Shown: piece by piece, positions 1 through 30,154 of the stretch
Position numbering within the stretch: the stretch's first letter is position 1
How the letters are laid out: each line of letters begins with the position of its first letter
Origin: a virus
Taxonomy: Duplodnaviria > Caudoviricetes
DNA: 30,154 nt
Direction: 5' to 3' (one strand)
IMG/VR virus record: IMGVR_UViG_3300031965_000116
Coordinates: 1 to 30,154 of that record
Notes under the pieces: generated by a model
The model's database searches: none
Told to the model about the DNA's origin: nothing
Seen by the model: the letters and a program-made list of their open reading frames with translations, nothing else
Position numbers and translations under genes: made by a program

Positions 1-144
1 AGAGAATGGGAGTGTGGATGCGGAGCATCTCACAACAGAGACGTTAACGCAGCACAAAACATTCTCCGTTTGGGGCATCAAACGCCGAAAGGGAATCCCC
101 GGCCTTCAGGCCGAGGGAGGATGTCAAATGAAAGCAAATTCTAA
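1..144 (+). CDS. tnpB: TnpB (IS200/IS605 family RNA-guided nuclease), C-terminal fragment truncated by the window edge
   Basis: Frame 1 reads [27 protein letters not shown]...KF*, the zinc-finger end plus RuvC-III 'RDxNAAxNI' motif of TnpB. Not in the ORF track. Confidence 0.9.
91..127 (+). mobile_element. IS200/IS605 right end (subterminal hairpin, TCAA terminus); also the 3' part of the omega-RNA scaffold
   Basis: GGGAATCCCCGGCCTTCAGGCCGAGGGAGGATGTCAA: stem TCCC-CGGCCT/AGGCCG-A-GGGA, then TCAA at 124-127, directly after the TnpB motifs. Confidence 0.85.
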
Positions 145-161
145 ATCTGTTGAGAGTGAAA

Positions 162-473
162 ATGAGTAGAAATAGCCAAGAAACAGAGCATTTTGTTGAA
201 GTTATTCCATCAATTGCATCAATTCTATCAGATTCTTTGCAATGCTTAGGATATGAAGTAGCTAGGCTAAAGGATAAATCTAAGGCTCAACCCCTAGATA
301 ACTATGAACGTAGAAGCCTCGTGGATCTAGTAAAGGCATTACCTGTAATAACAATTGAACAAGAGAAGCTTAGGAAACAAGACCTAATCGGGCAGTTAAC
401 ATCTGAACAGCTAGTAGCCTTAGCCCAGAAGCTACTGCCAACAACAACTGGAGAAGAAGATGGCAGACAATAA
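162..473 (+). CDS. Helical protein, candidate terminase small subunit
   Basis: Position upstream of TerL and helical character. ATG at 162 preferred over TTG at 150. No diagnostic motif. Confidence 0.35.
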   Translation: MSRNSQETEHFVEVIPSIASILSDSLQCLGYEVARLKDKSKAQPLDNYERRSLVDLVKALPVITIEQEKLRKQDLIGQLTSEQLVALAQKLLPTTTGEEDGRQ

Positions 474-906
474 CCAATCGATCTACATTAGGCCTGCATC
501 TTCAGAAGACTCCAGGTTTATTACCAACTCGTGGGTAAATTCATTCCGCTTAGAGAACTTCTATATTCCTAAAGATATCTATCGAATGCGTCAATTAAAG
601 GTAATTGAGAAGATTCTAAGAGGTGGAGCAAAGACATTGGTTGCTTGTCCAACTGATGACTACAACCAGATACTTGGATGGATTTGCTATGAACATTTAG
701 GTAAAGATGTTGTTATCCACTACATCTACATCAAAGATACTTATAGAGAGATGGGCCTAGCTAAGCTATTGCTAAAGAAAGCTGGCGTATCACCCACAGC
801 TAACAGACTTCTAATCTCCCACTCAACATACATACTTAGACCTATCCATAAGAAGACAGGGATAATCTATATTCAGCTACCCCACTACACCTGTGATTGC
901 AATTAA
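460..906 (+). CDS. GNAT-family acetyltransferase
   Basis: N-terminal IRPASSED, ILGWICYE strand, and acetyl-CoA motif A-like IHYIYIKDTYREMGLAKLLL. Confidence 0.8.
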   Translation: MADNNQSIYIRPASSEDSRFITNSWVNSFRLENFYIPKDIYRMRQLKVIEKILRGGAKTLVACPTDDYNQILGWICYEHLGKDVVIHYIYIKDTYREMGLAKLLLKKAGVSPTANRLLISHSTYILRPIHKKTGIIYIQLPHYTCDCN

Positions 907-1145
907 TAGGAATAATGCCAATGAAACGATCAAATAATATTGTATCAGTAAGATTTACAACAACAATTAACCTATGTGAAGGCAAGGAAAGGTTCACAGC
1001 TATTGATACTAGACGTAAAGAATACCAAGCTTGGACTATTACATCTAATAACTACTTCGTAGAGCTATATAATACTAGACTCAATAGATACTTCAAGATT
1101 CCTCTTCATATGGTTGAATCAATAGAGTTCGAAGCAACTGAGTAA
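897..1145 (+). CDS. Small hypothetical protein (start possibly 915 or 921)
   Basis: Fills the gap between neighbours, and its stop overlaps the TerL ATG (TAATG). Confidence 0.6.
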   Translation: MQLIGIMPMKRSNNIVSVRFTTTINLCEGKERFTAIDTRRKEYQAWTITSNNYFVELYNTRLNRYFKIPLHMVESIEFEATE

Positions 1146-3121
1146 TGGCTAACCAATTAAATCTATCAGACCGTCTTCTATTAGAATCTCTAGTAAGGAA
1201 GAAGGGGCTAACTCCAGATCAGATATCTAAGCTATCAGGATCTCTCCCTCAACAGAAGAAATACCTAGAATCTCTATTTCCTCTGCAGAAAGAGATACTT
1301 ACACATCCATCTAAGTTCAAGGCTATTCGATCAGGTCGTAGATTTTCCAAGACATTCGTAGTTTCTATAGCTCTAATAACTGAAGCATTGAAACGCCCAG
1401 GATCTTCATGTCTGTTTATTGCTACCTCAGTTGAAGCAGCTAAACGATTAGTTTGGTCAACTCTTGTAGAGTTTAATGAGAAGTATTCATTAGACATATC
1501 TTTTGATAATGCTAGCTCTATAGCTACATTCAACAATGGCTCTAAGATCTATCTAAAGGGCTGCGCCAATAGAAAGGAATGTGAGAAGTTTAGAGGTGAT
1601 TACTATAACATCGTAGCTATAGATGAAGCTCAGTCTTTCCCTTCTTGGCTTAAATACCTCATTGAAGAAGTATTATCACCTGCCTTACAAGATTACCAAG
1701 GAACTCTCTGGTTAACTGGAACAACCAACTCAACCTGTACTGGCTATTTCTATGACATCACAGCTAACCCAGATCAGCAGAACCTATTTAAGGTATGGCA
1801 CCATACAGTATTTGATAATCCTAAGTTTCCTCTATGGGCTGATAAAGACAATTGGCAAGAGATTGCAAGGAATTGGTGGCTACAATATCTACTTGAGAGA
1901 GGTTTAACTGAAGATGATCCACAGATACAAAGAGAATGGTTTGCTGAATGGATTAGGGATAACACAACTCTCGTATTCCCTTCACTATCTACTTACCTAC
2001 TAGATGAGCTTCCTAATGATCTCAACTATGTCATTGGTATAGATGTAGGCTTCATAGATGCTTTTGCAGTCGTTGTCCTTGGGTACACAGATAATGCTGC
2101 TTATCTAGTTGACGCCTATTCAGCTTCTGAAACATCAACTGATGAAAAGCTAGAAGTTCTCAATAGATTCCATAATAGATACAATCCTGTGATTACGGTA
2201 TGTGATCCAGGTGGTGGTGGTAAACAATTCATTCATGACTTTAACCTTAGATACAATCAAAACATCCAAGTAGCTAATAAAAGAGAAAAGCCACATAGAT
2301 TACAGCTTCTATCAGATGACCTTAAAAATAGAAAGCTTCTAATTAATCCAGATTTAACAGATCTGCTTTATTCTCTGAAGATCCTTGAATACTCCAATAA
2401 GTCTAAAGGAGAGATTCCTGAAAGCTACCCACAAGATTACCTAGATAGTTGTCTGGTAGGCTCTACGCTTATTGAAACAATTAATGGACCTAAGCCTATT
2501 AAGGATATTAGGCTAGGGGAATTAGTTTTAACTAGATCTGGTTATCGAGAGGTTCTTTGGAGTGGGATGACTAAAGCTAATGCAGAGTTGTATAGAATTG
2601 AATTTTCAGATGGTTCAAGTATAATAGGTACTAGAGAGCATCCAATCTACATTACGGAATTAGATGACTTTATATCTATAGGAGATATTCAATGTATATT
2701 AACAACGCAGGCTACAAAACTCAAGGTGGAAAAGGAATTGATGACATTGAATTTATCTGTCCTAAATGCGGGGAGACTTTTAAGCGAAACAAATACGTTA
2801 AGCCAGGATATTGTTCACGTAGTTGCAGTTCAAAAGCTTTTAGAGCAAGATGCCGTTTATAATCTCACCGTAGCTGATCATCCAGAATTCTTCGCTAATG
2901 GTATCCTAGTTCACAATTGTTCTTATGCCCACATGGAGCTTCCATGGGCTCTTTACAATATACAACCTAAGACAAAGAAGATTCCATTCGTAGATGGCTA
3001 TGACCCACACTTGGAATATCTTAAAGAAGAGCAAGCTCAGCAGTTAGCTGAGGAATCCTACCAAATGCAAGAATATCTAAGAGAATTCTTTGATAATCAA
3101 GGTCGAACTTCGTTCAGCTAA
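1145..3121 (+). CDS. terL: Terminase large subunit with intein (502 aa after splicing)
   Basis: Walker A-like SGRRFSKT, Walker B VAIDEAQ, coupling motif LTGT, RNase H-like nuclease VIGIDVGFID and C-terminal DYLDS motif. Lies upstream of the portal. Confidence 0.93.
   Translation: MANQLNLSDRLLLESLVRKKGLTPDQISKLSGSLPQQKKYLESLFPLQKEILTHPSKFKAIRSGRRFSKTFVVSIALITEALKRPGSSCLFIATSVEAAKRLVWSTLVEFNEKYSLDISFDNASSIATFNNGSKIYLKGCANRKECEKFRGDYYNIVAIDEAQSFPSWLKYLIEEVLSPALQDYQGTLWLTGTTNSTCTGYFYDITANPDQQNLFKVWHHTVFDNPKFPLWADKDNWQEIARNWWLQYLLERGLTEDDPQIQREWFAEWIRDNTTLVFPSLSTYLLDELPNDLNYVIGIDVGFIDAFAVVVLGYTDNAAYLVDAYSASETSTDEKLEVLNRFHNRYNPVITVCDPGGGGKQFIHDFNLRYNQNIQVANKREKPHRLQLLSDDLKNRKLLINPDLTDLLYSLKILEYSNKSKGEIPESYPQDYLDSCLVGSTLIETINGPKPIKDIRLGELVLTRSGYREVLWSGMTKANAELYRIEFSDGSSIIGTREHPIYITELDDFISIGDIQCILTTQATKLKVEKELMTLNLSVLNAGRLLSETNTLSQDIVHVVAVQKLLEQDAVYNLTVADHPEFFANGILVHNCSYAHMELPWALYNIQPKTKKIPFVDGYDPHLEYLKEEQAQQLAEESYQMQEYLREFFDNQGRTSFS
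2450..2917 (+). mobile_element. Class 1 mini-intein (156 aa) in the TerL nuclease domain
   Basis: Starts CLVGSTLIETING, block B GTREHPIY, block F VYNLTVADHPEFFANG, ends ILVHN followed by Cys+1. No in-frame endonuclease motifs. Confidence 0.93.
2692..2862 (+). CDS. Out-of-frame 56-aa Cys4 zinc-finger ORF nested in the TerL intein
   Basis: AGGAGA at 2680-2685, ATG at 2692. MYINNAGYKTQGGKGIDDIEFICPKCGETFKRNKYVKPGYCSRSCSSKAFRARCRL* contains CxxC...YCSxxC. Confidence 0.7.
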   Translation: MYINNAGYKTQGGKGIDDIEFICPKCGETFKRNKYVKPGYCSRSCSSKAFRARCRL

Positions 3122-3163
3122 GGCTGAACTTCGTTCGCCTAGCGAGCTTCGCTCAGCTAAGGA
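3099..3163 (+). repeat. Mini-hairpin element cluster (3 hairpins)
   Basis: GAACTTCGTTC twice and GAGCTTCGCTC once, linked by AGCTAAGGCT/GCCTAGC. Contains the TerL stop and runs into RBS AAGGAG. Confidence 0.9.
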
Positions 3164-3174
3164 GTCAACTATTG

Positions 3175-3360
3175 ATGGCATCAGAACGCAGTCAAGCAAT
3201 TAATTCAGTCAAGAAATTAATAGATTACATCATAGCCCAGGACAGGATTAAAACTATTCATATAGATATCCCCGAGGTGGGAACATTGGATCTTGAGCTA
3301 TTTGAAATTATCCCAACTATCGAGGAGAAGAAGAATTCATATGTTAACGACGACTACTAA
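3175..3360 (+). CDS. Small hypothetical protein
   Basis: RBS AAGGAG at 3159-3164, ATG at 3175, overlaps the portal start. Confidence 0.65.
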   Translation: MASERSQAINSVKKLIDYIIAQDRIKTIHIDIPEVGTLDLELFEIIPTIEEKKNSYVNDDY

Positions 3361-5110
3361 TATTAGCCAGGAGCCATGGCATGACATGGAAGCCTACCCT
3401 TCAGATGAGGTTCATATTCCTATCTGGTCTTTATACCAGGATTACCTAGAGAAGAATAAGCCTTGGATGGATGATCAAGAGACCTATCTGCTCACCTATG
3501 AAGGCATAGATAATACCAGGAAATCTACAGTTGGCTCACTCAACCAAATCTTTAGAGCATTTACTCCAAAGTATTCTTGGAATGTCTGCCAATCGATTAC
3601 GGATACCCTTGTATCTAGAGTGGGTAAGAACAGACCAAAGCCTATGTATATTCCCAAGGGTGGAGATTATAGCCTTAAGGAACGTGTCGAGACTATGACT
3701 GATCTAGTTAATGGTCAATTCCAGAATGCTGGCCTCTATGGCACAGGCAGAGAAGTGTTTAGAGATGCTTGTATCTATGGAACGGGCGTCATCAAGACAT
3801 ACGAACAGGATGGAAAGATTGTCCACGAAAGGACACTACCTTTTGAAATCCTTGTTGATCCAATGGATGGACGTTATGGCACCCCATCACAGCTAATCCA
3901 AAGAAAACATGTTCGTAAGTGTACTCTTAAGGCACAATATCCAAGTCAGGAGCTAGACATTGAGTCTAGTTCAATAGCTAGTACAGATCTGCTCATCGGG
4001 ATTCAAAACCAGGATACTGTCAGTTCTCATGATTGGGTAGAAGTTGTTGAGATATGGAAGCTTCCATCAATTAAAGATGGCAAAGACGGCCGCCATTCAA
4101 TTATCATCCAAAATACTACTCTTCTAGATGAACCATGGGAACGTGATGACTTCCCATTCCGTTTTCTAAGATACATTAAGCGTTCTATAGGCTTCTGGGG
4201 AGTAGGAGTTGTAGAGATACTTTTTGGTCTTCAAATGGAGATTAATAAGACAATCCGAAAGGTTCAAAGATCTCTTGATCTTGTCTCAGTACCTACATGG
4301 CTAGTTGATAAGAGATCCCAAGTAGTCAATAGACACATTCAGAATGTAATTGGTAATATCCTAGAATACTCTGGTGGCAATAAACCAGATGTAATTGTTC
4401 CTAGCGCTGTTAATCCTGAATTATTCAATTATCTAGAGAATCTATTCAATAAAGCCTACAATCTCATAGGCGTATCAATCCTTTCATCTCAGTCAATGAA
4501 GCCTTCTGGCCTAGATTCTGGTGTAGCTATCAGAACAGCTGATGACATTGAAACTGAACGTTTCTCTGAAATATCTCTAGATTATCAAGATTGGTTCCTG
4601 GAGATCGCTGAGGATATTATTAACCTTGCCAGGGAAATTGAAGATTTCTCAGCATCTGTGAAGTCTGGAAATGTATTCAATGATGTTAAATGGTCTGAGA
4701 TCAATCTAGCTAACGAAGACTTCAAAGTAGATCTCTATCCAGTTAATCTCTTATCTTCTAAACCAGAAGGTAAGCTAGCTCAAGTACAAGAGATGGTGTC
4801 AGCGAATCTCATCTCTCCAGAAGAAGGTAAAGACCTTCTAGATTTCCCTGACTTGGATCGATACCAGGATCTTGATTCAGCTAATAGAGATATCATTCGT
4901 AAGACCGTAGATCAAATGGTGCGTAAGGGTATCTACACTCCTCCAGAACCCTTTGATGATCTAACCTTTGCCCTTAAGTATGCAAAACAGGCTTATGGAT
5001 TAGGTCGTCTAGAAGGTGCTCCAGAGGACAATCTTGAGCTATGCAGAAACTACATCTTAGAAGTAATCAATGAATTGAAGAAGCTACAACCTCCTACACC
5101 AACTGAATAG
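3341..5110 (+). CDS. Portal (head-tail connector) protein, podovirus type
   Basis: About 590 aa between TerL and scaffold. Has portal-like segments DACIYGTGVIK, FEILVDP, FWGVGVVE..GLQMEIN and SGVAI. ATG at 3341 preferred over TTG at 3293. Confidence 0.85.
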   Translation: MLTTTTNISQEPWHDMEAYPSDEVHIPIWSLYQDYLEKNKPWMDDQETYLLTYEGIDNTRKSTVGSLNQIFRAFTPKYSWNVCQSITDTLVSRVGKNRPKPMYIPKGGDYSLKERVETMTDLVNGQFQNAGLYGTGREVFRDACIYGTGVIKTYEQDGKIVHERTLPFEILVDPMDGRYGTPSQLIQRKHVRKCTLKAQYPSQELDIESSSIASTDLLIGIQNQDTVSSHDWVEVVEIWKLPSIKDGKDGRHSIIIQNTTLLDEPWERDDFPFRFLRYIKRSIGFWGVGVVEILFGLQMEINKTIRKVQRSLDLVSVPTWLVDKRSQVVNRHIQNVIGNILEYSGGNKPDVIVPSAVNPELFNYLENLFNKAYNLIGVSILSSQSMKPSGLDSGVAIRTADDIETERFSEISLDYQDWFLEIAEDIINLAREIEDFSASVKSGNVFNDVKWSEINLANEDFKVDLYPVNLLSSKPEGKLAQVQEMVSANLISPEEGKDLLDFPDLDRYQDLDSANRDIIRKTVDQMVRKGIYTPPEPFDDLTFALKYAKQAYGLGRLEGAPEDNLELCRNYILEVINELKKLQPPTPTE

Positions 5111-5220
5111 AGAAGAGAAGAGGAGGGGGAGGGGGGGGGGGGGATGCTCCCCCCATTACTAGGGAGTTGTCTGTTAACTCATCAAGATAACTCAATTACG
5201 TCCCCCCTTGGGGGGGGGGA
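5111..5220. repeat. Purine tract, G13 and G10 homopolymers with C6 partners, and a TTAACTC..AATTACGTC motif
   Basis: G13 at 5131-5143, C6 at 5149-5154, C6 at 5202-5207 and G10 at 5210-5219, read directly. Confidence 0.85.
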
Positions 5221-5245
5221 AATATCCTTTAAGGCTAGACGTGGA

Positions 5246-5390
5246 GTTAGGGTCTCTTCAAACACCCCCTCTGAGAGGGGCCAGGATGCCCTACAATCGA
5301 TTTTAAGGCCTACCCTATACCTAGGCCTACCCCTAGCTCTAAAACAGCTCTAATGGCTTCTCAGAGCCTTCTGAGAGGCCTGCTAATTAA
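5246..5390 (+). repeat. ~140-bp dispersed element, copy A
   Basis: Inverted homolog at 26337-26477, e.g. CTAAAACAGCTCTAATGGC identical in reverse complement. Confidence 0.9.
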
Positions 5391-5414
5391 TGATTAACAC
5401 AACCAAGGAGATTA

Positions 5415-6368
5415 ATGACAATGGCCGATAATGATCAAACAGGCACAACTACTAACGAAGAAGTAATTGTATCTAATGTAGAAGTAGACCCACTTGATGC
5501 AATCATGCAAGATTGGGCAGATAATCGACAACAAGCAGATGATGTAGTAGTCGAAGACGAGGCTTCTAAGGCTGAACTTCGTTCGCCTAATGAAGAAGAT
5601 CCTAAACCACAAGCTAATGATACAGAAGACCCTGATAATGTAGAATCTGTTCAAGTAGCTAAGGGACTAGCTAAGCTAACTCGTAAAGAGAAGGCTTTAA
5701 GAGCCCGCGAGGAAAGTATTAAACAGGAAGCTCAACGATTACAGCAATTCCAACAGTTCCTTAACAACTCTAAACAAAATCCATTACAGCTATTAGATGC
5801 TGCTGGACTTACTCTAGATGATCTAGCTGAATATGTTTCAAAAGGAGTTATTGATACCAATAAACCAGATGATCGGTTATCTAGGGTAGAACAACAATTA
5901 GAGGAAGAACGTAAAGCTAGGCTTCAATATGAACAAGAAGTCATTAAACATCAACAAGAAGCTACAATTGATAAGTTTAAGACTCATATAGGCTCTGTTG
6001 TTGACACAAGCTTTCCTCTTATAAAGGCAAATAACGCATCTGATGTGGTATTTGAGGTAATTAATCAGTATTTTACTCAAACTAATCAAATACTACCTGT
6101 TGAGCAAGCAGCTCAACTAGTTGAGGAGGAGATTAGATCTATTAAAACCCAACCAACTAATGGCAATATCGCCGGAACAGAGGGGGAAGGTCTATCTTCA
6201 GCAGCTACTAACAGTAAACAACGACCAACATCAAAAAGCGCCACATTGAATAATAAGTTAGCTTCTCAACCAACAGATAACGTTTCTAGAAAACGTACAC
6301 AAGAAGAGGTAGATGCAGCAATGTATAGAATCATGCAACAACATGTCTCCTCTTCTAGACGAAAATAA
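5415..6368 (+). CDS. Capsid scaffolding protein
   Basis: RBS AAGGAG, acidic N-terminus, coiled coils, located between portal and major capsid gene. Confidence 0.8.
   Translation: MTMADNDQTGTTTNEEVIVSNVEVDPLDAIMQDWADNRQQADDVVVEDEASKAELRSPNEEDPKPQANDTEDPDNVESVQVAKGLAKLTRKEKALRAREESIKQEAQRLQQFQQFLNNSKQNPLQLLDAAGLTLDDLAEYVSKGVIDTNKPDDRLSRVEQQLEEERKARLQYEQEVIKHQQEATIDKFKTHIGSVVDTSFPLIKANNASDVVFEVINQYFTQTNQILPVEQAAQLVEEEIRSIKTQPTNGNIAGTEGEGLSSAATNSKQRPTSKSATLNNKLASQPTDNVSRKRTQEEVDAAMYRIMQQHVSSSRRK
5560..5590 (+). repeat. In-frame mini-hairpin element in the scaffold gene (ASKAELRSP)
   Basis: 31 nt identical to 8241-8271. Confidence 0.9.
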
Positions 6369-6395
6369 CTAACTAACAACAATTAGGAGATTCAA

Positions 6396-7613
6396 GTGGC
6401 AGATACAGTAACCCTTTTAGATGCCTTGACTAAAGAAAAATATATCAAGGGCAATGAACTTAAGAATATGATGTTTAAGGGAGATCCCTTCCTTCAAGTT
6501 ATTAAGGTAACTAATGACTTCACAGGTGATCTTTGTAAACATCCAGTGATTGTAGGTGGAACTAATAAGCGTAGTGCTACCTATGCATCAGCTGAAGCCA
6601 ATACGGGTGGAGTCCAAAGCACTGCTTTCCATCTAACTCGCGTTAAGGATTATGTCCTTATGGAGCTTGATAGAGAAGCTTCGCTAGCTCTACCTAATGA
6701 CATGGCCGCTTTCAAGAAATCATTTGAAGTGGAAATGGACACTGGCCTTCAGAAGCTAAGAAACTCTATCTCGCAGTCAATTATGTCTGCTGGTAATGGT
6801 GTTGTAGGTCAAATCTCTACTGATTCGACTGTAGCATCAGATACCATCACCCTAGCTGATACTAACGACATCGTTGCTTTCGAGGTTGGTGATGTAATTC
6901 AGCTTTACACAGCTTTAACTGGTGGAACAGTAAGATCATCTGGGGATACAGCTGAAGTTACAGCAGTTGACTATGACCTAGGAACTCTGAGCTTTGCTGG
7001 CAACCTAACTGATGAGATTGCAGCTGCAGTAGCTGGTGATTACATTGCTATGCGTGGAGACTACGGTAATAAGATTACTGGTGTTGGCGCGTGGCTACCT
7101 TCATCGGCACCATCAGCTACCAGCTTCTTTGGAGTTGATCGTTCTACTAACCCAACTCGCCTTGGTGGTATTCGGGTAGATGGAACTGGTCTTAGCGTGG
7201 TGGAAGCAATTAATCGCGCTACGGTAAGAGTGAATCGTCTTGGTGGAAGTCCTGATTATCTGTTCGTAAACCACTCGGTTTATGAGGATATCATGAATAC
7301 TCTTGACGCTTCTCGTCATGTCTACACAGATGATAAGAATGGAGTTATCGGCTTCAACTATCTCTATGCTAAGGGAATTGCAAGTGATGTGAAGATCGTA
7401 GCTCATCGTTATGTTCCTAGTAATACTGGTTTCCTAGTGCAAGCTGATACATGGAATCTGAGAACTCTTGGTGGGTTCCCAGACGTACATCGTGATGATG
7501 GCACAATCTGGAGACTACGTGATGCTTCTGATACACTACAAGCTAGAGCTTCTGTGTATGGGAATGTTGGATGTAGTGCTCCTGGGTGGAACGCTCGTAT
7601 AACCTTCGCATAA
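6396..7613 (+). CDS. Major capsid protein
   Basis: 405 aa following the scaffold, RBS AGGAG with GTG start, capsid-like layout ending YGNVGCSAPGWNARI. Confidence 0.82.
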   Translation: MADTVTLLDALTKEKYIKGNELKNMMFKGDPFLQVIKVTNDFTGDLCKHPVIVGGTNKRSATYASAEANTGGVQSTAFHLTRVKDYVLMELDREASLALPNDMAAFKKSFEVEMDTGLQKLRNSISQSIMSAGNGVVGQISTDSTVASDTITLADTNDIVAFEVGDVIQLYTALTGGTVRSSGDTAEVTAVDYDLGTLSFAGNLTDEIAAAVAGDYIAMRGDYGNKITGVGAWLPSSAPSATSFFGVDRSTNPTRLGGIRVDGTGLSVVEAINRATVRVNRLGGSPDYLFVNHSVYEDIMNTLDASRHVYTDDKNGVIGFNYLYAKGIASDVKIVAHRYVPSNTGFLVQADTWNLRTLGGFPDVHRDDGTIWRLRDASDTLQARASVYGNVGCSAPGWNARITFA

Positions 7614-7631
7614 TCAAGGACTTAGGAAGCT

Positions 7632-7771
7632 ATCGTTGCTTGATTTGCAGTGCAACATGATATGTAATTTCTAATAACTGGGGCCGGGTGAGAGTAATTC
7701 TGCTTCTTGCCCGGCCCAATCAACTGATAATAAACCTCATAAGCGCTAGTTAATCCTACTAGATTTGAGGT
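7632..7771 (+). other. Structured intergenic segment (three stem-loops) after the capsid gene
   Basis: GTTGC/GCAAC stem; GGGCCGGG(7681-7688)/CCCGGCCC(7710-7717) stem extendable by G-U pairs; ACCTCA..CTAGT/ACTAG..TGAGGT stem. No U-tract. Confidence 0.55.
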
Positions 7772-7789
7772 AACAAGGAGAAATTAAAA

Positions 7790-8167
7790 ATGGCATCGAG
7801 ATACGTAAAGAATATCAAAGCATTCCCAACGCGCCCTGTCCTAGTAGCTGGAAACTTTCTAGCTAATACTAGTGCAGGTACAGGTGATGTAGGTAGAGGT
7901 TATACAGCAGAACGTAAGACTACTGGTCATTACAGAGTTCAATGCGATGACAAATACAATACAGTAATTTCGGCAGTAGGTAATTTTCAAGCTGCAGAGG
8001 CTTCTGGTGTTCATGTAGAAGTTTCTGGTGTATCAACTGCTGGTGATGGAACTGGTGGATCTTATGTAGACTTCTGGGTATGGGATTCAACTGGTGATGC
8101 TCTCATTGATGGAATCAGCACTGATCGCATTCATTTCCAGATTGTGCTAGATAACAGTAATGTCTAA
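7790..8167 (+). CDS. Putative capsid decoration or accessory virion protein
   Basis: RBS AAGGAG, beta-rich 125 aa, directly after the capsid gene. Confidence 0.5.
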   Translation: MASRYVKNIKAFPTRPVLVAGNFLANTSAGTGDVGRGYTAERKTTGHYRVQCDDKYNTVISAVGNFQAAEASGVHVEVSGVSTAGDGTGGSYVDFWVWDSTGDALIDGISTDRIHFQIVLDNSNV

Positions 8168-8191
8168 AGATAATAGCCAGGAGTTAACGAT

Positions 8192-8464
8192 ATGAAGAAT
8201 AGCGCATTAATGCCTATGCTTATGAAGAAAGTGATGGAAAAGGCTTCTAAGGCTGAACTTCGTTCGCCTAAGGCTGATGGTGTAGTAATCGAAGTTGAGG
8301 AAGGAGATGAAGGTTTCTGTGAAGAAGCTGCTGATCTTCTAGAGAAGGCCTCTAAAGCTAAGATGTACGATGACTATGAAGCCGCTGAGAAGTACATGAG
8401 ATCACTACATGACTTATGGCATGCAGAGATGGATAATTCTCCATCTGATGATGAAGATTACTAA
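8192..8464 (+). CDS. Small acidic hypothetical protein
   Basis: RBS AGGAG; carries an in-frame hairpin element. Confidence 0.65.
   Translation: MKNSALMPMLMKKVMEKASKAELRSPKADGVVIEVEEGDEGFCEEAADLLEKASKAKMYDDYEAAEKYMRSLHDLWHAEMDNSPSDDEDY
8241..8277 (+). repeat. In-frame mini-hairpin element flanked by a CTAAGGCTGA direct repeat
   Basis: CTAAGGCTGA-ACTTCGTTCGC-CTAAGGCTGA. Confidence 0.9.
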
Positions 8465-8517
8465 TCAACACTAATCTAATCCCCTGAATCACAGCTAATA
8501 ATCACTGCACATAAACT

Positions 8518-9954
8518 ATGACTAGAAATATCAATATTGAACCATGCCCAACAATCAGAACACGTAATAGTGTTGACTGGGCTATTGATCCGGGGGAACC
8601 CCTCAAGCGAAGACGTCGGCTTGGGCGTGGACTAAACTATCAGGCAGCTGATGGCACATTCAAGCCAGCGTCTTCACAATTCTCAATAGCTGGGACTAAC
8701 CAGCCAACTAACCTAGCAACTAGAATATCAGCTCAATATGCAAGTACAGAAGCTCCTCTGTTTTTCTGGGCAGGCGATGCTGATCAACCACTAAATCGAG
8801 CAACAATAGTTATAGCACCAGATGAAGATCCAAGCTTCTCTATAGCTATAACAGCTGTTGCACCAGACAATGTAGTTGAGACTCAGATAACTGATGGTAA
8901 TAAAGTCATCTGGCCTAACTTCTGGAAGAATGCAGATCTTGAGTGGACTCATGGAAGTGATTTAGCTAAGAAGGTTATACGGTTAACTGAGCCAGGACAT
9001 AACTTCTCTTGGAGATTCAAATATAAACTACCTCCAGGAGCTACTTACACCCTAGTTAATAACATTCTAAGTATCTTTACCCAAGATGGTAGAAAAGTAT
9101 TCTCTACCAAATATCCTTACGGACATGACGCTAATGGACCTATCCGTGGTAAAAGTTTTAGATGTAGCTTTGAACAGATAGGAACCTGGGGTCCAGAGAA
9201 CCAGTGGCCTATATGTGAATTATCTACTAATCCTGATGACTTTGATAGCGCTGTATACCCAATCGAAATTGATCCTACAGTTACCAAAACAGGTTCTTCT
9301 GAGATTGAAGATAATACACTAATTGACGGTGGCGGAATTGAGGAATGGGGCACAGGAGGCAGTGAAGATCTCTATCTAGGAGTTTATGCTCCTGGTGGAC
9401 CATACATACATAGCATCATTATGCGGACTTTAGGTGATGCTTTACCGGGTGGTATAACTGCTATCAGACTTTATTTGAAAGAGTTCAACCAGTTTGGATC
9501 TGCTACTGGATCTCCAGCTGTCGCCTATCAGATTGCATCAGACAATAATGACTGGGAACCTGGTACTGAGAATTTTGCACCAGCCGATAGAAGCTGCTCA
9601 GGATATAAAAAACGGGAGCCTCCATCGGTTGAATGGGCTGGTGGCTATAACTCTAGATGTGGAGTTATTGGGACAGATATCCTAGCCGAGGGAGGAGGTC
9701 AGCCAGAGTCTACTCCTGATTTACTCTCAGAGGCTACTGGTAGTTGGTATCAATGGGACATCCCAGTTGATTGGGATATCGATGTTGCTGGTGTACTCTT
9801 AAAGCAAGAGACTGAAACTGATTCATGCCTAGCGTACTTTCGATCTACTGATTATGGAACAGCTAATGAAAGACCATATTTTGAGATTGATTATTCAGAG
9901 GGCGGCGTAGCAGCTTACTATTACAATAATTTGATATTACGAGGACGTAGATAA
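8518..9954 (+). CDS. Putative virion appendage or receptor-binding protein with a C-terminal DNRLRE-like beta domain
   Basis: YPIEIDPTV linker, then a domain with ITAIRLYL, WYQWDI and FRSTDYGTANERPYFEIDY. Located in the structural module. Confidence 0.5.
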   Translation: MTRNINIEPCPTIRTRNSVDWAIDPGEPLKRRRRLGRGLNYQAADGTFKPASSQFSIAGTNQPTNLATRISAQYASTEAPLFFWAGDADQPLNRATIVIAPDEDPSFSIAITAVAPDNVVETQITDGNKVIWPNFWKNADLEWTHGSDLAKKVIRLTEPGHNFSWRFKYKLPPGATYTLVNNILSIFTQDGRKVFSTKYPYGHDANGPIRGKSFRCSFEQIGTWGPENQWPICELSTNPDDFDSAVYPIEIDPTVTKTGSSEIEDNTLIDGGGIEEWGTGGSEDLYLGVYAPGGPYIHSIIMRTLGDALPGGITAIRLYLKEFNQFGSATGSPAVAYQIASDNNDWEPGTENFAPADRSCSGYKKREPPSVEWAGGYNSRCGVIGTDILAEGGGQPESTPDLLSEATGSWYQWDIPVDWDIDVAGVLLKQETETDSCLAYFRSTDYGTANERPYFEIDYSEGGVAAYYYNNLILRGRR

Positions 9955-9957
9955 CCA

Positions 9958-12900
9958 ATGAAGCTAATCAAGCATAACGAGAGTACAGCATCTAGACGGA
10001 GGGTTTACTTTCAACTCGTAGATGCAACTGATGGTCTTACAGCAGAAACTGGTGAAGCTAGTGGACAGCCACAGATATCAATTGATGGAGCTACCTGGAC
10101 AGATACAGGTATTGGTACACTCAACGCAATTGGTAATGGTCGCTACTATGCTGAGCTGACACAGGCATCCCTTGGGACCGTCGGAAGCTATATCGAGACT
10201 AGATATAAGAGCGCTAACACTGCTGAGGGAGTTGGTGATTCAGTACATGTTATTGCTCTTGATCTTAATGATGCAACTAATGCTGGTATTGGATACATTG
10301 ATACTTCACTATCAACTCGTCTTGCCCCAACTACGTCTGGATTAACTTTAGATGTAAGCTCTACTGGTGAAGCTGCCCTTGACTTTAGTAATATCAAATC
10401 GCCTACAGTTGCTACTGATCTAACTTTAATCTCAATTGGTAATGTCAATGATGTAATCCATGGAGTTAATTTAACATCGTCTGGCTCAGCTACATTAGTA
10501 GCAACGATTGTTGATGACGTGTGGGATGAGGCTATGACTTCTCACGTCGATGCTGATTCAGCTGCTGAGTATCTTAAGAATACAGCTGATATCCTTACTG
10601 ATACAGCTGAGATTGGGGTAGCTGGGGTTGGTCTTGCAAACCTTGGCGACGCAAGGCTAGATAACCTTGATGCACTAATATCTTCTAGAAGTAGTCATTC
10701 AGCTGCAGATGCAGCAGATGCAGTATGGGACGAAGCTATTGCTGGTCATTTAAGTGCTGGTTCAACTGGAGAAACTCTAAATGATACAGCTTCTACTGTT
10801 TCTACTAATCTAGATGATACGATAACTGGTATACCTGCTGCAGTAGATACAGAGTTAACTTCATCTCATGGAGCTGGAGATTGGACAGGTGGAAGTTCTT
10901 TAACAGCTGGAGAGATTGCTTCAGGTGTTTGGGAACTTGATATGACTCAATTTGGTTTCAGTGAAACTGCTGGCAAGTTATTGAGATCAGGTCGTATGGA
11001 ATACGGAACTGTTGCTGCAGGTTCAGGCTCAAGCACGATAGCTATGGGAGCAAGTGCTAATGGTACAAATAACTTCTACAACAGTGCAGTTATCCAGGTA
11101 CTCAGTGGAAATGCTGTTGGCCAAGCTCGTAAGATAAAAAGTTATAATGGAACAAGTAAGGTAGCAACTGTATTCCCAGCGTGGATTACAGTTCCAGGTA
11201 GCGGAGATACTTGGACTACCTTAGCAGATGGTAGTGCTACTATAGAAGAAATTGCTGATCAAGTTTGGGATGAAAACATTACTGATCATATCCCAGCTGG
11301 TGATTCTGCTGCCGAATCTCTAAGAGGAGCCTGGGATGACACTCAAGCTTATCTTGACGCTACTATCTCAAGTAGATCTTCTCATTCAGCTGCTGATGTA
11401 GATACTGAGTTATCAGGTACTCATGGTGCTGGAAGCTGGGAAAGCAGTGGATCATTAACAGTAGGATCTATTGTTTCAGGTGTTTGGGATGAACCTACAG
11501 CTGATCATCAAATTGCTGGGACTACAGGTAAAGCATTAACTGACGCTTCATCTGCTGGAGATCCATGGTCAACTGCTCTACCAGGTAGTTATGCAACTGG
11601 AACAGCTGGTCATACACTTTACCAAAATCTAGATGTAGCAGTAAGTTCACGTCTAGCTCCAACGGTCAGTGGATTGACTTTAGATGTATCGGCTACGGGT
11701 GAGGCTGGTTTAGATTTTAACAACATTAAGGCTGCTTCTTCTCCTACAACGTTGAGCAATATTACTGTTCCGACTACAACAGATATAACTAATGATGTTA
11801 ATCTTTCCGATACGGATATAGATGACATTGCGACAACTACTTCTGGATTACTAAATAGTCATGGAACAGGTTCATGGGAGACTAGTAGCTTACCTACTGC
11901 AGAAGAAATTGCTGATGCAGTATGGGATGAGCCAGCAGGAGATCATCTAACTGCTCTTAGCACGGGCAAATCTCTAACAGATATAGAAGCATCGGTAGTA
12001 ACGATCGAGAGTATAACAACTGGAGTGAACGGCTTTATTGCCACGAAAGCCGTTGTTGATGCAATACTAGTTGATACAGCCGAGATAGGTATTGCTGGTG
12101 CTGGATTAACTAATATTAACTTGCCAGATCAGACAATGGATATCATAGGTAATATTACTGGAAACCTATCTGGTTCAGTAGGATCGGTAGTTGCAGATGT
12201 TAACATTATTGATGCAGATATAGACGATATCGCAGAGACTACTTCTGGATTGCTGAATTCACACGGAACGGGAAGTTGGACAACCGCAACGGGATTCTCT
12301 ACTCTTACAGTAGCAGATATCCTTGCAGACTCAACTCCATTTAATGGAGCTAATGTAGACGTAGCTATAAGTACAAGATCTACATTAACTCAAGCAGATA
12401 TCCTAAATGATGCCACTCCATTTACAGGAGCTAGTATTGAAGCTATTTTAGAGGATACGGATAGCTTAGATACTACTAAGATTACTACAGCTAGAGCTGA
12501 TAATTTTGATAATTTAGATACCACGATATCATCTAGAGGAACCAGTGATTTAGTTATTACCGATATTCTCTCAGACTCAACTCCGTTTGACGGTGCCAAT
12601 ATTGATGTAGCTATAACTACAAGGTCTTCACATAGTGCTTCAGACGTAGCTGATGCAGTCTGGGATGAAGCGATAGCTGGTCATTTAAGTGCTGGAAGTA
12701 CTGGAGCTGCACTCTCGGCTGCAGGAGCAGCTGGAGACCCTTGGAGCACTGCTCTTCCTGGTAGCTATGCAACTGGAACAGCTGGATATTTGATGAGTAA
12801 TCTAGAAACTAATATCTCATCAAGTGTTTGGAATGAGACTATCTCTGGGCACCTAGATTCGGGATCAACTGGACAAGCTCTAAATATAGCTTCTGGACAA

Positions 12901-13623
12901 GGATCAGGATTACCTGAAGTGGTTTATGATTTGAGTACAACTCTAGGTCAGCTAATAACAAGAGTTAGACAGCGTTCTGAGCAGGAAAACAGTCAATTTG
13001 TCTCTGACGATGAGATTGTGACCTACATCAATGCAAGCCTATCTGAGCTCTATGATCTTATGATCAATGAATATGGAGAGGATTACTTCATTAGCACAGA
13101 TACCATCACTACAACTGCTGGAACATCTGATTACACACTACCAGATGATTTCTATAAGTTTGTAAGCATTGATTTGAATGCTAATGGTAATGTCAATTAC
13201 TCTCTACAGAGATTCAACTTCTCTGAGCGTAATAAGTATCAGAATACTGGATATTCAGTTGGTACAGTGTCCAGTACTGCTCCATTCAAATACACAATAC
13301 TTGGTAATAATGTTAAGCTATTGCCAGTTCCACAAGGAACACACACCTTGACAATGTATTATGTACCTCAGCCACCAGTCCTAGATAATACAGCTACTGA
13401 GGTTTCTGCACAGATACCAGCTGGTTGGCTAGAATACGTGGTGATTGACTCTGCTATTAAAGTAATGGCTAAGGAAGAATCTGATACGACAGTCTTAGAG
13501 CGTGAGAAGTTCAGCCTAGCAGCTAGAATTAAGAATATGGCTAACAATAGAGATTCTGAATCACCTGAGTCAGTCACAGACGTTCAAGGTTCTCATAGCG
13601 TTACCGATACAGGATGGTTTTAA
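9958..13623 (+). CDS. Large VWDE-repeat virion protein fused to a C-terminal head-tail adaptor domain
   Basis: About 990 aa of A/T/S/G/D-rich repeats, then TTLGQLITRVRQRSEQENSQFVSDDEIVTYINASLSELYDLM...EYVVIDSAIKVMAKEESD, which resembles podovirus adaptor (tail tubular A-like) proteins. Confidence 0.7.
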   Translation: MKLIKHNESTASRRRVYFQLVDATDGLTAETGEASGQPQISIDGATWTDTGIGTLNAIGNGRYYAELTQASLGTVGSYIETRYKSANTAEGVGDSVHVIALDLNDATNAGIGYIDTSLSTRLAPTTSGLTLDVSSTGEAALDFSNIKSPTVATDLTLISIGNVNDVIHGVNLTSSGSATLVATIVDDVWDEAMTSHVDADSAAEYLKNTADILTDTAEIGVAGVGLANLGDARLDNLDALISSRSSHSAADAADAVWDEAIAGHLSAGSTGETLNDTASTVSTNLDDTITGIPAAVDTELTSSHGAGDWTGGSSLTAGEIASGVWELDMTQFGFSETAGKLLRSGRMEYGTVAAGSGSSTIAMGASANGTNNFYNSAVIQVLSGNAVGQARKIKSYNGTSKVATVFPAWITVPGSGDTWTTLADGSATIEEIADQVWDENITDHIPAGDSAAESLRGAWDDTQAYLDATISSRSSHSAADVDTELSGTHGAGSWESSGSLTVGSIVSGVWDEPTADHQIAGTTGKALTDASSAGDPWSTALPGSYATGTAGHTLYQNLDVAVSSRLAPTVSGLTLDVSATGEAGLDFNNIKAASSPTTLSNITVPTTTDITNDVNLSDTDIDDIATTTSGLLNSHGTGSWETSSLPTAEEIADAVWDEPAGDHLTALSTGKSLTDIEASVVTIESITTGVNGFIATKAVVDAILVDTAEIGIAGAGLTNINLPDQTMDIIGNITGNLSGSVGSVVADVNIIDADIDDIAETTSGLLNSHGTGSWTTATGFSTLTVADILADSTPFNGANVDVAISTRSTLTQADILNDATPFTGASIEAILEDTDSLDTTKITTARADNFDNLDTTISSRGTSDLVITDILSDSTPFDGANIDVAITTRSSHSASDVADAVWDEAIAGHLSAGSTGAALSAAGAAGDPWSTALPGSYATGTAGYLMSNLETNISSSVWNETISGHLDSGSTGQALNIASGQGSGLPEVVYDLSTTLGQLITRVRQRSEQENSQFVSDDEIVTYINASLSELYDLMINEYGEDYFISTDTITTTAGTSDYTLPDDFYKFVSIDLNANGNVNYSLQRFNFSERNKYQNTGYSVGTVSSTAPFKYTILGNNVKLLPVPQGTHTLTMYYVPQPPVLDNTATEVSAQIPAGWLEYVVIDSAIKVMAKEESDTTVLEREKFSLAARIKNMANNRDSESPESVTDVQGSHSVTDTGWF

Positions 13624-13626
13624 TCA

Positions 13627-13953
13627 ATGGGCCTTGTCTATGAAAGAAGTATTGAGCTAGCTTATGGCGTTCCAGATAGCTCATCAACACAGAAGATTCT
13701 GGCTACCAATACAGTATCTGGAGTAACCACTAATCCTAGAAAAGTTTATAGACTAGTTTCAGATATTCCTATTCACTTTGAATTCTCTACTACTGCTAGT
13801 GCAGATACAAATTCAGAGATTCTACCTGCTGGGCTAGTAGAGTATTTTGGTACTGGAGAAGCTTCTGGAGTCTTCTCAGTTGTCAGGAATGGAACCGTTA
13901 ATGGCATTTGTTGGATAACTCCAATGATTCCAGCTAATAGCTACGTGAAATAA
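13627..13953 (+). CDS. Small beta-rich virion protein, paralog of 26606-26932
   Basis: Both are 108 aa and share MG..YERS.EL..G, TVSG, YR...D, STT.SA, LPA..VEY.G and terminal VK. Confidence 0.7.
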   Translation: MGLVYERSIELAYGVPDSSSTQKILATNTVSGVTTNPRKVYRLVSDIPIHFEFSTTASADTNSEILPAGLVEYFGTGEASGVFSVVRNGTVNGICWITPMIPANSYVK

Positions 13954-13972
13954 CGATGGGAGATATTTAGAC

Positions 13973-16213
13973 ATGGCAGTTAAAACATCAGCTGGAATTT
14001 CTTCATCTAGTGTTGTCTATGGAGATTCAAATAATCTCGATGCTTTTCAAAGATTGAGAGTCTCTGAAATAACTAGTCTAGCTAACATCAGCCAACATGT
14101 CCATGCTTGGGATGGATTGATTGATGTTGAAAAGATAGGGACTGGAGATGTGGTTTACGACAATCCTAACTCTAGAAGGGTCTTAACTACATCAGCAGAT
14201 GAAGATGCGATTATCTGCCAGACATTCCCAAGATCGCCGTATCAGGCTGGGAAGGCTTTAAGTCATGGAGAGCCTGTACTCACTAATAAGGGATGGGTCA
14301 ATATTGAAGATATACAAATTGGAGACTTGGTATTTGATGGCAAAGGTCAATTAACTCCGGTAACAGGTGTATACCCTCAAGGTATGAGAGATATACTTAG
14401 AGTCACATTTGGTGATGGTATTTATGTAGATTGTGACAAAGATCATCTATGGAAACTATTACAAACAAGTCAAAATACTCATCCTGGTAAATCTTTTGTT
14501 CTATCTGCTCAAGAAATTCTAGATAAATATGGAAGCACTCCTGTGTGCCAGAAGCGTGTCAAAATACCAAGATCTCCTGTATTAGAAATACAGGAGAAGC
14601 CAGTTCCTATAGATCCTTACACATTAGGCGTAATCTTGGGTGATGGGCATATACAAAAACATGGGTCAGTTTCTGTTACTTCTGCTGATCCAGAGATACT
14701 TGAACATTTAAAATGCGACAAGTTGACTAAACGTAAAAGTAAATATGGCTATGGAGTTTTTGGTCTATCTAAAAAGATCAAAGCATTAGACTTAAATGGA
14801 AAAGTAGCTAAAGATAAATTCATCCCAAACGAATATAAACTAAACAGTAGAGAAGTGAGATTGTCTATTTTACAAGGCTTAATGGACACTGATGGCACTG
14901 TTGATAAACGTAGCGGTTGTGCGTATTATTGCACAATTAGTGATAAGTTAGCTGATGATGTAGAATTTCTTGCTCAGTCTCTAGGTGGGGAAGTACGGAG
15001 AAGGATTAAAGAACCTTTCTATTATAAAGATGGGTACAGAATATATTGTAATCGTGCACATATTCTGCACTTAAGACTTCCCTTCAATCCTTTTAAATTG
15101 AGTAGAAAAGCTTCTATGTGGAAAAGGAAGAATAATACCCTTGATAAGTTTATTTATTCAATCAAGCCAATTGGTAGAAGTCTAGCTACTTGTATAAGAG
15201 TAAAGAGTGAAGATCATACCTTTTTAACAAAAGGTTGTACAGTAACCCACAACTCCCAGCAGATATTGATGACCTTTGCTAATCTCACTCCAGAAGATAA
15301 TGTTATCAAGAGAATTGGTTATTTCTCATCTCCTGGCTCATTAACTCCATTTGATGATAATAAAGATGGACTGTTCTTAGAATCGTCTAATGGAGTAATG
15401 TCGATCAATATCTATAAGTCTGGAGAGGTGGTTGAGTCTACATCACAGGCTGATTGGAATATTGATTCATTTGGTGCAGGCTCAGTTAATTCTAGTGGAT
15501 TTGAGATCAATTGGGATAACTGCCAGATCCTACAAGTAGACTTTCAATATCTAGGTGTTGGCAGAGTTAGATGGAATCTAGTTATTGATGGAATAGTTCT
15601 CCCATTTCATGAATCTCTTCATGCAAATAATAGAGATACTGTTTACATGCAGTCTCCAGACCAGCCTTTAAGATGGGAAGTTAGACAGACAGGAGCTGGA
15701 AGTGGATCCTTTAACTTTATCTGTGCATCAGTAGGTACTGAAGGATCAATTAATAAGCTTGGTGATTCAAGAGCAGTTAACACAGGTAATACAGCTCTAA
15801 GCTTTCCTCTAAGTGGGACTGAATATGCAGTTCTAGGTATTAGGCTTCAAGATGGAAAACCAGCTGCTGAAGTTAACCATATCTCAACTTCAGTGTTGAT
15901 TACATCTAATAACAAAGATGCTAGATGGTCTCTCGTATTGAATCCAGTTATGACAAGTGGGCTTACCTATACTCCTATTCAAGATTCATCTATTGAGTAT
16001 GCAGTAGGTGGAAATCAATATGTAATTACTTCAGGGACCTTCTTCTATAATGAAGTGATTACTGCAGATATCGTATCAATCTCTCCTTTTGAAACATTAA
16101 GGAAGATCGGCGTGGCTATTGACGGAACTCAAGATGAGCTTGTTCTTGGCGTAACTCCACTGTCAACAAATATAGATGTGTTTGCAGCGATGAATGCAAG
16201 CGAGCTAACTTAA
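13973..16213 (+). CDS. Putative virion structural protein interrupted by a LAGLIDADG intein (413 aa after splicing)
   Basis: Extein motifs DAFQRLRVSE, YQAGK|SQQILMTF and DFQYLGVGRVR are beta-rich and typical of phage virion proteins. Located in the tail module. Confidence 0.7.
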   Translation: MAVKTSAGISSSSVVYGDSNNLDAFQRLRVSEITSLANISQHVHAWDGLIDVEKIGTGDVVYDNPNSRRVLTTSADEDAIICQTFPRSPYQAGKALSHGEPVLTNKGWVNIEDIQIGDLVFDGKGQLTPVTGVYPQGMRDILRVTFGDGIYVDCDKDHLWKLLQTSQNTHPGKSFVLSAQEILDKYGSTPVCQKRVKIPRSPVLEIQEKPVPIDPYTLGVILGDGHIQKHGSVSVTSADPEILEHLKCDKLTKRKSKYGYGVFGLSKKIKALDLNGKVAKDKFIPNEYKLNSREVRLSILQGLMDTDGTVDKRSGCAYYCTISDKLADDVEFLAQSLGGEVRRRIKEPFYYKDGYRIYCNRAHILHLRLPFNPFKLSRKASMWKRKNNTLDKFIYSIKPIGRSLATCIRVKSEDHTFLTKGCTVTHNSQQILMTFANLTPEDNVIKRIGYFSSPGSLTPFDDNKDGLFLESSNGVMSINIYKSGEVVESTSQADWNIDSFGAGSVNSSGFEINWDNCQILQVDFQYLGVGRVRWNLVIDGIVLPFHESLHANNRDTVYMQSPDQPLRWEVRQTGAGSGSFNFICASVGTEGSINKLGDSRAVNTGNTALSFPLSGTEYAVLGIRLQDGKPAAEVNHISTSVLITSNNKDARWSLVLNPVMTSGLTYTPIQDSSIEYAVGGNQYVITSGTFFYNEVITADIVSISPFETLRKIGVAIDGTQDELVLGVTPLSTNIDVFAAMNASELT
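14255..15253 (+). mobile_element. Ala-start class 3-type intein with LAGLIDADG homing endonuclease (333 aa)
   Basis: Starts ALSHGEPVLTNKGW. Block B DHLW (Trp), block F ATCIRV (Cys), block G TVTHN/S (Thr). Endonuclease motifs LGVILGDG and LQGLMDTDG. Confidence 0.92.
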
Positions 16214-16651
16214 TATCTTTTTTGTTAGCTGTGATGGAAGGGATTAACTCTTCAATCGTAATTACGTCGAGCCCTTCTGGGCGAGCTAACTTACAGAATG
16301 TGAATAACTAATAATGGAATGGAATCAATTACACACAGATAACAAAGATTGGAATATTCCATTTAGGATTAGCTGTGATGAATGTAATGAATAGACTTAT
16401 CACCAAAATCTCTATTCTAAACTCATCACATTGTATTTAAGAGTTAATGTGTAGCTTGTTCCCCCGCAAGGGGGACGTAATTACGATGTTTTGGATGAGT
16501 TAATGAATACTTGGTGAGCTTGACCCTCTAGTCAGTCGGCCCTGCGAGCCTTATAACCATCCATAGGAGTAATGTAATCGATTTGGAAAAGCTGTCAAGT
16601 AGCTGTGATGAAGATATCTAAACTTTTTTAATAGGAAATGTACAATTTACA
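16200..16651. promoter_or_regulatory. Repeat-rich intergenic region (regulatory hub, origin or ncRNA candidate)
   Basis: TAGCTGTGATG three times, GCGAGCTAACTTA twice, an inverted pair of ATCGTAATTACGTC each next to a GC hairpin. Confidence 0.6.
16571..16598 (-). promoter_or_regulatory. Candidate leftward sigma70-type promoter
   Basis: Minus strand reads TTGACA-16 nt-TACATT. Confidence 0.45.
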
Positions 16652-19600
16652 ATGCCAATTGAATTTCAGACCATAGACATTCCCGTAGGTCAGCTAGGCC
16701 TCAATGAGAATGAAGACTCTAAAGTCTTGACTGCTGGTATCCTAACAGCTCACAATGCTCGTTTCGATAAGAAAACAAGGATTTCTAAGAGGTCTGGATA
16801 CAGTCCATTGAGCTCTGGAGTCTTTGATATAGCTTCTATTGAGACACCCGAGATAATACAATCTGGAATTCACTTCACAGTCTACACAGATAATACTGGT
16901 AATGAAGGGATGTTAATGCTTGATGGTATTAACGCTTATAGCTACATCGAAGACATTGACACTTGGAACTATATAAATAGATCTTCACCGATTGATGTTA
17001 CTAAGGAGCTTATCTATGCAGAACAGTCTGGTTTATCACAATTTGATTATGCTGAAGCAAATGGCGTAGAGATGGTTTCTTGGGTTGATTATACAAATCA
17101 GCCAAGATTGAGTGCTATTGGTAAGTCATCTGGAAATATCATTCTTCAGAACCATAGTGAATTTTCTGTTGGTAATACAAACAACTCAGCTGGTAGATTA
17201 ATCCCAATTGGTACAAAAATATTACATATGTACAAGGAGAAGTCTTCTGGAACGATTTGGACAAAGATATATAACACAGAGACCGCCAGATTTGGTCCTA
17301 TAATCACAACTATTAACTTTGCATCTACAGATTCAGCTTATGACTGGGATTGCGTACCCTATACAGCTGATAAAGCTATTCTTTGCGTTAAGGACGATAG
17401 CTCTAATATTTGGATTGGGTATGTAAATGGCTCTGGACAATTTAGTGATTCAGAGGCTGAAGATACCGGGTTAGGAACAATTGATTGGCTAACCCTAGCA
17501 GTATCTTCAGATGGAACAAAAGTTGTTCAAGCGTGGGGATATGGAACAGATACGTATTCTAGAGGCCTCACTCTGGGTTCTTCTGCTCCTGTAGAAGATT
17601 ATGGAACAACTACACTTACAGATCTTCCATACATTGTTTCACAAGCCTACATAGCTATAGATTCTAGCTATAACCAATATTGGGTAGCTAATATCAATGA
17701 CACGCTTGGCACTACTGGTGTGGTAATGCAGGTAAGATCGCCTGGGAGTGCTACAGCTGATCATCTAACTGATACAGCAGGACAATTCCCAGCAGTTAAT
17801 CATAATGAAAAGTTAGCTAGTAGACCTTGGATTGTCGCAACACCATTTGGTGAAGTTGTTCATTTCATTGTAATAAAGGAACTTGAGCTACAGCCAACCT
17901 ACTTTGTTGTTAGGTTTGGAATAGAAGATACTGTTGGACCAACAGGCTTTTTCTGGCCTATGACATTTCCTGCTAAAGTTTTATATGGAGCTGCAGGTGG
18001 TCATCCAGATGGAGATACTGTTATCTCTAAAGTCCAGTTAGTATCTGGTGATACCTATAAGTTAGCTGTTGGCTATAAGACACTTCGGAACACAGCTAAT
18101 AGTGATCAATTTACTCCAGTAGGAGCTTCTACCCTAGAATTGGATATGACTCCAAGAATGCAATCAATTCAATTAGGAGATGCTACATTCCTATCAGGTG
18201 GAGTAATACAGCAATTTGATGGAGCTCAGATATGCGAGGTAGGCTTCAACCATTATCCAGAGCCAGTAAGTACAGCTACATCTGCTAGTGGTGGTAATAT
18301 TGGAGCTGGGACTTATCTATACCAAGTAATCTATGAATGGACTGATGCTAAAGGTAATATTCATAGATCAGCTCCTAGTGTTCCTGTCTCAGTTGCACAT
18401 TCTAGTGGTTCTACTAATAAGACTACTTTATCTGTATTAGCCCATATGGCTACAAATAGACGTAAAACAAAGCTATTCTTTGCTATGGGAAGCACAGATC
18501 AGAGGATTGTAGCCTATAGAACTAAGGCTGGTGAATCTTCAATCTTCTATAGAACTGCTGAATTCTCAGAAGCTAGAACCAATCCATTTGACCAGCCAAC
18601 AATAGAAGACATTATTGATATTACGTCAGATTCTTCTCTATCCTCTAATGAAGTTCTCTACACATCAGGTACTGGTGGAGAGCTTGGTAATGATCCATTC
18701 CCTGGAGCTAAATATCTAGAAGTATTTGATAATAGACTTTGGATGGGAGGGACTGAAGATCCTGAAGAGCTCTACTACTCTAAGGAATACGTTCAAGGTG
18801 AAGGGTTAGGCTTCTCAACAGAATTCAAGTTTAGATTACCTAAACCCATAACTGGCCTATCTACCCTAGATGACAAGATAGTTATCTTCACTAAAAATTC
18901 TATCTACTACATTACTGGTCAAGGTCCTGATGCTACAGGTGCTGGATCAGCATATTCAAACCCACAGAGGATCTCTTCTGATGTTGGCTGTACCAATGCT
19001 GATTCTATTGTCCTTACTGATTCGGGTATCTTCTTTCAATTCAGAACTAGTCTTTACCTACTTGGTAGGAATAATGCAGTTGTTGAGATTAGCTTACCTG
19101 TGAAGGATACCCTAGCTAACCTAACAATAACTTCAGCTGTCCTCCTAACTGATAATAATGAGATATTGTGGACCACGGCAGAGGGAACGGGAATAGTTTT
19201 CAACTATCTCTATGGCAGATGGTCTACGTGGACTAACCACAACGCAACTAAAGCTATTAACTGGGCTAATTCATTAGTGTTATTGAGAGATAATGGAGTT
19301 ATTCTCAAATCAGATCCTACTCTCTATTCTGATGATGGAGAACTCTACAATCTCAAGATAGAGCTTCCCTGGATAAAGCCTGGTGGTCTCAATGGATATC
19401 AACGAACAAAGTGGTTAGAGATTCTTGGTGATCTTATGGATGACCACACATTAACTGCCACATTAGCCTACAATTATGAATCTAATGACTCAGATAGCCA
19501 TTCATTCATAACCTCTACAGCTCTGCCTATTTCAGGCAAAAGTGGCAGTAATGAATCTGTCTATCAATTCAGATTGAAACCTAAATATCAGAAATCCAAT

Positions 19601-19723
19601 GCGTATAAACTCACTCTGGAGGATACCACTAATACTGGTAATTCATTTACGCTGAACTCGCTTGGTCTAGTTATTGGCGTTAAGAAGAGTGTCCATAAAT
19701 TACCAGCTAAGAAAACTATCTAA
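16652..19723 (+). CDS. Tail nozzle / tail tubular B-like (DNA stabilisation) protein
   Basis: 1023 aa, beta-propeller-like. Motifs FDNRLWMG, LYYSKEY, ITGLSTLDDKIVIFTKNSIYYITGQGPD and ISSDVGC. Precedes the ejection proteins. Confidence 0.8.
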   Translation: MPIEFQTIDIPVGQLGLNENEDSKVLTAGILTAHNARFDKKTRISKRSGYSPLSSGVFDIASIETPEIIQSGIHFTVYTDNTGNEGMLMLDGINAYSYIEDIDTWNYINRSSPIDVTKELIYAEQSGLSQFDYAEANGVEMVSWVDYTNQPRLSAIGKSSGNIILQNHSEFSVGNTNNSAGRLIPIGTKILHMYKEKSSGTIWTKIYNTETARFGPIITTINFASTDSAYDWDCVPYTADKAILCVKDDSSNIWIGYVNGSGQFSDSEAEDTGLGTIDWLTLAVSSDGTKVVQAWGYGTDTYSRGLTLGSSAPVEDYGTTTLTDLPYIVSQAYIAIDSSYNQYWVANINDTLGTTGVVMQVRSPGSATADHLTDTAGQFPAVNHNEKLASRPWIVATPFGEVVHFIVIKELELQPTYFVVRFGIEDTVGPTGFFWPMTFPAKVLYGAAGGHPDGDTVISKVQLVSGDTYKLAVGYKTLRNTANSDQFTPVGASTLELDMTPRMQSIQLGDATFLSGGVIQQFDGAQICEVGFNHYPEPVSTATSASGGNIGAGTYLYQVIYEWTDAKGNIHRSAPSVPVSVAHSSGSTNKTTLSVLAHMATNRRKTKLFFAMGSTDQRIVAYRTKAGESSIFYRTAEFSEARTNPFDQPTIEDIIDITSDSSLSSNEVLYTSGTGGELGNDPFPGAKYLEVFDNRLWMGGTEDPEELYYSKEYVQGEGLGFSTEFKFRLPKPITGLSTLDDKIVIFTKNSIYYITGQGPDATGAGSAYSNPQRISSDVGCTNADSIVLTDSGIFFQFRTSLYLLGRNNAVVEISLPVKDTLANLTITSAVLLTDNNEILWTTAEGTGIVFNYLYGRWSTWTNHNATKAINWANSLVLLRDNGVILKSDPTLYSDDGELYNLKIELPWIKPGGLNGYQRTKWLEILGDLMDDHTLTATLAYNYESNDSDSHSFITSTALPISGKSGSNESVYQFRLKPKYQKSNAYKLTLEDTTNTGNSFTLNSLGLVIGVKKSVHKLPAKKTI

Positions 19724-19744
19724 TCACAAGGAATTATAACAACA

Positions 19745-21787
19745 ATGCCACCTATGATGCCAAAAGCTAATGCAGCAACTGACCCTAACAAGAAACAGGT
19801 GAAGCCAGTGGTTGCTACTTCAGCTACCACACCAGCAACGTTAGATGTGAATAAGGCTGCTTCTACAGGACAACTCAAGCTAGTTGATAATACAGCAGCT
19901 AAGCTAGCAGCTGAGCAGGAGAAGTTAAAGCAGGCTTTAGCTGCACAGAATGCTCAACGGCCAGCAACGCTATCTGCGCCAATCCCTTTGCCACCTACTC
20001 CAGTTAATCCACTTAAAGAAGGTAAATGGGGCACAGCTAGCCAAGCTAGCACAGCTGGTCAAGCAGCAGCAGCTAGGAAAGCAGCAGAAGAAGCTCAGAA
20101 TGCTCCACCTGCAGCAACTAAGGCTCCAACTGCTCTAACGGTAGGTGATCAGGCTTTAAGTGATGCACAGCGGGTTCAGGCTGAAATTGAAGCTGCTAGA
20201 GCTGCAGCTGGACTTCCGCCATCATCTCCAGCTACTCCTAGTGATGATGTTGTATCTCAAGATGCGGTATATAATGTTGATCGAGTTAGAGCCGCGATAG
20301 AAGCTGCTCAAGGTCGTGAAAGAAATAGGCAGCGTGAAGCTGATGTTGAGGCTGGTTGGGATAGTTCCGTAGATAAGGAAGATAAGGAGAGATGGGCTGC
20401 TGATGCTGCTATTGGTGGTGCTGGTAATGGCCTAAGAGAGATAGCTGAAGATATAGCTGAATATGAGGCTGAACATCCATTTGAGGATGAAGCTAGGGAG
20501 CTTCAAGGGGGTGTGAATGAGCCAAGAGCTTATATCAGACATTTCCAACCATCTGCCGCAGGTGGCAAAGAAGAGGATCTTCGTTATCGTGAAGCCGTAG
20601 CAGGTTTATCATCAAGTGCTATGTCTGCATCTGAACAAGCCCAACAGCACTTAGCTGATGTATTAGCTAGAGATCCTATGCTTGCCGAGAAATATGGTCT
20701 AGGTGGAGTAGCTACATATGGAGGCGCTCAATACGATACTCAGACCCAACAGCAGTTTAGAGATATACAACAGCAGACTATTAATCAGTTGCTAAATGCT
20801 CCCTCTATAGCTCAACAGGAAGCTGATAGGGCTAGAGAAGCTGCTATGGCTCAACAGTTTGCAGCTTCAAGATCTGGACGTGGACAAGGTAATCTTGCAG
20901 CTAGTCAAAGATTAATGGGAACTAATGTAGCTCAGACTAATCAAACTATAGCTAGAGATGCTTCTATCGCAGCTGCTCAAGAGAATCTGGCTAGACAGCA
21001 AGCTGCTGCAGGAATAGCTGGAACAGCTAGGGGTATGGATATTGGTGTAGCTGGTACTGAAGCTGGTCTAGCTCAACAGGCTGGCCTATTCTCAGCTGAA
21101 CAGAGAAATCAGGCTGCTGAAGCAGAATTAGCTGCACAGATACAACAGGAACAATTCAATACTCAAGCTCAAATAGCTCAAACAGCTCAACAGGATCAGT
21201 TAAGATCTGCGCTAACAGCTCAACAGTTAGGATATGAGGGTATTGGAGTAGATGTTCTAGGACAGCAAAGAGCTTCAGATATCGCTCTAGCTAATCAAGT
21301 AGAGGCAGATCAGCTAATTAGAGAAGGTTATGACGTACAGCGGTATGCAGCTGACGCTGGTGTCAGAGCTGCAGAAGCTTCACAACCATCTTGGGGGCAA
21401 ACTCTTGTAGGTGGAGGCATGAATATCCTAGGTAGCGCTCTAGGTGGATGGCTAGCATCTGACAAGAATGTCAAGAAAGGTATTAAGTCTACTTCACCTA
21501 AGGATATTAACAGCTTTCTAGACGCCCTGGAGTCCTATGACTATAGCTACAAACGAGGTGATACTTCTCCAAAGACTGGTGTAATGGCACAAGATCTAGA
21601 GAAATCATCTATTGGTAAGAAATTAGTATCTGAAGATCCAATGAGTGGAACAAAGATGGTTGATACTAGATCAGCTACATTAACTATGATGGGTGCACTT
21701 AGTGAACTTCATAAGAGACAGAAGGCAATTGAAGCTGAACTTCGTTCACTAGGCGGTCTTAAACCAGCTAATAAGGGGAGACGATAA
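19745..21787 (+). CDS. Ejection (internal virion) protein with C-terminal peptidase S74 autocleaving chaperone domain
   Basis: Ala/Gln-rich helical body, Gly-rich hydrophobic segment, then SDKNVKKGI...YDYSYK...GVMAQDLEK from 21458. Confidence 0.78.
   Translation: MPPMMPKANAATDPNKKQVKPVVATSATTPATLDVNKAASTGQLKLVDNTAAKLAAEQEKLKQALAAQNAQRPATLSAPIPLPPTPVNPLKEGKWGTASQASTAGQAAAARKAAEEAQNAPPAATKAPTALTVGDQALSDAQRVQAEIEAARAAAGLPPSSPATPSDDVVSQDAVYNVDRVRAAIEAAQGRERNRQREADVEAGWDSSVDKEDKERWAADAAIGGAGNGLREIAEDIAEYEAEHPFEDEARELQGGVNEPRAYIRHFQPSAAGGKEEDLRYREAVAGLSSSAMSASEQAQQHLADVLARDPMLAEKYGLGGVATYGGAQYDTQTQQQFRDIQQQTINQLLNAPSIAQQEADRAREAAMAQQFAASRSGRGQGNLAASQRLMGTNVAQTNQTIARDASIAAAQENLARQQAAAGIAGTARGMDIGVAGTEAGLAQQAGLFSAEQRNQAAEAELAAQIQQEQFNTQAQIAQTAQQDQLRSALTAQQLGYEGIGVDVLGQQRASDIALANQVEADQLIREGYDVQRYAADAGVRAAEASQPSWGQTLVGGGMNILGSALGGWLASDKNVKKGIKSTSPKDINSFLDALESYDYSYKRGDTSPKTGVMAQDLEKSSIGKKLVSEDPMSGTKMVDTRSATLTMMGALSELHKRQKAIEAELRSLGGLKPANKGRR
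21733..21754 (+). repeat. In-frame mini-hairpin element (AELRSL)
   Basis: AGCTGAACTTCGTTCACTAGGC. Confidence 0.75.
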
Positions 21788-21791
21788 TACA

Positions 21792-23672
21792 ATGAGTAAT
21801 TTTAGTTATGACCCAATGGCATTCACTGCTAACCCATCTGCTCTACCAGCTGTTCCTTCACCTCCTGGCCTAGGTGGTCAGCTAACCCCTAATGCATTAG
21901 GCGCTCAGAGGTTTCTAGATGTCATGGCTGCTAATAGAGCTCCAGGAGTTTCTCCCCAGAATCCTAATGTAGCTAACGTACCTAATAATCAATTATCTCT
22001 TGGACTTCCACAGCTTCAAGCTCCAACTATTGCTCCTCCAGTTGTCCAAGCACCATCTGCTGCTACTCCAGAGACTCAGGAAAGCTTTAAGCAGGCTGTA
22101 GCTGCTAAAACAATGCCTCAAGTAGCTATAGCTGCTCAGGATGCACAGTCAACCTATCAGAATAAGTTAGCTGAAGCGCAAACAGGTATTAATACAGCTT
22201 TAACTGGGAAGGAGGAAGCTCAGCAAACCCTTCTTAAAGCCAAGTTTGAGACTCAAGACTTGATGCAGAAGGAAATTAGTGATGCTAATATTAAAGCTGC
22301 TAATATTGATAAGGAAGTAAAAGATACTCGAGATAAGCTAACTGCTGATATTGAAGCTAAGCGTCAGAGACTCAATGAGATTCTAGCTCCTGAATATTAT
22401 ACAGAGACACCTGAAAATGTTCAGACTAGAATGATGGATCAGCTAACCGATCCAAGTATTGGATTCAACCTTGATGCTGAAACTGCAAGGGGATTAATCT
22501 CCTCTCCCAATCCTAAGCAATTTGCTCAAGAGAACGGATTACCAGAATCTGCAGCTAATATGGTTGCATTGACCAAACCTAAACAGATTGAGAAAAAGGC
22601 TACTAATTTCTGGGGTCGTCTAGATGAACAATGGCAAGCTGGTGAACGTGGTACAGCCGTAGCTAAGGGTGTAGGCATGGTTGTAGCTATGGCTCTATCA
22701 GAGATTGGAACAGCTATAGCATCTAATCGCAGAGCTGCTCCTGGTCAAGGTGTTGCTAGAGTTCAAAATCTAGTTGATGGAATTATTGCTCAACAGGTTA
22801 AAGCTAAACAGCAAGGTGTCCTCCAAGCTCAGAGCGCTCTAGCCCAAGCATCTAATATCTATGATGATAGTCTTAAGCAGACTGAAGCTGCTAAGGGTAT
22901 TCTATACAATAATCTACAACATAGACTTGATGCCTTGAAGCTAAAGACTTCTAATGATGAACGTACAGCCTTAGCTGAACAGCTTAAACAGGATATTGAG
23001 CTTCAAAAGAATCAATCTCTAATGAAGGTAGCAGATCTAGAAACTAGGGATGCTGATAGTAAATTAACTCTACAAGCTTCTCTAGCAACTAATAGAGCTA
23101 CTCAAGAGGAACGTGCTCAGGTTAGAGAAGTAGAAGCTCAACAGAAGATTCTTGAAGAGCAGAAGAAGATTGCTGCAGTTGATCTGTCTAAGGTTCCTGG
23201 CATAACTATTGATCCTGAAGATCCACCAACAGAAAACGATAAGAAGAGATTCCAGGACAATCTGGTGCCTTACATCTCAATGTCTAAGAACCTAACTGCT
23301 ATTGAAGAACTAGCTAAAAGCTCTAATATTGGTACTAAGCTTGATAGAAGTCAGTTAGCTGAGATTAAGACTAATATTATAGAATTCCAAACCAATTGGA
23401 ATAAGTCTAAAGCCCTAGGTGCTCTTGATAAGGGGACTCAGGAATTAATGGAAAAGCTTCTATCAAATCCTGCAGATATAACTACATTCAAGACTACTAC
23501 CCTAGCTCAGATAGCTCAACTTCAGGCTAGGGCTAATGAGAGAATTTCAGGATCTGCTATTGCTTATAACTACAGTATAGATATTCCAGCTGTTCTTTCA
23601 GGTGGAAAGATATCTAGTGGGCAGTCATCTGATCCTTACAATCAATATAGGATTCAAACCGGAGGTCGTTAA
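21792..23672 (+). CDS. Putative ejection (internal virion) protein
   Basis: Pro-rich N-terminus, long coiled coils, one hydrophobic segment, and gene position. Confidence 0.6.
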   Translation: MSNFSYDPMAFTANPSALPAVPSPPGLGGQLTPNALGAQRFLDVMAANRAPGVSPQNPNVANVPNNQLSLGLPQLQAPTIAPPVVQAPSAATPETQESFKQAVAAKTMPQVAIAAQDAQSTYQNKLAEAQTGINTALTGKEEAQQTLLKAKFETQDLMQKEISDANIKAANIDKEVKDTRDKLTADIEAKRQRLNEILAPEYYTETPENVQTRMMDQLTDPSIGFNLDAETARGLISSPNPKQFAQENGLPESAANMVALTKPKQIEKKATNFWGRLDEQWQAGERGTAVAKGVGMVVAMALSEIGTAIASNRRAAPGQGVARVQNLVDGIIAQQVKAKQQGVLQAQSALAQASNIYDDSLKQTEAAKGILYNNLQHRLDALKLKTSNDERTALAEQLKQDIELQKNQSLMKVADLETRDADSKLTLQASLATNRATQEERAQVREVEAQQKILEEQKKIAAVDLSKVPGITIDPEDPPTENDKKRFQDNLVPYISMSKNLTAIEELAKSSNIGTKLDRSQLAEIKTNIIEFQTNWNKSKALGALDKGTQELMEKLLSNPADITTFKTTTLAQIAQLQARANERISGSAIAYNYSIDIPAVLSGGKISSGQSSDPYNQYRIQTGGR

Positions 23673-26332
23673 TGCCTAACTTTAGAAATAAGGCTTCAGG
23701 GGATATCTACAACATCCCTGAAGACGCACCTGTCTATAGCCAGGCCGTTAATGATCCTAACCTAGAGATGGTCTCAGAAGCTACTGTAGGTCCTCCTGAG
23801 CTACCACCTGATCCATTATCTAGAATGAAGGAGATTACAAATCCCAATAATCAGGTAATGAGATCAGTTGGTAATGAATATTACATTCCACCTAAAGATA
23901 AAGTTCCCGAGATGCTTCAGAAAGGATTTGTTCCTGTTGAAGATCCAACTGAACTCAATGAGCTATTAGATAGAGTTCAGAATGAATCCAATTGGGGAGA
24001 AGCCTTAGCTTTCGGTGCAGCTAGAGGGCTAACCTTTGGCCTATCAGATGCATTTCTATCTGCTGAAGTTGAGCCAAATCCTAAGATAGCTGAGGATGCT
24101 AGAAGACTTCTTGATCCATCATTGACTACAGCTTCCTACACTACGGAGTCTCTACAGCCAATAGTTCCAAAGGAAGTTATTAGGGCAGCTAAAGGTGGAC
24201 ATCCTTGGCTATCTCTAGGTTCTGAAATAGCTGGTGGTACATTAACTGGTGGTGCTGTTAAATCTCTAGCTACTAGAGCTTTAGGTAAAACTGTAGCTAA
24301 GGCAGCCACTAAGAGAATGTTAGCTAACTCTATTGAGGGAGCTGCCTATTCAGCTGGTCAATTAGTTTCTGAAGAAATGCTTGGAGAGAGGGATTTAAAT
24401 CCTGAATCAGCAGTTAAACATCTAGCATTAGGAGCAATCTTTGGTGCTGCTATTCCTGAAGCTGGTGTAGGTTTAGCTAAACTTGGTAAAGCTAGTAAGG
24501 ATAAAGCCTTAGGCTGGTACACGAAGTGGTTAGCTAAGGAAGCATCTACTTCCGACTCTCTTGTCACCCCAGATATTATTGAAGAGATACTTACTCAGCC
24601 AATCCTAGCTAATAAGTTTGGCAAGTCATCTAAAGCTGTAGCTGATAATAGTAATGCAATTATCTCTAATCTTGAATCTCTTGCCACGAGGGAGGGTGTT
24701 GAGAATTTTGAAAGGGAACTGCCACATATTATTGACTCTGTAATCATATCAAGAAAACCATCTATCAATGCTAAAGCTTACAATGAATTGATAGAAGACC
24801 TAGATGATATTACGTCCATTAGTAGAAGCCTACCTGGGACAACAGAGGCTGAGAAGACTCTACTTGATAACCTAGCTAACTCTATTGAATCAGCAACTAA
24901 GAAATCTCTTCAAGGGGATGTTGATGAGCTAATACCAACTCTCTCTAAAATATACAGAATAGAAAGAGTTGTGGCTGGAATGTCCAAACCTCCATCAATG
25001 AGCTCTTCTCAATGGTTTACCCTAAAGAATCAATTGAAAAGATTTGGAAGCTTTATGGATGATGAGCTTGGGTATTCGGCTGCTGAGAATGAACTAAACG
25101 GGTTGTTTAATTCACTTAAGAATATCAATGAGGTCTCTAGTAGTTATCGTGCGATGGATGAAGTCTTCAATGCTACTAATCCAAATGAAATTCCTAATTC
25201 TCTAGCTAATGAGATAATGGAACTCAATATGAATACAGGAAAGGCTGTTTCACAACTAAGAGGTCACCTTCGTATCATCAATGAATTAACTACTTTGAAT
25301 AATGTTGAAGCAAAATATATTAAAAGCTTCCTAGATGGGGGTTCAGATAAAGAGATTGCTAAAACAATTAAGGTTCAAGAGAATCTGTCTAAGATAAACA
25401 GGAATCTAAAAGGCAAGGGGAAAAGTAAAGACGAGGTATTCGAGGAAATTCTCAAGCTTAGGACTTTAACTGGAGCAGGTGGTGGCTATTATGTAGGTGG
25501 GCCTGTTGGAGCAGCTATTGGTGCTGCTATTCCATATATAACCAAACAGGTTGTTAAGAGACCATCTATACCTATTAAAGCATTAGCTACACTCAAAATG
25601 TTATCTCATCAATCTGATGAAGAGATGAGGGGATTAACTAACGCTATCGTAACGGGAAGTAGATACTCTTCAACAGTTGCCCCAACTATAGCTATTACAG
25701 ATGAAGTCTATCATAACATTATAGATTCACTGAGCATTGCTGATGATCAGATTATAGCTAATCTCCAAGAAGACTTTAATGAATACAGTCAACATGCTCC
25801 AACCACAGCTGATGAGACGATAGCTAAGATTCTTGAGATAAAGCAACATATTAGCGATATGATATCTAAGCCTAGTTATCTAGATCCTGGATGGGGTCCA
25901 CAGAAACAATGGTCTCCACCAGCTTCTGAGAAAACCAAGCTAAAGAACGTTCTCAATACGATATCTGATCCTCTTAAGCCATTGAGAGATATAGCTAATG
26001 GGTATCCAGCTCCAACTGAATCCATTGAAGTGGTTAAGAAATTCTTCCCTGAGCTCTACAATAAGACAAAGATGGATTTCATAGCTAATATGATGGATAG
26101 TAGAAAACCATTACCTTACGCTATTCGCTTACAGCTATCTAAATATCTAGATATGGACATGACTGGTTTCTCTAATCCAGAGTTGCTGATGATGCTTCAA
26201 TCACCGTCAGTTAACCAACCAGCTTCACAGCCAACTGCTGGTAGCAATCCTTCTAATCTAGAGCTTCCATCAATATCAACAGATGTAGATAGAATCTCTT
26301 TAGGTGGAGCTAAAGGCTCCCCTGAGCGCTAA
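23672..26332 (+). CDS. Putative large ejection (internal virion) protein
   Basis: FGAARGLTFGLSD motif and Gly/Ala-rich membrane-type segments (GGPVGAAIGAAIP). Last large gene of the virion block. Confidence 0.65.
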   Translation: MPNFRNKASGDIYNIPEDAPVYSQAVNDPNLEMVSEATVGPPELPPDPLSRMKEITNPNNQVMRSVGNEYYIPPKDKVPEMLQKGFVPVEDPTELNELLDRVQNESNWGEALAFGAARGLTFGLSDAFLSAEVEPNPKIAEDARRLLDPSLTTASYTTESLQPIVPKEVIRAAKGGHPWLSLGSEIAGGTLTGGAVKSLATRALGKTVAKAATKRMLANSIEGAAYSAGQLVSEEMLGERDLNPESAVKHLALGAIFGAAIPEAGVGLAKLGKASKDKALGWYTKWLAKEASTSDSLVTPDIIEEILTQPILANKFGKSSKAVADNSNAIISNLESLATREGVENFERELPHIIDSVIISRKPSINAKAYNELIEDLDDITSISRSLPGTTEAEKTLLDNLANSIESATKKSLQGDVDELIPTLSKIYRIERVVAGMSKPPSMSSSQWFTLKNQLKRFGSFMDDELGYSAAENELNGLFNSLKNINEVSSSYRAMDEVFNATNPNEIPNSLANEIMELNMNTGKAVSQLRGHLRIINELTTLNNVEAKYIKSFLDGGSDKEIAKTIKVQENLSKINRNLKGKGKSKDEVFEEILKLRTLTGAGGGYYVGGPVGAAIGAAIPYITKQVVKRPSIPIKALATLKMLSHQSDEEMRGLTNAIVTGSRYSSTVAPTIAITDEVYHNIIDSLSIADDQIIANLQEDFNEYSQHAPTTADETIAKILEIKQHISDMISKPSYLDPGWGPQKQWSPPASEKTKLKNVLNTISDPLKPLRDIANGYPAPTESIEVVKKFFPELYNKTKMDFIANMMDSRKPLPYAIRLQLSKYLDMDMTGFSNPELLMMLQSPSVNQPASQPTAGSNPSNLELPSISTDVDRISLGGAKGSPER

Positions 26333-26336
26333 TTTC

Positions 26337-26477
26337 AATTAATAGCTCTAGAAGGCCCTGAGAGGCCATTAGAGCTGTTTTAGGGGTAGGCCTTACGTCA
26401 TACCTAGGGTAGGCCTTAAAAATCGATTACAGAGCATCCTAGGAGCTCTGAGAGGGTTCTGAGGGCGTTACCCTAAC
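26337..26477 (-). repeat. ~140-bp dispersed element, copy B (inverted)
   Basis: Reverse complement aligns by eye to 5246-5390. Confidence 0.9.
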
Positions 26478-26498
26478 CAATAACCTTACCGCCCTAAT

Positions 26499-26599
26499 AA
26501 GGTGTTCGCACCTAAGGCTGAGCTAAGGCTGAACTTCGTTCGCCTAGCGAGCTACGCTCAGCTACGCTCACCTAGCGAACAAAGTTCAGCTAAAAGGAG
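26499..26599 (+). repeat. Mini-hairpin element cluster (largest)
   Basis: AGGTGTTCGCACCT, GAACTTCGTTC, GAGCTACGCTC and GAACAAAGTTC hairpins, ending in RBS AAGGAG. Confidence 0.9.
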
Positions 26600-26605
26600 A
26601 TTACA

Positions 26606-26932
26606 ATGGGAATGACTTATGAAAGAAGCTTAGAGCTTATCCACGGATTTACTAATGAAGATGATACTCAGTTAATACATTTTACAGGAACTGTTAGCGG
26701 TTTAGCTGTAGACGCAAATGGCATGTACAGGATTATAGCTGATCAAAGTTGCTTATATGATGTGTCCACTACTGAATCAGCTACAGCTAGTGGATGTTAT
26801 CTTCCTGCTGATACTGTTGAGTATGTAGGTATTAACGATACTGATGGTCTAGTATTGAGTGCTGTTCAGAAGAGTACTCCTGGGACTCTTTGGTTATCTA
26901 AGATGACTGCAAGTAAGCGATTTGTTAAGTAA
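26606..26932 (+). CDS. Small beta-rich virion protein, paralog of 13627-13953
   Basis: Strong RBS and colinear similarity to 13627-13953. Confidence 0.7.
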   Translation: MGMTYERSLELIHGFTNEDDTQLIHFTGTVSGLAVDANGMYRIIADQSCLYDVSTTESATASGCYLPADTVEYVGINDTDGLVLSAVQKSTPGTLWLSKMTASKRFVK

Positions 26933-26953
26933 TAATAAAAAAAGGACGCCAAT

Positions 26954-27220
26954 ATGACAACAGAACGTGAACTTTTAATCGAGAGTAGGATAAGTACTGT
27001 TGAAACGAATGTCAAGGATCTCAAACAAGATTCGACCGAAATCAGGAGTGACGTTAAGTCGCTTATCAAAGAAACTAGCTCTTTGAAGACCTATGTGAAG
27101 ATTCTTCTAATAGTAACTGGGCTAGCAGGTGGAGGACAGTTGGCATTGAAAGTAGTAGCTCCTACTACTCCACAACCAGCAGCTATAACCCAACCAGCCA
27201 TACCAACCAGCCATAACTAG
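26954..27220 (+). CDS. Coiled-coil plus transmembrane protein (XhlA/holin-like architecture)
   Basis: Heptad N-terminus followed by hydrophobic ILLIVTGLAGGGQLAL. Confidence 0.5.
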   Translation: MTTERELLIESRISTVETNVKDLKQDSTEIRSDVKSLIKETSSLKTYVKILLIVTGLAGGGQLALKVVAPTTPQPAAITQPAIPTSHN

Positions 27221-27231
27221 GAGTAGTCATT

Positions 27232-27489
27232 ATGAGTAATCAATTGAGGACAGTCACTCAGATACCACTTATCAATACTGGATCTAGGGAGTTTATCCAG
27301 TTGCAGCAGAATATTAACAAAGCTCTCCAGATCATCTCTAATAACTTTCTCAATACAATCGTTACGTCTGATGACAATGTTGATTCAACTAATCATATTG
27401 TATTAACTACAGTAAGTGGAGTCATTGATAATAGTCTATTAGATATCAATGGGTTAGCTGTGCTAGTATCAGGGCTCATCCTTAGCTGA
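27232..27489 (+). CDS. Hypothetical protein
   Basis: RBS AGGAG. The stop codon falls inside the inverted hairpin element. Confidence 0.6.
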   Translation: MSNQLRTVTQIPLINTGSREFIQLQQNINKALQIISNNFLNTIVTSDDNVDSTNHIVLTTVSGVIDNSLLDINGLAVLVSGLILS

Positions 27490-27527
27490 GCGAAGCTCGC
27501 TAGGTGAGCGTAGTTCAGCCTTAGCTG
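27481..27527 (-). repeat. Mini-hairpin element, inverted copy flanked by a CTTAGCTG direct repeat
   Basis: Reverse complement reads CAGCTAAGGCTGAACTACGCTCACCTAGCGAGCTTCGCTCAGCTAAG. Confidence 0.9.
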
Positions 27528-27645
27528 GTTAATGGAAAGTATTTTTTCAGAAGAAATAGTGTCTTCTTCGGAATAAAAAAGTAGCAACGATGGTAGCGTA
27601 GTAAAGAAGTCAGGTAAGCTTGTTAGCTATAAGAATACAAGAGAA

Positions 27646-28494
27646 GTGAATAAGATGAGGAAGCGCCTGGATGAGTACAACAGCTATATATCTGATCAAG
27701 ATATCCAAGCTCAGTATAACAATACAACCTCCTCCTCCTCCTACTCCTCCATTACATATGACAACTCGTTTGAAACGTCATTAATGCCTAATAATCTTAA
27801 TCACTTATCCATTTTCAAAACTTTTCTAGATTGCACTCTAATCCGTAGATTTGTTGGTGATTTCGATCACGGTGGAAGGCTTTATGGAGGTGCTCATATT
27901 GAGCTTGGAGGTCGGGTTGAACCCTCTGATGCAGATAAACCCTTTAAACGCTATCGCCGGGATATTACCATCAATGGTAATTCTGTTACTGAACTAGACT
28001 TTTCTAGCCTACACATCAATATGCTTTATAATCAATTAGGTTTAGAAGGCCCTGGAGACGCCTACAGTGTGTTTAAGGAGCAACCTCTACTCCGTTTACT
28101 CGCCAAGCGTCTAATGCTCGTAGCAGTCAACGTAGCGCGTTCTAGCACTATCTTTAGAGAAGTTTCTAAGTGGCTTGAGACGGAACTTGTTTTGAAAGCT
28201 CAATTTGAAGCTTCTGGGTATAGCCTTGAAGAGATCTATGATCTTCTTTTAGAACGACATACAGCTATCAGACCTCTTCTTAACAACCCTGCTACTGGGC
28301 TAAAGCTTCAACGGATGGATTCAGACATAGCTTTCAACATTATTGACGAGATGATGAATCAAGGAATTCCTTGTTTACCTGTTCATGATTCCTTCATTGT
28401 TCCTAGCCAACACGAAAAATTGCTTGAGGAGACGATGAAGGCTAAATACAAGGAGCGTATGGGATTTGATATTCGGGTCGCCAAGAAATACTAG
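27646..28494 (+). CDS. Minimal Pol A / T7-RNA-polymerase superfamily catalytic protein (TV-Pol-like); start uncertain
   Basis: GGRLY, motif A ELDFSSLH, motif B RLLAKRLML, LQRMDSDIA and motif C VHDSF, in canonical order. Confidence 0.75.
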   Translation: MNKMRKRLDEYNSYISDQDIQAQYNNTTSSSSYSSITYDNSFETSLMPNNLNHLSIFKTFLDCTLIRRFVGDFDHGGRLYGGAHIELGGRVEPSDADKPFKRYRRDITINGNSVTELDFSSLHINMLYNQLGLEGPGDAYSVFKEQPLLRLLAKRLMLVAVNVARSSTIFREVSKWLETELVLKAQFEASGYSLEEIYDLLLERHTAIRPLLNNPATGLKLQRMDSDIAFNIIDEMMNQGIPCLPVHDSFIVPSQHEKLLEETMKAKYKERMGFDIRVAKKY

Positions 28495-28549
28495 ATAAAA
28501 AGCTTGAATACTCTCATTCTAAAATGTTTACAAAAATGACATGACCCCA

Positions 28550-28578
28550 TTGCGCTAATAGCTGAATAAGGTTATACT
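28550..28578 (+). promoter_or_regulatory. Sigma70-type promoter
   Basis: TTGCGC-17 nt-TATACT, followed by RBS AAGGAG at 28587-28592. Confidence 0.7.
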
Positions 28579-28601
28579 ATTTCAATAAGGAGATAGATAA
28601 G

Positions 28602-28676
28602 ATGACATCACTAGTTTGCTGGACAGCAGCCGCCCTACTTATGGGGACAGCCTATTGGATCCTGGAGAATACCTAA
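28602..28676 (+). CDS. 24-aa hydrophobic peptide MTSLVCWTAAALLMGTAYWILENT
   Basis: First ATG after the promoter and a strong RBS. Stops 2 nt before the next ATG. Confidence 0.6.
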   Translation: MTSLVCWTAAALLMGTAYWILENT

Positions 28677-28678
28677 CA

Positions 28679-28834
28679 ATGTTAACAATTGATGAACAAC
28701 TAACACAAACAGTTAATAAGCTCAAAAGCGTAGAGCTAGATGCTAGGGATTGGGTTGAAGTATTCTGTATCCAAGATACCCTAATTCAAAAACTCGTTGA
28801 ACTTCTCAAAGAAAAGTATTCAGCAATTAAATAA
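28679..28834 (+). CDS. Small hypothetical protein (start revised from 28616)
   Basis: GGAG upstream of ATG 28679; helical. Confidence 0.55.
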   Translation: MLTIDEQLTQTVNKLKSVELDARDWVEVFCIQDTLIQKLVELLKEKYSAIK

Positions 28835-28838
28835 GCTA

Positions 28839-29210
28839 ATGACAAAAATAACTAACAATGGCCGGCTACCAACAAGTGTAGACGTTTCCTTCGATGAGCC
28901 TTGCACTATTCAATTACGCTCAACATCGACATTACAGCCAGGAGATCGCTATTATCATCCAGCTCCTAACCATAATAACAACTACTTAGAGATCATTGAG
29001 CAACATGGACAGCCACTAAAACTAGAAGAGATTGGATCCCTGTTAGGAATAACCAGGGAACGTGTTCGTCAACTAGAACGTGGTGCCCTAGCTAAGCTCA
29101 GAAAAGCTCGAGTCTCAAAGAAGTATGAGTTAGATAGCTTTATTGATCAGATCGACAGCCAACCTAATTACTACAGTAGGAGCCATAACTTTGAAGACAT
29201 TTACAATTGA
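28839..29210 (+). CDS. Stand-alone sigma70 region 4 HTH protein
   Basis: PLKLEEIGSLLGITRERVRQLERGALAKLRK matches the RpoD region 4.2 pattern. No region 2 is visible. ATG at 28839 preferred. Confidence 0.85.
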   Translation: MTKITNNGRLPTSVDVSFDEPCTIQLRSTSTLQPGDRYYHPAPNHNNNYLEIIEQHGQPLKLEEIGSLLGITRERVRQLERGALAKLRKARVSKKYELDSFIDQIDSQPNYYSRSHNFEDIYN

Positions 29211-29397
29211 TCATGACAGTGGCGACTCACATACGGACCTTTCAATTACGCTAAAAATCCCTACAGCTAAGATTGATATTCTTATTACAGTACTTTCAGC
29301 TATCAGAGATGTAGATATCTACAATGCAATCTTAGATATTGGATGGGAAATGAATCTTCTTTCACTAGATAATCTATTTAGGCAATTTGATGACTAA
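29143..29397 (+). CDS. Hypothetical protein (start uncertain)
   Basis: Fills the gap and overlaps both neighbours. Confidence 0.45.
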   Translation: MIRSTANLITTVGAITLKTFTIDHDSGDSHTDLSITLKIPTAKIDILITVLSAIRDVDIYNAILDIGWEMNLLSLDNLFRQFDD

Positions 29398-29869
29398 TCC
29401 TAAATACTTTGAACCTAGATTATTAACACCTACAGAACGTGAAAGATACGAAACTGAACATCGTTATCTAGAGTCTCCAATTGATACAAGTATTCTAGAT
29501 AACTGGTCTGCAACTCAATCACTTGACTCTCCAAGGATTGGTTCACAAAAACCACAAAGCATTTTATCTGTATGTAAAGTTCCTGATTGTAGAGGAATTG
29601 TTTGGGCTAAGCAGAAGTGTAGGACGCACTATGGTAAAGCATACAGAGAGAAGAGAAAGGAGCTCGTCATGCTTTTAGCTGGTCTTCATTCGCCTAAAAG
29701 CCCTTCTAAGCAATCTTCAGAGCTAACTACCCCTAGTACCCTGGGTAAGCTTCTGAAAACGCCTCAGAACCCCTCTCAGAGCCTTCCAGAGGCATCTACG
29801 TCAACTACCTTCACCCCTGAGGAGATGGTCAAGCTAATAAAGCTTCTACTTGAAGCAACGAACAGCTAA
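29387..29869 (+). CDS. Small zinc-finger protein (C-x4-C...C-x2-H)
   Basis: CKVPDCRGIVWAKQKCRTHY. The Pro/Ser-rich part is encoded by copy C of the 140-bp element. Confidence 0.6.
   Translation: MMTNPKYFEPRLLTPTERERYETEHRYLESPIDTSILDNWSATQSLDSPRIGSQKPQSILSVCKVPDCRGIVWAKQKCRTHYGKAYREKRKELVMLLAGLHSPKSPSKQSSELTTPSTLGKLLKTPQNPSQSLPEASTSTTFTPEEMVKLIKLLLEATNS
29690..29795 (+). repeat. Degenerate copy C of the ~140-bp element, inside a coding sequence
   Basis: CTACCCCTAG and CTCAGAACCCCTCTCAGAGCCTTC match blocks of copies A and B. Confidence 0.65.
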
Positions 29870-29914
29870 GGCTGAGCTACGTTCGCCTAGCGAACAAAGT
29901 TCAGCTATAAGGAG
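29864..29914 (+). repeat. Mini-hairpin element cluster
   Basis: AGCTAAGGCTGAGCTACGTTCGCCTAGCGAACAAAGTTCAGCT, between a stop codon and RBS AAGGAG. Confidence 0.9.
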
Positions 29915-29924
29915 ATAATACACC

Positions 29925-30125
29925 GTGAACACAGAGACTACAGATACCAAATGGCCATTCGATATCATCGACATACCAGATAACAACAAACAGGTGGAAA
30001 TAGACAATCTCAATAAGAAAGCTACAGAGATATGCACAGAGATTGGATATGCTACATTTCAAAACTTCCTCTATCTTAAGAAGCTTGAGCAGATCAATGA
30101 TCAGATTGCCAAGCTAAACCAATAA
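29925..30125 (+). CDS. Small hypothetical protein
   Basis: RBS AAGGAG and GTG start. Confidence 0.65.
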   Translation: MNTETTDTKWPFDIIDIPDNNKQVEIDNLNKKATEICTEIGYATFQNFLYLKKLEQINDQIAKLNQ

Positions 30126-30154
30126 GATGAATGATTATGATTTCATAGGCATTA

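Follow-up and report, generated by a model that had tools for sequence, protein, structure and literature searches.

Is a reading frame that lies out of register inside an intein a gene in its own right, or what is left of a larger one? The question is raised by 30,154 nucleotides of DNA from a member of the Caudoviricetes (IMG/VR record IMGVR_UViG_3300031965_000116; the whole stretch is called the window here), a phage head-and-tail gene region in which the gene of the large terminase subunit (TerL) is followed by genes matching portal and capsid families. TerL contains a mini-intein, and the linker between its splicing blocks holds a 56-codon open reading frame (ORF) in the -1 frame. A sequence-only reading had taken this ORF for the separately translated cargo of an intein class, i.e., either a remnant of an HNH endonuclease or a retained small DNA-binding protein.

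The terminase intein and its out-of-frame ORF

The intein lies near the C-terminal end of the TerL nuclease domain, between DYLDS and CSY. Class 1 inteins are defined by Cys or Ser at position 1, T-x-x-H in block B, a terminal His-Asn, and Cys, Ser, or Thr at position +1. The intein of the window has the sequence features of this standard class (C1, T61-x-x-H64, H155-N156, and Cys+1), and these residues are invariant in an alignment of 17 sequences. Pfam Intein_splicing matched with an E value of 6e-8 and 33 bits, slightly under the cut-off of 35.8, and a single-sequence fold model had a pLDDT of 30.

Table 1. Features of the terminase locus (window coordinates)
Feature	Position	Strand	Evidence
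TerL gene (658-aa precursor, hosts the intein)	1145..3121	+	Terminase_6C, E 8e-4
Mini-intein, 156 aa, TerL frame; Cys1, T-x-x-H in block B, V-Y-N-L in block F, and Cys+1 after the terminal His-Asn	2450..2917	+	
Shine-Dalgarno AGGAGA (-7.3 kcal/mol), spelled by the Ile-Gly-Asp codons of the intein	2680..2685	+	
56-aa ORF, -1 frame; has the start, the final zinc finger, and the stop codon of the HNH homing-endonuclease gene of the family but no HNH core	2692..2862	+	
Junction of the inferred in-register deletion (approximate position; ORF codons 2-9)	2695..2718	+	profile match starts at ORF residue 9
C-x2-C-x14-C-x3-C finger	2758..2826	+	sequence and profile match
TAA stop within the Tyr-Asn codons of block F, 55 nt ahead of the end of the intein	2860..2862	+	

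All ORF features that had been claimed from the sequence were present, namely AGGAGA, the ATG at 2692, 56 codons, four Cys, a TAA over the Tyr-Asn of block F, and two open frames, so that the window does contain a second ORF between the splicing blocks of an open intein frame. Six bases separate AGGAGA from the ATG, and in strength this ribosome-binding site (RBS) equals those of many window genes. The Cys residues are 23, 26, 41, and 45, the second pair overlying the Val/Ala-rich stretch ahead of block F, and the Gly-Asp-x-x-Cys register of the start is common to loci L044, L066, L069, L138, L149, and L238. The size of the ORF and its RBS are by themselves weak evidence; three out-of-frame ATG ORFs of at least 50 aa with a Shine-Dalgarno (SD) energy of -5 kcal/mol or lower, in two distinct frames, were found in 22 kb of other window genes.

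More specific is the resemblance to a protein family. When all six-frame segments of the window were compared with a profile of 86 full-length -1-frame proteins of related inteins, the ORF matched with an E value of 2e-9 and the sole other matching segment with 0.39. The match is confined to positions 170-214 of 223, which comprise the last finger and the link leading into it, and includes the non-Cys residues G-I-D-D and F-x-x-N-K-Y of the family's terminal finger. The finger scored 44.9 bits, which is the median of 82 intact terminal fingers, and is hence undecayed. The HNH core, the helical linker, and the other fingers are absent; a Pfam scan of the ORF gave no HNH_3 match, so that it holds no complete nuclease domain, and the profile found no full nuclease copy in the six-frame segments elsewhere in the window. 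Residues 2-8 may come either from the nuclease N terminus or from the end of the penultimate finger.

Several other features of the window were recorded. A GNAT acetyltransferase gene (460-906) lies immediately upstream of terL, and a 746-aa gene contains a second intein-like region (13973-16213), in which Hint_2 matched weakly and a LAGLIDADG_3 domain (E 7e-11) is in frame. An internally self-complementary 44-nt repeat with the core AAGGCTGAACTTCGTTCGCCTA is dispersed between and inside genes (3116-3159, 5564-5607, 8245-8288, 21727-21770, 26521-26592, 27479-27527 [inverted], and 29864-29907), with related copies on other contigs of runs X1 and X6. The region after the portal gene (5120-5400) is rich in G/C runs, and segments of 33 to 41 nt from it recur in inverted orientation in intergenic DNA elsewhere (16461-16493 and 26350-26390).

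Hidden HNH genes in related long inteins

A protein search with the intein region yielded 102 proteins including that of the window, i.e., 101 homologues, and in most of the matches listed the intein has about 250-345 aa and a linker without features. DNA loci were collected as the best 80 from each of three collections with the 17-sequence alignment as the query; seven earlier loci, two annotated phage records, and the window brought the total to 250. Both intein ends were present in 200 of these, of which 187 were distinct, and after removal of one with a cut start, 117 long (at least 700 nt) and 69 short inteins remained. Searches with the window's own sequences were far less productive. 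The viral-contig search with the intein gave only three distant loci, none of the three candidates from a search with the TerL extein was accepted as a close relative, and the protein search with the 56-aa ORF retrieved no homologue. Four loci matching a 22-residue stretch of the ORF had no intein or finger context and were treated as chance. Neither an empty nor a full-length allele of this terL was seen in these direct searches.

Of the 117 long inteins in this sample, 95 encode an HNH_3 nuclease in the -1 frame, in nearly all cases one with zinc fingers at its C terminus. This share describes the clade of the window intein and not all inteins, the sample being ranked by likeness to it. Motifs identified 88 of these as -1-frame ORFs with an HNH motif plus fingers; all 30 of their proteins that were scanned passed the Pfam HNH_3 cut-off, and so did seven additional long inteins in the -1 frame. 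The prediction that homologues would include longer versions with an HNH core was thus borne out, as was the broader claim that the cargo of this intein class is an overlapping gene read in a different frame. The family gene has about 140-250 codons for an HNH_3 core, a helical linker, and one to three four-Cys fingers, and it overlaps the intein linker. As in the window, 55 nt separate its stop from the intein end in 31 of the 88 full-length elements; the distance is 43 nt in 17 and 64 nt in 13. Endonuclease VII was not detected at an E value of 0.001 or lower in 30 cargo proteins tested. The best match of the family profile among solved structures was I-HmuI (1u3e; E 7e-6). One full-length protein was modelled with a pLDDT of 97 and a pTM of 0.70; with this model, Foldseek matched phage HNH proteins but nothing in the PDB at an E value of 0.001 or lower, the top entry being again I-HmuI (0.15).

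The hidden gene of the full-length relatives is under purifying selection. In 13 pairs, some of which share members, the linker contained 361, 873, and 404 substitutions at intein codon positions 1, 2, and 3, and intein position 2 corresponds to codon position 3 in the -1 frame. The corresponding numbers were 181, 127, and 388 in the N-terminal splicing part and 18, 16, and 83 in the other part. Linker dN/dS was 0.00-0.35 in the -1 frame (10 computable pairs, three being saturated) versus 0.72-4.74 in the intein frame (12 pairs). Conservation in the linker therefore follows the -1 frame, and the frame-specific test decided against the opposite outcome, in which it would have followed only the intein frame. 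The intein frame is nevertheless open in 86 of the 88 full-length elements, for which about five stops would be expected from random synonymous codons.

Conservation of the RBS, which had also been predicted, was found in part. With starts called blind to the SD sequence in 84 of the 88 full-length elements, an SD energy of -4 kcal/mol or lower was present at 51 of 84 starts versus 27.5% of 1199 control ATGs (p 4e-9), but a third of the starts have little SD. The enrichment suggests that the hidden gene is translated separately. That standard annotation would miss such a gene was confirmed in the named phage genomes OP947163.1 and HQ225832.1, where the only annotation of a locus with a hidden HNH gene is terminase. 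No match of the nuclease profile was obtained in the intein frame of the 101 protein homologues, whereas an intein-frame "shadow" profile of the hidden nuclease matched 91 of them (E < 1e-5) and none of their locally shuffled copies.

The 88 full-length elements occupy several insertion sites, i.e., between D-H and C-x-D-A, three codons later between D-x-x-D-A/S and C-R-Y (the type of the window), and also between A-W and C-D-E, Y-E-Q and C-K-V, and G-F-S and C-D-P, which indicates that the target changed repeatedly. Other cargoes were observed as well. A DUF559 (Vsr-like) nuclease on the sense strand in the +1 frame replaces HNH in L057 (1944-2606), L164, L077, L183, L188, L196, and L246, and is frameshifted in L209. 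L204 has an out-of-frame LAGLIDADG_2 cargo (1582-2559, -1 frame), L217 has fingers with a C-terminal HNH (1680-2552, +1 frame), and L152 and L163 (1507-2520) encode DUF7487 proteins while the intein frame is interrupted; the varied out-of-frame cargoes of these four loci point to several separate invasions. In L001 (1827-2740), L002, and L003, the halves of the terminase intein are split by a +1-frame ORF with an HNH motif, the intein frame has stops, and an ATG precedes the C-terminal half. This looks like the split-intein "fractured gene" arrangement that Dassa is said to have described in 2009.

Probable decay of the hidden gene in short inteins

Remnants of the hidden nuclease were found in 14 of the 69 short inteins of the likeness-ranked sample, including that of the window. 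The terminal-finger profile scored at least 19.8 bits in 13 of the 69, again with the window among them, and the next score was 3.4; the remaining remnant, L022, retains only the N terminus of the hidden gene. All 14 junctions differ. Eight remnants have four Cys and an open frame, six of them with a start and an SD energy of -5 kcal/mol or lower, five others have no complete finger, and in the last a stop codon directly precedes the finger. Full-length elements are present in the sister group of 12 of the 14 remnants in a 109-column tree, from which five full-length rows were omitted and which has low support at several remnant nodes; it serves here only to show that the remnants are not a single group.

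The best example is L258 (= L009), which differs from the 94% identical full-length L260 by a single 489-nt deletion. It fuses codon 5 of a 206-aa HNH_3 gene to the last finger and so yields a start, five residues, and the last finger, which is the shape of the window ORF. The 5' parts differ at 17 of 269 bases, and six of 10 changes in the ORF after the junction are synonymous in the -1 frame, but these are not polarised and may predate the deletion. A search for close relatives of the remnant L008 returned L008 alone, and the closest full-length relative of the window intein among the loci collected is at best 54% identical.

We conclude that the 56-codon ORF is likely, with good though not complete confidence, a functionless remnant of the -1-frame homing-endonuclease gene of a terminase intein, left by an in-register deletion of the core. 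The HNH remnant proposed as one of two options in the sequence-only reading is well supported by the match to the family's last finger and by the parallel of L258 and L260. In the relatives, ribosomes would start inside the terL mRNA and produce a free nuclease. By cutting terL alleles that lack an intein, this enzyme would spread the intein, which itself would splice out of TerL with a junk linker. In the window, a deletion of 3n bases would have taken out the nuclease core and the other fingers. Since TerL is essential, only deletions by a multiple of three could survive, and these preserve both frames; since the deletion also had to spare the splicing blocks, both frames could stay open without selection on the peptide. 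On the 5' side the deletion would not have reached into the N-terminal splicing part, where Gly-Asp codons double as the RBS; on the 3' side it would have stopped short of the Val-rich stretch and block F, with which the last two Cys and the stop overlap. RBS, start, finger end, and stop may thus have been spared together with the splicing blocks. Where the -1 frame has a Cys codon, the intein frame reads Val or Ala, as would suit the stretch before block F; Val enrichment at this place is also present in mini-inteins without remnants. With surviving deletions constrained in this way, the start-plus-finger shape would need no function. The intein would have kept splicing and lost self-homing, and the peptide, if made at all, would be without effect. 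The deletion is probably recent.

What counts against a mere remnant is the undecayed finger, the gene-like RBS, the four Cys and open frame in eight of 14 remnants, the share of synonymous changes in L258/L260, and a first Cys pair in a linker that is absent from minimal inteins and that the intein structure therefore does not require. These observations would suit a small, basic, Zn-binding protein that was created by the deletion and is now kept for a function, e.g., protection of the bound terL target against related nucleases or an effect on a host protein, but we consider this unlikely. The start-plus-last-finger shape does recur in eight of the 14 remnants, and Foldseek with the model of a full-length relative gave weak matches to the stand-alone YacG and FCS fingers (E 0.4-1.2). 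However, junctions and N termini differ in every remnant, the finger is lost or cut off in six of 14, and the ranking of loci by likeness to the window intein favours finger-keeping remnants in the sample. Moreover, YacG was not matched in Pfam at an E value of 0.1 or lower (the relative's finger versus 1lv3 gave 0.42 in Foldseek), no free-standing homologue of 30-98 aa was found in a word-based search of limited sensitivity, and the pair L258/L260 shows that the shape can arise in one step. The wider form of this idea, that repeated independent deletions turn the hidden nuclease into a separately translated zinc-finger protein kept by phages, appears equally doubtful. The intact finger is compatible with a recent deletion as well as with a kept function; the broken remnants and varied junctions favour decay.

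Two further explanations do without either decay or function. The ORF might be a by-product of intein-frame constraints without nuclease ancestry, with Gly-Asp codons giving the RBS, Val/Ala codons the Cys, and Tyr-Asn the stop. These overlaps are really present, and in 20,000 synonymous recodings of the intein protein the four-Cys pattern arose in 8% and the open frame in 1.5%, but the match to the terminal finger (E 2e-9), which includes non-Cys residues, largely refutes this reading, and 55 of the 69 short inteins have no -1-frame remnant; it is thus very improbable. Least credible of all, to the point of being negligible, is a collapse of a full-length element during assembly. The window is a metagenomic contig and coverage was low in the runs compared, yet the junction zone is spanned without differences by contigs of two runs, X3 (2624-2958) and X5 (2677-2837), neither a joint nor a loose end occurs there in eight of 11 runs, and all contigs across the ORF in these eight are identical, without variants. 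None of the 11 was listed as an RNA run. Run X1, which may be the source sample, was left out of the short-allele count.

Relation to known dual-coding inteins

The family profile matches I-HmuI-type HNH proteins (1u3e; HNH_3) only over the core and the helix after it, and the window ORF contains no part of such a core. I-HmuI is intron-encoded. Out-of-frame intein nucleases of the endonuclease VII and LAGLIDADG types have already been published, and the HNH family in terminase inteins appears unreported. In the accessible part of their preprint, Gosselin, Arsenault, and Gogarten (10.1101/2025.01.02.630785) described actinobacteriophage inteins with an endonuclease VII-like homing endonuclease in frame 3, and others with antisense LAGLIDADG or VSR-like cargo, with HNH listed there only in frame; the layouts were called rare, decay to mini-inteins was predicted, and a survey of relics was said to be needed. 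Our inteins resemble these in the sense-strand nuclease in frame 3 (= -1) between the splicing blocks, in the featureless intein-frame linker, and in the host gene, many of the non-canonical inteins of that account being in TerL. They differ in a cargo of HNH_3 with C-terminal four-Cys fingers instead of endonuclease VII, in its frequency (95 of 117 long inteins in the present likeness-ranked sample), in the sense-strand +1-frame position of the DUF559 cargo, for which the VSR-like counterpart is given there as antisense only, and, for the window copy, in the lack of a nuclease.

The cyanobacterial dnaX intein of Phillips, DeSimone, and Gogarten (10.64898/2026.09.14.751524) carries an out-of-frame LAGLIDADG endonuclease as a +2 ORF with a putative Shine-Dalgarno sequence and frame-specific purifying selection, and full and mini alleles coexist. 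The nuclease family and the cellular host gene are different, and a finger-bearing remnant is not described in the accessible text. The ShiLan insertion in phage DNA methylases (Arsenault, Gosselin, and Gogarten 2025; PMC11855218) likewise hides HNH and zinc fingers in frame 3 while the host frame stays open, but according to the part of that article available it has no splicing domain and no detectable RBS, the fingers flank the core, and the host is a methylase. A literature search, mainly of openly available full texts, found no description of a -1-frame HNH-plus-finger family in terminase inteins or of its remnants; supplements of the preprints may list members.

Overall, the comparison of loci supports the view that a large clade of terminase inteins routinely carries an HNH endonuclease as an overlapping -1-frame gene and that its RBS and stop are written into conserved codons of the intein itself. 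Our verdict from the sequences is that this dual-coded family is widespread and the window ORF probably a decayed member. Should a kept zinc-finger protein be true after all, it would be a new gene born inside an intein, e.g., a nuclease-free binder guarding the terminase against homing; most likely, the ORF is one decay step and not a new gene. The succession of full element, remnant, and clean mini-intein would represent the relic series that was said to be needed in the accessible part of Gosselin et al. (10.1101/2025.01.02.630785), and it gives a testable picture of homing-nuclease loss. Because an out-of-frame HNH gene is what inteins of this broad terminase clade usually carry, and such genes escape protein annotation, many seemingly "degenerate" TerL inteins may be mobile.
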